From Acidobacteriota bacterium (lineage in GTDB: Bacteria; Acidobacteriota; UBA890; WLXD01), in the NCBI GenBank assembly GCA_965205505.1, contig CBDBHB010000009.1:1536001-1600000 (forward strand): a stretch of 64,000 nucleotides of DNA, read 5' to 3'. Below are positions 1 to 64,000 of the stretch, in pieces; position 1 is the first letter of the stretch; each line of letters begins with the position of its first letter. A program made the translations under genes and the position numbers. The notes beneath the pieces are model-generated. The model was given only the letters and a program-made list of their open reading frames with translations, was not told the origin of the DNA and made no database searches.

Positions 1-174
1 GGGGACCAGCTTGCTCGATTCAGCCCGCGTGTTCGCGGATATGATGGCTCGAGTGCCGACTCTCCAGCGGCGCTGCCAAGCTTCCGCTACCTGCCCTGGT
101 AGGCGTTTGCTACGATTCCGGAACCGGTCGCGCTGCCGCGTCGACCGCCGTCGATCCCTGCGTTTCTGATCCCT

Positions 175-318
175 ATGATCGTTCCGAAGGACGCCCCGAT
201 CTATGTTGCTGGCCATCGTGGCCTCGTTGGTTCCTGCGTTGTGCGGCATCTCGAAAAGAGGGGTTTTACCAACATATCGCGGAGCGCTTCTGAGGCAGGT
301 AAGGCTGGTGCACAATGA
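175..318 (+). pseudogene. fcl: N-terminal remnant of GDP-L-fucose synthase (47 aa)
   Basis: Translates [34 protein letters not shown], the typical Fcl/WcaG start ([12 protein letters not shown]), then stops at 316-318. Confidence 0.75.
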
Positions 319-355
319 CACCTGACCGAACCTCGGTCAGAACGTTGCTCCCCGG

Positions 356-3085
356 TCACTCGTATCGCAGCGCCTTTACTGGATCGACGCCGGCCGCGCG
401 TCGGGCCGGAAGCCAAGTCGCTAGAGCGCCGGTTATCCCGAGCAACAACGCCGTGCCCGCCAGGGTCATCGGGTCGGTCGGTGTTACGCCATACAGTTGT
501 GCGGCGATCGCGGGAGTGACCAGCCAGGACGCGCCGATGCCGATTGCCACGGCGACTCCGACCACAACGAGCACTTCGCCGAGCACCATCCGCGCCACCT
601 GGGCGTTGCCGGCGCCGAGCGCCATGCGGATTCCCACCTCGCGTGTGCGCCGCTGCACCGAGAAGGCAACCACCGCATATAGCCCGAGGCTCGCAAGTGC
701 GAGGCCCAGCAGACCGAATCCCGAGACCAGCGCTGTTCCCAACCGCGAAAGGGCCAACCCGTCGGACAAGTGTTCGTCCAGCGTCTTGAGCTCCAATGCA
801 GTCAGCGCCGGGTTGATGGTCGCCAGCTCTGCACGCATCGCGGGCAACAGCGCGCTGGCATCGCGGGACGATCGTGCCATGAGGTACACGGCGGTGCCGG
901 ATTGCTGGCCTAGCGATCGATAGAAAAGCGGCGTCGGTGCTTCGGTGAGGTCGCGGACCTTCACGTCTGCGACAACACCGACGATTTGTTGCCATCCATC
1001 AGGTACGCCCTGCCAACGAAAGCGTTCGCCGACCGCATCGCTGCGACCCCAGTAGGCGCGCGCCATGGCCTCGGATATCACCGCCACGGATGAGCTATCC
1101 GGCGTGTCTTCGGGCGCAAACGTGCGGCCGTGCAGTAACCGTATCTCGAGTGTTTCGAAGTACCCCGGCCCGGCGCTTGCACGTAGCACCTCGACAGAGT
1201 CGGTTCCCGTCGGGGGCGTGTAGCCGTCGATCACCAGTGTGCTGGAGCCGCCGAAGCCACGAACCGGCAGTTGGCCGGCGAGGGCGACGCTCTCGACGCC
1301 GGGAAGCGTCTCGTATCGGCGGCGAAGCTCCTCGAACAGCGGCACCGCCTCGGCAGCGTCATAGCCGGCGTGCTTGAAGTCGGTGGCGAGGAACGCGACG
1401 TTGTCCGGTATGGCGCCGAACCCGGCATCCACCGACGCGGAGTTGACCAGGCTGCGGGCAAACAGGCCGGCGGCGACCAGGATCACAAAGGAGACTGCCA
1501 CCTGGGCGACCACCAACAGGTTGCGCAAGGTGAATCGTCCACGATGAAATGACAGCGGCGTGCCCTCGTCGCGCAACGAGCCGACGACGTTGGCGCGCGC
1601 CAGCCGCAGCGCCGGCAACAGCCCGAACAGGAAGCCGGTCAACAACGACACCACCAACGTGAAAGCGAGTACGCGCAGGTCGGGGCGCAGGTCCATCGGT
1701 GCGGGCATGCCCAGCGGTAGCTGGGCGGCGCTGAAGGCTCGGGTCGCCCAAACTGCCAACAGCAGCCCCAGCGCGCCGCCGGTCAACGACAACACCACGC
1801 TCTCCGACAACATGTACAAGATCGCCCACGGGAGGCGCCCACAGCCAGTCGCACCGAAACCTCGCGGCCGCGCGTCGAGGCGCGAACCAGCAACAAGTTG
1901 GCGAGGTTGCTGCAGGCGATGACCAGCACTAGCCCGACGATGGTCATCAGGCCCGCCGCCAGCTGCAGGAGGTTGCCGTCGAACGAGGGGTGAAGGCGCA
2001 CAGCGCCCGCACCGAAGACGGTGATATCCCGCCCGGTGTTCATCTCCGGGAACTCGGCTGCCAACCGCGTCGCCAAGGCATCCATCGCAGCCTGCGCCTG
2101 GGGAGCCGTAATACCTTCTGCGAGCCGCGCCTTGACGATGAACCAGTGGTCGGCGCGGCGATCCAGCGTTGTGGCAGCGTATTCTCCCATCGTGTAGCGC
2201 ATGGTCGACAGCGAAAGCCACAAGTCGCGCCTGAAGCCGGGCATGATGCCGGTGTAGCCTGGAGGGCCGATGCCGACGATGGTGATCGGTGAGCCCACCA
2301 GGCGCACCTTTTTCCCCAGGATCTCCGGATCGCTGCCGAATCGCTCGCGCCAGGCGAGATGGCTCACGATCGCCACCGGCTCGCCGCCATCCACGTCCTC
2401 CTGCGGCAGAAACGCCCGACCGACGGTGGGGGCCAGGCCGAGCACGTCGAAGTAGTTCGACGTCACGTACTCCACCGCCACGCTCTCCACGCCATCGTCG
2501 TTCATGAGCGTGGCGTTGAAGGGCATGATGGCCGCCGCACCAGAGAAGATCTCTGCATGCGCCGCGATGTCGCGATATGCCGGGAACGAGCTCGAGGTCG
2601 GCTCGCCGTCATCCGAGTCCTGGTACACATCCACCAGCTCGGCCGGCCGAGCGAACGGCTGCGGACGTACCAACACGGCGTCGACGAAGGTGAACATCGC
2701 GGCATTGGCGCCGATTCCGAGGCCAATAATGACGACCGCGGTAACGCTGAAGAACGGGTGCCTTGACCAGTCGTCGCGCCGCCTGTCGGAGCTCGCGAAG
2801 CGTAGTGTCGATCATTTCGAATCGTTCCCGGGGAGTGGGCTTGTCAGAAAGAGGCGCTGGGTGGTGCAGAGGGCTGCGGTGTTGCCATCGGCGGGTGCGT
2901 TCGGCGAACGCGTTACGCACCAAGTCGTCGAAGGCGAACGCCCAGAAGGATGCGCTGGCAAAAGGCTGTGCCCGCCGCCGAGCACGGTTGTGCTGCACGC
3001 GGAGCAGATCGAGCATGGCGGCGCCGTACTCGCGTCGGAAGGGGCGTGGGTAAGCGAGCAGCAACACGCGGTAGAGCAGCTCCAT
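356..3085 (-). CDS. ADOP-type duplicated MacB/FtsX-like ABC permease, split by two frameshifts (~2756 and ~1823)
   Basis: Three consecutive frames: YPRPFRREYG N-terminus; MFTFVDAVLVRP...LVIACSNLANLLL; VVAQVAVSFVIL...REVGIRMALGA...RRAAGVDPVKALRYE. Confidence 0.85.
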
Positions 3086-3435
3086 CAGACGTTGCCCGAT
3101 AGCACGTGACGGCGCTTGGCGACATCGACGATACGTGCCAGGCGCGCCGCCTCCGCCTGCAGCACCTCGAGGCCGATGTCGGTCAACCGGTAGTATTTGC
3201 GGCGCGGATCGTCGCCGGATTCCGCCGAGCCGACCTGTTCCACCAGCCGCGCCGCGGCCATCTCTTTCAGCGACCGGTACAGCGTGCCGGGGCCGAGCCG
3301 GATCTCTCCTCCGGTCTCCCTCTCGATGGCGTCGGCGATGCCCAGCCCATGCAGTTGGCCGGGGCTCAGAGCCAGCAGGATGTGCAGCACCGCCGGCTTG
3401 AGCGGCGAGATAGTCGGTAGCTTACCGTAGGTCAT
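3085..3435 (-). CDS. PadR-family transcriptional regulator
   Basis: HILLAL...LHGLGIA...GPGTLYRSL...RRKYYRLTDIG; directly upstream of the ADOP permease. Confidence 0.9.
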   Translation of the reverse strand: MTYGKLPTISPLKPAVLHILLALSPGQLHGLGIADAIERETGGEIRLGPGTLYRSLKEMAAARLVEQVGSAESGDDPRRKYYRLTDIGLEVLQAEAARLARIVDVAKRRHVLSGNV

Positions 3436-3469
3436 ACGCTGTCTTGTTGCTCGGTGGTGGGGAGAATGA

Positions 3470-3510
3470 TTTATCCAATATAGATATATCCAATTCGGAT
3501 AACTTGCAAG
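3470..3510 (-). promoter_or_regulatory. Putative PadR promoter/operator
   Basis: AT-rich island; minus-strand TTGCAA (3504-3509) followed by TA-rich sequence; palindrome TATCC-N5-GGATA at 3487-3501; TATCCAAT repeated at 3472 and 3487. Confidence 0.45.
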
Positions 3511-3637
3511 CACCGAGCGAAATGGCTGTAGAGATGGTGGTGACCGAGGTCGCGAACAGCCCGCTGGCCGCGACGTGACGCTGCGCCTCGCGCTCCGCGG
3601 AATGGACGCCCCACGGCCCTGCTAGCATGGTCGGGCC

Positions 3638-5233
3638 ATGAGCAACGATCGCCGTCACGAGATTCCCGACCTGCTGCAGCAGGCCGGTGGCCTGACCGAG
3701 GGAACAGCGCGCCGGATTGCCGAAGAGACCGGCATCCCGGAAGCCGACATCTATGGGGTCGGCAGCTTCTACCACATGCTCGCGAGGCCGGACGCCAAGG
3801 TACGCGTCTGCACCGGGCTGTCGTGTCAGATGGCGGGCGCCGACAAGGTGCTCCGAGCTGCCGAGTTAGCCGGGCTGCCCGTTGAGGGCTGCTCGTGCCT
3901 CGCCGGCTGTGATGTTCCGCCGGCGGTGCTGCGAGACCGCAGGGTGCTGCCGAGCGTCAGCATCGAGGATATCCACGCGGCCGATGGCGACTGGGAACAG
4001 CTCCGCGCCGCCGCCAACGTCCCTGACGAGCACTGGCTCGGATACGTGGGCCCGGAGATCGACGATCCGGACACCCTGGCGTGCAATCTTCTGGGCGCAC
4101 CGGACTACAGCGGCAGCGCCTTCGCGCTGGCAGCGGAGATGGGTGCCGAAGCGGTGGTTACGGCGATCGAGGAATCCGGCCTGCAGGGCCGTGGCGGCGC
4201 CGGCTTTCCAGCCCATATCAAGTGGAAGGGGACTCGTAGTCAGGCGGAGACTACGCGCTACGTGGTGTTGAACGCCGACGAGGGCGAGCCCGGTACGTTC
4301 AAGGATCGCGAGGTCATGCAGCGCCGGCCCGACAAGGTGCTCGAGGGGCTGGCGATTGCCGCCAAAGCCATCGAGTCGACCGAGGTCTATTTGTACTTGC
4401 GTGGCGAGTTCGAGATCCCGTGGAAGGTCATCGAGGAGGCCATCCAGCGATACAAGGACAGCGGCGTACTCGGCGATGTCAACTTCCACATGCATGCCGG
4501 CAACGGCGCCTATATCTGCGGCGAGGAGACAGCGTTGCTGGAGGCGCTCGAGGGTAAGCGCGGCATGCCGCGTTTGAAGCCTCCGTTTCCGGTCGAGTTC
4601 GGCTTGTGGGGCAAGCCGACGTTGATGCACAACGTCGAGACCATCGCCTGCGTGCCGTCGATCATCGAGCGCGGCGGCGAGTGGTTCCGCCAATTGGGTC
4701 GCGATGAAGCGGGCAGCAAGCTCTATTGCATCAGCGGACACGTCGCCAGGCCGGGCACGTACGAGCTGCCGCTCGGGGTGACGCTCGACGAGCTGGTCGA
4801 GGCCGCCGGCGGCTATGTTGGCGAGTTCAAGGCGTTCAGTCCCGGCGGTGCCAGCTCTGGGTTCCTGCCGCCGTCCGAGCGCGGCCGGCCGCTCGCCTTC
4901 AAACCCCTCGGCGAAGTGGGCTCAATGCTCGGCTCAGCTGGCGTGGTGGTACTCAACGCCACCGTCGACATGCGCGACGCGGTGCGCTCGCAGCTGGTGT
5001 TCTTCGAGGCCGAAAGCTGCGGGCAGTGTGCGCCATGCCGCATCGGCACGCGCTATTTACGTATAGGATTAGACAAGCACATGGACGGCAACGGCGCTTC
5101 GGCCGACGCGCTACTTCACGTCGCCGACGCCGCATGGCAGATGAACGAAGGGTCGATCTGTGGGCTGGGCCAGGCCGCCCCATTGCCGCTGACGCTGGCG
5201 CTAGAGCATTTCCCAGAGGATTTCGAGGCATGA
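3638..5233 (+). CDS. NAD-linked formate dehydrogenase diaphorase subunit (NuoE-like 2Fe-2S fused to NuoF-like FMN/4Fe-4S)
   Basis: VCTGLSC/CLAGC; GLQGRGGAGFP; NADEGEPGTFKDR; AYICGEETAL; ESCGQCAPCRIG...ICGLG. Confidence 0.9.
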   Translation: MSNDRRHEIPDLLQQAGGLTEGTARRIAEETGIPEADIYGVGSFYHMLARPDAKVRVCTGLSCQMAGADKVLRAAELAGLPVEGCSCLAGCDVPPAVLRDRRVLPSVSIEDIHAADGDWEQLRAAANVPDEHWLGYVGPEIDDPDTLACNLLGAPDYSGSAFALAAEMGAEAVVTAIEESGLQGRGGAGFPAHIKWKGTRSQAETTRYVVLNADEGEPGTFKDREVMQRRPDKVLEGLAIAAKAIESTEVYLYLRGEFEIPWKVIEEAIQRYKDSGVLGDVNFHMHAGNGAYICGEETALLEALEGKRGMPRLKPPFPVEFGLWGKPTLMHNVETIACVPSIIERGGEWFRQLGRDEAGSKLYCISGHVARPGTYELPLGVTLDELVEAAGGYVGEFKAFSPGGASSGFLPPSERGRPLAFKPLGEVGSMLGSAGVVVLNATVDMRDAVRSQLVFFEAESCGQCAPCRIGTRYLRIGLDKHMDGNGASADALLHVADAAWQMNEGSICGLGQAAPLPLTLALEHFPEDFEA

Positions 5234-8109
5234 GCGACGACACGATCAAGCTCAACGGTCGCGAGTACGCGTTCACGCGAGGCGAGACCGTGCTCGACGT
5301 CGCCGCCCGTCACGACATCTATATCCCGACGCTGTGCCATGATCCGCGGCTCGACCCGGCCGGCGCCTGTCGTACCTGCCTGGTCGAGATCGACGGCTGG
5401 CGCAAGCTTCCCCCCGCCTGTGCAACCGTGGCGACGGCGGGCATGGAAATCACCACCGAGAACCCGCGTATCGACCGTCATCGCAAGACTTTGCTCGGGC
5501 TCTACATGACCGACCATCCGGGCACCCGCGAGGAGGCCGAGCCCGGCGCCCGCAACGAGCTGTTCGACATGGCGGTGAAGTACGACGCACCGACCGATTG
5601 GGGGTACATGGAACCGGTGCGCACGGCGCGGCCCGATGACCGCAACCCTTACATCAACTTCGATCCGGATTTGTGCATTCTGTGCGCGCGCTGCGTGCGC
5701 TACTGCGACGAGATCGAGGGCGTAACGGCGATTACGCTGGCCAACCGTGGCTCCGAGACCACCATCTCGACGGTCGACGAGCTGTCGCTCATGGACACCA
5801 CCTGTGAGCTCTGCGGCGGCTGCATCGACGTCTGCCCGACCGGGGCGATGGGCGAAAAGATGCCGCTCATCCGCGGTCACAAGCCCGAGCGCGAGCTCAC
5901 CAAGGTGCGCAGCACCTGCAACTTCTGCGGCGTTGGTTGCCAGCTCGACCTCAACGTCGATCCGGAAGGCCGCGACGGCATGGGCAGTCTGGTCAAGGTC
6001 ACCAGCCCGCCGGTGGGTACCACGACCAACGATGGCAACCTGTGCGTGAAGGGCCGCTTCGCCTACGACTTCGTGCATCACGAGGACCGTCTGACCACGC
6101 CGATGGTGCGTGGCGACGACGGCGAGATGCACGAGGCCAGCTGGGATGAGGCGCTCGAGGCTGCGGCGGCCGGGCTACTCGGGGTCAAGGAGCGGCACGG
6201 GTCCGACGGCCTCGGTTTCGTTTCGTCGTCGCGCTGCACCATGGAAGAGAACTTCCTGGTGCAGAAGATGGCGCGAGCGGTGTTCGGGACGAACAACGTG
6301 CATCAATGCGCTGCCACGTGACACGCCCCCACCGTGGCCGGTCTGGTCACAACGTTCGGCGCCGGCGCGATGACCAACTCCATCGGCGAGATCCGCGACG
6401 CCGACTTCCTGTTCGTCATCGGTAGCAATACCTCCGAAGCGCACCCGATCATCGCCATGGAGATGAAGCAGGCGGTGCGTCGCGGCGCCACCATGGTGGT
6501 GGCCGATCCGCGCTCGATCTGGATGGCGTCGATCGCCGAGAAGCACCTGCAGCTGCGCCCCGGCACCGATGTGTGGCTGCTCAACTCGATTGCCAACGTC
6601 ATCGTTACCGAGGGCCTCGTCGACCAGGAGTTCATCGACTCCAACACCGAGGATTGGGAGTCGGTGCGCGATACCGTGCTGCGCTACCCGCCCGAGGAAG
6701 CGGAGAAGGTCACCGGTATACCTGCCGAGGACATCCGCTGGACGGCGCGACGCTACGCCACCACCAAGAAGGCGGGTATCTACTACACGCTCGGCATCAC
6801 CGAGCACTCGCACGGCACCGACAACGTCTACTGCCTCGCCAACCTCGTGCTGATGACCGGCCACCTGGGCAAGCCGTCGTCCGGCATGAACCCGCTGCGC
6901 GGTCAGAACAATGTGCAGGGTGCCAACGACGCCGGCGCGACGCCGATCTACCTGCCGGGCTACCAGCGCGTCGACGACCCCGAGGTGCACGCCAAGTACG
7001 AGAAGTCGTGGGGCGTGAAGCTGTCGCCCGACCCCGGTATGAACCTCAACATCATGATGAAAGAGGTGGGCAAGCGTATCAAAGGCATGTTCGTCATGGG
7101 CGAGGACATCGTGTTGTCGGAGCCCAATGTCAAGCATCTCGAGGAAGGGCTCAACAACATCGACTTCCTGGTCTACCAGGACATCTTTCTCAACGAGACC
7201 GCCCGTTTCGCCGACGTGATCCTACCGGCCGCGGTGTTTGCCGAGAAGGAGGGCACGTTCACCAATTCAGAGCGCCGCGTGCAGCGCGTACGCAAGGCGG
7301 TGGAGCCGCCGGGGATGGCGCGCCCCGACTGGGAGATCATCAGAAATCTTGCCAATGCCGCCGGCGCTTCGTGGAACTACGAGAGCGCGGCCGAGGTCTA
7401 CGACGAGCTCGCCCGCGATACCCACCAGTTCGCCGGCATCAGCCACGCCCGCATCGATGCCGAGGCGCATCGCGGCAAGACGGGTATCCAGTGGCCCTGC
7501 CCGGATCCGCAACACCCGGGAACGGAGTTCTTGCACGAGGGTGGCGCGCTGCGCGGCAAGGCACTCTTCGTTGCCGCCGACTACCGCCCGTCGATGGAAG
7601 TCGAAGACGAGGACTACGGGCTGCTGCTGTCAACCGGGCGCACGCTGTACCACTACAACTGCGCTACCCAGACACGCCGTGAGACCGGCCTGCACATGAA
7701 GCAGTCGGAGCCGTTCGTCGAGATCCACCGGCGCGATGCCCGCAAGCGCGGCATCGAACATGGTGACCTCATCGAAGTGTCGACTCGCCGCGGCGCCGTC
7801 CAGGTGCGCGCCATCGTCTCGCGCCAGGTGCGCCCGGGCTGTATCTGGATGCCGCTGCACTTTGCCGAGGCACGCGCCAACCTGCTCACCAACGACGCCG
7901 GCGATCCGGTCACCCAGACGGCCGAGTACAAGGTTTGCGCCGCGGAGATCACCAAGGTCGCATCGGCGACCGAGCCCGAGCGCTCCGAGCTGTTCCCCGG
8001 CACCTACTACGGCATCCAGGGTCCCGGCTACAACGTCACCGAGTTCAACGGTGGCGCGGTGGAGGTTCCCGCCCCGGTGCTGCACAGCCCCGGCCGCGGC
8101 GACGGCTGA
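5230..8109 (+). CDS. fdhF: Formate dehydrogenase alpha subunit, selenocysteine-containing (Sec at TGA 6319-6321)
   Basis: ORFs ending 6321 and starting 6334 are in the same frame: HQCAAT-U-HAPTVAGL; Fe-S motifs CILCARCVRYC, CELCGGCIDVCP, TCNFCGVGC; PLRGQNNVQG. Confidence 0.93.
6333..6350 (+). promoter_or_regulatory. Bacterial SECIS hairpin of fdhF
   Basis: GTGGCCG-GTC-TGGTCAC stem-loop ~12 nt after the TGA, resembling the E. coli fdhF SECIS region (GTTGCAGGTCTGCAC). Confidence 0.75.
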
Positions 8110-8251
8110 TCGACCGACGCCGGCCAGCTCCGCGACATGGCCTGTTCTCACGATCCCCGGTAGCCCTTGCCGCCGGGTTCGTTAGCTGTTCCTCGCTCGG
8201 CAAGAGCGCAGCGGCGTGCGCACCCGCATGATCCGGGTCGGTCCGTGGCCC

Positions 8252-8430
8252 TCAGGCAACAACCAGTTCGACGCGGCAGCGGATGCCCGGGATTCTCGCC
8301 AGCGCCGAGTCGCAGGTAAGCAGGGTTGCTTCCAGACCTTCCGCCAGAGCGATGTACGTGGCGTCATAGGCGCTGGCATTGTCGCGAAGCTCCCAGATCC
8401 GCTCCAGCAGGTGGCGACCATATACAGTAC
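8252..8430 (-). pseudogene. C-terminal remnant of a VapC/PIN-domain toxin
   Basis: Minus frame reads LLERIWELRDNASAYDATYIALAEGLEATLLTCDSALARIPGIRCRVELVVA*; in-frame TGA upstream (~8457) and no start codon. Confidence 0.7.
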
Positions 8431-8491
8431 GTTTCTCCTGGACTACCAGCCCTCGTCAAGGGTGCACGTGAGTGGGCGGGAGCGCGGCACG

Positions 8492-11335
8492 CTAGCGCTC
8501 GGGTTGTCGCCCATCCTTCGATAGCTCCAAGCCCAACGTCTTGCCTTTCTCGATCGCAGGGATGCCCTCCGCCAGCCATCTCGGTGCCGGTGCTCCTTTC
8601 AGGTAGTGGTCGAAGAACTGCTGCATGCGGATGTTCCAGTCGACCTTGTTGGCGTGCGTCGTGGGCCAATGGGGCTCGCCGTTGTAGTTGATTAGCCAGG
8701 CGGGCTTGCCGAGCCGTCGCAGGGCCACGAACATCTCGATGCCCTGCTCCCAGGGCACGGCGCTATCGTGGTCGTTGTGCATCATCATCAAAGGAGTCTC
8801 GATCTTGTCGGCCCAGAAGAGCGGCGAATTCTCCAGGTAGCGCATGGGCGCTTCCCAGAGGGTGGCGCCGAGCCGGCTCTGCGTTTTCTCGTACTGGAAC
8901 ATGCGGCTCATGCCGGTGCCCCAGCGGATGCCGCCGTAGGCCGAGGTCATGTTGGCGACCACGGCACCGCCGGCGGCGGCCTTGAAGATGTTGGTCTTGG
9001 TGACCATGTAGGCGATCTGGTAGCCGCCCCATGAGTGCCCCTGCACACCGATGTTGTGTTCGTCGACGTAGCCCCGGTCGATCATGTGGAGCACGCCGGA
9101 GACGACGTCCTTGAGGGCGCTCTCGCCGGGGTAGCCGACTTGGTAGGTGATGTCGGGGGTGAACACCACATAGCCACGCGAAGCGTAGAACCCCTGACGA
9201 ATCACCGAGCGATGTGGTGTCGGTGGGTGGTGCTGGTGCAGGTTGTCGGCGTTGCGCTCATAGAAGGTCACCAGCAGCGGGTACTTGTTCGATGGGTTGA
9301 AGTCGGCCGGCTTGTGGATCAGCCCCTCGAGTCGCTCGCCGTCGAGCGAGCGCCAGGTGGTGAGCTCGGCGGTGGCCCAGTTGTAGTCGCCCTGCTGTGG
9401 GTTGGCGTCGCTGACCTGGCGAGCATCGGTCATGCCGAGATCGCTGATCCACAGGTCGGCGAACTCGTCGACGCTCTCGCGGGTGAACAGTAGGGTGTCG
9501 GCCTCGGCCGCCTTGGCGGGTCGGCCGTAACGGTGCGGCGAGTCGACCAGCACGGACGGCTCGCCCACGCCGTCGATCCGGTGGCGCCAGAAGCCGGCGT
9601 TCTTCGTTTCCTCGTTGAACGCTGACAGCAGCAGCGGGACGGCAGGATCAAACGTCTCCCGCTCGGGATCTAGCGGCACGATCCTCAGCCGCGTGGCGGA
9701 CGCACGGCCGGTGCCGTCGGTTATCGGAAGCGGCTCCGCTTCGCCACTCGGATCGAGCGCCCAGACGTCATAGCGGTCGTAGACGAGAGCGCTCCCGTCA
9801 TCGGTCCAGCCGGCGAAGCCGTGCGGCTGCGGACGGTACGCCCAGTCGTGCCGCTCGTCGTGGAACGGCTCGTCGAGCTCGTGGGTGAGCTCGACGCAGG
9901 TTGGCGGCGCGCCTGTCGTAGCCCCGGTCCACGAGCATCCCCGCCAGCCCAATCCGCGGTCGTCCCAGAGCAGCGCGTGATGGCCGTCGGGGGCGAGCTC
10001 GAACGCGCCTTGGTGTGCGCCGCTGATCTTGCGTCGCGCTCCGGTGTTCGTTTCGATCACATAGTGGTCGTGGATGCGCGGCGAATCCCAGGAGATCTCC
10101 TTGCGGTAGGGGACGCCGGACTCCCCGTGTAGGAACGAGTCGTCGTCGCCCACGGGCTCCGCGTCGGGGACCTCTGGATCGGCGAGCTGCACCACGTGGC
10201 CGTCGTCGAGGTGGACGACGGCGAGGTAGGTCCGCTTGGCTTCCTCCTCGGCCTGAAGAAGCTGCATGGGCTGCAGTAGCGGATCCTGCCAGTGCCAGAC
10301 ATCGACGACCACCTTCTCTTCGTCGAGCAGCTCCGCCGCTTCGGGCTCGGCCGGCGGGCTTGGCGCTGTCCCGAAGTAGAGTCGCTCGCCGTCACGCGAG
10401 TACTCCGGTCCACGGTGCTCGCTTACCGACCAGCCGGTCGGTAGACCGGCCGTACCGGCGGCGGCTAGCCGACGGGCCTCGCCGCCGCCGTCCCAGCCGT
10501 AGACGGCGAACTCGGGCTGGTCGGCCTCACGGTCGTCCCGATCTGTCAAGAACGCGACCTGACTCCCGGCGTCGTCAAGAGCTAGCTGCGTATAACGTCC
10601 GGCACCCTGGAGCGCGGTCGCGATGTCGCCGTTGCCGGTTCGCAGCACGAACGCGCCGTCTGCTGCTCCATCGACCGTCGAGGTGAGGTAGGCGAGCAGC
10701 GCGCCGTCGTCGGAGGCGGCGTATTCGGCGACGCTCTCGAGCCGGGTCTCGACGCCGCTGTCGAGATCTCGGTACACGAGCGGCGAGCCCGTGGTTTTGT
10801 CGCCGTCGTCGGGCTCGCTGCCGGTGCCGGTGCCGGTGTCGTTGTCGGTCTCGTCGTCTGTGGCATCGGGTGCCTCCTCGAGAAGGTACGCTACCCAGCC
10901 GCCGGCTTTCTCCGGCAGGGCGAACGACTTAACGCTCTCGACTCGTGAGATCGTCCCGGTCGACAGGTCGATAATGCCGAGCTCCGCCCTCGGCTTATCG
11001 TCGCCGTCGAGGCGCGCACGCCGAGCCTCTTCCTTGGCGGGCTGAACCAGCGCCACGACGTGACCACCGGCGGCGGAAAAGCGGGCGTCCGTTGCACGTG
11101 GAAGTCGCATCTCGCGGTCGTCCGTCAGGCTGCGCACGACGAGCTCCGGGTCGCCGTTCTGGAGGGTGAGCCGGTACATCACCCAGCGGCCGTCACGCGA
11201 CAGAGCCTCGTCGGCGATGCCGTGCCAGATCTCGTAGGCGCCGTGATCGAGTGGCCTCGTCGCCTGCGCCAAGGCGTCGGATCGAGTCAACAACAGTGCG
11301 AGGCCAATGACGATCACGGCTAGGCGACGATTCAT
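8492..11335 (-). CDS. Secreted S9-family (prolyl oligopeptidase-like) peptidase
   Basis: Signal peptide; GHSWGG nucleophile motif, NDHD acid, EPHW His. Confidence 0.9.
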   Translation of the reverse strand: MNRRLAVIVIGLALLLTRSDALAQATRPLDHGAYEIWHGIADEALSRDGRWVMYRLTLQNGDPELVVRSLTDDREMRLPRATDARFSAAGGHVVALVQPAKEEARRARLDGDDKPRAELGIIDLSTGTISRVESVKSFALPEKAGGWVAYLLEEAPDATDDETDNDTGTGTGSEPDDGDKTTGSPLVYRDLDSGVETRLESVAEYAASDDGALLAYLTSTVDGAADGAFVLRTGNGDIATALQGAGRYTQLALDDAGSQVAFLTDRDDREADQPEFAVYGWDGGGEARRLAAAGTAGLPTGWSVSEHRGPEYSRDGERLYFGTAPSPPAEPEAAELLDEEKVVVDVWHWQDPLLQPMQLLQAEEEAKRTYLAVVHLDDGHVVQLADPEVPDAEPVGDDDSFLHGESGVPYRKEISWDSPRIHDHYVIETNTGARRKISGAHQGAFELAPDGHHALLWDDRGLGWRGCSWTGATTGAPPTCVELTHELDEPFHDERHDWAYRPQPHGFAGWTDDGSALVYDRYDVWALDPSGEAEPLPITDGTGRASATRLRIVPLDPERETFDPAVPLLLSAFNEETKNAGFWRHRIDGVGEPSVLVDSPHRYGRPAKAAEADTLLFTRESVDEFADLWISDLGMTDARQVSDANPQQGDYNWATAELTTWRSLDGERLEGLIHKPADFNPSNKYPLLVTFYERNADNLHQHHPPTPHRSVIRQGFYASRGYVVFTPDITYQVGYPGESALKDVVSGVLHMIDRGYVDEHNIGVQGHSWGGYQIAYMVTKTNIFKAAAGGAVVANMTSAYGGIRWGTGMSRMFQYEKTQSRLGATLWEAPMRYLENSPLFWADKIETPLMMMHNDHDSAVPWEQGIEMFVALRRLGKPAWLINYNGEPHWPTTHANKVDWNIRMQQFFDHYLKGAPAPRWLAEGIPAIEKGKTLGLELSKDGRQPER

Positions 11336-11513
11336 CGAGTATCTCTCCGGCGGTTGTCGGTGGATGGGCGTACCCATGTTGCCGGCGAGCCGGCCTTACA
11401 GCAACGTGGTAGAAGTTAGCGGTCGGCGCCATGCGCCTGTGACTTCCGCACCAACTCGCACTGAGCCGGGGCCTGTCTGCGACACCCGGCGGCTCATGAG
11501 AGGACACATTTCG

Positions 11514-12875
11514 ATGGGCTCGTTTGTCGACGACATCCTCGCTGCCGTAAAGGCCATCAATCCGGCCGAGCCGGAGTTCCATCAGGCCGTTCACGAAGTG
11601 CTGGAGTCGCTCGAGCCGGTGCTCGAGCAACGCCCGGAGTATCGACGCTACAAGATCGTCGAGCGCATGGTGGAGCCCGAGCGGGTGATCATGTTCCGTG
11701 TTCCCTGGGTCGACGACAGCGGCACCGTGCAGGTGAATCGAGGATTCCGGATCGAGATGAACAGCGCCATCGGCCCCTACAAGGGCGGCCTGCGCTTTCA
11801 CCCCTCGGTAACCCTCGGAATCCTGAAGTTCCTCGCCTTCGAACAGGTGTTCAAGAACGCTCTTACGACGCTGCCGATGGGGGGCGGCAAGGGCGGCTCG
11901 GACTTCAACCCTAAAGGTAAGAGCGACACCGAGGTGATGCGTTTCTGCCAGAGCTTCATGAGCGAGCTGTGCCGCCATATCGGACCCAACACCGACGTGC
12001 CCGCCGGTGATATCGGCGTCGGGGGACGCGAGATTGGGTTCCTTTTCGGTCAGTACAAGCGTCTTCGCAATGAATTCACCGGTGTGCTCACCGGCAAGGG
12101 CCTGGGCTGGGGCGGCTCGTTGATCCGCCCGGAGGCCACCGGTTACGGGTCGGTCTATTTCGCCGCGGAGATGGCGGCCACTCGGGGCGAGACGCTCGAG
12201 AACAAGGTGTGCCTCGTATCGGGCTCCGGCAACGTGGCGCAGTTCACCGTCGAGAAGATCCTGCAGCTGGGTGGCAAGGTCGTGACGCTCTCCGACTCCA
12301 GCGGATCGATTTACGACGAGACGGGGATCGACGGCGAGAAGCTCGAGTTCGTCAAGGAGCTGAAGAACGCGCGTCGGGGCCGCATCAAGGAGTACGCCGA
12401 GAAGTACCCCAAGGCGGTGTACTCGGTCGAGAATCCCGACGACGATCACAACCCGCTCTGGGATCACCCAGCCGATTGTGCCTTCCCTAGCTCGACGCAG
12501 AACGAGATCAACGGGAAGGATGCCGCAAATCTGCTGGCCGGCGGCGTCTGGCTAGTCTGCGAGGGCGCCAACATGCCGACTACGCTCGACGGGGTAGACG
12601 CGTTCATTGACGCCGGCATTCTGTTCGCTCCGGGCAAGGCCGCCAATGCGGGGGGGGTGGCCACGTCGGGGCTCGAGATGTCGCAGAACAGCATGCGACT
12701 GTCGTGGAGTCGTGCCGAGGTCGACGGCAAGCTCCATGGCATCATGCGTGAGATCCACCGCGCCTGCCAAACGACATCGGAGCAGTTCGGGGTGCCCGGC
12801 AACTACGTGTTGGGAGCCAATATCGCGGGCTTCGTCAAGGTGGCGGACGCGATGATCGACCAGGGGGTCGTGTAG
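11514..12875 (+). CDS. gdhA: NADP-specific glutamate dehydrogenase
   Basis: GPYKGGLRFHP, GGGKGGSDF, DVPAGDIGVG, RPEATGYG, GKAANAGGV; RBS GAGAGGA before ATG 11514. Confidence 0.96.
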   Translation: MGSFVDDILAAVKAINPAEPEFHQAVHEVLESLEPVLEQRPEYRRYKIVERMVEPERVIMFRVPWVDDSGTVQVNRGFRIEMNSAIGPYKGGLRFHPSVTLGILKFLAFEQVFKNALTTLPMGGGKGGSDFNPKGKSDTEVMRFCQSFMSELCRHIGPNTDVPAGDIGVGGREIGFLFGQYKRLRNEFTGVLTGKGLGWGGSLIRPEATGYGSVYFAAEMAATRGETLENKVCLVSGSGNVAQFTVEKILQLGGKVVTLSDSSGSIYDETGIDGEKLEFVKELKNARRGRIKEYAEKYPKAVYSVENPDDDHNPLWDHPADCAFPSSTQNEINGKDAANLLAGGVWLVCEGANMPTTLDGVDAFIDAGILFAPGKAANAGGVATSGLEMSQNSMRLSWSRAEVDGKLHGIMREIHRACQTTSEQFGVPGNYVLGANIAGFVKVADAMIDQGVV

Positions 12876-12902
12876 CGGGGACTCCGGATCTCAGGACTAT
12901 CG

Positions 12903-17789
<4,887 letters not shown>

Positions 17790-17997
17790 AGAGCGCTCGC
17801 CCCAAAACTGGGGATTTGTCGAGGTGGGGGAGCAAGAAAGCCACACCCAATCGGGGATCGTGACGTCTTGGCAGGCAGCTGAATCGTAGCGGGTTCTTGC
17901 TCCGCGGCAGTGCGTCCAACTACCATGCCGGTCTGCTGTCGCCGGTTCATGCACCGGTCCTTGCCAGGGTTGCCGCAGGGCACCTGCTGGAGTCGCT

Positions 17998-19023
17998 GTG
18001 GAGCTTCCGGAAACTATCGGCCGGTTCGAGATCGAACGCATCCTGGGCCGCGGTGCGATGGGCGTCGTCTACCTGGCCAAGGATCCGGTCCTGGATCGCG
18101 AGGTCGCCGTCAAGGTCATTCAGCTGCACCCCGGCCTCGACGAGAAGGACGTCAGTGAGCTCAGGAGCCGCTTCGAGGTAGAAGCTCGCGCTGCCGCGCG
18201 GATGTCGCACCCCAACCTGGTGACGATCTTCGACGCCGGCCTACAGGACGAGAGCCTCTATCTGGCGATGGAGTACGTTCGTGGCGAAGCTCTCGACTCG
18301 ATCATTGCGTCGGAGCGCATACTCACGTACAAGGAAACCGCCGACATCCTGTTGCAGCTCGGCGGCGGGCTCGATTTCGCCCACGATCACGGCATTGTCC
18401 ACCGCGATATCAAGCCGGCGAACATTCTCATCAACCGGCGCGGCCAGCCCAAGATCACCGACTTCGGTGTCGCCCGCGAGGCCACTTCCAACCTCACCAC
18501 CACCGGGACGATCATTGGCACGCCGGCGTACATGTCGCCCGAGCAGATCACCGGGCACAAGGTCTCCGGCGCCTCCGATCAGTTCTCCTTGGCGGTCATG
18601 GTTTACGAGATGTTGACCGGCAGAAAACCGTTCTTCGGTGCCGGTGCTACGACGATCATGTACAAGATCGTGCACGAGGACCCCGAGCAGCTGGACGAAG
18701 TGTGCAAGACGCTTCCCGCTGGGATCAATGAGGTCGTGATGCGGGCGCTTGCCAAGGAGCCTGCGGATCGTTATGCGAGCTGCTACGAGTTCGCCGAGAC
18801 GGTGCGCGATGTTCTCGGTGCGGCGCCCGCGGACGAGGCCGTCATGCTCAGCGCGACCGCCAAGCGCAAGGCGATGGACGTCGACAAGAAGACGATGAAG
18901 CTGGCGACGCCTGCGGCGGCAGAGGCAGCCACCCAGCTTGCTACTCTGGGCGCTGTGGTCGGCGAGGCGGCGGATCAGCCGGCGGCTGCAGCGTGGCTAG
19001 CGAGCGTCACGGACTTCCTATAG
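17998..19023 (+). CDS. Hanks-type Ser/Thr kinase domain (N-part of a kinase-TM-PEGA-TonB_C protein interrupted by TAG)
   Basis: GRGAMGVVY, VAVK, HRDIKPAN, DFG, GTPAYMSPEQ. Confidence 0.9.
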   Translation: MELPETIGRFEIERILGRGAMGVVYLAKDPVLDREVAVKVIQLHPGLDEKDVSELRSRFEVEARAAARMSHPNLVTIFDAGLQDESLYLAMEYVRGEALDSIIASERILTYKETADILLQLGGGLDFAHDHGIVHRDIKPANILINRRGQPKITDFGVAREATSNLTTTGTIIGTPAYMSPEQITGHKVSGASDQFSLAVMVYEMLTGRKPFFGAGATTIMYKIVHEDPEQLDEVCKTLPAGINEVVMRALAKEPADRYASCYEFAETVRDVLGAAPADEAVMLSATAKRKAMDVDKKTMKLATPAAAEAATQLATLGAVVGEAADQPAAAAWLASVTDFL

Positions 19024-20109
19024 ACCACGAACGGCAAGATCGCCGCCGGTGGCGGTGCTGCGGTGCTGCTCGTGGTGCTGGCGATTGCCATGTTTGCCGG
19101 CGGCGGCAGCGAGTCGACTCCGGCTGCCGCGCCCTCGCCGCCTTCTGCCCCGCCGCCGGTGGCTGCAGAGCCGATTGTCGAGGCAACGACACCCGAGCCA
19201 CGGGCGGCGAGCGACTCGAGTGCCGTGGATACGGGGGCCGATCCCGAGGCGGATGCTGACGGAGGTGGCGCCGGCGACCCTGCGGATGTCGCAGGTGTGA
19301 CTGCGGTACTGGACTCCGAAGAATTGACGGCGGACGCTAATGTACCCCTGGAACCGGCTCCTATCGAGGTGGCACCGGCACCGGGAGGCGTGCTTTCCGA
19401 GGCAACGCTATTCGCCCTTGCGGAGGCGCGGAGCCAGGCGACACCGAGCGATGTCATCTACCAGTTCGTCACCAGGCCGAACGGCGCCAGTATTCTGCTC
19501 AACGGCCGTCGGCTCGACGGCACGACGCCGCTGGCGGTGGCGATCGATCCCTCAGAGCACTATTCCGTCCTGATCGAGCAAGTCGGGCACTATCCGGTGA
19601 GCTGGGCCTTCGTGGCAGAAGAGCTCCCCGAGGAACAGCAGGCGAACCGTCGCCTCTACTTCCCGATGCGTTCGGTGCCGGCGGCCCGCGTCGATCCCGA
19701 GCCGGCGACACCCGACGAGTCGGAAGAGCAGCGGACTCCGCCTCCAGTCGTGGCCGAGCCGCAGCCCTCCCCGGTCGTGGTTCTGCCGCCGGTGGATCCG
19801 GTCCAGGTGCGCGGCAGCATCACGGCTCCCGAGGTGGTGGAGAAATCTGACATCGAGCTGCCAGACTGGGCCGTCGAGATGGGTCTGCCGCGGTACGTGC
19901 TCCCGGAACTGGTGATCGACCGTGAGGCACGAGTTCGCGAGGTCGAGGTGGTCCGAGCCGTGCACCCCGAGCTCGAGCGGCTCGCGATCGAGGCGGTGCG
20001 GACGTGGCGGTTCAACCCCGCGACTCGCGACGGGGTACCGATCGACGTCTTCTTCAATGTGGCCGTAGCGTTCAATGAGCCGGATGGCGGCGGAGCAGGA
20101 CGCCCCTGA
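19024..20109 (+). CDS. TM + Pro/Ala linker + PEGA-like + TonB C-terminal-like domain; in frame with the upstream kinase
   Basis: Hydrophobic AAVLLVVLAIAMF; TRPNGASILLNG..GTTPL; AIEAVRTWRFNPATRDGVP. Confidence 0.7.
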   Translation, partial: TTNGKIAAGGGAAVLLVVLAIAMFAGGGSESTPAAAPSPPSAPPPVAAEPIVEATTPEPRAASDSSAVDTGADPEADADGGGAGDPADVAGVTAVLDSEELTADANVPLEPAPIEVAPAPGGVLSEATLFALAEARSQATPSDVIYQFVTRPNGASILLNGRRLDGTTPLAVAIDPSEHYSVLIEQVGHYPVSWAFVAEELPEEQQANRRLYFPMRSVPAARVDPEPATPDESEEQRTPPPVVAEPQPSPVVVLPPVDPVQVRGSITAPEVVEKSDIELPDWAVEMGLPRYVLPELVIDREARVREVEVVRAVHPELERLAIEAVRTWRFNPATRDGVPIDVFFNVAVAFNEPDGGGAGRP

Positions 20110-20112
20110 AGG

Positions 20113-20403
20113 GTGCGCTACGTCAGCCTCGTCGATTTGGGCTCCAATAGCGCGCGCCTTGTTGTCTTCGAGCTCGATCCCGGCAAGGGGTTTCGCCTAC
20201 TTGACGAGATCCGTGAGGTCATCCAGCTGGGCGCCGGGATCGCCCGAAACGGTGAGCTGAGCGACGACAGCATCGCGCGGGCGCTTGCGGCGCTGCGCAC
20301 GTTCTCCGACTTTGCCAAAGCTGCGTCGCTGCCGCGGCCACGCATCATGGCGACATCTGCGGTGCGCAGCGCCGCCAATCGCGACGCTCCCTGTTCCAGT
20401 TAG
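20113..20403 (+). pseudogene. ppx: N-terminal fragment of Ppx/GppA exopolyphosphatase
   Basis: VDLGSNSARL ... ATSAVRSAAN, ends after ~96 aa. Confidence 0.8.
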
Positions 20404-20468
20404 CGTACCAGCGCCGTCTGGTGCTCGTCGTGGCACCCACCTGAAGGCCGGTACCGACCGAAGCGGCG

Positions 20469-20966
20469 TCATCGTCGGTCGAGAAGACGCGGCGGCAGAA
20501 ACCACAGAAGCCTGCCGCAGGAGGGCTCGACACACGACCAGCCATCGGGTGCGAGCTTGATACAAGCGACCGCCGCGGTGGGGAAGGCTACCGAGGCGGC
20601 GCCCAGCAGCAACGACAAGGTGGCCGATAACCCGGGCTCGTGAGCGACCAGCATGACCGCTTCCAGGCTGTCATCGATCGCGCCGATCACGTCGAAGATC
20701 GCGGTTGGAAGCGCTTCGTAGAGCGCCTCCTCGAGGCGCAGGTCCGCGCTCCAAGCGCCTGCCTCGTGGGCGATCTCGGCGGTCATGCGCGCGCGCGTCG
20801 CCGTCGAGCAAACGACCAGCTCCGGGGGCCGTCTGGTCTGCGTGATCCAGCGGCCCATCGCCTTCGCGGCTCGTCGCCCCCGAGCATTGATCGGTCGTTC
20901 GTGGTCAGATCCGAAAGCCGCTCCCCAGTCGGATTTCGCATGCCGCATCAAGTACAGGGTTCTCAT
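20469..20966 (-). CDS. sixA: SixA-like phosphohistidine phosphatase
   Basis: LMRHAKSDW, DHERP, STATRA, VAHEP. Confidence 0.88.
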   Translation of the reverse strand: MRTLYLMRHAKSDWGAAFGSDHERPINARGRRAAKAMGRWITQTRRPPELVVCSTATRARMTAEIAHEAGAWSADLRLEEALYEALPTAIFDVIGAIDDSLEAVMLVAHEPGLSATLSLLLGAASVAFPTAAVACIKLAPDGWSCVEPSCGRLLWFLPPRLLDRR

Positions 20967-21105
20967 GTGCCGGTTCCTGCGTGCCGGTGTGGTTTTGCTG
21001 GCAGCTCCCTATACTAAGGTCTCTCGTGCGACGCTGATTTCGCTGCCCTGCGCGGCGCTCGCTTACCCATCCGTGATCGCGGCGCCCCATGGAATCAAGA
21101 CTGGC

Positions 21106-21549
21106 GACCCGATCATGGCGCTCTATCGTGCTTCGCGGGCCGGTGTTCAGCTCGATCTGCAGGTACGCGGCATCTGCTGCCTGCGACCCGGGGTGGAAGG
21201 CGTCAGCGAGAACATTCGCGTCAAGTCGATCCTCGGCCGTTTCCTGGAGCATGCCCGCATTTACTATTTCCGCAACGGCGGCGACGAGGAGCTGCTCATC
21301 GGCAGCGCAGACCTCATGCCGCGAAACTTCGACAACCGCATCGAAGTGCTGTTGCCGGTCCGCGACGCGGGGCTGCGCGACGGAATCCGGCGATGGATCA
21401 TGGCAACCCATTTGGCGGACAACGTCAACGCGCGGCGTCTTACTGCGGACGGCGAGTATGTTCCGTCGGACACGGCGGCGGTCGACGGGCTCGACTCGCA
21501 GCAGTGGATGATCGAACACCGGGGCACTTGGTCAACCAGCCCACTCTGA
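21106..21549 (+). pseudogene. ppk1: C-terminal fragment of polyphosphate kinase 1
   Basis: ALYRASRAGV..VRGICCLRPG..SENIRVKSILGRFLEHARIYYF..GSADLMPRN; most of the N-terminal part absent. Confidence 0.85.
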
Positions 21550-21752
21550 CACCATGTCCCGCTGCGGGCGTGGCTTGAAGCGCATCCGGTGCTCAGCGAT
21601 AATCGGCCGGCGGCGAGGCTTCGCATCGGGCCTACCGTCGCCAGTCAGCCCCGCAGCGACGGTATGAGCGAGGGGCCTGTTTCTTGGGCTCAGATGGTGA
21701 AGCCTTCACGGACTTCTGAGTCGAGCCTCGGTCGGGGTGACCGGAAGAGACC

Positions 21753-22283
21753 ATGCTTGCCGCACAGGCAACCTTCTACTACATGGCCGGAGCCAGCGTT
21801 GCGAGCGCGCTTCTGGCGGTGACCCGGAAGAACCCGGTTCACAGCATGCTCTGGGTGCTGGCGCTTTTCCTGCACGTCGCGGGCATCTTTCTGCTGCTCG
21901 GTGCTGAGTTCCTGGCGGTGGTACAGATCATCGTGTACGCGGGCGCCATTCTGATCTTTTACCTTTTCGTGCTGATGCTGCTTGACCTTCCGGGTGAGGA
22001 GGCTCGGCCGCGCTTCGGAAGACACTGGCCGTTCGCCGCTGCCGTTGGACTTTCCTTTGGAGCTCTGGCCTGGCTTGCCCAGCTCGAGACCTTCGACCGT
22101 GCCGCAGCCTCCGGCGCAACCGTCAGGCGCGTGGCGGCCGAAGCCCTGGCGCCGGGTGGTCTCGAGGAGATCGGCATGGCGCTGTTCGGCCCGTTCGCAC
22201 TGCCCTTCGAGATCGCTGGGCTGGTGCTCCTGGCCGCCATCGTGGGGGCTGTCGTCCTCGCCCGAAAGAGGGGCCCGTCTTGA
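21753..22283 (+). CDS. nuoJ: Complex I subunit J
   Basis: NPVHS, AEFLAVVQIIVYAGAI, LPFE. Confidence 0.93.
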   Translation: MLAAQATFYYMAGASVASALLAVTRKNPVHSMLWVLALFLHVAGIFLLLGAEFLAVVQIIVYAGAILIFYLFVLMLLDLPGEEARPRFGRHWPFAAAVGLSFGALAWLAQLETFDRAAASGATVRRVAAEALAPGGLEEIGMALFGPFALPFEIAGLVLLAAIVGAVVLARKRGPS

Positions 22284-22585
22284 TTCCGCCCATCGGTACG
22301 ATCCTGGGATTGAGCGCGATCCTCTTCGGGATCGGTGCGTTCGGTTTTCTCGCCCGGCGCAACATCATCCTGATGTTCGTCTCGGTCGAGGTGATGCTCA
22401 ATGCCGTAAACCTCAGTCTGGCGGGCTTCAGCCGCCACCTGGATGATCCGCGCGGCCAGGTGCTGGCCCTGTTTGTCATCGCGGTGGCGGCGGCAGAGGC
22501 AGGCGTTGGCCTGGGGCTCGTGATCGCGTTGAACCGGAACAAGCCCGGGGCTGGCGTGGCGGATCTGACCGAGCTCAAGTGGTGA
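22280..22585 (+). CDS. nuoK: Complex I subunit K
   Basis: RRNII..SVEVMLNA, VAAAEAGVGL. Confidence 0.95.
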   Translation: MIPPIGTILGLSAILFGIGAFGFLARRNIILMFVSVEVMLNAVNLSLAGFSRHLDDPRGQVLALFVIAVAAAEAGVGLGLVIALNRNKPGAGVADLTELKW

Positions 22586-22595
22586 TCCTGTCGGC

Positions 22596-24053
22596 ATGCC
22601 CTTGCTCCCGCTCCTAATCGTCCTCGTCCCGGCCGTCGGCGCACTTCTCATCGCGTGTACCGGCGAGCGGCGCGCCAACCTGCGTGAGCTCTGGTCGGTT
22701 GCGGCCGGCGTCGTCATGTTCGTCCTGACGGCGTCCATGGTTCCCGAGGTCCTGGCGGGGGGAACGCCCGGAAGCGTGCTGTTCCACATCCTGCCGGGCG
22801 TCGAGCTGGCCTTCCGAGTCGACGCTTTCGGTCTGCTGTTTGCTCTGGGCGCGTCGTTGCTCTGGATCCTCACGTCTTTTTACTCGATCGGCTACATGCG
22901 CACCCTCGAGGAGCACGCCCAGACCCGCTATTTCTCCTGCTTCGCCCTGGCGCTGTCGACCACTGTTGCGGTCGCATTCTCGGCCAACCTGTTTACCTTG
23001 TTCGTCTTCTACGAAGGATTGACCTTCGTTACCTACCCACTGGTTGCGCACAAGGAGACCGACGAGGCGCGGGCGGGGGCGCGCAAATACCTCATCTACC
23101 TTCTCGGCGCCGCGAAGCTTTGCCTGCTGCCCGCGATCATCTTGATCTACAACCTCGCCGGCACTTTGGAGTTCCGCAGCGGCGGCATCGTGGAGGCGGC
23201 GCAGGCAGCGCAACAGCCCACGCTGCTGCTGGTGATCTTCGCGCTCTTCTTGTTCGGGTTCGCCAAGAACGCGCTCATGCCGCTGCATAGCTGGTTACCG
23301 GCTGCGATGGTAGCGCCGACACCGGTGAGCGCGTTGCTGCATGCCGTGGCGGTGGTCAAGACAGGTGTTTTCTCCACACTCAGGGTGTTTCTCTTTGTCT
23401 TCGGTGCGGACGCCATGCGCGAGATCGGCGCGGATCAGCTGGCCCTAGTGGTTGCCTCGGTGACCATCCTGACGGCGTCGCTGCTGGCGCTCGGTCAAGA
23501 CAACCTCAAGGCCCGGTTGGCGTTCTCCACCGTCAGCCAGCTCTCGTACATCATCCTGGGCGCGGCGTTGCTGAATGCCAGCGGCGTTATGGGCGGGGCC
23601 GCCCACATCACCAACCACGCTGTCTCGAAGATCACGCTGTTCATGTGTGCCGGGTCGATCTACGCGTCCACGCACAAAACCGAGATCAGTCAGATGTCCG
23701 GCATCGCCCGGCGCCTGCCGTGGACCATGGCGGCGTTTGCGCTGGCCTCCCTGAGCATCGTGGGGATTCCGCTTACCAGCGGCTTCGTCTCCAAGTGGAA
23801 TATCGCTCTGGGCACCGTGGACGGCGATAGCACCGTGCTCTTGGGCGTGCTCTTGCTGAGCTCGCTGCTGAGCGCCGGGTACCTGGGCCCGGTCGTCTAC
23901 AAGGCGTATTTCGAGGAGGAATCGCCCGGCGCGGAGGAGGTTCGGGAGGTGCCGTGGATGGTGGCGCCGCTGGTGATCAGCGCCGCGGCAAGCTTACTCC
24001 TGGGTATCTTCCCGGGCTTCGTCCTGGAGTTGGCCGGCAGGGTCATGCCGTGA
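22596..24053 (+). CDS. MrpD-like proton/cation antiporter-type subunit
   Basis: FYE..YPLVAH, PLHSWLPAAMVAPTPVSALLHAVAVVK, LAFSTVSQ; 485 aa with no NuoL tail. Confidence 0.85.
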   Translation: MPLLPLLIVLVPAVGALLIACTGERRANLRELWSVAAGVVMFVLTASMVPEVLAGGTPGSVLFHILPGVELAFRVDAFGLLFALGASLLWILTSFYSIGYMRTLEEHAQTRYFSCFALALSTTVAVAFSANLFTLFVFYEGLTFVTYPLVAHKETDEARAGARKYLIYLLGAAKLCLLPAIILIYNLAGTLEFRSGGIVEAAQAAQQPTLLLVIFALFLFGFAKNALMPLHSWLPAAMVAPTPVSALLHAVAVVKTGVFSTLRVFLFVFGADAMREIGADQLALVVASVTILTASLLALGQDNLKARLAFSTVSQLSYIILGAALLNASGVMGGAAHITNHAVSKITLFMCAGSIYASTHKTEISQMSGIARRLPWTMAAFALASLSIVGIPLTSGFVSKWNIALGTVDGDSTVLLGVLLLSSLLSAGYLGPVVYKAYFEEESPGAEEVREVPWMVAPLVISAAASLLLGIFPGFVLELAGRVMP

Positions 24054-24313
24054 GCTTCTTGCAGAGGCAGCTGGAGGATCCCGTTCGCTTCGCGCGCATC
24101 AAGTGGTTGTTCTACATCGGCCTGGCGCTGATCGTGTTGGCCGAGGTCGGTCTGCCGTTGGTGTACGGACACGGCCACCCGCACTTCTCCTTCGAGACCT
24201 GGCCCGCGTGGGGGTCTGCGTACGGGTTGATCTCGTGCGTAGCGATCATCGTCATCTCGAAGCTCATCGGAAAGGCCTGGTTGATGCGCCCTGAGGGCTA
24301 CTATGAGGACTGA
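24050..24313 (+). CDS. Small 2-TM membrane protein (87 aa) of the type found between MrpD-like genes
   Basis: HGHPHFSFE..PAWGSAYGLISC...LMRPEGYYED; GTGA overlap with upstream gene. Confidence 0.7.
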   Translation: MSFLQRQLEDPVRFARIKWLFYIGLALIVLAEVGLPLVYGHGHPHFSFETWPAWGSAYGLISCVAIIVISKLIGKAWLMRPEGYYED

Positions 24314-24319
24314 GCGGCG

Positions 24320-26083
24320 ATGAGCCTCGAGTGGGTCCACCCCGGCCTTATCCTCATTTTCGGCGCGTGGGCGATACCCGTCCTCAAGGGTCAGCTCAAG
24401 CGCGCGGCGATGCTGGCGGTGCCAGCCGCGGCGGTCGTCGCCTGCTGGACGATGGCTCCGGGGACGTACGGTGCGGTGCGCTTCCTCGGGCAGGAGCTGG
24501 TGTTCGGCCGTGTCGACAGCCTCAGCCTGGTGTTCTCCTATGTGTTCTCGATCATGGCCTTCGTGGGCATGGTCTACGCGCTTCACGTCGACGACGACTC
24601 CCAGCACGTCAGCGCCCTGACGTACGCGGGCGGCGCGCTCGGGGTGACCTTCGCTGGGGACTTCCTGTCGCTCTATGTTTTCTGGGAGCTGATGGCGGTT
24701 TCCTCGGTCTTCCTGGTGTGGCTGCGCCGCGAGGAATCAGCCGTGGCGGCCGGGTTCCGCTACCTGTTGGTACACGTCGTCGGCGGCCTTGTCCTGCTGG
24801 CGGGGATCGTGCTCCACTGGTCCGCAGCGGGGTCGCTTGCGTTCGGGGACATGGGCGCGTTCTCCGGCGGCGCTGCGTGGACGCTCATCCTCATCGCCTT
24901 CCTCATCAACGCCGCGGTCCCGCCCTTCGGGGCGTGGCTTCCTGATGCCTACCCCGAGGCCACGGTCACCGGCGGCGTCTTCATGACCGCCTTCACCACC
25001 AAGTCGGCGGTCTATGTGCTGATCCGCGGGTTCGCCGGCACCGAGCTGCTGGTGTGGCTGGGAGCGGCGATGGCGGTGTATGGCGTCGTCTATGCGGTAC
25101 TGGAGAACGACGCACGCCGGTTGCTCGCGTACCACATCATCAGCCAGGTGGGCTACATGGTCTGTGGCGTCGGTATAGGAACGGCGCTGGCCATCAACGG
25201 CGCCACCGCGCACGCATTCGCGCATATTCTCTACAAGGCGTTACTGTTCATGGGCGCGGGCGCGGTGCTGCAGGTGACCGGCCGTCGCAAACTCAGCGAG
25301 ATGGGTGGTCTCTACAAGACTATGCCGATCACCCTCGGGCTCTACATGATCGGCGCATTCGCGATCTCGGCAGTGCCCTTGTTCAGTGGCTTCGTGAGCA
25401 AGTCGATGGTGGTGTCTGCCGCCGGCGAGGCCCATATGCCGTGGATCTTTCTGACGCTGACGCTGGCTTCGGCCGGGACCTTCCTGCACACCGGTCTGAA
25501 GCTCCCGTACTACATGTTCTTCGGCAAGGACTCAGGCGTGCGCGCTCAGGAGCCGCCCCGGAACATGCTGGCGGCGATGGGCCTCGCGGCGGTAGCGTGC
25601 ACCGTGATCGGGCTGTTTCCCGGGCTCCTGTACCAGTACTTGCCTAACCCAGTCGACTACCACCCCTACACGCTGGCGCACGTCACCAATACGCTCGGCA
25701 TGCTCGGCTTCACCGCGCTGGGCTTCTTCTTACTGCTCAGGCAACTCGACCCGGAGCCCAAGGTCAGCCTCGACACCGACTGGTTCTACCGCCGAGGCAC
25801 CGTCCGGTTCCTGGCCCTGGTGAACGAGCCGCTGACGCGGCTCGAGTACGGCTTCGTGGGTCAGACCTACGAGTTCGTGATTCAACGGCCGGTGTTGAGC
25901 GTGGCGCGTTTCATGCGTAGCTTCGACAGCATCGTCGTCGATTCCGGAATCATCGGCGTCGGGCGCCTGACGCAAATGGTGAGCCGGGTAACGCAGTTCG
26001 CGGTGAGCGGACATGCGCAGCAGTACGGGTTGATCATGGCGGCCGGAATCGTCGCTGTGCTCGTCTGGGTGCTGGCGCGATGA
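24320..26083 (+). CDS. MrpD-family antiporter subunit with NuoL-like C-terminal amphipathic helix
   Basis: HPGLILI, FWELMA, WLPDAYPEAT, FTTKSAVY, YHIISQVG; tail LDTDWFY...FDSIVVDSGI...VSGHAQQY + final TM. Confidence 0.85.
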   Translation: MSLEWVHPGLILIFGAWAIPVLKGQLKRAAMLAVPAAAVVACWTMAPGTYGAVRFLGQELVFGRVDSLSLVFSYVFSIMAFVGMVYALHVDDDSQHVSALTYAGGALGVTFAGDFLSLYVFWELMAVSSVFLVWLRREESAVAAGFRYLLVHVVGGLVLLAGIVLHWSAAGSLAFGDMGAFSGGAAWTLILIAFLINAAVPPFGAWLPDAYPEATVTGGVFMTAFTTKSAVYVLIRGFAGTELLVWLGAAMAVYGVVYAVLENDARRLLAYHIISQVGYMVCGVGIGTALAINGATAHAFAHILYKALLFMGAGAVLQVTGRRKLSEMGGLYKTMPITLGLYMIGAFAISAVPLFSGFVSKSMVVSAAGEAHMPWIFLTLTLASAGTFLHTGLKLPYYMFFGKDSGVRAQEPPRNMLAAMGLAAVACTVIGLFPGLLYQYLPNPVDYHPYTLAHVTNTLGMLGFTALGFFLLLRQLDPEPKVSLDTDWFYRRGTVRFLALVNEPLTRLEYGFVGQTYEFVIQRPVLSVARFMRSFDSIVVDSGIIGVGRLTQMVSRVTQFAVSGHAQQYGLIMAAGIVAVLVWVLAR

Positions 26084-27549
26084 TGAGCTATCCGGTGCTG
26101 TCGGTCACGACGTTCCTGCCGCTACTGGGCGCCGTGGTGATCCTGCTCGTCGGCGGAGCGCGGCGGGCGCGTTGGATTGCGCTGGCCACGACATCAGCGA
26201 CGCTGGCTGTCTCGGTGCCGCTGTACACGGGCTTCGACAAGGGCTCGGGCGCACTGCAGTTCGTCGAGTCGGCCCATTGGATCCCGGCCTGGAACATCAC
26301 CTACAGCATGGGTGTGGACGGAATCAGCCTGCCGTTTATTTTCCTCGCAACGCTGCTGAGCGTGCTCTGTGTGAGCGTCTCGTGGACCGCGGTGCAGACC
26401 AAGCCGCGCGAGTTCTACGCCGCGCTCATGGTGGCCGAGACGGCGATGATAGGCTTGTTCGCCGCCTCGAACCTGTTCTTGTTCTTTGTTTTCTGGGAGC
26501 TCATCGTCGTTCCGATCTTTCTGCTGGTCGGTGTTTGGGGCGGACCGGGGCGCGTCTTTGCCTCGGTCAAGTTCCTTATCTTCACCTTGACCGGAAGCGT
26601 CTTGATGCTCGTGGGGATGATCGCGCTGCACCAGGCGGCCGGCACCCTCGATTTCAGGGCGCTCGCCCTTGCCCAACAGCAACTCGATCCGGTAACTCAG
26701 GGCTGGCTCTTCGCTGCTTTCCTGGCCGCGTTCGCCGTCAAGGTGCCGATGTTCCCGGTGCACACGTGGCTGCCGAACGCCCACACCGAGGCACCCACGG
26801 CAGGTAGCGTGATTCTGGCCGGAATTCTCCTGAAGATGGGCGCCTACGGGTTCTTGCGGGTCTCGCTCCCCATCCTTCCCGAGGGCGTGCAGCTGTTCCT
26901 CACCCCCATGCTGGTGCTCTCCGCGGTGGCGATCGTCTACGGCGCCTATGTGACCTTGGTGCAGACAGACGTCAAACGTCTGATCGCCTATTCCAGCGTC
27001 AGCCACATGGGCTTCGTCACGCTGGGCATATTCACCCTCGACCAGAGCGGTGTCGAGGGCGCGATCCTGCAGATGATCAACCACGGGATCATCTCCGCGG
27101 CGCTCTTCCTGTGCGTCGGGATGATCTACGAGCGCACCCACACGCGCGAGATCAAGGACTACGGTGGCGTCGCCAGGCTGGCGCCGGTCTACAGCACGAT
27201 GCTGGCGTTCTTCTGCCTGGCGGCCACCGGGTTGCCGGGATTGAACTCCTTCGTCGGCGAGTTCCTCATCGTCAGCGGCGCGTTCAGAACGCAGGTATGG
27301 CTCGGTGTCGCCGCTGTCTGGGGCGTTGCCCTGGGAACGGCGTACATGGTCTGGCTGTACTACCGAGTGGTGATGGGGCGGCCGAACCCGGGGCTCGAGG
27401 GGCTCAAGCTCGAGCTCAATTCGCGTGAGTTCGTGACCTTGGCGCCGCTGGTCTTGCTCGCCTTGTGCCTGGGTCTCTATCCCGAGCTCGTCCTGTCCTA
27501 TCTTCGCGTGCCTGTGGCGGAACTCTTGGCCATCGGAGGCCTGCAGTGA
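26080..27549 (+). CDS. nuoM: Complex I subunit M
   Basis: GVDGISLP, FWE, KVPMFPVHTWLP..HTEAPT, LLKMG, YSSVSHMG. Confidence 0.93.
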   Translation: MMSYPVLSVTTFLPLLGAVVILLVGGARRARWIALATTSATLAVSVPLYTGFDKGSGALQFVESAHWIPAWNITYSMGVDGISLPFIFLATLLSVLCVSVSWTAVQTKPREFYAALMVAETAMIGLFAASNLFLFFVFWELIVVPIFLLVGVWGGPGRVFASVKFLIFTLTGSVLMLVGMIALHQAAGTLDFRALALAQQQLDPVTQGWLFAAFLAAFAVKVPMFPVHTWLPNAHTEAPTAGSVILAGILLKMGAYGFLRVSLPILPEGVQLFLTPMLVLSAVAIVYGAYVTLVQTDVKRLIAYSSVSHMGFVTLGIFTLDQSGVEGAILQMINHGIISAALFLCVGMIYERTHTREIKDYGGVARLAPVYSTMLAFFCLAATGLPGLNSFVGEFLIVSGAFRTQVWLGVAAVWGVALGTAYMVWLYYRVVMGRPNPGLEGLKLELNSREFVTLAPLVLLALCLGLYPELVLSYLRVPVAELLAIGGLQ

Positions 27550-28967
27550 GGGCCCCCAACGCCGCCGATCTGGCCTTGCTGGTGCCGGAGATGATTCTCG
27601 TCGTCGCCGTGCTGGCGCTCATGCTCGCGGCGCGCCGCATTCGACAGGGGCATGTCGCCTCCATAGGCACCGCAGTCGCCGCGCTGGCCGCAGGGATTGC
27701 CGCGAGTCAGGCTTCGTTATCGGGCGTGACCAGCGGCTTCGCCGGCATGTTCGTGCTGGATGGCTACTCACAGTTCTTCAAGTTGCTGATCGCCGCGGCA
27801 CTGCTGTTAGCCACCCTGCTCTCGGTAGGGCGCCGTCAGGACGACGGCATCCCGCGCGGCGACTACCACGTGCTGCTGCTTCTGGCTGCCACCGGAATGA
27901 TGATCTCGGTTTCGGCCGCCGACCTCATTCCGCTATACCTCGCCCTCGAGCTGATGACCCTCTGCTCGTACATCCTCGTCGGCATCCGGGTGGAGAGGCC
28001 GGCGTCCAATGAGGCGGCGATCAAGTATTTCCTGCTCGGTTCCTTTGCTTCGGCGTTGTTGCTTTTCGGCATCAGCCTCACGTATGGGCTCACCGGCACG
28101 ACCGCCTATGAGGGCATCGCCTCGGCGCTGTACTCGCGAGGCCTGGTAAGCCAGCCGTTCCTGCTGGTCGCCATCGGACTGGTGGTGGGCGGGCTTGCCT
28201 TCAAGATCGCCGCGGTGCCATTCCACGCGTGGGCGCCGGATGCCTACCAGGGCGCCAGCGCACCGGTTGCCGGGTTCCTGGCGGCCGGTTCCAAGGCGGC
28301 CGGCCTGGCAGCGCTCGGGCGGGTCCTGATGGTCGCGTTCGGTACGGAGGCCGCCGTGCTCTCGACAATCGTGGTGGCGTTGGCTGGGCTGTCCCTGCTC
28401 GTCGGCAGCATCCTGGCGCTGTCGCAGACCGACATGAAACGCCTGCTGGCCTATTCGTCCATCGCCCACGCAGGGTACGCGCTGCTCGGTCTCGTTGCCG
28501 GCACGCCCTCGGGCGCCTCCGCCACCATGACGTATGCTTTCTTCTATGTGTTCATGACGCTCGGAGCCTTCGGCGTGGTCATCGCGCTGGGCGAGCGCGG
28601 CGAGAAGCTGGACGGCTTTCAAGGGTTGGCTGCGCAACGACCAGCGCTGGCCGCGGTCATGCTGCTGTTCCTGCTGTCGCTCACCGGGTTCCCACCGACG
28701 GCGGGATTCGTGGCCAAGTTCGGGGTCATTACGAGCGCGGTGCAGGCAGGCTACGTTGCCCTGGCGATTCTTGCGGTTGGCTGCAGCGTGATCACCGCGT
28801 TCGTCTACATGCGGGTGGCGGTGCTCATGTATATGAGCAGTACCGTTGCACCGCCGCCGCCGCGTTTCCCGCTGGCGGTGACGGCGGCGCTGGCGGTAGC
28901 GGCGTTGGTCACCCTGGCCGGTGGGATCTTCCCTGCTGGCCTGATGTCCTGGGCGGTGTCGCCATGA
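27546..28967 (+). CDS. nuoN: Complex I subunit N
   Basis: LELMTL, EAAIKYFLLG, FKIAAVPFHAWAPDAYQG, KRLLAYSSIAHAG. Confidence 0.93.
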   Translation: MRAPNAADLALLVPEMILVVAVLALMLAARRIRQGHVASIGTAVAALAAGIAASQASLSGVTSGFAGMFVLDGYSQFFKLLIAAALLLATLLSVGRRQDDGIPRGDYHVLLLLAATGMMISVSAADLIPLYLALELMTLCSYILVGIRVERPASNEAAIKYFLLGSFASALLLFGISLTYGLTGTTAYEGIASALYSRGLVSQPFLLVAIGLVVGGLAFKIAAVPFHAWAPDAYQGASAPVAGFLAAGSKAAGLAALGRVLMVAFGTEAAVLSTIVVALAGLSLLVGSILALSQTDMKRLLAYSSIAHAGYALLGLVAGTPSGASATMTYAFFYVFMTLGAFGVVIALGERGEKLDGFQGLAAQRPALAAVMLLFLLSLTGFPPTAGFVAKFGVITSAVQAGYVALAILAVGCSVITAFVYMRVAVLMYMSSTVAPPPPRFPLAVTAALAVAALVTLAGGIFPAGLMSWAVSP

Positions 28968-29059
28968 ACCCGACAACGGTGCGAGATGCCGCGTTCCCGC
29001 CCGTGCTAGATTTCAAAGTCCTTCTTCAACTGCCCGCTACCAAGGTCGTCGACTCGTGA
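28964..29059 (+). CDS. Possible 31-aa linker ORF coupling nuoN to nuoA
   Basis: ATGA overlap with nuoN stop and GTGA overlap with nuoA start; MNPTTVRDAAFPPVLDFKVLLQLPATKVVDS. Confidence 0.3.
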   Translation: MNPTTVRDAAFPPVLDFKVLLQLPATKVVDS

Positions 29060-29409
29060 ACGAGTACATCGGCATTGCCGTCATTTTCGTGCTCGCCGGT
29101 GGCCTCGCCGGCGTCATGGTCTGGCTGGGCTCGGTGCTGGGGAAAAAGAACTCCACCGCCGAGAAGCTGGGCCCTTTCGAGTGCGGTCAGGAGCCCTTTT
29201 CCTTGCCCATCGGGAAGCTGGCGGTGAAGTTCTATCTAACCGCGATTCTGTTCATTCTGTTCGACGTCGAGCTCGTCTTTCTCTACCCCTGGGCCGTGCT
29301 CTACCGCCGGCTAGGGCTCCTCGGTCTGGTGGAGATGGGGGTGTTTCTCGGCATCCTGATCGTCGGCTACGTGTACGCCCGCGACAACGGCGCCCTGGAC
29401 TGGAAGTGA
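29056..29409 (+). CDS. nuoA: Complex I subunit A
   Basis: PFECG, FYLTAILFILFDVE, ALDW. Confidence 0.95.
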   Translation: MNEYIGIAVIFVLAGGLAGVMVWLGSVLGKKNSTAEKLGPFECGQEPFSLPIGKLAVKFYLTAILFILFDVELVFLYPWAVLYRRLGLLGLVEMGVFLGILIVGYVYARDNGALDWK

Positions 29410-29410
29410 C

Positions 29411-29932
29411 ATGCAGAAAGACCCGTCTTACTTCGGCCAAAGCGAACCGTCGTACTTCACCAGCCGTCTCGATGCGGCGATCGGCTGGGCCCGCAAGTAC
29501 TCGATCTTTCAGTACCCGTTCGTCACCGCCTGTTGCGGCATGGAGTACATGGCCGCTGCTTGCTCCCACTACGACGTCGACCGATTCGGCGCAGGGCTAC
29601 CGCGATTCTCCCCCCGTCAGGCCGACGTGCTCTTCGTCGTCGGCACCATCAGCCACAAGATGGCTCCGGTGCTGAAGCGCATCCACGAGCAGATGGCAGA
29701 TCCCAACTGGGTCGTCGCTTTCGGGGTGTGCACGTGCACCGGCGGCTTCTACGACAACTACGCGACCGTCATGGGCATCGACACGATCATGCCGGTGGAT
29801 GTCTACATTCCCGGATGTCCACCGCGGCCGGAGATGGTCCTGGACGGGCTGATGAAGCTGCAAGACAAGATCCAAGCGCAGCACACGACCGGCAAGCGCC
29901 CCGAGCCGGAACAACGGCCGGACATCTTCTGA
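29411..29932 (+). CDS. nuoB: Complex I subunit B
   Basis: TACCGME, SPRQAD, PVDVYIPGCPPRPE. Confidence 0.95.
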   Translation: MQKDPSYFGQSEPSYFTSRLDAAIGWARKYSIFQYPFVTACCGMEYMAAACSHYDVDRFGAGLPRFSPRQADVLFVVGTISHKMAPVLKRIHEQMADPNWVVAFGVCTCTGGFYDNYATVMGIDTIMPVDVYIPGCPPRPEMVLDGLMKLQDKIQAQHTTGKRPEPEQRPDIF

Positions 29933-29934
29933 CC

Positions 29935-30516
29935 ATGGACAACTCCTCGTTGCTCGCATCGGTCACCGACCGATTCCCGGATGCGGTGCTTGCCTCGCAC
30001 GCGTACCGCGGCGACGCCACGCTGCTGTTGCGTCCGGAGTCACTGCTCGCGGTTGCGCGCTTCCTCAAGGAGGACGCGGCGCTGCGGATGAACTTCCTGG
30101 TGGACGTGACCGCGGTCGACTATTCCGCTTTCGGAAAGGCGCCGGCACGCGCGTTCTTCGCATCCTCTGGTGTATCTGTGAGGCCTTCTGCGCAGATACC
30201 CGACCCGGACCCATGGCCCGGACCCCAGAGCGAGGGGCGCTTCGCAGTCGTGTACCACTTCTATTCGATGACCCAAAAGCATCGACTCCGGCTGGTGGTA
30301 CCGGCGCAGGAGGATGAGCCAGAGGTGGACTCGCTGATCTCGCTGTGGCCGGCAGCCAACTGGCTCGAGCGTGAGGTGTGGGACATGTTCGGGATCAGTT
30401 TCACCGGACACCCTGACCTCCGGCGGATTCTCATGTACGAGCCCTTCGAAGGCCACCCGTTGCGCAAGGACTATCCCGTCAACAAGCGCCAGCCCCTCAT
30501 CGGGCCGCAGAACTAG
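29935..30516 (+). CDS. nuoC: Complex I subunit C
   Basis: DVTAVDY, WLEREVWDMFGI, GHPLRKDYP. Confidence 0.93.
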   Translation: MDNSSLLASVTDRFPDAVLASHAYRGDATLLLRPESLLAVARFLKEDAALRMNFLVDVTAVDYSAFGKAPARAFFASSGVSVRPSAQIPDPDPWPGPQSEGRFAVVYHFYSMTQKHRLRLVVPAQEDEPEVDSLISLWPAANWLEREVWDMFGISFTGHPDLRRILMYEPFEGHPLRKDYPVNKRQPLIGPQN

Positions 30517-30530
30517 ACGGTCTGCTCGCC

Positions 30531-31916
30531 ATGGCCATGCAAAAGAACCCGATAGTGGAGACGAGATCGATCTCCGAGCCGGATGCTGCCGGACTCGAAA
30601 CGCGCGACATGATGCTCAACATCGGTCCCGCCCATCCGGCCATGCACGGCATTATTCGCATCGTCGCCAAGCTCGAGGGCGAGCAGATCGAAGCCGCCGA
30701 CGTCGAGATCGGCTATCTCCACCGCGGCTTCGAGAAGATGTCGGAGACGGTCGACTACAACGGCGTCGTGCCCTACACCGATCGACTCAACTACGTATCG
30801 CCACTGATCAACAACATGGGCTACTGCATGGCGGTGGAGAAGCTCCTCGGGATCTCGGTGCCCGAGCGTTGTCACTACGTGCGCGTCATCATGTCCGAGA
30901 TCTCGCGCGTCTCGGACCATCTCACGTGCGTTGGTGCCACCGCCATGGAGCTCGGCGCCTTCACCGTCTTCCTCTACATGATCAAGGCGCGCGAGTATCT
31001 CTGGGAGCTCGTGGAGCAGGTCACCGGGGCGCGGCTGACCATCACCTACTGTCGTGTTGGCGGAGTGAAGGCTGACCTTCCAGACGGGTTCGCCGAGGCT
31101 TGCGTCGAGGCGTTCAAGGAGACCCGCAAGGTGCTGGAGGAGTCCAACGCGCTCCTCACCCGCAACCGCATCTTCGCAGATCGCATGAACGACACCGGCG
31201 CGATCTCGGCGGAAGACGCCATCGCCTATGGGATCACCGGGCCGTTCCTGCGCGCCAGCGGCGCCGAGTACGACGTCCGTAAGGATTGCCCGTACGCCGT
31301 CTACGACCAGATCGACTTCGATGTGCCGGTGGGCACTCGCGGCGACAACATGGATCGGTATCTGGTGCGTATGGAGGAGATGGAGCAATCCATGCGCATC
31401 GTCGAAAGGGCACTGGAGCAGATACCCGGTGGCCCAGTGCTGGTGAATCCCGAGACCGGGCGTCCAATCCCGGCTGCGGAGATGGTCGACCTCGCCAAGA
31501 TGGGCGACATCGGCGCGTTCTCGGGCGGATGCGCCGTGACCGGTCCGACCCTCGAGGGTTCGGGTCGTCTCTACCTTCCATCGATCGCCACCGACGAGAA
31601 GCGCGCTTTCTTCCCTGCGAAGGAGGACAGCTACGGCAACATCGAGGGGCTCATGCAGCAGTTCAAGCTCGTCATGCACGGCCACGGCGTGCGTCCTCCG
31701 GTAGGAGAGGTTTACCACCCGGTGGAGGGTGCCAACGGCGAGCTCGGGTTCTACGTGGTGAGCGATGGCGCCGGCAACGCCTACCGGGTTCGGGTGCGGC
31801 CGCCATGCTTTGCCATCATGTCAGCGCTATCGAAGCTGCTCGAAGGCGAAATGATCGCCGATATGGTTCCCACCTTCGGCTCGGTCAACATGATCGGCGG
31901 GGAGCTCGATCGGTGA
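30531..31916 (+). CDS. nuoD: Complex I subunit D
   Basis: NIGPAHPAMHG, GYLHRGFEK, DRLNY, GELDR; no NiFe CxxC motifs. Confidence 0.95.
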   Translation: MAMQKNPIVETRSISEPDAAGLETRDMMLNIGPAHPAMHGIIRIVAKLEGEQIEAADVEIGYLHRGFEKMSETVDYNGVVPYTDRLNYVSPLINNMGYCMAVEKLLGISVPERCHYVRVIMSEISRVSDHLTCVGATAMELGAFTVFLYMIKAREYLWELVEQVTGARLTITYCRVGGVKADLPDGFAEACVEAFKETRKVLEESNALLTRNRIFADRMNDTGAISAEDAIAYGITGPFLRASGAEYDVRKDCPYAVYDQIDFDVPVGTRGDNMDRYLVRMEEMEQSMRIVERALEQIPGGPVLVNPETGRPIPAAEMVDLAKMGDIGAFSGGCAVTGPTLEGSGRLYLPSIATDEKRAFFPAKEDSYGNIEGLMQQFKLVMHGHGVRPPVGEVYHPVEGANGELGFYVVSDGAGNAYRVRVRPPCFAIMSALSKLLEGEMIADMVPTFGSVNMIGGELDR

Positions 31917-33715
31917 ACCTGCCGGATCTCGAGGGTCAGGCACGGGAGATCGTGCAGCTTTACGAGTACCCCAAGGCGGCGATGCTGCCGGTGCTGTGGC
32001 TCGTCCAGCAGAACCAGGGCTACGTCAGCCTGGACTCGGAGGCCTGGGTCGGTGGCATCCTCGGCGTGCCGCGATCCCAGGTGCACGAGGCGGTCACGTT
32101 CTACAACATGTTTCACACGCAGCCGGTTGGCCGTCGCGAGCTTCGGGTATGCACGAGCCTCCCTTGCCTGCTGCGCGGCGGCGGCGAGCTTCTCGAGCGC
32201 ATCGAGGAGAAGCTGGGCATCAAGCCAGGCGAGACGACTGCCGACGGGGCGGTCACGCTTACCGAGACCGAGTGCCTGTGCGCCTGCGAGATGGCGCCGA
32301 TGGCGCAGCTTGATGAGAGATTCGTCGGGCCGCTGGAGGGCTCCACGGTCGACGACATACTCCAGGATGCGCGCACCGCGCCCGGCTCACCGGAAGTAAC
32401 GCCGGAACCGTCGCCCTACGTCTGTTCCGACGGGCCGATCCTGTCGAAGCGCTTCGGCAACCCCGAGGGAACCTGGTTCGACGACTTCGTGGCCGACGAG
32501 GGATATGTCGCAGCCAGGAAGGTACTGAGCTCGATGACGCCGGAGCAGGTGATCGAGGAGGTCTCCAAGCCGAGCCTACGTGGCCTCGGTGGTGCCGGGT
32601 TCCCGACTGGCAGGAAGTGGTCGTTTGTCCCGAAGGAGACCGACAAGCCGAAGTACCTGGTGGTCAACGCCGACGAAGGTGAGCCGGGCACCTTCAAAGA
32701 CCGCTACATCATGGAGCGCGACCCGCACAATCTGCTCGAAGGGATGATCATCGCCGCCTACGCCATCGGCTGCCATAAGGCCTACATTTACATTCGCGGC
32801 GAGTACTTCGAGTCAGCCCACCGCATGCGCCGCGCGATTGAAGAGGCCCGCGAGCAGGGCTGGCTCGGCAAGGACATGCAGGGCAGCGGCTTCGACCTCG
32901 ACGTGGTGGTGCACGCAGGAGCCGGAGCCTACATCTGCGGCGAGGAGACCGCGCTGCTGACCTCGCTCGAGGGCGGCAAGGGTTTCCCCAAGCTCAAGCC
33001 ACCGTTTCCGGCGATCGAAGGCCTTTTCGCCTGCCCGACGATCGTCAACAACGTCGAGACCCTCGCCTGTGTGCCCTTCATCCTCCGTGAGGGCGCCGAT
33101 CGCTTTGCCGCCATCGGCACGGAGCGCCAGGGTGGTACGCGGCTGTTCTGCGTAAGCGGCCACGTCGTGCGGCCGGGAGTTTACGAGGCGTCGGTAAGCG
33201 TGACGCTTCGCGAGCTCATCGAGAACGAGGAGTATGCCGGCGGCGTTAGCGGCGGCAACAGGCTCAAGGCCGTCATCCCTGGCGGCATCTCGGCAAAGAT
33301 TCTCACTGCCGAGGAAATCGATGTGGCCATGGACTTCGACTCGCTGATGGCCGCGGGCACGATGGCCGGCTCCGGCGGCGTCATCGTCATGGACCACACC
33401 ACCTCGATGGTCGATGCGCTCGAGTCCGCTTCGAAGTTCTTCGCCGACGAATCCTGTGGACAGTGCTCGCCGTGCCGTGAGGGCACCGGCTGGGTGCACC
33501 GCATCATGCGGCGAATCGTCGCCAACGAAGGCGATATCCAGGACCTCGACAACATGTTGACCATTGCCGGCGAGATGGAGGGGAAGACCATCTGCGTATT
33601 CGCCGACGCCGCTGCCTGGCCGGTGCAGTCGTACATCGGCAAGTTCCGGGACGAGTTCGAGGAGTTTGTCCGTAGCGGCCGCAAGGCCGAGAGTGTGGAG
33701 GCGGTGAATGCCTAA
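31913..33715 (+). CDS. nuoF: Fused complex I subunits E and F
   Basis: CTSLPC..ECLCAC then LRGLGGAGFPTG, NADEGEPG, ESCGQCSPCREG in one frame. Confidence 0.92.
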   Translation: MNLPDLEGQAREIVQLYEYPKAAMLPVLWLVQQNQGYVSLDSEAWVGGILGVPRSQVHEAVTFYNMFHTQPVGRRELRVCTSLPCLLRGGGELLERIEEKLGIKPGETTADGAVTLTETECLCACEMAPMAQLDERFVGPLEGSTVDDILQDARTAPGSPEVTPEPSPYVCSDGPILSKRFGNPEGTWFDDFVADEGYVAARKVLSSMTPEQVIEEVSKPSLRGLGGAGFPTGRKWSFVPKETDKPKYLVVNADEGEPGTFKDRYIMERDPHNLLEGMIIAAYAIGCHKAYIYIRGEYFESAHRMRRAIEEAREQGWLGKDMQGSGFDLDVVVHAGAGAYICGEETALLTSLEGGKGFPKLKPPFPAIEGLFACPTIVNNVETLACVPFILREGADRFAAIGTERQGGTRLFCVSGHVVRPGVYEASVSVTLRELIENEEYAGGVSGGNRLKAVIPGGISAKILTAEEIDVAMDFDSLMAAGTMAGSGGVIVMDHTTSMVDALESASKFFADESCGQCSPCREGTGWVHRIMRRIVANEGDIQDLDNMLTIAGEMEGKTICVFADAAAWPVQSYIGKFRDEFEEFVRSGRKAESVEAVNA

Positions 33716-35315
33716 GCTCACCATCGACGACCGCGAGATCGAGGTCGCCGAGGGAACCATGGTCATCCAGGCCGCGGAGCAGCTCGGGATCTTCGTCCCG
33801 CGCTACTGCTATCACCCGGGCCTCTCGATCGCGGGCAACTGTCGTATCTGTCTGGTGGAAGTCGAGAAGAACCCCAAGCTGCAGATCGCGTGCAATCTGC
33901 CGGCCACCGAGGGGATGGTCGTGCACACGCAGAACGAGCGGGCGGAGGACGGTCGGCGGTCGGTTCTGGAGTTCTTGCTTGCCAATCACCCGCTCGATTG
34001 TCCCGTCTGTGACCAGTCGGGCGAGTGTGACCTGCAGAACTTCTACATGAACTTCGGGCTCTACAGCCCGCTGTTCCGCGAGCACAAGGTCAAGAAGCAG
34101 AAGGCAGTAGAGCTCGGCCCGCATGTGATGCTCGATCAGGAACGCTGCATCCTGTGCTCCCGATGTGTGCGTTTCACCGACGAGATCACCGAGACTCACG
34201 AGTTCGGCATCTTCAACCGCGGCGACCGCGCGCAGCTGGCCATCTATCCGGGCGCCACGCTCGACAACGACTACTCTGCCAACGTCGTTGATATCTGCCC
34301 GGTGGGCGCGCTCACCGAAACCGACTTCCGTTTCAAGGCCCGCGTCTGGTACCTCTCGAGCGCCCCTACGGTGTGCAATGGCTGCAGTCGCGGATGCAAC
34401 ATCGACATGCACTTCGTTCTCGACCGGCCACACTTGAACGACGGCGCCCGCATGGCTCGCGTCAAGCCGCGCTACAACGCCGACGTCAACGAGTGGTGGC
34501 TGTGCGACGAAGGCCGCTACGGCCTCGGCTGGTTGGATCACGAGCGCCTCGACCTGGTGCGCGGGCCCGCCGGTGACTCCACCTGGGAGCAGGCTATGGA
34601 GACGATCTCGTCACGGCTCGGTGGCGACGGCGCCCGCCTGGGCGTGATCGCCTCCGCGCAACTGACCAATGAGGAGCTCTTCCTGATCCGGGAGGTGTTC
34701 CAGGGGGCGCAAATCAGCGCCAACGTTCCTGAGCAGCCTGGCTCTTCGGACGACTTCCTCATCAAGGCCGACAAGAACCCGAACACGCTCGGGGCGACGA
34801 TGCTCGGCCTCGCTGGCTCCGAAGCGCCAGAAGCCGGGCAGATCCTGGACGAGGCGCTGGCCGGAAACCTGGACGCTATCTGGGTCTTCGGGCACGATCT
34901 GGTGGACCTTTTCGGCGAGGAAAAGGCACTTGAGCTGGCCAACAAGGTCGATCTCCTGGTCTTTTCCGGGACGAACGAGAACGCCACGGCGTCGCTCGCC
35001 CACTGGACACTGCCGACTGCCGGCTACGTCGAGAAGGATGGGACGTTCGTCAACTGCGAGGGTCGCGTCCAGCGAGTCGGTCGGGTGATGCCGCCCTACG
35101 GGCGCTCGCAGGAGGACTGGCGCCTGCTCTTGAAGCTCGCGGAGTTGCTCGGTCGACCGCTCGATTGGGCGAAACCCGAAGAGATCTTCGCGGCGCTTGC
35201 CGAGGCCGAAGCGCCCTTCGCCGGGCTGAGCTACGAAGCCATCGGAGTTGAAGGTGCCGCGATCGCGCCCAACAGCCCGCCGCCAGGGCCGCGAGCAGAG
35301 ACGGCAACACTGTGA
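33708..35315 (+). CDS. nuoG: Complex I subunit G (short form)
   Basis: CYHPGLSIAGNCRICLVE, NHPLDCPVCDQSGEC, RCILCSRCVRF, CNGCSRGC. Confidence 0.92.
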   Translation: MPKLTIDDREIEVAEGTMVIQAAEQLGIFVPRYCYHPGLSIAGNCRICLVEVEKNPKLQIACNLPATEGMVVHTQNERAEDGRRSVLEFLLANHPLDCPVCDQSGECDLQNFYMNFGLYSPLFREHKVKKQKAVELGPHVMLDQERCILCSRCVRFTDEITETHEFGIFNRGDRAQLAIYPGATLDNDYSANVVDICPVGALTETDFRFKARVWYLSSAPTVCNGCSRGCNIDMHFVLDRPHLNDGARMARVKPRYNADVNEWWLCDEGRYGLGWLDHERLDLVRGPAGDSTWEQAMETISSRLGGDGARLGVIASAQLTNEELFLIREVFQGAQISANVPEQPGSSDDFLIKADKNPNTLGATMLGLAGSEAPEAGQILDEALAGNLDAIWVFGHDLVDLFGEEKALELANKVDLLVFSGTNENATASLAHWTLPTAGYVEKDGTFVNCEGRVQRVGRVMPPYGRSQEDWRLLLKLAELLGRPLDWAKPEEIFAALAEAEAPFAGLSYEAIGVEGAAIAPNSPPPGPRAETATL

Positions 35316-36406
35316 TCGAAGCGCTCCTCATCAAGCTGACGCTGGCCGGGATCGTGCTCTTCGGCGTGATCAACTTCGCCGGCCTGCACACCTGGGTGGA
35401 GCGTAAGCAATCGGCGCTGATCCAGGATCGGATCGGGGCCAACCGCGCCCCCATCTTCGGCTTTCGCGCGCTGGGTCTGTTTCACGGCATCGCCGACGCC
35501 ATCAAGATGTTCACCAAGGAAGACATCGTTCCGACCGGCGCCAACAAGACGCTCCATACCCTGGCGCCATTCTTCTCGGTATTCTTCGCCCTGGTGGCCT
35601 TCGCGGCGATCCCGTTCGGGGACCGGCTGGTATGGGGAGATCTGGTCATCGATCTGCAGGTGGCCAACATCAACGCCGCGTTACTCTACGTGTTTGCCAT
35701 GCTTTCGATGGGCGTCTATGGCGTCATCCTTGCCGGCTTCGCCTCCCGCAACAACTACGCGATCATGGGGGGTTTGCGCGCCACTGCGCAGATGATCTCC
35801 TACGAGATCGCACTGGGCATGGCCATCCTCGGCGTGATCATGGTCTACGGAACCATGAACCTGTCTGAGCTGGTTCGCGCCCAGGGGCAGATGGTCGGTG
35901 GCTGGATACCGCTGTGGGGAATCGTCACCCAACCGGTGGCCTTCTTCATCTTCGTGACCGCGGCGCTGGCGGAGACCAAGCGGTTGCCCTTCGATCTTCC
36001 CGAAGGTGAGTCGGAGATCATCGGCTACTTCGTCGAATACAGCGGCATGAAGTTCGGGATGTTCTTCCTTACGGACTTCCTTGAGACCATCATGGTCGCT
36101 TGCCTTACGACGACGCTGTTTTTCGGTGGCTGGCAGGTACCGTTTCTCACGCCGGAGGGATTCCAGTTCCCCTGGGGCGCGCAGATCCCGTTGACCAACC
36201 TCGTCTACGTCCTGCTTGGGGTGGCGAGCTTCACGATCAAGGTGGTGGCCTTTTCCTGGCTGTTCATGCAACTACGCTGGACCTTGCCGCGCTTCCGCTA
36301 CGATCAGCTCATGGGCCTGGGCTGGAAGGGGCTGTTCCCGGTCGCGGTGGTCAACGTCGTGGTGACGGCCCTGGTGCTGCTGTTCTTTGCAGAGGGGACC
36401 TCGTGA
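35312..36406 (+). CDS. nuoH: Complex I subunit H
   Basis: ERK..QDRIG, ADAIK, AQMISYE, PFDLPEGESE, PRFRYDQLM. Confidence 0.95.
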   Translation: MIEALLIKLTLAGIVLFGVINFAGLHTWVERKQSALIQDRIGANRAPIFGFRALGLFHGIADAIKMFTKEDIVPTGANKTLHTLAPFFSVFFALVAFAAIPFGDRLVWGDLVIDLQVANINAALLYVFAMLSMGVYGVILAGFASRNNYAIMGGLRATAQMISYEIALGMAILGVIMVYGTMNLSELVRAQGQMVGGWIPLWGIVTQPVAFFIFVTAALAETKRLPFDLPEGESEIIGYFVEYSGMKFGMFFLTDFLETIMVACLTTTLFFGGWQVPFLTPEGFQFPWGAQIPLTNLVYVLLGVASFTIKVVAFSWLFMQLRWTLPRFRYDQLMGLGWKGLFPVAVVNVVVTALVLLFFAEGTS

Positions 36407-37020
36407 CTGTAAAAGTCGTCCAAAGACGCGAGCTGACATTCTGGGAGAACCTCTACATCCCGCAGATCATCTCCGGCCTGAGAATCACCTCAAAGCACTT
36501 CTTCCGTAACCTCTTTCTGCACATCGCCCACCGGGTAGGGCGTCTCAAGCACATCCGCGCCGCCGCCACGTACCAGTATCCCGAGGAGCTCCGGCCTCTC
36601 ATGTCGAGGTACCGTAGCCGGCACCGGCTTACCGTGCGCGACGACGGCACGCCGCGGTGCGTGGGGTGCATGCTCTGCGAGACGGTTTGCCCGGCTATGT
36701 GCATCACCATTGTGCCCGGAGAGCATCCAGATCCGAACGTGGAAAAGTACCCGGTACGCTTCGACATCGATCTGGGTGTCTGCGTTTATTGCGGGTATTG
36801 CGTCGAAGTCTGCCCCGAAGACGCGATCCGAATGGACACCGGAATCCTGGATCTCGCGGCGTACTCCAGGGAGGCGATGCGACTCGACATCCACGAGCTG
36901 ATGGACCCGGCACTGCGCAAGCCAATCGGCGACTGCAGCCTGGAGTTCCCCCACAAGTGCTCGCTGACCGAGGGCGGCATGAAGGGCAGCTGGGCTGGCG
37001 CGGGCGTCGATGTCTCATAG
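36403..37020 (+). CDS. nuoI: Complex I subunit I
   Basis: QYPEE, CVGCMLCETVCP, CVYCGYCVEVCP. Confidence 0.93.
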   Translation: MTVKVVQRRELTFWENLYIPQIISGLRITSKHFFRNLFLHIAHRVGRLKHIRAAATYQYPEELRPLMSRYRSRHRLTVRDDGTPRCVGCMLCETVCPAMCITIVPGEHPDPNVEKYPVRFDIDLGVCVYCGYCVEVCPEDAIRMDTGILDLAAYSREAMRLDIHELMDPALRKPIGDCSLEFPHKCSLTEGGMKGSWAGAGVDVS

Positions 37021-37026
37021 ACGACC

Positions 37027-38148
37027 GTGTTCCGCGCCCTCTGCCGATCGCCTGCCCCGGCAAAGTCCGCACGCGCAGGCTTGATTTCGCTGGCGGGTAA
37101 CGGCGTCGCCGTCGTCGCCGCCCGCATAGCCGTGTTGATCTTGCTCGGCGATGCTTGCGCGCCCACAACCGAGCCCGGAACGGGCGTGCTGCTGAGCGGG
37201 CCCACGATGGGGACGCGCTACAGCGTGCGCGTGGACGATGCCGGCGCGACTGCTGAAGAGGCCGCCATCGGTGCTCTGATCGACGCCACGCTCGAACGGA
37301 TCGACCGCAAGATGTCGACCTATCGGGCGGATTCCGAGATCTCCGAGCTCAACCGCGCCCCGGCGAACCAACCGATCGCGTTGTCGCCGGAAACCGTCGG
37401 CGTGCTATCGGCCGCCATCGACCTGGCGGCCGACTCCGGCGGTGCCTTCGACGTCACCGCCGGTCCGCTTATCAACGCTTGGGGCTTCGGCCCGTCGGGC
37501 CGCGTCGACGCGCCACCTTCAGACCGCTTGCTCGCCAGTGCCCTGCGTCATGTGGGCACCGACAAGATCGCCGTGGATGTGGCCGCCGGTACGGCGACCA
37601 AGCTCGATGCCGACGCGTACGTGGATCTATCCGGCATCGCCAAAGGCTACGCGGTCGACGCGGTAGTCGCCGCCTTGGCCACGGCAGGCTGGCGGCACAC
37701 GATGGTCGAGGTTGGCGGTGAGGTGCGGGCGAGCGGGCGCACCGCCTTCGGGCGCAGCTGGCGCATCGCCATCGAACAGCCTGACCTGGGCGCCGGGTCG
37801 GATCCGCCCCTCGCGCCGCTCGCCGTGGCGCTGGTCGATGGCGCGCTGGCGACATCGGCCAACTACCGCAACTTCTATTTCCTCGGCGACACCCCGGTAG
37901 GACATACGATCGATCCCCGGACCGGTCGCCCGGTGGCACACGATGGGGCTTCCGTTTCGGTGATGGCGGCGGATTGCATGACTGCGGACTCGCTGGCAAC
38001 CGCGCTCATGGTGTTGGGCCCTGACGAAGGACTCGACTGGGCGACCCAGCGCGATGTTGCTGCCGTGTTCGTGGTTCGCACAGGCGCCGTCTTCGAAAGG
38101 CGCGCGACGCCGGCGTTCAAGCGTCAGGCAGGCGTCGCGATACGATAA
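37027..38148 (+). CDS. apbE: FAD:protein FMN transferase
   Basis: TMGTRY, FDVTAGPL, DLSGIAKGY, ATSANYR, HTIDPRTG, ADSLATA; start uncertain. Confidence 0.9.
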   Translation: MFRALCRSPAPAKSARAGLISLAGNGVAVVAARIAVLILLGDACAPTTEPGTGVLLSGPTMGTRYSVRVDDAGATAEEAAIGALIDATLERIDRKMSTYRADSEISELNRAPANQPIALSPETVGVLSAAIDLAADSGGAFDVTAGPLINAWGFGPSGRVDAPPSDRLLASALRHVGTDKIAVDVAAGTATKLDADAYVDLSGIAKGYAVDAVVAALATAGWRHTMVEVGGEVRASGRTAFGRSWRIAIEQPDLGAGSDPPLAPLAVALVDGALATSANYRNFYFLGDTPVGHTIDPRTGRPVAHDGASVSVMAADCMTADSLATALMVLGPDEGLDWATQRDVAAVFVVRTGAVFERRATPAFKRQAGVAIR

Positions 38149-38167
38149 GGCACGACGAGGTGGGAGC

Positions 38168-38545
38168 GTGAGGGGCTCAGGCAAGTCGGCCCGCCGCGAT
38201 GGCGGCCTAGTGTACTCGACGGCGCACGGACAGATGTGCCCGCGCTGCGGCCAGCCGACGATTCGGTGTGCATGCCGGCGATCTGCGGCGCCGCCGAAGG
38301 GCGATGGTGTGGTGCGGGTCATGCGGCAAACGAAAGGGCGCCGCGGCAAGGGGGTGACCTTGATCACCGGAGTCCCGCTCGCGGCGTCGGAGCTCGCCAG
38401 CCTCTGCAAGGCGCTGAAACGCAAGTGTGGCTCCGGGGGTACCGTCAAGGACGGGACGATCGAGATTCAAGGGGACCATCGAGATTCCCTGGTAGTCGAG
38501 CTCGAACGGCGCGGCTGGGTGGTCAAGCGGGCAGGTGGATGTGAA
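38168..38545 (+). CDS. yciH: SUI1/YciH-like translation factor (stop codon missing, reads into next gene)
   Basis: LVYST, GRRGKGVT, LKRKCGSGG, IEIQGDHR, VKRAGG. Confidence 0.85.
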
Positions 38546-38569
38546 GCGGCCGATGGCCGAGGAGGTCGA

Positions 38570-40030
38570 GTGAAAGGCATATCTCTGCTGCTTGCCGCGG
38601 TTACGGTCGCCAGCTGTGCGCCGGCCCCCGTAACCACGGACACGACGGTGTTCCGCCACGTCAATGTCATCGACGTCGCTGATGGACTGCGGCCGAACAT
38701 GGTGGTTCGGGTGGCCGCTGGCCGCATCATCGAGGTTGCCGCGGAAACTGACGAGACCTCGGTGGACGGTGCGCGCGTCGTTGACGGCGAGGGCCGCTAC
38801 CTCATTCCGGGACTCTGGGACGCACATGTTCACTTGACGTTTACCCCGGAGCTCGAGGCGGCGATGTTCCCGCTGTTCCTCGCCAATGGGGTCACCAGTG
38901 TCCGTGATACCGGCGGATTGCTCGAAAAAGTGCTGCCGTGGCGCCAGCGGGTGCGGGAGGCCGCGGGTGCGGCGCCGCGCGTGTTCGTTGCCGGCCCCTT
39001 GGTGGACGGCGTGCCACGTGTGTACGACGGAGGTACGCCTTCCCGGCCCGAGCTAGCGATTGGCGTGGGCACGGTCGAAGAGGGAGAGCGTGCGGTGGAC
39101 GAGCTGGTCGCAGTGGGCGTCGACCTGGTGAAGGCGTACGAGATGCTCGATCCCGACGTGTACCGAGCCATCGTGGCATGGGCCAGCCTCCACGGGCTGC
39201 CGGTGACCGGACACGTGCCCTTGAGCATGGACGCTGGCGACGCCGCGATTGCTGGCCTCCGCAGCCTGGAGCATCTACGCAATCTCGAGCTGGCGTGTTC
39301 TTCGGAGGCGGAGGCGATGCTGTCCGCACGCCGCGAGATGTTGGCGGCAGGGGTGGAAGCGAGTGGCGGCGCGCTTCGCGGCAGCATCCATGCGGCGCAA
39401 CGGACCCGTGCCGTGGCGACGTACGATGCCGACCGCTGCGCCTGGGTGATCGAGCGCCTGGGGGCCAGCGACACCCGGCAGGTCCCGACGCTGACGATCG
39501 TGACACCGCGCGTGACGCGGCTGTTCGCGCGGCCCTCCTGGCGCCAAACCTTCCGTTATCTGCCGGAACCGGTGCGCACCGCGTGGATCCGGAATGCTAC
39601 CGCCATGGCCGACGAGCAGCCCGACGCGCCGGCGCTAGCACACGCGCAATGGGCCTTCCGGATGGTCGCCCGTTTGCAGGCTGCCGGCATCGGCATCATG
39701 GCGGGTACCGACACACCGATTTTCTTTCTTACGCCTGGGTTCAGCCTGCACGAAGAGTTGGTCCTGCTCGTCGAGGCGGGACTGACGCCACTGCAGGCGC
39801 TGCAAGCGGCAACGCAGCGTCCGGCGCAGTACTTCGGGCTGGAGGACGAGCTCGGCGCGGTCGCGGTCGGCATGCACGCGGACCTCGTGCTGCTCGAAGC
39901 CAACCCCCTCGACGACATTCGCAACACGCAGCGCATCGTGTCGGTGATGGTGGCCGGTCGCCTCTACGACCGCACCGCGCTCGACGGGCTTCTGGCCCAG
40001 CTGGAGTCATCGCCGGAGCAGGGCCAGTGA
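38570..40030 (+). CDS. Amidohydrolase-family lipoprotein
   Basis: RBS GGAGG + GTG; lipobox VASC; PGLWDAHVH, GVTSVRD, AGTD, ADLVLL. Confidence 0.85.
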   Translation: MKGISLLLAAVTVASCAPAPVTTDTTVFRHVNVIDVADGLRPNMVVRVAAGRIIEVAAETDETSVDGARVVDGEGRYLIPGLWDAHVHLTFTPELEAAMFPLFLANGVTSVRDTGGLLEKVLPWRQRVREAAGAAPRVFVAGPLVDGVPRVYDGGTPSRPELAIGVGTVEEGERAVDELVAVGVDLVKAYEMLDPDVYRAIVAWASLHGLPVTGHVPLSMDAGDAAIAGLRSLEHLRNLELACSSEAEAMLSARREMLAAGVEASGGALRGSIHAAQRTRAVATYDADRCAWVIERLGASDTRQVPTLTIVTPRVTRLFARPSWRQTFRYLPEPVRTAWIRNATAMADEQPDAPALAHAQWAFRMVARLQAAGIGIMAGTDTPIFFLTPGFSLHEELVLLVEAGLTPLQALQAATQRPAQYFGLEDELGAVAVGMHADLVLLEANPLDDIRNTQRIVSVMVAGRLYDRTALDGLLAQLESSPEQGQ

Positions 40031-41880
40031 CCGAAGCTGCTAGCGGACGCGAGGGTCACGACGCCATCGCGGTGGTTGATTTCGGCGGCCAGTACGCGCA
40101 TCTGATCGCCACCAAGGTACGTCGTCAGGGCGTGCTGGCGGAGATCCGTCAGCCCGACGACCCGATCGAGGCGTTCGCTCCCTATCGCGGCATCATCATC
40201 TCCGGCAGCCCCAGCCTCGCCTCGCAAGGCGAGGACTCGGTCTACACGAAGTCGATCTACGACCTCGACGTGCCGCTCCTCGGGCTCTGCTTCGGACACC
40301 AGGAAATCGCCCAGTACTACGGCGGCAAAGTGGCTCACGGCGGACGCCAGTGGGGTCCCGCCCAGCTCCATTTGACCGGCGACCATGCGCTCTTCGCCGG
40401 ACTCGATTCTGTCGAGCCCGTATGGATGAGCCACTACGATTCGGTAACGTCGGTCGGCCCGGAGTTCACCGAGCTCGGCTACAGCAGCACGGTCGACGGC
40501 GCCCCCGGGCACCGTTTCGCGGCCATCGGCTCGGACTCTTTGCGTCGCTACGGATTGCAGTTTCATCCGGAGGTCGACGACACCATCCATGGCGACCGCA
40601 TGCTCGCCAACTTCGTTCTCGGTATCTGCGGCTGCGCGCCTTCGTGGTCGATGGATGGCTACGTCGAGGAGGAGATTGCCCGCATTCGTGCCCAGGTGGG
40701 CGAGCGGGCAGTGTTCCTGCTCGCCTCCGGAGGGGTGGATTCGACCGTTGCCGCGGTGTTGCTGGGGCGGGCGCTGGGCTCGGAGCGGCTGCATTTGTTG
40801 CACATCGACAACGGCCTCATGCGCCTCGACGAGAGCCGCCAGGTGCTGCAGATGTTCGCCGACCTCGGAATCGATGAGAACCTCAACTTCGTCGATGCCA
40901 GCGCTGTCTTCCTGCGGGCGCTCGAAGGAGTCGTCGAGCCGGAAAACAAGCGTCGCGCCATCGGCGAGACCTTCGTCCAGGTATTCCACTCCGAGGCTGA
41001 GCGTCTCGGCGTCGGCGAGCTATTGCTGGGGCAGGGGACGATCTACCCGGACACCATCGAGACCGGAGGCAGCAAGCGCGCCGATACGATCAAGACGCAC
41101 CACAACCGGGTGCCGATCATCGAGCAGATGATCGCCGAGGGCCGTGTGATCGAGCCGCTCGCGGAGCTGTACAAGACCGAGGTACGTGAGCTCGGGGAAC
41201 GCCTTGTCGTGCCCCACGCGGCGATCTGGCGGCACCCGTTCCCCGGTCCCGGGCTCGGCGTTCGATTGCTGTGCAGCGATGGCCGCGAAGATGCTCTGGA
41301 GCCCGATGTGCAGGCCGACGTGCTGCGCGAGATCGGTGACCGTTTTGGCCTCGATATGCTGGCGTTACCGATACGCTCAGTGGGTGTGAAGGCGGACCTG
41401 CGCGCCTACGAGCATCCGGTGATGTTGACCGGCGCTGTGTCGTGGGAGGACTTGATCAAGGCCACCTCGGAGATCACTGCCGAGGTCCGAGGAATCAACC
41501 GGTGCATCTGGAATCTCGGCACGGACACCCCCACCGGAGCGCGAGCCCTGGCGGCCACCGTGACGCGAGAGCGCCTGGACACGCTGCGCCGGGCTGACCA
41601 CCTGGTGATGGAGACACTACGACGTCACGGCCTGTACGACGAAGTGTGGCAGTGCCCGACGGTGCTGGTCCCGCTGTCGCTGGATTATGGCGACGAGCGC
41701 CAGGGTGAGCTCGTCGTCGTCCGACCGGTGCACTCCCAGCGCGCCATGACGGCGCGCCCGGTGGAGCTCAGCGCCGCCGTTCTCGACGACCTTCGCCGCG
41801 ATCTCCTGGCCATCCCAGGCGTATCGGGCCTAGCGCTCGATACCACCTCCAAGCCTCCGGGGACGATTGAATGGGAGTGA
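40027..41880 (+). CDS. guaA: Glutamine-hydrolysing GMP synthase
   Basis: DFGGQY, GLCFGHQ, QFHPE, SGGVDS, IKTHHN, HPFPGPGL, SKPPGTIEWE. Confidence 0.93.
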   Translation: MTEAASGREGHDAIAVVDFGGQYAHLIATKVRRQGVLAEIRQPDDPIEAFAPYRGIIISGSPSLASQGEDSVYTKSIYDLDVPLLGLCFGHQEIAQYYGGKVAHGGRQWGPAQLHLTGDHALFAGLDSVEPVWMSHYDSVTSVGPEFTELGYSSTVDGAPGHRFAAIGSDSLRRYGLQFHPEVDDTIHGDRMLANFVLGICGCAPSWSMDGYVEEEIARIRAQVGERAVFLLASGGVDSTVAAVLLGRALGSERLHLLHIDNGLMRLDESRQVLQMFADLGIDENLNFVDASAVFLRALEGVVEPENKRRAIGETFVQVFHSEAERLGVGELLLGQGTIYPDTIETGGSKRADTIKTHHNRVPIIEQMIAEGRVIEPLAELYKTEVRELGERLVVPHAAIWRHPFPGPGLGVRLLCSDGREDALEPDVQADVLREIGDRFGLDMLALPIRSVGVKADLRAYEHPVMLTGAVSWEDLIKATSEITAEVRGINRCIWNLGTDTPTGARALAATVTRERLDTLRRADHLVMETLRRHGLYDEVWQCPTVLVPLSLDYGDERQGELVVVRPVHSQRAMTARPVELSAAVLDDLRRDLLAIPGVSGLALDTTSKPPGTIEWE

Positions 41881-42120
41881 TCGGAGGGGCGCTGGAGCTG
41901 GTTGGGAGGGCGGTTCCGGCCGCCCACGGCCGGTGATGCTCGCCGACACGTCGCAGGCGACCACGGTCATGGCGAGGGCAAACCTTTCGTTCGCCCTTTG
42001 ACCCGGTTGGAGTGCGGGGCGAGGTAGTGGCGCTTATCGCCCGTCCGTCCGGGAGGGCTGCCATTCTGTATGTTGGATCCCACGACCGATCGAATCGACC
42101 GGAATCATGGGAGCACCTCG

Positions 42121-44346
42121 ATGCGCCGAACTCTATCCCGTACTTGTCTTGTCAGCCTTGTAGTAATGGCCTTGGGCAGCCTGGCCACATCGCAGCTGCA
42201 GGCCGCTCCGGCACAGAGTGGCCGGATCACGCTCGAGTCGCTGTATAGCCCTGACTCGAGCGAGCGGGTGAGCTACTCGGGCTCGGTGCCTTCGCTCACC
42301 TGGGTCGACGACGCGAGCTATGTCGAGCGTGGCGAAAGCGGTGAATGGATGAAGATCGACGCCGCTACCGGGACGTCCTCCGCGGCCGTGGACATGGATG
42401 CCCTGGGCGCTTCGCTTGAAGACCTTGCGGGGCTGACCGACGACGACCTGGTCACGCTGACCGAGCGTGCCGCCTCCGGCATCGCACGTGGACGAGTCTC
42501 CGTCTTGCTCAACCACGCCAACGATCTGTTCGTGGTGTTTGCCACCGGCGCCGCCAAGAGGTTGACGTTCAACGCCGCGCCGGAGGTGGGCGAGGAGCTG
42601 TCACCTGACGGCCGCTTCGTATCGTTTGTCCGCGACTACAACCTCCACCTCATCGAGGTGGACTGCGGCCGCGAGCGGGCGCTGACTACCGACGGGTCCG
42701 ACGAGCTGTTCTACGGGCGTCTCGATTGGGTCTATCAGGAGGAAATCTACGGTCGTGGGAACTTCAAGGGGTACTGGTGGAGCCCCGACTCGAGCGCGCT
42801 TGCTTTCCTCAAGCTCGATGAGTCGCCGGTAAACGAGTTCACCGTGGTCGACCATATTCCCTCGACGCTCGATACCGAGGTGACCAACTATCCGAAGGCC
42901 GGAGATCCGAACCCCAAAGTGTGGCTCGGCGTGGTCAAGGCAGTTGGCGGCGAGGCAACGTGGATCGACGCCAAGAAGTACGAGCCCATTGAGCACCTGA
43001 TCGTCGGCGTTGGCTGGCATCCGAGCGGCGACCGTGTCGTGTATCAGGTCCAGGATCGTGAGCAGACCTGGCTCGAGCTCAATATGGGCAATCCGGCTAC
43101 CGGTAACAGTACGACGCTCATCCGCGAGACCACCGAGGCGTTTGTTCAGGAGATGGGCGGACCGAACTGGCTTCCGGACGGCAGCTTCCTTTGGTTCTCC
43201 GAGCGCACCGGCTTCAAGCACCTCTATCACTATGCGTTCGAGGGCTTCGATATCCCGGTGATCAGACACCAGGTGACCGAGGGCGAATGGGAGGCGCGGA
43301 CGCTACACGGTGTCGACGATGACGGTTGGGTGTACTTCTCGGGCACGGAGCACAGCCCCATTTCCAATCACGTGTATCGAGTTCGCGTCGACGGCTCGGG
43401 GCTCGAGCGCCTGTCGTCGGTCGAGGGCGACCACGCGGCGAGTTTCAACCCCGGGCTCACTCACTATCTTGACACCTGGAGCGACGTCACCACGCCGCCG
43501 CAGATTCGGCTCCACACGGACGACGGCTCCGAGGTGCGCGTCGTTGCCGAGAATCGGGTGACAGCGCTCGAGGATGTCGATCTCGGCACCGTGGAGTTCC
43601 TTCAGGTGTCTACGCGCGATGGCTTCCTGATGGAGGCGATGATCATCAAGCCGCCCGATTTCGACCCCGTCAAGCGCTACCCCGTGTTGCAATACAACTA
43701 CGGCGGCCCGCATGCGCCGGTGGTGCGCGACAGGTGGGGTGGGTCGCGCTACATGTGGCACCAGATGCTTGCGCAGCGCGGCTACATCATCTGGATGTGC
43801 GATAACCGCTCGGCCTCCGGCAAGGGCATCAAGCCCACCTGGTATGCCTACCAGCAGATGGGCGTGGTGGAGCTGCGCGATATCGAAGATGGACTCGACT
43901 GGCTCAAGCAACAGTCGTGGGTCGACGGCGACCGTCTCGGAATCTGGGGCTGGAGCTACGGGGGCTTCATGGCTTCTTTTGCGCTAACGCACTCGAAGTC
44001 GTTCAAGGCGGCCATCGCCGGAGCGCCAGTGACCGACTGGCGCCTGTACGACACCATCTACACCGAGCGCTACATGCGCATGCCGCAGAACAACCCCGAG
44101 GGTTACGATTCCACGTCGGTGGTGAAGGCGGCGGGAAACCTGCACGGCAAGCTGCTCATCGTGCACGGGACCATGGACGACAACGTGCATTTCCAGAACT
44201 CGGTGCAGTTGGTCTACGAGCTACAGAAGGCGGGTAAGGACTTCGAGTTCATGATGTACCCGCGCTCACGCCACGGCGTGCGGCAACGCGAGCTTGTCTG
44301 GCACCTGCAGCGCACGATGACCGACTTCGTGCTGGAGAACCTCTAG
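42121..44346 (+). CDS. Dipeptidyl-peptidase IV-like S9B peptidase
   Basis: DWVYQEE, YPKAG, GWSYGG, DDNVH, RHG. Confidence 0.92.
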   Translation: MRRTLSRTCLVSLVVMALGSLATSQLQAAPAQSGRITLESLYSPDSSERVSYSGSVPSLTWVDDASYVERGESGEWMKIDAATGTSSAAVDMDALGASLEDLAGLTDDDLVTLTERAASGIARGRVSVLLNHANDLFVVFATGAAKRLTFNAAPEVGEELSPDGRFVSFVRDYNLHLIEVDCGRERALTTDGSDELFYGRLDWVYQEEIYGRGNFKGYWWSPDSSALAFLKLDESPVNEFTVVDHIPSTLDTEVTNYPKAGDPNPKVWLGVVKAVGGEATWIDAKKYEPIEHLIVGVGWHPSGDRVVYQVQDREQTWLELNMGNPATGNSTTLIRETTEAFVQEMGGPNWLPDGSFLWFSERTGFKHLYHYAFEGFDIPVIRHQVTEGEWEARTLHGVDDDGWVYFSGTEHSPISNHVYRVRVDGSGLERLSSVEGDHAASFNPGLTHYLDTWSDVTTPPQIRLHTDDGSEVRVVAENRVTALEDVDLGTVEFLQVSTRDGFLMEAMIIKPPDFDPVKRYPVLQYNYGGPHAPVVRDRWGGSRYMWHQMLAQRGYIIWMCDNRSASGKGIKPTWYAYQQMGVVELRDIEDGLDWLKQQSWVDGDRLGIWGWSYGGFMASFALTHSKSFKAAIAGAPVTDWRLYDTIYTERYMRMPQNNPEGYDSTSVVKAAGNLHGKLLIVHGTMDDNVHFQNSVQLVYELQKAGKDFEFMMYPRSRHGVRQRELVWHLQRTMTDFVLENL

Positions 44347-44421
44347 TGTCAGGACACTAGCAGCCCTACCGGAGGCCGATACGGTCGTCCGACCACCCCT
44401 TGTAGACGACGCGGACGGAAC

Positions 44422-45108
44422 ATGGCACGAACCTATTTCAGCTCCAGTACCTTCAAGTTTCTGCGTGACCTGAACCGCAATAACGACCGAGACTGGTTCA
44501 AGGCCCGCCAGGATCGTTACGAGCGAACCGTGCGTGAGCCAGCGCTCGATTTCATCGCCGACTTCGAAGCGCCGCTTCATAGGATCAGCCGTCACTTCGT
44601 CGCCCTCGCGAAGAAGTCGGGCGGCTCGCTGTTTCGTATCCACCGCGATGTCCGGTTCTCGAAAGACAAGAGCCCCTACAAGCCCTACACCGGGGTGCAG
44701 TTTCGTCACGAACAGGGCAAGGATGCTCACTGCCCGGGGTACTACCTTCACCTCCAGCCCAAGAGCGTGTTCGCCGCAGCCGGGATCTGGAGACCCGATG
44801 GGCCGACGCTTCTGAAGATCCGCGAGCTCATCGCCGCTGATCCCGCCGGCTGGAAGAAGGCGGTCGGGGGTAAGCCCTTCAAAGATGCCTTCGTGCTGGA
44901 GGGCGACTCCTTGAAGCGGCCGCCGAGGGGCTTCGACGCCGACCACCCTTCGATTGAGGATCTGAAGCGCAAGGATTTCATCGCCGTGGCGCGAGTCAGC
45001 GAGAAGTACGTAACCGGCAACACCTTCATGAAGGACATCAATGCCTTGTGGCGGAAGGCGACGCCGCTGATGCGGTTTCTCTGCGACGCGATCGACGTAC
45101 CGTTCTAG
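44422..45108 (+). CDS. DUF2461 (TIGR02453) family protein
   Basis: NNDRDWF, FRIHRDVRFSKDKSPYK. Confidence 0.88.
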   Translation: MARTYFSSSTFKFLRDLNRNNDRDWFKARQDRYERTVREPALDFIADFEAPLHRISRHFVALAKKSGGSLFRIHRDVRFSKDKSPYKPYTGVQFRHEQGKDAHCPGYYLHLQPKSVFAAAGIWRPDGPTLLKIRELIAADPAGWKKAVGGKPFKDAFVLEGDSLKRPPRGFDADHPSIEDLKRKDFIAVARVSEKYVTGNTFMKDINALWRKATPLMRFLCDAIDVPF

Positions 45109-45176
45109 TAAGGGAGGCGGCTGCGGCGACTATCGGAGTTCTCCCGGCGGAGCTGCGTAGGTCCGATGGAGACGAC

Positions 45177-45293
45177 GCCTAGCCAGAAGCAGCAAAAGAC
45201 GGATCGCTCTCGTCACGGGCCTTACGTACGCAACGCCCGCGCCAAGCCGGCTACGCCGGACGCGCTCACAGCTTAGCCTCAGTTCCGCTAGCC
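45177..45293 (+). repeat. Degenerate attC-like (integron cassette) palindrome
   Basis: Ends GCCTAGC / GCTAGCC near-complementary (decayed RYYYAAC/GTTRRRY); internal CGGGC..GCCCG stem. Confidence 0.3.
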
Positions 45294-45405
45294 AGACATG
45301 AGCGAGATGAAGGAATTGCTCAGAACCGCTGCGCGTTCGGTTCGCAGCGTTAGTGGACCGTCGTCGGCTGCGAATGTCAGAGTCCTGAGAGCGCGAGGGA
45401 AAACC

Positions 45406-45620
45406 GTAGCCGCCCTACAGATCCGTGACGCGACCGAGGCAGACAACATACGTGCGCTTGCGGCGCTTCACGTGACGACCTGGAATGACATGCACGGACG
45501 GCGGCGGAGCGCGTCGACTGAGAAACTGCGCGAGCGCCAGTGGCCGTGTTCGATAGTCTGGATTGCGGCTGGTTCGGCCTGGTTGTCGTGAGACCGAATG
45601 GCGATCTGGTTCACCGAGTA
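45406..45620 (+). pseudogene. GNAT acetyltransferase remnant
   Basis: IRDATEAD..ALAALHVTTW..LRERQW, then shifted frame AVFDSLDCGWFGLVVVRPNGDLV. Confidence 0.55.
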
Positions 45621-45718
45621 GCGCCGTAGCCTAGAGACGGCGGCCGATGCTTCAGAGCGCGTAGGCGGTTAGATTCGGCCCCGTTGGCGGCGTGGGGACA
45701 ATCGGGCGTGGTTCATGG

Positions 45719-46105
45719 TCAAAGCGCCGCGTGGACTAGGATCATGATCGCCACCATGGCGGCGACGAAGCCAGTCTCCGTGGCGATGGCGTAATGGCTC
45801 TTTCGTGAGAACAGACCGCCGGCGCCCATGAGCGCCATGATCGTGAGCGCGACGAGGATGATCGTAAGCAGCGCGTCTGCCGCCGCAGTTACGCCGACGA
45901 TCCACGCCAGCAAGAACGTGGCGACGAATTGAGCAAGCAGCGCTGGTACCGGTTGGCCGCTGCCTGCTTCCTCCGAAATCCCGACGCCTTCCATCCACTT
46001 CGCGCCGAACAGTTTGGGAGAGTACCAGAGTCCACCCAGCATGAATGCGAGGACCGTTCCTACCCCGACCGCCAGCCAGTTGACGTTCGCTGTGATCTCA
46101 GCCAT
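45719..46105 (-). CDS. DUF1761-family membrane protein
   Basis: NWLAV..LGGLWYSPKLFGAKW; four TM segments. Confidence 0.8.
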   Translation of the reverse strand: MAEITANVNWLAVGVGTVLAFMLGGLWYSPKLFGAKWMEGVGISEEAGSGQPVPALLAQFVATFLLAWIVGVTAAADALLTIILVALTIMALMGAGGLFSRKSHYAIATETGFVAAMVAIMILVHAAL

Positions 46106-46332
46106 TGAGCTTCGACTCCTTCCCAGTCTGGGGATATCGGTTGGAAGCGTGCAAGCTTCTTACAGCAGGTCGCTCAATAGGAGGCTCGGCGAGCCGGGTG
46201 AACGACCGGATCCACGACTATCGCCGGAGTCTTCGCGAGTACGACGGTGCCGGCTCGAAGGGGTGTGTGTGCCCCCCCGTTCTCTCCATCTTGTCGGCTA
46301 CCGCCAAGCCCTCGATCTGCGCCGATGCTCTC

Positions 46333-46920
46333 CTACGGATAGAGCATCCCGCTCCGCCAGCCGCCGTCCTCGGTGCGCTCGAACACCGTGCGATCGTGCA
46401 ATCGCCCCAGACGCGATTCCCAGAATTCGATTCGCGAAGGATTCAATAGATACCCTCCCCAGAATGCCGGTCGGGGGATCCTCTGCCCGAGCCGTCGCGC
46501 CTTTTCGGTGACGTAGGCGATGATCAGCTCTCGGCGACCCTGTATTGGCTCGCTTTGCCGCGATGCCCAGGCGCCGAGCTGGCTCTGGCGCGCCCGAGTG
46601 GCGAAGTAGGCGTCGGCTTCCGCGTCCGAGACGCGGGTAACGGTGCCCTCGACGCGGATCTGCTTGGCGAGGGTGGGCCAGTAGAAAACCAGAGCGGCGC
46701 GGGGGTTCGCGTCGAGCTCGCTGGCTTTGCGGCTGCCGTAGTTCGTGTAGAAGACAAAGCCGCGCTCGTCGGCGCACTTCAGCAGCACCATTCGCGCCGA
46801 CGGGTCCCCCTCTGCCGTGGTGGTCGCCAGGGTCATAGCCGTGGCGCGCTGCGGCTCGCCGTTGCGTTCGGCCTGTCGCTGCAACTGCAGGAAGCGAGCG
46901 ATGGGATCGTGATTGCGCAT
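46333..46920 (-). CDS. pdxH: Pyridoxine/pyridoxamine 5'-phosphate oxidase
   Basis: AMTLAT, RMVLLK, FYTNYGSRK, QIRVEG, WGGY, IEFW, RLHDR. Confidence 0.95.
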   Translation of the reverse strand: MRNHDPIARFLQLQRQAERNGEPQRATAMTLATTTAEGDPSARMVLLKCADERGFVFYTNYGSRKASELDANPRAALVFYWPTLAKQIRVEGTVTRVSDAEADAYFATRARQSQLGAWASRQSEPIQGRRELIIAYVTEKARRLGQRIPRPAFWGGYLLNPSRIEFWESRLGRLHDRTVFERTEDGGWRSGMLYP

Positions 46921-47138
46921 GGGGGTGATTATCGCCCGGACGGTGGTGCGGTGCGGCGCCGGTTGATCGCAGACATGCCTGGCGCTCCGAGATTTCGGTG
47001 TTCACCCGCCGGCAACGCGAGTCCATCGAAGCTCTCAAGTAATTGAAAAAACTTAGCTTAGAGAATTTTTCTCTGCCGCCTCGAGAAAAACCCGCGCTGC
47101 GCTTGCCGGAATGAAGCGTCCGTAGTTTGATCACTCGG

Positions 47139-47601
47139 GTCCGGATGATTGCCCCGGCCAAACGGGAGATTCGGAACCTGTTGAGGTTGCAAAACGACCT
47201 TGAGTAGAGAACGGCTCGACGAGCCTGGAAGCGGAACCGCAAGGGGAAGCGAAAGGGCTCGGGGGATAAACGGGAGCTCGAGAGGGAGCCCGGGATGCCC
47301 GGGGAGGCGCTGGAAGCCCGCAAGGGTGGAAGGCGACTGCCTGAACGAGATGGACCAGACGTCTGCAAGGACGAGTGGGAAGTCTCGACGGGGCTGGAAG
47401 GCGAACCCGCAAGGGGGAGCCAGAGAGCAACGGAGCCAACGGCACGTTCGTCAGAGTGATGCCGATGGCAGGGTCGACGGAAAGGCTCGCAAGAGTCGGG
47501 AAGTCGAGCCATAGAGGCGAAGGAAGCTCGAGGAAACGATCGCGACGGAGGGTTCCGGACCCCACGGGAGGCCGTCGCGGTAATCATCCGGGCATTTTTT
47601 T
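47139..47601 (+). ncRNA. Candidate large modular structured ncRNA (~455 nt), family unrecognised
   Basis: 15-bp 5'/3' closing helix followed by A-T7; five GCAA-capped arms with GGAA-type internal loops; purine-rich; AT-rich region upstream. Confidence 0.75.
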
Positions 47602-47735
47602 GGTACCCGGAATGGCCCGAGGGGATGCGGGGCGAACCTAGCAGCCAGCTGGTGTTCGCCTCGCTGGGGCGCCGTCAGCTCGCCGCTTCGCGGGCTCGGC
47701 TTTACCGGCTTGCCTTCCGTTTGCTCACCCGGGCG

Positions 47736-48539
47736 TCACCCATCGTCGAGTGGCAACGGCTCGACGATCAGGTTGCGCCAAATGCACGCGGGAGCGATCG
47801 GTATGCGAACGTTCCAGCGGGCAGTGTCCTCGATCCGAGGAGCCTGTAGGCTCACCTCGTAGAGACCCACCGCCAGGTCGTTGATCTCGAACCAGCCGTC
47901 GCTGTCGCTCAGGTAAGTTCGGTGATCGCCTTCGGCCACGTCTAAGCTGATTCGCACCCCGGGGACCGGGCCGCCGGGATCGAGGCGTATGTCGGGGCGC
48001 CGCTCGGCGTTGAGTGGCAGTTGCTGACGCTCCCGGTAGACCATGCCATACAGCGACACGACCTTCTCGGCTGTCTCGAGGCCGCGCAAGTAGGCCAGAT
48101 CTGTCTCGGCGTCTCTGGCTAGCCGGGTGCGCGAACAGATTCCGGTCTCGTATCGGCCGGTAAGAGCCGACTGGTTGGCGTAAACGAGGTAGGTGCGGTT
48201 CGTGGCGAACTGGAATCCGCAGTCTCCACCGCCGGCGCCGGTCGCCACGATCACCTCGCGCTTACCCTCGGCGCCTTGCCACCGTTCCTGCACCCGCAAG
48301 GTTGCCAGGATCTTGACCTGCACATCGCCGTCCGTTTCCTCGGTAACAGTGTCCAGGCGGGTCACCCGTCCGACAAAGATCGCGGCAGTCTGCCACCACA
48401 CCTCGCAGGCAGGGCGCTTCGGCGACATACAGGTGCAGCGGGCCGTGGCCACGCCGTTGGTGCCGGGCGTCCCCAGTCCCAGAGTCGCGGGCGCAAGGCC
48501 CAGGATGGCTGCCGCCAGCAGCGGCCGCAGTTGCTTCAT
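47736..48539 (-). CDS. Secreted protein with TIMP/NTR-like domain and C-terminal carboxypeptidase-regulatory-like domain
   Basis: Signal peptide then CTC; AIFVGRV; GGGDCGFQF..YLVYA; ICSRT; SDSDGWFEI. Confidence 0.6.
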   Translation of the reverse strand: MKQLRPLLAAAILGLAPATLGLGTPGTNGVATARCTCMSPKRPACEVWWQTAAIFVGRVTRLDTVTEETDGDVQVKILATLRVQERWQGAEGKREVIVATGAGGGDCGFQFATNRTYLVYANQSALTGRYETGICSRTRLARDAETDLAYLRGLETAEKVVSLYGMVYRERQQLPLNAERRPDIRLDPGGPVPGVRISLDVAEGDHRTYLSDSDGWFEINDLAVGLYEVSLQAPRIEDTARWNVRIPIAPACIWRNLIVEPLPLDDG

Positions 48540-48741
48540 TGTGGGATCCTCAGGGCGACAGGGGAACGACGATACAAGCATACACAAACCCGGCGCGGCG
48601 CGGTCCACATCGGCCAGCGTCAGGCGCGGCCGCGGTCGATCAGCTAACCTTCTTCGACAACGAGTTCGATTTTCGAGCGGCGGCGAATCGGGGTGTTCCC
48701 GCGTCCTACGTTCCGAGGACACTTCTATCAGGAGAGGTTTC

Positions 48742-49302
48742 ATGAAGATCCGCAATGTCGTGTTGCAAACGGTTTCCCTGACGATCGCGGTGATGATCGG
48801 CGCGGCGCTGCCGCTGAATGCGCAGAACGCCCCGGCGGGGCGCGTGGTCGTTGTCGACGGTGAACGGGTTACCGCCGAAACGCAGGTCGGGCAGGAAGTA
48901 CGGACGCAGGTGGAGGCTGCCGCCACCAATTGGCAGTCGCAGTCAGACCAGTTGGAGGCCGAGCTGCAGAGCCTGGCGACTAGTCGCCAGCAGCAGGCGT
49001 TGACGCTCAGCGCTCAGGCAATGGCCGATCTCAACTCGCAGATCGAAGTGAAGCAGATCTCCATCCAGCGGTTGCAAGACGATGCTCGTCGTCAGCTCGA
49101 TCGCCTCCAGCTTGAGGGTCAACAGCGCATCAACCAGGTGCTCGTTCCGGTGCTGGAGAGACTCGCAGCGGAGCAGGGCTGGGATCTCGTATTCGATACA
49201 CGACTCCTGCAGACGGGCAGCCTGCTCCATTACTCCACCTCTCTCGACGTAACCGACGAGTTCATCGCTGGCGTCAACGCCGCTTCGGGGAGCTCTGATT
49301 GA
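48742..49302 (+). CDS. OmpH/Skp periplasmic chaperone
   Basis: Signal peptide, VVVVD, Gln-rich coiled coil, GWDLVFD..LDVTDE. Confidence 0.8.
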   Translation: MKIRNVVLQTVSLTIAVMIGAALPLNAQNAPAGRVVVVDGERVTAETQVGQEVRTQVEAAATNWQSQSDQLEAELQSLATSRQQQALTLSAQAMADLNSQIEVKQISIQRLQDDARRQLDRLQLEGQQRINQVLVPVLERLAAEQGWDLVFDTRLLQTGSLLHYSTSLDVTDEFIAGVNAASGSSD

Positions 49303-49309
49303 CGGCCTG

Positions 49310-50824
49310 CTAGGGCGCCAACAGCTCCCTGAGCCGCTGGATGGGTACGCCGAGGTTCGACCCGCCGAACTCGGGCAACACCGCGGCGTTGAGGGCCACC
49401 ACGGCTCCGTCGAGCGCCAGTACCGGGCCACCGGCGCCTCCGTGCGTTGTCTCGGCGTCGTAGACGATGGCTCCGGCGGTGATTTGGCCAATGCTGCCCA
49501 TAGTGGCGAGTGGCGCCACATAGCCACCGCGCGCCAGATGTCCGGCAAGGTCCCAGAAGTCCACCGGGTCCTGGCCTAGGATGCTCGAGACGAACGTGGG
49601 ATCGGCTCGGGCCAGGAGCGACCGGATCCCGGCCGGGTAGCCCAGCACCAAGACTTCGTCGCCGATCTCCGGTGGAGCCTCCGCGAGTCGGAGACCGGCA
49701 ACGCGTTCGCCCAGGCCGGTGCTTCGTAGTATCGCCACGTCGGCCTGTGTGTGGCCGGTCTCCACTGCGAGGTCGAACGGCTCATCGACGCCCGGGAGGT
49801 AGCCGACGAGCCGTCGCATTTTCGGCGTGAAACCCTGTTCGATGAGATGTTGGGCGGCGGCGTCGAACTCCCAGGGCATCGCGACGTGCCGATTCGTGGC
49901 GACGACGTCGAGATCGGCGAGCACGAACCCGGTGCCCGTATAGCGGAACTCGAGCGGTGAGCCCCCGCCATCCGCTGCGACAACCGTCGGAGCGTCGCCG
50001 GAGGCCACGCCTGCGGATCGCAATGCGCGCCCGCTACGCGGCTCCACGAACCCGTAGGATCCCTGTATGAAGACAACGGAGGCCGATGCTTCCGAGATCA
50101 CTCGTCCGCGCGCCGTAGTTCTATTCTCGAGCGCCTCGATCCGGGCCAGGGTATCGTTGATGCGGAAGTCGAGCTGCGCTCGCACGTCGTTGTAGTCGTT
50201 GATCGTGAACGCGGCGCGTTCGGACGCCGCGAACAGCTCGACCAGCCCTTCGACGCCCTCTAGTGGGACACTGAGCTCGCGTCCCAGCCGCGCGTCACGT
50301 GTCCAAAGCATGCCCAGTCCTGCAACCAGAGCAAAGGCTCCCAGCAAGAACGCCGCTCGAACAGCCGGTCGCACCTGGGTGGCGAGCTCGCGGGCCGGTC
50401 CCAAGACCAGGATGCCGATGCGGTCCAGCGTTCCGTGGCCACCGAGCTTGGCGCAGCCGAGGCAATCGTTGAAAGCTTCGCGTACGCTCTTGTACGCGGC
50501 GCCCGCCACGCGTGGGCGGAAGCGCAGCAGCATGCGATCGCCGATCTCGATGAGGTCACCGGCGTGCAGCGATCGATTTCCGGCGCGCGTACCGTTCACC
50601 CAGGCTTCGGTATCACCGTGGACGTCGAGATACCAACCGTCGTTATCGGCAACCAACGCGGCGATGGGCTGCTCGCCAACCCGCGGCTGCCCGTAGACGA
50701 GCTTGAGTCGGCCACCCTCTAGCGGTACGAGATGGGTGGTACCGAAAACGCGTCGAGTACGGCCGCGCTCGGGTCCTGAAAGATGGACGAGCTGTGCGGC
50801 GGCAGCCGAAACGCTCTGTATCAT
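49310..50824 (-). CDS. FHA-like + TM + trypsin-like protease domain protein (catalytic Ser appears as Ala)
   Basis: WVNG..LHAGDLIEIG; GTGF, TNRHVA, ADVA, LGYP, HGGAGGP. Confidence 0.75.
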   Translation of the reverse strand: MIQSVSAAAAQLVHLSGPERGRTRRVFGTTHLVPLEGGRLKLVYGQPRVGEQPIAALVADNDGWYLDVHGDTEAWVNGTRAGNRSLHAGDLIEIGDRMLLRFRPRVAGAAYKSVREAFNDCLGCAKLGGHGTLDRIGILVLGPARELATQVRPAVRAAFLLGAFALVAGLGMLWTRDARLGRELSVPLEGVEGLVELFAASERAAFTINDYNDVRAQLDFRINDTLARIEALENRTTARGRVISEASASVVFIQGSYGFVEPRSGRALRSAGVASGDAPTVVAADGGGSPLEFRYTGTGFVLADLDVVATNRHVAMPWEFDAAAQHLIEQGFTPKMRRLVGYLPGVDEPFDLAVETGHTQADVAILRSTGLGERVAGLRLAEAPPEIGDEVLVLGYPAGIRSLLARADPTFVSSILGQDPVDFWDLAGHLARGGYVAPLATMGSIGQITAGAIVYDAETTHGGAGGPVLALDGAVVALNAAVLPEFGGSNLGVPIQRLRELLAP

Positions 50825-50922
50825 CGTCGCCCAGCCTCCTGATAGGCGGCAGCGTAGCACCCAAGTGTGCCTGAACGCGCGGGGTCAGACTGGTTGCCAG
50901 ACTATCTCTGGTATGCGCAATT

Positions 50923-51348
50923 TCAGAGCGTCAGGTGAGGTTTCAGCGTCAGCCAGTCGTCGCTCGAATAGATGCTCGGTGCGACCTCGATCAGACGTGG
51001 GAGCATCTTGAACACCGATGTCTGGTTCCATTCGCCACCGAGCCGCGTCCGGAAGCCGGCCTCGTGCAACTCTGCGGCGATCTGACCGAAACCCTTGTCG
51101 TCGACGATCATCTTGAGCATGTGGATCATCACCTTGATCTCGTCGACGGCGGGTTCGAGCGTCATGCAATCGCTCGCCACTCGCAACCCGTACGGTACGG
51201 CCTCGGTAGACGTGTCTTCCTCTTCTCCTTCGACGGTTCGTTCCCACACGACTGCCAGGGCGCGCCAGCCGTCCTTCGCCTTGGATCGCAGTACCTCCTC
51301 GGTTAGCGGTCCGTCGATGACCTCATGCTTGCGTTCGATCTTTGCCAT
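50923..51348 (-). CDS. Small protein with a recombinase-like DNA-binding segment
   Basis: VPYG..., IAAELHEAGFRTRLGGEW..SV; no catalytic serine-recombinase domain. Confidence 0.55.
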   Translation of the reverse strand: MAKIERKHEVIDGPLTEEVLRSKAKDGWRALAVVWERTVEGEEEDTSTEAVPYGLRVASDCMTLEPAVDEIKVMIHMLKMIVDDKGFGQIAAELHEAGFRTRLGGEWNQTSVFKMLPRLIEVAPSIYSSDDWLTLKPHLTL

Positions 51349-51503
51349 GGTTTCCCCCGTGGCTTGTTTGGCGTCTGATACCCCCGCGGCACAGATCACC
51401 CCACGGACGTCCTGGAGGGAAGCTGGGGGAAATTATCAGAGCAGCGACGATCAAATGGAAGGTGCCGTCCCGGAAACGAACAGCGGTTAACGGCTAGCTG
51501 GTG

Positions 51504-53122
<1,619 letters not shown>

Positions 53123-53289
53123 GCCCCAAGAGTATCGGCGCGCTACTAACGCGCATAGGGTCGGACAGGCCGTCGACAGCTTGCAGAAGGCCCCATCAGT
53201 CGCATCCGGTTTTCCGACACGCTGGCGCAACGTCCGCTACCCTACCTGCTCTTCGCCCGTCAGACGCAGCGAGGGGGGTGGCGATCGTC

Positions 53290-54657
53290 GTGAGCAGACC
53301 CAGCCCAGCCAGCGAAGGGCTGGTTCGCAATCTCGGTGTGGCGGCGGCCGGTGCCTTCGTGGTGACCAACATGGTGGGCACCGGGATCTTCACGTTGCCG
53401 GCGATCGTTCGCGTCGCGGCAGGGAGTGCGCCGGCGGCGTTGGCTGTATGGGCTGCAGCGGGTCTACTGGGACTCTGTGGGGCGCTGTGCTACGCGGAGC
53501 TGGCGACCCGCATGCCCGGTGCCGGCGGAGAGTATCGCTACCTGGCACGAGTCTTCGGCCCGCTGTGGGGTTTCCTCAGCGGATGGACCTCCTTCATCGT
53601 CGGCTTCTCGGCCGCTGTTGCGGCATCGGCGCTCGGAATGACTGCCTACTTGGCGCCGTTGATTCCGGGTTGGGAGGCTGATGTTCCCTTGATCGCCGGC
53701 CTGGGCGTCACCCAGGGCGCTGCGGTCGCGGCGATCATCGTGCTCATTTTGACGCTCGTGCACAGTGTAGGCGTCCGTTCAAGCGGCCGCTTCCAGGTGA
53801 CCCTGGCGTCGGTGGTGGTCGCTGCTATTGTGCTCTTCGGGCTGGTGGGCTTCGCCAGCGGTCGGGGCGAGTGGAGCGGCCTGCGGGCGGCGGGAGTCGC
53901 ACAGGGCAGTTGGTGGGCAGCGCTATTGCCGGTCAGCTATGCCTACGCGGGATGGAACGCTGCCGCATACATGGCTGGCGAGGTGCGTCGGCCGGGACGA
54001 AACCTGCCGCGGGCAATCGTCGGTGGAGCGCTCGTTGTCACGGCCCTGTACCTGGCGGTCAATGCCCTCTTCTTCTACGCCATTCCCGAGGCCGATTGGG
54101 AACCGGTGATCGCCGTTGGTCAGCTGGCCGCATCGCGCCTGCTGGGCGACGCCGGCTCGCTCGCGGTCAGCGCGATCATCGCGACGGCGATGTTTGGCTC
54201 GGTCAGCGCCATGACCGCGGTCGGACCACGCATTTACTTCGCGATGGCGCGCGATGGCCTGGCCCCGCACTTCCTGGGTCGATTGTCGGCCTCGGGGCGG
54301 GTCCCGGTGGTCGCCATCGTGGCGCAAGGTGTGCTGGCGACGTTGCTGGCGCTGACCGGAGCGTTCGAGGCCCTCTTGATCTATATCGGGTCGTCGTTGC
54401 TGCTGTTCAACGCGTTGACGATCTCGACGCTGTTGGTGATTCGCCGCCGGGGCGAGGTGGCCCCAGCGGGAGCTTTCGTTACTCCAGGGCACCCTGTGCC
54501 GGGGCTCATCTTCATCGCGATGACTATTGCAGCATGGGGACAGGGTCTGATCTCGACGCCTCTTCCTACGACCGCCGCACTGGCCACGCTCTTCGCCGGC
54601 GGTCTCGTGTACGCGCTGGCGCGCCGCAAAGGGTGGCTTGCGCAGGCGACCAGCTGA
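53290..54657 (+). CDS. APC-family amino acid permease
   Basis: NMVGTGIF, YAEL..P.AGGEY, YAYAGWN..AGEV, PRIYFAMARDG. Confidence 0.9.
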   Translation: MSRPSPASEGLVRNLGVAAAGAFVVTNMVGTGIFTLPAIVRVAAGSAPAALAVWAAAGLLGLCGALCYAELATRMPGAGGEYRYLARVFGPLWGFLSGWTSFIVGFSAAVAASALGMTAYLAPLIPGWEADVPLIAGLGVTQGAAVAAIIVLILTLVHSVGVRSSGRFQVTLASVVVAAIVLFGLVGFASGRGEWSGLRAAGVAQGSWWAALLPVSYAYAGWNAAAYMAGEVRRPGRNLPRAIVGGALVVTALYLAVNALFFYAIPEADWEPVIAVGQLAASRLLGDAGSLAVSAIIATAMFGSVSAMTAVGPRIYFAMARDGLAPHFLGRLSASGRVPVVAIVAQGVLATLLALTGAFEALLIYIGSSLLLFNALTISTLLVIRRRGEVAPAGAFVTPGHPVPGLIFIAMTIAAWGQGLISTPLPTTAALATLFAGGLVYALARRKGWLAQATS

Positions 54658-54660
54658 TTC

Positions 54661-55632
54661 CTATTCGAGCAGCTTCGTCTCAGGGTTGTTCAGGCTCCAC
54701 GTATACCAGAACGTATCGAAGCCACCGAGTCGCGTGATCTCGCCGTCGAACTCCATGCGCCGCGCGTCGAAGCTCTCACCGGCCACGTGGCGCCAAACGC
54801 CATCGTCGTTGACGAATCCATCTCCGGAAAAAGCTGCAGTGGAGGCGAACAGCGGCGCGTCAGGCTGGCGAAACAGGAAGAGTGCCCGGCCGCTCGGTAG
54901 CGCGAACGCCGCGCCCCCTTTGATGCGATCGTGGGTCACCGCGTAACGCCCCCCATCGGCTTGGAACGCATAAATCGGCGTCTTGGTGTCGAGGCGTGGA
55001 TCGTCGGCGAGTTGGCCCCCGAATCCGTCCTCACGCGCCCAGTAGTCGGTGTATACGTCGCGTGTGTGTTGCCGCCCTTGAATCGACAGGACGAGGGTGT
55101 CGGGGTGCTGTTGTCTCCAGTCCTGCCAGCTGACCCTGGAGCCCGTGGGCAGCTCGACGAGCTTGGTGCCGAGGTAGGCGCCAGCAACGGACTCACTGCG
55201 CATGATTGCCCAGTACGAGTCGGTCTGCTTGTCTTGCATGACCAGCGAGCTGTTCATGAGGCCACCGGACGCTTCGAACTGCAGCTCCTCACCACCGTAC
55301 TCTCGGCTGTACACGACAGCCGTATTCGCCAGCGGTCACCAGACGGCTGCGTAGGCGGTATCACCGATCTTGTCGTTGACGATCTCGTAGCCGCTGAGCA
55401 AGTTGATGCTGAACGCGCGCGCCTGCCCTTCGATGACAATCCCCAGCATCCAGGCATCGTCCGGAACATCCGCAGCGCCGGCCTCGACCCATTCCGGCTG
55501 ATCGATCGACGGGATCTGGCCACGTGGCAGAACCTGCACGAACCCAGGCGGTTGTGGCGCTGCGCATGCAGCCAGCGTCATGACGGGGGCGACCAAGATC
55601 CGTGTGAGCTTACGGCGGCAATCGGTGCGCAT
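54661..55632 (-). CDS. DUF3179-family selenolipoprotein (Sec at TGA 55336-55338)
   Basis: Lipobox LAAC; IPSIDQP, YEIVND, AAVW-U-PLANTAVVYSR, SGGL..SSLVMQD..TDSYW in one frame. Confidence 0.82.
55304..55322 (-). promoter_or_regulatory. Putative SECIS hairpin of the DUF3179 gene
   Basis: Perfect 7-bp stem CGGCTGT-CGTGT-ACAGCCG starting 13 nt after the TGA. Confidence 0.65.
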
Positions 55633-55897
55633 ATCGCTCCTGCCCTCCGGGTGGCCGCGGGACCGGCCACCTTGGGCGTCGCGGCGCCTCGACGATACAC
55701 CCAGCATCGCCCTCGTCGCCGCTCCTACAATTCGCCCCGGTCGCGCGCGCCACAAACGTCACCGTACTTATGATCAGGAGCACTAGATTCTGCTACCTGC
55801 GTTACGGCAGGCCAAGAATTCACGCGGGCGGGGGAGGTCGGGCAGTGTGGCATGCCTTACAAAGGCTTACCCGACAACGGGCGCCTTCAGCGCCCTG

Positions 55898-58078
55898 TCA
55901 GGCTGCGGCGATGTCGCGTGCCGTGATGATGCTCAGCGCGTCGCTCAAGGTGGCGAGACCAGCGGTGCGATCGACACACGAGACGCCGAAGCTCTGCTGT
56001 AGCTCGATCATGCCGTGGGTCATGCCGCCATTGCTGTAGAGCAAGACTCGCCCCGCCATGTCGGCATCCTTGTCTCGCACGGCGGTGAGGAATTCGGGCA
56101 GGTCGTCGGCACCCACCACCGCGTCGATCACCAGCCCGCGGTAGGCGCGCTGGGTTCCGAGCATGACCTTGGCTTCATCGAGACTGGCCACGACATCGAC
56201 GTGCAGGCCGGCTCCCAGCAAAACGCGTAGCATCACGTCGCGAACCAGGTCGTTGGCCTCGACCAGCAGGACGCGCTGGCTGCCCGCGGCAGCCGCTTCG
56301 CTAACAGTGGCGGTGAGCTCTGTCTGCAAATCCGGGGTCATCGACGAAGCCGGGAGGATCAGGCAGAAACGACTGCCCACGCCCTCTTGGCTCTCGGCCG
56401 TGAGCATGCCGCCGTGACGCTGTGCGACCGATCGAGCGGTCGATAATCCGAGCCCTGTGCCGGCTTTCCCCTTGGTGGTGAACAGCGGGTCGAAGATGCG
56501 CTCCATGGTCTCCTTGGACATTCCGGTGCCGGTGTCCTCGACGCTGAACACCACTTTGTCGGCGACTTCCGTGAGGCCCAGCGTCATGGTGCCACCCTTC
56601 GGCATGGCGTCGACGGCATTGATGATCAGATTCAGCAGTACCTCACGCAGCTCGGGCGGGTTGCCTTCGACGGCGCGAGTTTCCTCAACGTTGAGCTGTA
56701 GCGTGAGCCCACGTGTGGCCTCACGCCGCGCCCAGAGTGGGCGAGCATACTTCCAAGCCTCCTCGAGCACCCCGCGGGCGTCGACCGCCACGGTGCCGGT
56801 TTCTCGTGCGTTCTCACCGTCTAGATGGGTCCACGCCGCCAGGCGCTCGACGATCGTCAGACCCTCCTTGACGGACAGCTCGATAGTATTGAACCGTGCC
56901 ATAGATTCGTCATCGAAGGGACCATCGGTACCACCGGTGGATTCGGCATGGCGAGTGGCTTGCTTGCGTAGCGCTTCGGCGGCGAGCAGCACCCTCGACA
57001 GGATGTCGTTAAAGCTATGAGACACGCTGATGGCGATCTGCGACACCATCTCCATTTTCTCGGAGCGTTCCATCGCTTCGCGCATCTTCGCCTGCCGGAA
57101 GACCGCGCCAATTGCCTCGGCTACGTGTTGCGTCGTTTTGACAAGGCTTGGGCTGAAGGCGCCGCCCGAGCGCGCCACGCGCAGCACCACGTGACCGATC
57201 GCCGGATCTTCTAGGTTGACCGGACACAGCAGCAACGCGTTCAACGGCAGATCGGCAACCAATTCACGTACGGACTCGGTAAGCGGATCGGTGCGAAGAT
57301 CGTCGATGACCATCGTCTTACTGGCCTCGACCGCCTTCACTAGCTCGGGATAGCGCCCGGGCGATAGCTCCAGCTCCCGAATCTTCTCGTCATCGCTCGA
57401 GGAGATCACCTGCATGCTGCTATCGCCCAGCTGCACCAACGATGCGCGGACGTTTCCGGGATAGATATTCTGAATGTCTACGAGGACGTGGCGAATCACA
57501 TCGGTTGCTTCGAAGTCGTCCGAGAATGCGGCGCGGATCTTGCCTACCCAGCCGAGCAGATGACTCTGCAGGAGCGTCTCACGCATTCGTGCGCGGCTCG
57601 CCTCGATGAGTCCGCCGTAGCCCACGCCAATGCTGAACAGGAAACCGAGCCGCCCGATCAGGGCCGGCGTTTGTAGCAGCACCATGCCGTGCTCGAGGCC
57701 CAGGATCGTGCCGTACCCGGCTACGGCAAGGGTCGTGCCGGCCAGCGCCCACCGTAGGCTACCCGCCATTCCGACGATCGCCAGGATGACGAAGTATGCG
57801 AAGAAGAAGTCGCGCGCGAAGCCCGGCCCCGAGACCATCGCTCCCAGCAGAACGCTTATGTCTACCGCCGCGACAACCGGCAGCATCGCCGGATGCTCCC
57901 AGGTAGCTGGGCGCAGCCGCGACAGCACGATATTCGACAGAGCCACGGTAGCCAGAAGCCCCGCCCGAAGCGCCACGGTGCCTTCACCGCTTGCCCACAC
58001 GAGGTACGCGAGGGCGATGAACATCACCCAACGCAACAGCGTGACGATGCGGCGACGGTCCTGGAGAGTGGAATTCAT
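55898..58078 (-). CDS. Membrane sensor histidine kinase with GAF-like domain and degenerate C-terminal receiver
   Basis: SHSFND H-box, NLIINAVDAM, DTGTGM, FTTK, GTGLGL; RVLLVEAN receiver-like tail. Confidence 0.88.
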   Translation of the reverse strand: MNSTLQDRRRIVTLLRWVMFIALAYLVWASGEGTVALRAGLLATVALSNIVLSRLRPATWEHPAMLPVVAAVDISVLLGAMVSGPGFARDFFFAYFVILAIVGMAGSLRWALAGTTLAVAGYGTILGLEHGMVLLQTPALIGRLGFLFSIGVGYGGLIEASRARMRETLLQSHLLGWVGKIRAAFSDDFEATDVIRHVLVDIQNIYPGNVRASLVQLGDSSMQVISSSDDEKIRELELSPGRYPELVKAVEASKTMVIDDLRTDPLTESVRELVADLPLNALLLCPVNLEDPAIGHVVLRVARSGGAFSPSLVKTTQHVAEAIGAVFRQAKMREAMERSEKMEMVSQIAISVSHSFNDILSRVLLAAEALRKQATRHAESTGGTDGPFDDESMARFNTIELSVKEGLTIVERLAAWTHLDGENARETGTVAVDARGVLEEAWKYARPLWARREATRGLTLQLNVEETRAVEGNPPELREVLLNLIINAVDAMPKGGTMTLGLTEVADKVVFSVEDTGTGMSKETMERIFDPLFTTKGKAGTGLGLSTARSVAQRHGGMLTAESQEGVGSRFCLILPASSMTPDLQTELTATVSEAAAAGSQRVLLVEANDLVRDVMLRVLLGAGLHVDVVASLDEAKVMLGTQRAYRGLVIDAVVGADDLPEFLTAVRDKDADMAGRVLLYSNGGMTHGMIELQQSFGVSCVDRTAGLATLSDALSIITARDIAAA

Positions 58079-58220
58079 TGTGGTGCGTTCTCCGTATCCA
58101 AGAATAGGACAAGTATATGAATGGATATCTCCAGACCGAAGAACAAAAAATAACATTCTAAAAGTAACTAAAAGATGTACATGACCGGTATTGGTCAGTT
58201 TTAGTCGGAGCGAGAGCGCT

Positions 58221-59300
58221 CTACAACTGAACCCCGAGCCCGGGGCCCAGCCCGGGTGTAAGCAGGCCTTGGTGCACGCTGACCGCCGACGCGGTGGGAT
58301 CGTCGAGCAGGTCGAGGTGGCCATCAAGATCGATCCAGCGGATGGTCTTGGCGGCGAGCGCGAAGTGCAGAGCGGCAGCGATGGCAAGCGCGGCTTCGTC
58401 CATACAGCTCAACATGCAGGGGAGGCCAGCCGTTGCTGCTACCTGGTCGATTGCCCGCGCCGCGCTCACGCCGCCGGCCTTCATGAGCTTTACCGTGAAA
58501 CCGTCAACCACGCCGCCGGCAACCAACTCGACGGCGTCGGCAACACCAAGCAGGCTTTCGTCGGCCAGCACGGGGGGGATGCCCGGCTGCTCCTTTCGCA
58601 GGATGCGCAAGCTGGCGGTGAGCTCGGCTAGGCCGCGGCTGTCGTTTGCCGGAGTAGGCTGCTCGAAGGCAACCACGCTGGCGTCGGCGACTCCGCGTGC
58701 AAAACGTAGCGCCTCGTCGACGTCGTAGCCTTGGTTGGCGTCGAAGCGCATGTCGATGTCCGGCCCCAGCTCTCGGCGGAGACCGCCGACCCGCGCGATG
58801 TCGGCGTCTACATCCGTTCCGCCCTTGACCTTCAGTGCTCGGAATCCCTGCGCAATCTGATCGCGCCCACGCTCCAACGTTGCCTCGAGCGATTCGATGC
58901 CGAGCGTTACGGAGGTGATCAGGCTGCCAGGCGCTCCTCCGAGCATGACGCAGAGAGGCACGTTGGAGGCGCGAGCTCGGAGGTCCAGAAGGGCCATGTC
59001 CATGGCCGCTGCCGCTGCCGGCGCACCAGTCGCGGCGGGCCCGAGGTCAGGCCCGCGCCCCTGCTCGGGGTCGACGCCTATCGCGTCGGCCGCCAGCGTC
59101 TCCAGGGCATCCTTACAGTCCGTGACCGATTCGCCGGTGACTTCCGGCGCCGGCGCGGCGCAGCCGTAGCCGCGTATTCCAGTGTCGGTCTCGAGTCGAA
59201 CGAAGAGGTTGGTGGCGCTGTCATACGTCTCGTAGGCGATCGTGTAGGGCTCGCGCAGCTTGAAGTCGATTCGCCAAGTCTCCGAGTTGATGACGCGCAT
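58221..59300 (-). CDS. L-Ala-D/L-Glu dipeptide epimerase (enolase superfamily)
   Basis: KVK, DANQG, EQP, ADES, KLMK, DLDG. Confidence 0.88.
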   Translation of the reverse strand: MRVINSETWRIDFKLREPYTIAYETYDSATNLFVRLETDTGIRGYGCAAPAPEVTGESVTDCKDALETLAADAIGVDPEQGRGPDLGPAATGAPAAAAAMDMALLDLRARASNVPLCVMLGGAPGSLITSVTLGIESLEATLERGRDQIAQGFRALKVKGGTDVDADIARVGGLRRELGPDIDMRFDANQGYDVDEALRFARGVADASVVAFEQPTPANDSRGLAELTASLRILRKEQPGIPPVLADESLLGVADAVELVAGGVVDGFTVKLMKAGGVSAARAIDQVAATAGLPCMLSCMDEAALAIAAALHFALAAKTIRWIDLDGHLDLLDDPTASAVSVHQGLLTPGLGPGLGVQL

Positions 59301-59338
59301 GGGGCAGATCATAGTCCGAGACGAGTAGTCTTGGTTCC

Positions 59339-59764
59339 ATGCTGAAGATCAACGAGCGACTGACCATTCCGGCCGACGAGATGCAGTTCGTCGCGTCGCG
59401 CGGCGGAGGCCCCGGCGGTCAGCACGTCAACAAGGTGTCGTCTCGGGTCACCTTGCGCTTCGACGTGGCTGGCTCGCCCAGCCTCGAGGATCGAGATCGT
59501 GATCGCCTGCTGTCGCTGCTGGCGACGCGAATCTCCAACGTGGGCGTGCTGCAAGTCTCGTCGCACGCGTCACGCTCGCAGGCAAACAACAAGGCCGAAG
59601 TGATCGAACGCTTTCGCCAGCTGCTGGCCGACGCATTGCGACCGCCAAAGGAACGCAAGGCGACGCGGCCGAGCCGTGGCGAACGGCGCCGGCGGCTCGA
59701 GGGAAAGCGTCACCGAGCCAAGGTGAAGCGCACCCGGGGCAAAGTGCACAACGTCGACGAATAA
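59339..59764 (+). CDS. arfB: Alternative ribosome rescue factor B
   Basis: GPGGQHVNK, RSQ, basic C-terminal tail. Confidence 0.93.
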   Translation: MLKINERLTIPADEMQFVASRGGGPGGQHVNKVSSRVTLRFDVAGSPSLEDRDRDRLLSLLATRISNVGVLQVSSHASRSQANNKAEVIERFRQLLADALRPPKERKATRPSRGERRRRLEGKRHRAKVKRTRGKVHNVDE

Positions 59765-59824
59765 CGTGCGACACTCGCCCCGGCCAGCGCACGTGACCAT
59801 CGCCACCGTCTCCAGGAGAGCGGC

Positions 59825-60094
59825 ATGCGTCTCAGCCCCAGGTTCTTCTCGCGTCGTCTGACAGCCCGCGAGCGGCTCGTCTACGGAGCTGTGACCCTCT
59901 GGTTCCTGGTCGTGTCGGCGGCCCTGGTCTGGCCGCTGTACACACCTTTTGCTCGCCTGCGGCCGTTTGTCCTCGGCGTGCCGTTTGCGCTGGCCTTTCT
60001 TGCCGGAGTGCTGGTGGCCTCGTTCGTTGCCGGCGTGGCGTTGTACCGGTGGGAATCACGCCAGGGACTTCTCGACCGGGACGTCTCCGACTGA
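59825..60094 (+). CDS. Small membrane partner of a solute:sodium symporter
   Basis: Two TMs with PFVLGVPF; TGATG overlap with the symporter. Confidence 0.7.
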   Translation: MRLSPRFFSRRLTARERLVYGAVTLWFLVVSAALVWPLYTPFARLRPFVLGVPFALAFLAGVLVASFVAGVALYRWESRQGLLDRDVSD

Positions 60095-61560
60095 TGCCTG
60101 CCTGGATGGTGGTGTTCGGGGTGACCCTGGGATATCTGCTGGCGTCACTCATCGTGGGCCTGCTTTCCGGGCGACGGGCGAGCTCCGGACCCGAAGGGTA
60201 TATCGCCGGTGATCGGTCGCTCGGCTTCGTGCTGATGTACTTCATCATGGGTGCGTCGATCTTCTCGGCGTTCTCTTTTCTTGGTGGACCGGGTTGGGCG
60301 TACTCGCGCGGCGCTGCGGCCTTCTACATCCTGTCGTACGCCACGGTCGGACTGATTCCCTGGTATGCGTACGGGCCGCGCGTCGCCAGGCTCGGACGGC
60401 GGTTCGGCTACGTCACTCAGGCGGAGCTCTTCGCGCACCGGTTCGACAGCCGATGGTTGTCGGCCGCGCTGGCGATCATCAGCCTGGTGGCCTTCGTTCC
60501 TTACCTGGTGCTGCAAATGCAGGGGGCCGGCTACGTCTTCAACGTCGTCACCGAGGGACGGGTGCCGCATTGGCTGGGTGCAGCGATTGCCTACGGTGTG
60601 GTGTTGATCTACGTGCTCGCCAGCGGCGTGATGGGCGTCGGGTGGACCAACACGTTTCAGGGCGTCTTCATGATGGTGCTCGCCTGGGGTCTTGGGCTCT
60701 ATCTGCCTTATCGGCTCTATGGCGGCGTCGGGCCGATGTTCCAGGAGCTCGCCGCCGCCGTACCGGAGATGCTCGCGCCGCCCGGTCTGGATGGCGCCGG
60801 TAACCGCTGGAGTTGGGGTGGATACTCGAGCGCCGTAGCGGTGTCGGCGATTGGCTTCAGCCTGTGGCCGCATTACTTCATGAAGATCTACACGGCGAGC
60901 AGCGAGCGCGTACTCAAGAAGACGATCATCTTCTACCCGACCTTCCAGGTGTTCTTGATTCCAATCATCTTCATCGGTTTCTCGGGGATTCTCCGCTACC
61001 GTGATGTGGTTCCGGCCGATGCCATCCTGCCTACAATTCTGATGTCGCTGGATCTCCCCGCGTTCGCCGTGGGGCTGTTCTGTGCCGGTGCCCTGGCGGC
61101 TTCCATGTCGACGGGCGACGCGCTGCTGCACGCTGCGGGGTCGATCATGGTGCGCGACTTCGTGTGCGTGCTTTCACCGCGATCCCTCACCGAGCGGCAG
61201 CAGACACGGTTGATCCGCACGTTCGTGCTCATAATCTCGGCCTTCGCCTACTACTTCGCGGTCGTTTCCGAGCTCTCCCTGGTTGCTCTGTTGCTGCTCG
61301 CGTATGGCTTTCTAGTGCAGATCGCGCCGGTCCTCGTGGCAACGTTCTACTGGCCGCGCGCCACACCACAGGGCGTGCTCTCGGGACTGGTGGTCGGCTG
61401 TGGCGTGGTCATCCTCTTCTACTACGTGCCGGCCCTCCAGTGGCAGCAGGTCCAGCCTGGGATCTTCGGCCTGGCGGCCAACCTCGTCACCCTGGTGGCC
61501 GTGTCGCTGCTGACCGCGCCGATGGACGAGGCACACGTCGAGCAGTTCGTGGTGAGCTAG
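60094..61560 (+). CDS. Sodium:solute symporter family transporter
   Basis: YIAGDRS, FSAFSFLGGPG, ALAASMST. Confidence 0.9.
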   Translation: MPAWMVVFGVTLGYLLASLIVGLLSGRRASSGPEGYIAGDRSLGFVLMYFIMGASIFSAFSFLGGPGWAYSRGAAAFYILSYATVGLIPWYAYGPRVARLGRRFGYVTQAELFAHRFDSRWLSAALAIISLVAFVPYLVLQMQGAGYVFNVVTEGRVPHWLGAAIAYGVVLIYVLASGVMGVGWTNTFQGVFMMVLAWGLGLYLPYRLYGGVGPMFQELAAAVPEMLAPPGLDGAGNRWSWGGYSSAVAVSAIGFSLWPHYFMKIYTASSERVLKKTIIFYPTFQVFLIPIIFIGFSGILRYRDVVPADAILPTILMSLDLPAFAVGLFCAGALAASMSTGDALLHAAGSIMVRDFVCVLSPRSLTERQQTRLIRTFVLIISAFAYYFAVVSELSLVALLLLAYGFLVQIAPVLVATFYWPRATPQGVLSGLVVGCGVVILFYYVPALQWQQVQPGIFGLAANLVTLVAVSLLTAPMDEAHVEQFVVS

Positions 61561-61657
61561 ATGAGATGAGAAGGCCAACCTCCTGAACGCAGTAGCCTGA
61601 CGGCTCTGCAAACGTTTCTTCAAACGTAACGGGCTCGAAGCCCAAGGAGGTTGGCCG

Positions 61658-62699
61658 ATGAGGAGTGTAACGATTGGACTGGACGTAAGCGACCGGTACA
61701 GCCGTATGTGCGTGCTCGACAGTAAGGGCAGGGTGATGGAGGAAGGGCGGGTGAGGACGAGCCCGGAGGGGCTGGCGAGGCGGTTCGGGTGCGAGGAGCC
61801 CGCTCGAGTAGTGCTGGAGGTTGGAACGCACTCGCCGTGGATGAGTGAGCAGTTGAAGCAACTGGGTCATGAGGTGCTGGTGGCTAACCCGAGGCGGCTG
61901 AAGCTGATCTATGGCGAGCACGGACCGACCGGTTGGATGCCGAGCACCTGGCACGAGTGGGCAGAATGGACCCAAAGCTGCTTAAGACGGTGCAGCATCG
62001 AGGCAGACAAGCGCGAGCGGATCTAGCCGTGATTCGGAGCCGAGATGCTCTGGTAAAGAGCCCACGCAGTTGGTGAGCCATGTGCGTGGTGCGGTCAAGT
62101 CGGCCGGTTGTCGTATTCCCAGGTGCTCGACGCCGGCGTTCGCGCGCACCGCGCCAGAGCACATACCGGAGCGGCTCAAGGGAGCGCTCGAGCCGGTGCT
62201 TGAAACGATCGCCATGCTGACGGGCAACATCCAGCAATACGAGCGTCAGATCGTGCAGCTGTGCCAGGGGCGATACCCGGAGACACAGCAGCTCCAGCAA
62301 GTGGCCGGGGTCGGAGCTCTGACCGCACTGGCGTATGTGCTGACGCTCGAGGAGCCGGAACGGTTCAATACCTCCAGAGCCGTGGGCCCGTACCTGGGAC
62401 TGAGACCGAAGAAACGGCAGTCGGGGGACAAGGACCCTGCGCTACGAATAACCAAGGCGGGCGACAAAATGCTCCGACGCCTGTTGGTGGGCTCGGCGCA
62501 TTACATCCTGGGCCCCTTCGGGCCCGATACTGAGCTCAGACGCTGGGGGCTCAAGCTGGCCGGACGCGGTGGTCCTCATGGCAACAAAAAGGCAGCAGTT
62601 GCTGTCGCCCGTAAGCTCGCCGTTGTGCTGCACCGACTGTGGCTGAGTGGAGACGAGTACGAACCGTTGCGCGCACCTGTAGAGGTTTCAGCAGCATGA
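61658..62699 (+). CDS. IS110 DEDD recombinase/transposase, two frameshifts (~61920, ~62060)
   Basis: TIGLDVS, VVLE, TDRLDA (shifted frame), GVGALTA, YLGL..RQSG, AVARKL. Confidence 0.88.
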
Positions 62700-62945
62700 A
62701 CTAACCCGCAACCAGGAGGTCGGTAGGGCGACGCGACCCAACGGTTATCGATCTGACCGCCCGGTCCGGGCGACTGCGAAGGTCACTACGAGCTTCGAGC
62801 TCGGCAGCTAGATTGCAGCGCCTCGAATCGGGACGGACCCCAGAATGCACCGGACGACCTGAATCCTCGTCCACCAGAGTGCGAATAGGAGCATGGCGTG
62901 CAGATCGATTCTTCGCTGGGCACCACATTGCCCTTGACCGAACTA
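62700..62945 (+). ncRNA. Putative bridge/seek RNA of the IS1111-type element
   Basis: Stem-internal loop-hairpin at 62769-62822 whose loop strands match the target flanks; second loop resembles the circle junction. Confidence 0.65.
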
Positions 62946-62959
62946 GGCCTTCTCATAGA

Positions 62960-63234
62960 AGTGGCCTGTAGCAGATGATCGTTGCCTATCGCAGATGGGA
63001 TTTGCGGGTGAGATCAAGGCGCGGCGACGAAGTCGATGCTGGGACATCGTCCAGGAGCCGCAACGCCGAGATCGCCCGCAACTGCCCATCTGTCCGGAGG
63101 ATGGTGGCGAACTGGGCCCGTCTGCGGCGTTGCTCCTCCTCCACGATGGGCAAACATCGTCTCGTCGGAGCGCCTGACATCCGGGCCCATTTCGCCACCA
63201 CGATAGGCAACGATCATCTGCTACAGGCCACTAG
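62960..63234. mobile_element. MITE/REP-like palindromic element with 31-bp perfect terminal inverted repeats
   Basis: GTGGCCTGTAGCAGATGATCGTTGCCTATCG (62961-62991) and exact inverse (63201-63231); CTAG at both reconstructed ends. Confidence 0.8.
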
Positions 63235-63446
63235 GGTGGGCCGTTCTCGGATGGCGGGTTCGGGCGACGTTCCTTGCTGCGCGTTGCCAGCAGCATCGTC
63301 GTCAGGCCCAGCAAAAGCTCATCGGCGAACGGCAGCATGTCGGGCACCAGCAAGTCGAGCACGAACAGCCCCGCGGTGAGCGCAAACAGCCACGGGTAGC
63401 GCAGTTGCGAAAAATAGCGCAACAGAATGGCCGGCAGCGCACTCAT
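63231..63446 (-). CDS. Small membrane protein (DUF6116-like)
   Basis: LRYPWLF..LFVLDLLVPDMLPFADELLLGL. Confidence 0.65.
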   Translation of the reverse strand: MSALPAILLRYFSQLRYPWLFALTAGLFVLDLLVPDMLPFADELLLGLTTMLLATRSKERRPNPPSENGPP

Positions 63447-64000
63447 GACGACGATGCGGCGGGCGTATTCGCGGCAGCTTCTTTCGTCAGCTCCGCTGCT
63501 TTCGGCGCCCATCCGAGCGCCAGTGCTTCGTTACCGTCCAGGGCGAGACGCAAGGCATCGATCTCGATGTGTTCGTTCACCGTGTGCGCCAGCAGTTCGT
63601 CGCCGGGTCCGAAGCCGATGCACGCCACGCCGGCTTGCGAGAAATGGCCGCCGTCGGTGGCGAAGCGCCATGTTCCGACCGAGTCGACGGGACCCAGCAC
63701 TCCCTCGAGTGTCTGGCGGGCGGCCCGCACCGCAGGATGATCCTCGCCGAGGACATATGCCGGGTGCTCACCCCCCAGGACCATCTCGACGCCGGTGTGC
63801 GCCACCTGTTGGTGTTGAGGGATCGTGACGTCGGCCGTGGTGCCCTCGATCAAGCAGTCGGCGACCAGATGTTCGAGCGTGGTGCGCGCCGACTCGGCAG
63901 TTTCATCGGGCAGCAGCCGCCAGTCGCAGGTGAGCCAGATCTCGGCGGGGATCACGTTGCTGCTGATCTGATCTGTACGGATCAACGTTGGTGCCACGGT
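63443..64000 (-). CDS. M20/M25/M40 metallo-hydrolase, C-terminal part (runs off window)
   Basis: SNVIP, DWR, FATDGG, GFGPG..AHTVNE. Confidence 0.85.
   Translation of the reverse strand, partial: TVAPTLIRTDQISSNVIPAEIWLTCDWRLLPDETAESARTTLEHLVADCLIEGTTADVTIPQHQQVAHTGVEMVLGGEHPAYVLGEDHPAVRAARQTLEGVLGPVDSVGTWRFATDGGHFSQAGVACIGFGPGDELLAHTVNEHIEIDALRLALDGNEALALGWAPKAAELTKEAAANTPAASSS

Follow-up and report, generated by a model that had tools for sequence, protein, structure and literature searches.

The window, which is the whole stretch of 64,000 nucleotides of Acidobacteriota DNA analysed here, contains a stand-alone, strongly transcribed and structured non-coding RNA gene at 47137..47601 on the + strand (window coordinates are used throughout). 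The gene is self-enclosed, measures ~460 nt and is present in a single copy in the 5.98-Mb source genome, of which the completeness is 96.3%. The upstream pdxH gene is divergent from the RNA and the next gene, at 47736-48929 (-), is convergent to it, which rules out a cis-regulatory leader at this locus. Among the neighbouring genes, which are pdxH and the genes for a CarboxypepD_reg protein, a trypsin-like protease, a citrate synthase, an SNF symporter and a thioredoxin-like protein, no functional lead and no RNA-binding protein was found.

The + strand is rich in purines (65%; A115, C109, G181 and T50 over 455 nt), in agreement with the original prediction that was made from the sequence. 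That prediction also pointed to about 25 GGA triplets; the count holds, with 26 present, but it does not represent an enrichment, since dinucleotide shuffles contain 22.2 +/- 3.0 triplets and 133/1000 of them reach 26. Two tetranucleotides are enriched over 1000 dinucleotide shuffles: GCAA occurs 7 times as compared to 1.8 +/- 1.2 (0/1000 reach 7) and GGAA 12 times as compared to 6.9 +/- 2.1 (17/1000 reach 12). The elements that frame the gene are the following.

47086..47090, + strand: A-tract, UP-element-like, upstream of the -35 hexamer, as read from the sequence
47103..47108, + strand: -35-like hexamer TTGCCG, part of a promoter pattern conserved in the family
47126..47131, + strand: -10-like hexamer TTTGAT, 17 nt past the -35; the same TTTGAT in 8/10 RNAs of the source organism's own taxonomic family
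47595..47601, + strand: T7 run, putative intrinsic terminator, directly past the closing helix (A, then T7)

The RNA probably starts ~5-8 nt past the -10 hexamer, which itself lies 5 nt ahead of the first paired region, and probably ends at the T7 run. Comparison of the 38 members of the RNA family described below showed that a TTGnnn-N16-18-TnnnnT pair lies 4-6 nt upstream of the RNA in 34/38, that the -35 hexamer is TTGACA in all 28 sequences from a sister family, and that the upstream stretch holds an A4+ run in 20/38. A generic scan for consensus promoters and terminators listed neither element at the RNA, because its rules, which demand 3-8 nt in the hairpin loop and A as the second base of the -10 hexamer, exclude both this -10 sequence and a helix with so large a loop: the 15-bp closing helix with its T7 encloses 425 nt. 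The terminator reading consequently depends on the closing helix abutting T7, since the scan lists none. The helix-A-T7 arrangement is compatible with the earlier proposal that the unit ends like a terminator, and a T-run past the closing helix is present in 38/38 members (weaker in some C copies). Contigs from RNA libraries stop near 47585, although contigs cannot show transcript ends.

Transcription was evaluated in RNA libraries: 20 runs were present among the matches listed, 9 of which are recorded as RNA, and 4 runs from 4 studies were compared. The contigs of 3 metatranscriptome studies cover ~47148-47585 and nothing on the pdxH side. In run X8 the RNA has a k-mer depth of 2,773, with 3.4 for the downstream gene and 0 for the pdxH side, and run X6 contains 433 contigs with a summed depth of ~4e5, contig depth being a poor measure, as contigs can neither rank genes nor give the ends or strand of a transcript. 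The uncovered parts, on the pdxH side and far downstream, are not taken as evidence of silence. The RNA libraries contain the element at high cover without its flanks, and the conserved promoter upstream fits this high cover. Few sequences of these organisms are covered more heavily than this RNA in libraries of environmental RNA.

Fold of the stalk and the crown

The minimum free energy of the + strand is -223.4 kcal/mol as compared to -179.3 +/- 5.8 kcal/mol for 100 dinucleotide shuffles (z -7.54; 0/100 as good); the fold of the - strand has a z of -1.81. A consensus structure of the expanded form, derived from 7 homologs, comprises 140 pairs with 93.7% of the cells paired. Double-sided changes are found in 28/140 pairs versus 11.0 +/- 2.5 in shuffles (0/500), and in 1-8 pairs of slid controls in which the partners were shifted by 1-3 columns. 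These 7 expanded sequences come from 2 genera, five from the source organism's own genus (91-97% identity) and two from genus g5 (67-70%); the covariation count did not include the other three expanded RNAs, from G001, G007 and L068. The homologs thus show the compensatory changes that the original prediction led one to expect, and they lend the fold good support, which falls short of final because the set of sequences is small and its members are related. Arms 2 and 6 are the weakest-supported parts, with 78.6-90.5% of the cells paired across their helices.

Long open reading frames cross the RNA on both strands, for example one of 429 amino acids at 46298-47587 (-), and could suggest that the locus is a protein-coding stretch, or else a chance GC-rich palindromic spacer, rather than an RNA gene. 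Both readings are ruled out by the strand-specific fold, the covariation and the element-limited RNA cover. The coding reading is contradicted in addition by the same-genus relatives, in which the frames over the RNA are lost or have gained stops, and by the 429-aa ORF, for which no Pfam match was found. The probability that 47137-47601 is not an RNA gene is practically nil.

The structure consists of a long-range stalk that carries a single multiloop with seven arms. The stalk is built from the following elements.

47139..47159, + strand: 5' strand of P1/P2, pairs with 47570-47593, with bulges in the 3' strand
47170..47179, + strand: 5' strand of P3 (C helix of the k-turn), pairs with 47550-47559; 4/10 pairs with double-sided changes
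47180..47185, + strand: k-turn-type loop, bulged strand GUUGAG, a 3-nt bulge followed by G, A, G
47186..47217, + strand: upper stalk, 5' strands of P4-P7, pair with 47514-47546 (helices 4-7)
47547..47549, + strand: k-turn-type loop, non-bulged strand GGA (positions 3n, 2n, 1n)
47570..47593, + strand: 3' strand of P1/P2, preceded by GGGAGG, a motif common to all paralogs

The closing helix of 47139-47153 with 47579-47593 is exactly as originally described, with 15 bp of which 2 are G-U, followed by A and T7. P1/P2 comprises 21 pairs, 19 of them invariant among 7 RNAs and 1 with a double-sided change, and it is separated by a 3x3 purine loop from a short helix formed by 47163-68 and 47560-66. 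Further up, double-sided changes occur in 4/6 pairs of helix 4 (47186-91 with 47541-46) and in 3/8 pairs of helix 6 (47198-205 with 47526-33). Two hairpins that had been placed at 47181-47203 and 47539-47581 do not belong to the conserved fold; they compete with the long-range stalk helices, which are preferred because they carry compensatory changes. All three types of the RNA (A, B and C; see below) retain the 3' motif GGGAGGC..TCG.GG. The conserved part of the molecule is the stalk, not the arms.

The asymmetric 6x3 loop above P3 resembles a kink-turn, for which we used the definition given in PMC8191799. In the bulged strand the pattern NNN-GA-N is found in 27/28 A and B RNAs, the exception being the A RNA of G013 with an A at position 1b, and in the non-bulged strand G-A lies next to the C helix in 28/28 (GGA in 27, AGA in 1). 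The sequence pattern of a standard k-turn is thus present in 27/28 of these RNAs, and the helices that flank the loop covary. K-turns with G at 3n are described as folding well in metal ions (PMC8191799), and the G at this position predicts that the k-turn would fold here in metal ions without a protein. No gene of the L7Ae family was found in the source genome, which fits an ion-folded k-turn. We infer a kink at this loop from the sequence pattern; if real, it would bring the apex or the crown back alongside the invariant P1/P2.

The crown of the window RNA has the following arms.

47221..47260, + strand: arm 1, GCAA cap, three GGAA/GAAA purine loops
47263..47300, + strand: arm 2, GAGA cap; helices 11 and 12 not kept in genus g5
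47301..47342, + strand: arm 3, GCAA cap, symmetric GGAA/GGAA loop; corresponds to 47308-35 of the original prediction
47347..47386, + strand: arm 4, GCAA cap; helices 17 and 18 with double-sided changes in 6/13 pairs
47389..47432, + strand: arm 5, GCAA cap; sequence similar to arm 1
47435..47469, + strand: arm 6, long hairpin whose TCAG loop lies within the conserved TTCGTCAGA
47471..47510, + strand: arm 7, GCAA cap, 5x5 purine loops; helices 23 and 24 with double-sided changes in 3/12 pairs

Five GCAA-capped arms had been predicted (47221-60, 47308-35, 47346-87, 47393-428 and 47474-507), and each folds as described, with purine internal loops; the total of five was too low, however, as the multiloop holds seven, the additional arms being 47263-47300 (GAGA loop) and 47435-47469. 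The arm loops are GCAA or GAGA in 6/7 and TCAG in arm 6. A common module is found in 5 arms and consists of a stem, a purine-purine internal loop of the GGAA/GGAA type, a short stem and the GCAA cap.

Family, paralogs and growth of the crown

The RNA belongs to no family of Rfam 15 (4227 models). In a cmscan of window positions 44000-51000 at E<=1 only two chance matches were obtained, both off the RNA, and a scan of ten homolog loci, which covered short A-type forms and C copies and left out B-type loci, gave no match on the RNA. The models for OLE, GOLLD, ROOL, HEARO, raiA, Acido-1 and Acido-Lenti-1 do not match at the RNA; the latter two, which are present in Rfam, appear among the motifs listed by Weinberg et al. 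2010 (PMC2864571). RNase P, tmRNA and SRP RNA, which the original prediction had excluded, are all found above cut-off elsewhere in the genome and not at the RNA, and the 6S model RF00013 is equally unmatched there. In the full-text literature no description of this RNA was found, although supplementary motif lists might contain one. The description as an unrecognised RNA is therefore correct at the level of Rfam: this is a real and novel RNA family, and the window RNA is an expanded member of it, found only in its own Acidobacteriota class.

Within this class the family is present in 25/26 genomes. Outside it, a covariance model of the short form gave 0/139 phylum genomes under strict filters, a search in which more distant relatives may be missed. 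BLAST searches located the RNA in 10/11 genomes of the source organism's own family, the miss being a 77%-complete genome, and the covariance model of the rod matched 15/15 genomes of the sister family. The lengths of the BLAST homologs vary from 460-465 nt in the own genus and 475-478 nt in g5 to 512 nt in G001, 353 nt in G007 and 178 nt in G006. The sister-family form is a rod of ~177-181 nt; its consensus fold, from 8 sister-family sequences, has 54 pairs of which 18 show compensatory changes. The rod is composed of the near-invariant P1/P2 with fixed bulges and GGGAGG, a stem, the k-turn-type loop and a GNRA-capped apex. The ~178-nt rod is the usual and ancestral form of the RNA, and in the own genus and most of its family the apex is replaced by the seven-arm multiloop; the stalk of rod and expanded forms can be aligned up to P4, the rod apex being the part replaced. 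A degenerate 3' motif scan of genome contigs with a T-run filter added one real locus out of the 120 examined among the matches listed, L068, from an Acidobacteriota MAG close to G004. Two other types of match were rejected: a hit at C8:398120-398184 in the source genome (model E 0.03) corresponds to a simple hairpin within GC-rich sequence and lacks the family motifs, and a stricter motif pattern gave 2 matches in metagenome contigs, both inside a protein-coding gene.

Three paralogs, A, B and C, are all present in each of the genomes G013, G016 and G020, which are the sister-family genomes at least 90% complete in which a rod-type A copy was found. Paralog A scores 160-196 bits with the covariance model. 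Paralog B is also ~178 nt long, scores 60-65 bits and folds with 53 pairs, 16 of them compensatory; it is flanked by divergent and convergent genes. Paralog C is a 103-nt RNA with a three-way junction, 31 pairs of which 6 are compensatory, and a mean column identity of 89%. The three types have in common the promoter type, the P1/P2 helices, the 3' motif GGGAGGC..UCG.GG and the T-run. In 10/10 loci paralog C is located between its own promoter and the start codon of hom, as a leader of the homoserine dehydrogenase gene, and in several loci the hom ATG lies ~10-16 nt past the T-run of C. BLAST searches for B and C in the own family gave short matches inside coding sequence, or nothing, and because of the limits of this search both are regarded as not found rather than absent. 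In own-family genomes with the same hom gene order C was likewise not found. A tblastn search of the source genome with the sister-family hom protein gave no match; a Pfam profile located the hom domain there inside an 827-aa open frame.

Sequence comparison further indicated how the crown has grown. Arm 5 matches arm 1 with 80% identity over 45 nt (E 1e-4; BLAST query 255-299 versus 86-129), and the arm 3 module GAAGCCCGCAAGGGTGGAA occurs in 3 copies in G001 and in 1 copy in G007. The arm 6 motif TTCGTCAGA is common to G007 and G001 and is not kept in g5. In RNA-library contigs of two runs a 12-nt deletion at 47233 takes out exactly the inner stem of arm 1, its GCAA cap and one GGAA, so that a GGAA-capped stem remains. 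The arm 1/arm 5 match, the module copies in G001 and the strain deletion together imply that modules are gained and lost as units. The modules arose by internal duplication and their number still differs between genera and between natural strains, which bears out the modular architecture claimed at the outset. The seven-arm crown is a lineage-specific outgrowth of a ~178-nt rod-shaped RNA. The history of this RNA can thus be read from a 178-nt rod, through two further paralogs, to a stepwise growth to 353-512 nt, and it offers a natural series of deletions and insertions.

Possible functions and likeness to known systems

The original prediction holds in its headline and errs in the details of its sponge analogy, and the main interest of the RNA is its family history. 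The preferred explanation as a whole, a stand-alone expanded RNA of this family together with the mechanism outlined next, is given an even chance. The mechanism by itself is a tentative proposal that falls somewhat short of an even chance: this abundant RNA would work in trans, in an architectural role or as a decoy, with a putative protein partner. According to this proposal the invariant stalk would be the specific recognition platform for the partner, the k-turn would fold the molecule back on itself, and the GNRA and tandem G-A modules would provide a binding site in many copies, in the manner of a titration device; alternatively, the modules may lock the crown into a compact body via tetraloop-to-helix contacts. 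The near-invariance of the stalk across paralogs with differing interiors points to recognition by one common partner or by the apex of the RNA itself, and the amplification of a two-fold-symmetric GGAA/GGAA and GNRA module suggests either that binding sites were multiplied or that tetraloops pack against helices. It is equally conceivable that the invariant stalk serves as a receptor for tertiary contacts, as a pocket for a ligand or as a surface to which RNA polymerase binds. The genes for the candidate partners CsrA, Ro/TROVE and L7Ae are all absent from the source genome.

Similar to the CsrB/RsmZ RNAs, the family described here has paralogs of differing length (103, 178 and 353-512 nt), a variable number of hairpin modules, strong promoters, putative intrinsic terminators and one member in an mRNA leader. 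However, CsrB/RsmZ RNAs carry hairpins with GGA loops, whereas here GNRA-capped stems with purine internal loops are found. The CsrB/Rsm-like protein sponge that had been suggested was rejected since GGA shows no enrichment, the hairpins are capped by GNRA and not by GGA loops, and no CsrA gene was found: a search with PF02599 gave no match in the 96.3%-complete genome, while a control search finds the protein in 3 genomes. With GGA unenriched, the one known sponge logic does not apply. A Y RNA of the YrlA type was rejected as well, as the Ro (TROVE) gene, PF05731, has no match in the genome.

The RNA also resembles OLE, GOLLD, ROOL and raiA, which are likewise stand-alone, structured RNAs of several hundred nucleotides that are highly expressed, lineage-restricted and rich in GNRA loops; the differences are that no model matches here, that the ancestor is a small rod, that size was reached via module repeats and that the taxon is another one. 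Few large abundant bacterial RNAs without known function have been described, and each of these four opened a field. The raiA RNA is described as being about as abundant as rRNA and tRNA (PMC12968392). By analogy with ROOL, GOLLD and OLE, the GNRA loops and tandem G-A loops of the crown, to which the original prediction already pointed, might make tetraloop-receptor contacts within or between molecules and so build a compact particle or a homo-oligomer from RNA only. Formation of homo-oligomers by natural large RNAs is described in PMC12286853, and cages and k-turn-driven filaments of short RNAs in 10.64898/2026.07.01.735769. Such an architecture would explain the excess of GCAA (7 versus 1.8 expected), the repetition of one arm design with the purine loop a few fixed pairs below the cap, and a k-turn that is predicted to fold without protein. 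We nevertheless consider it unlikely, as no known receptor motif was identified and the arms are dispensable in G006 and in the whole sister family, which have the rod only; any assembly role of the crown would therefore be a late addition.

A role as functional replacement of 6S RNA, in which the A and B rods (A in its expanded form here) would bind RNA polymerase, is suggested by the distribution of the two RNAs, which makes it a serious rival. Model RF00013 matches 95/139 phylum genomes outside the class and none inside it (0/26 genomes at E<=0.1 in a dedicated run, 0/12 in the phylum run). With RNase P, SRP RNA and tmRNA all located at other places in the genome, 6S is the one housekeeping RNA unaccounted for. 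A miss by this model is weak evidence, however, as it matches just 4-5/14 control genomes, and other families of the phylum without a 6S match (e.g. 0/10 and 0/4) are also without the RNA described here. Binding of RNA polymerase is described for the Ms1 RNA of mycobacteria, and the rod is similar to 6S and Ms1 in its size of ~178 nt, its shape and its high abundance in RNA libraries; its two rod paralogs, A and B, also parallel the pair of 6S RNAs that some bacteria have. The hallmark of 6S RNA is a large central bubble between long helices, which mimics an open promoter. Such a bubble is absent from the consensus folds of A, B and expanded A, where internal loops measure at most 5x6; the biggest ones are 5x5, 5x6 and 6x3, the last with the k-turn pattern. 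Furthermore, the RNA has no sequence or structure likeness to the genuine 6S RNAs of Acidobacteriota, which show no T-run, and no 6S match at E<=1 was obtained for the short A-type and C loci, the window region or the whole source genome. We therefore regard replacement of 6S as rather unlikely. Nevertheless, in a class without recognisable 6S RNA, and with a source genome that lacks CsrA, the family may fill a global regulatory role in a phylum that is widespread in soil and sediment.

A base-pairing small RNA was also considered, in which single-stranded GGGAGG and GGAG would bind targets rich in C and U, among them the 3' end of 16S rRNA. The RNA does have its own promoter and a putative terminator, and the motifs are kept: A and B retain GGAG and GGGAGG on the 3' half, and C retains GGGAGG together with GGAGG on the 5' half. 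Yet the ~460-nt RNA is almost fully paired and the motifs are located inside the k-turn and the helices of the consensus folds, which makes this mode of action highly improbable. The k-turn-type loop itself, which may fold the apex toward the base, recalls riboswitch aptamers and the drum and RAGATH-18 RNAs, all k-turn-containing RNAs with which this RNA has no sequence relation.

The position of paralog C, past its own promoter and ahead of the hom start codon in 10/10 loci, further raises the possibility of a ligand-sensing RNA, with the P1/P2 core as aptamer or expression platform, C controlling hom in cis, and A and B as trans derivatives. That C was not found in own-family genomes with the same gene order also speaks for this reading. 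For the family as a whole this explanation is very unlikely, as the window RNA is followed by a convergent gene and has none that it could control, B is flanked likewise, and the likeness of A and B to C is confined to P1/P2 and the 3' motif and does not extend to the junction. A wider version of the preferred trans-acting reading, which we put forward as doubtful, is a previously undescribed regulatory RNA system of the class's own: the stalk (P1/P2 with the k-turn) would work in cis in C, the hom leader, and in trans in the very abundant A and B decoys, which would titrate one factor, and amplification of the GNRA and tandem G-A hairpin module of the crown from one to seven arms would raise decoy capacity or particle architecture. 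If true, nature would here offer an example of RNA evolution through the copy number of a structural module. The small paralog C is in itself a separate, riboswitch-like candidate for the control of amino-acid biosynthesis.

Paralog C and homoserine dehydrogenase

The paralog of the window RNA that is designated C was found at ten loci of the sister family, namely L057, L058, L049 and seven further ones; the coordinates of the first three, each within the fetched locus, are:

L057:1501-1603 (-), paralog C
L058:1501-1603 (-), paralog C
L049:1501-1603 (+), paralog C

The RNA of 103 nt folds as a three-way junction with a mean column identity of 89%, has a TTGACA promoter of its own and is flanked in all ten loci by a DUF4412-like gene on one side and, on the other, by the start codon of a monofunctional homoserine dehydrogenase. 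At several loci the T-run is separated by 10-16 nt from the ATG, with no Shine-Dalgarno sequence in between. Paralog C appears to be a candidate riboswitch or attenuator not described before.

The form of homoserine dehydrogenase varies within the class. In the window's genus and in G006, an own-family genome with the 178-nt A form, the enzyme is held in an open frame of 820-934 aa, which is probably a fusion with aspartokinase, and the remaining class genomes have a form of 344-406 aa. In the window's genome (G000) the locus lies outside the window:

G000:C9:1980232-1980822 (-), homoserine dehydrogenase

Own-family genomes with the short form retain the order of the DUF4412 and homoserine dehydrogenase genes, and no C RNA was found between the two genes in these genomes.

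Paralog B

The ten copies of paralog B, from L053, L054 and eight further loci, are rods of ca. 178 nt with the stalk and k-turn pattern of the A type and a UUCG-type apex.

L053:1501-1679 (-), paralog B
L054:1501-1678 (-), paralog B

They are flanked by a divergent SNF-family symporter gene on one side and a convergent thioredoxin-like gene on the other, and some copies possess a second terminator hairpin.

The A-type RNA: strain variants and surroundings

RNA-library contigs from two runs revealed natural strain variants of the window RNA that miss 12 nt at 47233-47244; other variants in RNA-library contigs carry 1-nt deletions at 47481 and 47498, both in purine loops of arm 7. Directly 3′ of the T-run, GGTACCCGG (47602-47615) can base-pair with CCGGGCA in the closing helix's 3′ strand; in transcripts that read through the T-run, this may be an alternative pairing. 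A similar stretch containing CCCGG comes after the T-run in many A-type homologs, in the window's own family and the sister family alike.

In both families the A-type RNA and a gene for a trypsin-like (HtrA-type) protease lie at most 2 kb apart:

window 49310-50860 (-), protease gene
L046:2-1234 (-), protease gene

In seven sister-family loci the protease gene follows the RNA on the same strand at 150-305 nt; in the window it is convergent, 1.7 kb off.

Rfam matches and 6S RNA

Two cmscan matches elsewhere in the window, to a microRNA model (49590-49676 (+), E 0.66) and an archaeal snoRNA model (48988-49038 (-), E 0.19), are far below the gathering score and were dismissed as chance. The Rfam 6S model matches none of the 26 class genomes; outside the class 95 of 139 phylum genomes match, with no match in a handful of families (e.g. 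0/10 and 0/4).

Follow-up and report, generated by a model that had tools for sequence, protein, structure and literature searches.

Genetic organization of the locus and classification of the element

The window analysed in this study, a stretch of 64,000 nucleotides of acidobacterial DNA, carries an insertion sequence (IS) with a broken transposase gene, lodged between a gene for a sodium:solute symporter (SSF; PF00474; 60049-61560) and a MITE-like element (Table 1). The left flank of the IS ends with ...GAGCT and the right flank begins with TGGCCTG. The left tip CTAG (61557-61560) of the MITE-like element has been split off by the IS, and its right tip, ...CAGGCCACTAG, is inverted and ends at 63233. 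The TAG stop codon of the symporter gene lies within the CTAG tip, the left core AG providing its final two bases; because this stop falls exactly at the IS boundary, the insertion leaves the symporter reading frame unaltered.

Table 1. Features of the insertion sequence, its predicted guide RNA and its target in the window
Feature	Position	Strand	Remarks
IS110-family, IS1111-group insertion sequence	~61559-62961	+	
Left copy of core dinucleotide AG (CT on opposite strand)	61559-61560	+	Target/IS boundary
Left-end spacer ATGAG, 5 nt	61561-61565	+	
Left 11-bp subterminal inverted repeat ATGAGAAGGCC	61566-61576	+	Relatives have matching geometry
Transposase gene, broken in this copy	61658-62699	+	ORFs 61658-62026 and 62070-62699
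Predicted target-binding stem-loop	62769-62822	+	Conserved fold, 0 variable bases in 27/27 copies
Outer stem, 5' arm GGCGACTGCGA	62769-62779	+	
5' guide AGGUCACUA (DNA AGGTCACTA)	62780-62788	+	
Inner hairpin	62789-62803	+	
3' guide GCAGCUAG (DNA GCAGCTAG)	62804-62811	+	Generally used part CUAG, 62808-62811
Outer stem, 3' arm TTGCAGCGCC	62813-62822	+	
Strand CCCCAGA, homologous to the relatives' left-end (right-donor) guide	62838-62844	+	
Conserved stem UGCAC (62846-62850) / GUGCG (62879-62883)	62846-62883	+	99% of cells paired
Variable hairpin GGACGA / UCGUCC	62852-62857 / 62867-62872	+	Enclosed by the UGCAC/GUGCG stem
Predicted right-end (left-donor) guide AUAGGAG	62885-62891	+	Assigned with homologues
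Outward-facing TTGACC, -35-like	62934-62939	+	22 nt from the right end
Right subterminal inverted repeat GGCCTTCTCAT	62946-62956	+	
Right-end spacer AGA	62957-62959	+	
Right copy of core AG	62960-62961	+	
MITE-like element (target), ~275 bp, inverted-repeat ends of ~30 bp	62962-63233	.	41 near-full-length genomic copies

Elements of the IS1111 group are distinguished by subterminal inverted repeats 7-17 bp long, with short extensions at the termini, and by a longer non-coding region located downstream of their transposase gene. In the window, the repeats measure 11 bp and the terminal extensions 7 and 5 nt, core included, and 262 nt of non-coding DNA follow the transposase gene (62700-62961) compared with 97 nt that precede it (61561-61657).

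The transposase gene is frameshifted in this copy, which lacks ACAA after position 61922 and a G after position 62062. Its broken halves reach 63.1 bits against PF02371 (cut-off 21.3) and 26.6 bits against PF01548, which is below the cut-off of 29. The intact transposase encoded by other copies matches both families (PF01548, E = 1.1e-17; PF02371, E = 5.6e-17) and scores 206.9 bits against the NCBIfam equivalog NF033542, 'IS110 family RNA-guided transposase' (cut-off 140). It combines a DEDD (RuvC-like) N-terminal domain with a C-terminal Transposase_20 domain, as expected for the IS110 family. The 348-aa protein also contains the sequence GLRPKKRQSG, which fits the IS1111 motif GL-P----S(T)G, and residues G249, L250 and G258 of this motif are invariant among 20 homologues. 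The nearest solved structures are those of the ISCro4 and IS621 transposases, the IS621 match (E = 4.5e-8) extending across the C-terminal half; homologous proteins with 76-93% identity were found as well. Every IS1111-group feature tested is present in the element. A first-pass annotation of the window had described the element as IS1111-type, with a module for an RNA guide on the 3' side of its transposase gene, and is supported in this; all sequence strings quoted there were recovered at their places.

Copies of the element and state of the transposase gene

A search of the genome to which the window belongs (5.98 Mb in 9 contigs) yielded 33 BLAST segments, which correspond to 27 full-length and about five partial copies with 98.5-100% identity. 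The 348-aa protein is encoded in a single open frame in 10 of the 27 full copies. Repair of the transposase, which had been suggested for a plasmid assay, is unnecessary because these intact copies exist.

The 4-bp ACAA deletion is shared by 12 of the 27 copies and the 1-bp G deletion by 5, and the copies concerned sit at different sites. From this distribution we conclude that defective copies have either spread with help from intact ones or been homogenised by gene conversion. The defective copies all retain an unchanged target-loop region. One copy (L003, at G000:C9:2702238) carries three tandem ATGAG units at its left end instead of two.

All full-length copies occupy the tip of a MITE-like repeat

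The core dinucleotide AG is found at both boundaries of all 27 full copies in the own genome (G000); across 50 loci, comprising the window and 49 relatives described below, it is present at the left boundary in 45 and at the right boundary in 48. Next to the core, the right flank reads TGGCCT in 26 copies and TGACCT in one, and CT precedes the left AG in 25 copies, with TT in one of the remaining two and an extra ATGAG repeat in the other. We therefore define the ten-base target as CT-AG-TGGCCT, in which AG is common to both junctions. The right end faces TGGCCT or TGACCT in 27/27 cases, in agreement with the sequence-specific insertion in a single orientation that characterizes the IS1111 group.

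The IS boundaries and the empty site deduced earlier hold, and 109 other places in the genome carry the site CTAGTGGCCT without interruption. Sixty of these unoccupied sites continue with GTAACAG; the uninterrupted sequence CTAGTGACCT is present twice. Among the 27 occupied sites, 16 continue with a tip of the GTAACAG/GTAGCAG type and 5 with one of the GAGTCAG type. Insertion takes place at the outer tip of the MITE-like element's inverted repeat. The palindromic element that the first-pass annotation had noted beside the IS is a genuine and general target: the flanks of the other copies, proposed at the time as a check, place all 27 full copies at this same site.

The tip variants differ in their occupation. 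The variant CTAGTGGCCTGAGTCAG carries the IS at five sites and is unoccupied at none in G000, and the GTAACAG variant is unoccupied at the 60 sites mentioned above. A related element in a Gemmatimonadales genome (L085) has on its two sides an inverted repeat of 27 bp, CTAGTGTCCTGTAACAG…, which is very similar to the MITE-like tip of the window, so this repeat family occurs in other genomes, too.

A stem-loop downstream of the transposase gene matches both strands of the target

The region 62762-62830 folds into an outer stem, an internal loop and a hairpin (fold z = -2.1). As in bridge RNAs and seekRNAs, the two strands of the loop are complementary to opposite target strands and overlap at the core. 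The 5' strand AGGUCACUA complements T-AG-TGGCCT on the top strand, one of the pairs being U·G, and at the single TGACCT site its complementarity is full. In the 3' strand GCAGCUAG, the part CUAG is common to every site, and a longer match to AGCTAG is seen in the window copy and three others of the 27. The earlier proposal of AGCTAG as the left target stands for CT plus AG (25/27 copies) and is not supported for the longer string as a general target. A comparison of 25 occupied with 109 empty sites showed no consistent preference of the left guide beyond CTAG: G at -3 is found in 9/25 versus 21/109 (p = 0.11) and A at -4 in 9/25 versus 12/109 (p = 0.005), and G at -6 goes in the opposite direction (2/25 versus 40/109).

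To judge these matches against chance, we used 5000 shuffles of the 246-nt non-coding region of the window alone. The 9-nt first strand, with one G·U allowed, was matched in 49 shuffles and the 6-nt AGCTAG in 272; CTAG alone appeared in 2875 and is not significant by itself. The target-loop match is real and above chance, and it is decisive only together with the other copies and the relatives.

Taken by themselves, such short matches could also be coincidental within a structured 3' untranslated region or terminator, the recombinase reading the repeat tip directly. This reading draws on the shortness of the matches in the window alone (p ~0.01 for the 9-mer, 0.05 or worse for the others) and on the status of the guide RNA as a prediction from sequence. 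However, a scan detected no terminator-like site on the + strand, the only one being located on the minus strand at 61630-44, and the compensatory changes in the stems and the guide strands that change with the flanks in 40 relatives of many targets and in the retargeted element L118 (see below) speak against a protein that recognizes its target unaided. We consider it highly improbable.

Conserved RNA structure and covariation of guides and flanks in related elements

With a profile of 20 homologues we collected 80 loci from species-representative genomes of many phyla (51-62% protein identity). Both ends were found by patterns in 49 of the 80, with the geometry seen in the window: the left end consists of AG, 5 nt and then the repeat ATGAGAAGG. 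The flanks vary widely among these loci. An RNA alignment of 40 sequences, for which the right end and conserved motifs served as anchors, comprised the window and the 39 relatives in which motif searches found both modules; it left out L051, L079 and L108, which are near-duplicates of L049, L076 and L107, as well as L031 and L050, in which the RNA motifs were not found.

RNAalifold recovered both the outer stem and the stem of the second module from the 40 sequences. In a 17-pair structure, 96.4% of 666 cells are paired, compared with only 20-50% in slid controls, and 8 of the 17 pairs show changes on both sides versus 3.2 in shuffles, none of 500 shuffles reaching the observed values. The helices contain G·U pairs, with 8 UG cells in one pair and 38 in another. 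The relatives share with bridge RNAs and seekRNAs a conserved stem-loop that has an internal loop and compensatory changes. A basal helix that would lengthen the first stem by pairing alignment columns 3-7 and 108-112 has just 52.5% of its cells paired and is not claimed here. A fold of the whole region was dominated by long-range pairing and uninformative.

The 5' strand pairs with the right flank of its own element at a mean of 5.85 of 7 positions (n = 40) and with the sites of other elements at 3.46 (n = 1518). Own-flank counts amount to 4 in two elements, 5 in 12, 6 in 16 and 7 in 10; foreign flanks reach 6 or 7 in 33 of the 1518 comparisons. The 3' strand, read in a fixed register ahead of AG-A-UUGCAG, matches its own left flank at 4.12 of 6 positions and those of others at 1.45. 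The guides covary with the target, as is expected of a bridge RNA or seekRNA, though the 40 elements are related; because several of them share targets (e.g., L061, L064, L074 and L080), the covariation statistics count more independent events than there are. The covariation check proposed with the first-pass annotation came out in its favor, both loop strands changing with each element's own flanks, and its view of the loop 62780-62811 as target guides is borne out by this result together with the 27/27 sites.

A further proposed check, a covariance model of the 3' region, was carried out with a model (R1) built from the 40-sequence alignment. In the own genome, 31/31 matches fall inside copies of this IS. 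Matches were also found in 5 of the 80 related genomes, and none in the same-genus (0/4) or same-family (0/10) genomes searched. The best match outside the own genome, at 108 bits, is L118, whose scaffold is nearly that of the window RNA and whose guide reads ACGGACUCUA next to a right flank of AGTCCG. By its sequence, L118 represents a natural retargeting. It is a relict copy (G011:C1:3910496-3913634) that lacks the 5' part and occurs once in that genome. Upstream of it lies an ORF with a GVGTGKTH ATPase motif, which resembles an IS21-type helper gene.

A different arrangement was observed in an Acidobacteriaceae element, L107, and likewise in its near-duplicate L108: two target-type stem-loops with different 5' guides are arranged in tandem (L107:3049-3100 and 3162-3212). 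One guide, UUUUCCACUC, fits the flank of L107 (TGGAAAA) perfectly and the other (…UUUUCCCA…) fits that of L108 (TGGGAAAA). These tandem stem-loops may constitute a natural two-guide element. A metagenome scan for close relatives returned only 7 loci with at most 61% identity, and an Rfam scan of 61400-63400 with E values up to 10 found no bridge-RNA family, the four matches being at chance level and to unrelated eukaryotic families.

The second module mirrors the right end of the element and matches the left end poorly

In the relatives, the second module reads GGA, a strand of 7 nt and AUGCAC, then a variable hairpin and a short linker, and finally GUGCG, A/G, AUGGAAG and C. Its right-end strand follows the IS end: A is present in 6/6 elements with the end CATAGAAG, the window included, and G in 34/34 with a G at that place of the end, and the sole element whose core is GG also carries GG in its RNA. 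The AUAGGAG of the window has one G for A, a G·T wobble with the end. A 7-nt match such as ATAGGAG arose in 252/5000 shuffles; it is borderline alone, and the predicted assignment is confirmed by the homologues. The proposal that this strand serves as right-end donor guide agrees with this tracking.

The opposite strand behaves differently in the window and in the relatives. CCCCAGA pairs with the core G and the left end at 4/8 positions, the lowest value of all 40 elements, whereas the relatives' left-end strands form 5-8 of 8 possible pairs with the core G and the bases that begin the left end. Opposite left-end position 4, the strand has U in 8/10 relatives with A there and C or U in 30/30 with G. 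The first-pass annotation had assigned a role as donor guide to CTCGTC (62866-62871), an assignment that we discard: the string is the 3' arm of the hairpin GGACGA/UCGUCC, its match is at chance level (769/5000 shuffles), and it has no counterpart in the relatives, whose equivalent arms are unlike their left ends. Accounting for any 6-mer in 62823-62945 that matches either junction strand, 4 were observed and 3.5 expected, with 195/500 shuffles as high. The second region of the window folds no better than its shuffles (z = -0.2 to -0.8), and its minimum-energy fold places CTCGTC within a stem. A search by eye in the 40-sequence alignment established no closing helix for the donor loop. The description of the RNA as one with readable target and donor guides is retained for the target strands and the right-end strand and dropped for CTCGTC; the four guide assignments include one error, and one guide is degenerate.

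This degenerate strand raises the question of how far the RNA is truly bispecific. If the RNA only picked the target, the protein would read the IS ends mainly by way of the 11-bp subterminal repeats and the second module would be partly vestigial. The left-end strand with 4/8 pairs in an element with 27 near-identical copies fits such a division of labor, and so do data reported for ISEc11, in which an 82-nt RNA with target matches was sufficient for movement and reprogramming is described as using the seekRNA and the donor flank, with no IS-end guide in that description (PMC11187229). On the other hand, the right-end strand tracks the end across the relatives (6/6 and 34/34), and their left-end strands are better paired and covary at position 4. 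Donor loops have been predicted in IS1111 elements by Durrant et al. (PMC11208160), and excision of IS621 is stated to depend on recognition by the donor arm (preprint 10.64898/2026.08.31.748434). We regard an RNA that selects the target only as a serious alternative, albeit one that falls somewhat short of being probable.

A bispecific RNA that has lost one of its segments would be an intermediate case. No other element encountered here is as successful as the one with the decayed left-end guide (4/8), which has about 30 copies, of which 10 are intact; if the strand is assigned correctly, it might complete the full cycle with three of the four guide segments, the left end being read through the subterminal repeat. 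We put this forward tentatively and think it rather unlikely. If true, it would occupy a natural middle position, with seekRNAs that serve the target only on one side and bispecific bridge RNAs on the other.

RNA-library coverage of the region and a putative circle-dependent promoter

Contigs from two metatranscriptome runs of one study cover 61741-62991 and 62245-62954, and DNA is possible in such libraries. The variant of the gene that they contain is the intact one; neither RNA ends nor a circle junction appeared in the contigs of the two runs. A promoter scan found no sigma-70-like promoter in the linear DNA. Near the right end, the outward-facing TTGAC is conserved in 31 of 32 readable aligned rows, TTGAC(C/A) being located 22-26 nt from the end. 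On a circle, this hexamer would precede a weak -10-like hexamer spanning the junction by 16-18 nt. TTGACC may supply one half of a promoter, which would become complete solely on the excised circle. For this IS family, a promoter completed on the circle was reportedly described by Prosseda and colleagues in 2006.

Elements of the IS200/IS605 type, cited by Durrant et al., choose their targets by DNA. For the element studied here, RNA and DNA guides are indistinguishable by sequence analysis, and the guide segments could pair with the target as single-stranded DNA of the element end in the same manner. But they are located 150-180 nt inside the end, within helices that are conserved with G·U pairs, and G·U/G·T wobbles are tolerated in the guide pairings as well. 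Members of the family are reported to co-purify with RNA (PMC11187229), and NCBIfam calls the family RNA-guided. A DNA guide has very little probability in our view.

Proposed mechanism and implications

Site specificity, conserved structure, guide/flank covariation and protein family membership are observed directly in our data. Very probably, the element is an active IS1111-group IS with a dead transposase in this copy and a 3' non-coding region that encodes a bridge/seek RNA aimed at the MITE-like tip. The 5' guide would pair with T-AG-TGGCCT, tolerating one U·G at the usual site and forming a perfect match at the rare TGACCT site, and the two target pairings would overlap at the core AG, the presumed place of strand exchange. 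In the second module (~62838-62891), AUAGGAG would mirror the right end of the IS, its left-end partner strand being degenerate in this element. By analogy to experiments on ISEc11, ISPa11 and IS621, the guide would act as an RNA bound to the DEDD recombinase and recombination would proceed via a circular intermediate. The MITE-like element probably offers the IS over 100 additional places to land in this genome.

The one unusual point of this system is that a clearly active element has a weak left-end strand, and we treat it only as a lead; the element may inform the extent to which the IS1111 branch relies on donor pairing. In a single genome, one guide is associated with 27 sites that carry the IS and 109 that are empty, and its tolerated U·G position forms a wobble at 26 sites and a perfect pair at one. 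Together with a panel of 40 related scaffolds that carry many different natural guides, this provides a useful data set for guide-design rules and for the need for donor pairing in a less-studied branch. The known mechanism is unchanged by this finding.

Comparison with known RNA-guided elements

Descriptions of RNA guides for IS110 and IS1111 elements date from 2024 (PMC11208160; PMC11187229), and Durrant et al. report bridge RNAs predicted in the right end of 93% of IS1111 elements (PMC11208160). As described by Siddiquee et al. (2024, PMC11187229), the seekRNA elements ISEc11, ISPa11 and ISKpn4 resemble the present one in their downstream non-coding region and subterminal inverted repeats. 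The transposase of 348 aa lies within the reported range of 330-350 aa and shares the GL-P----SG motif, and the IS1111 seekRNAs likewise have two short overlapping matches with the top-strand complement on the 5' side (PMC11187229). The RNA predicted here has a first module of ~70 nt and a total length of ~140 nt, similar to the short and long seekRNA forms of 82-96 and 148-172 nt given in that report (PMC11187229). It differs from ISEc11, ISPa11 and ISKpn4 in sequence, in having the tip of a MITE-like repeat as target and in that the RNA is predicted from the DNA.

With the IS621 bridge RNA (Durrant et al. 2024, PMC11208160; 8WT6 and others), our RNA has in common internal loops flanked by stems. 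Further shared features are two guides with an overlap at a CT/AG core, one long and one short (9 and 4 nt, each with the core counted), a second loop predicted to mirror the element ends, and a DEDD recombinase. Unlike the IS621 RNA as presented in PMC11208160, it is encoded 3' rather than 5' of the gene and its strand order is reversed. The long subterminal repeats, the core AG in gene orientation and the degenerate left-end guide also set the element apart from IS621.

With regard to the target, IS4321 is said to insert in a single orientation into the terminal repeat of another repeated element. ISPpu9 and ISPpu10 are described as inserting in one orientation into palindromic repeats with many equivalent sites, and the present element is alike. 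In contrast to these three, its host repeat belongs to an environmental bacterium and is a MITE-like element of 275 bp. The element is a clear but expected further example of the bridge/seek-RNA recombinases, and its target is new.
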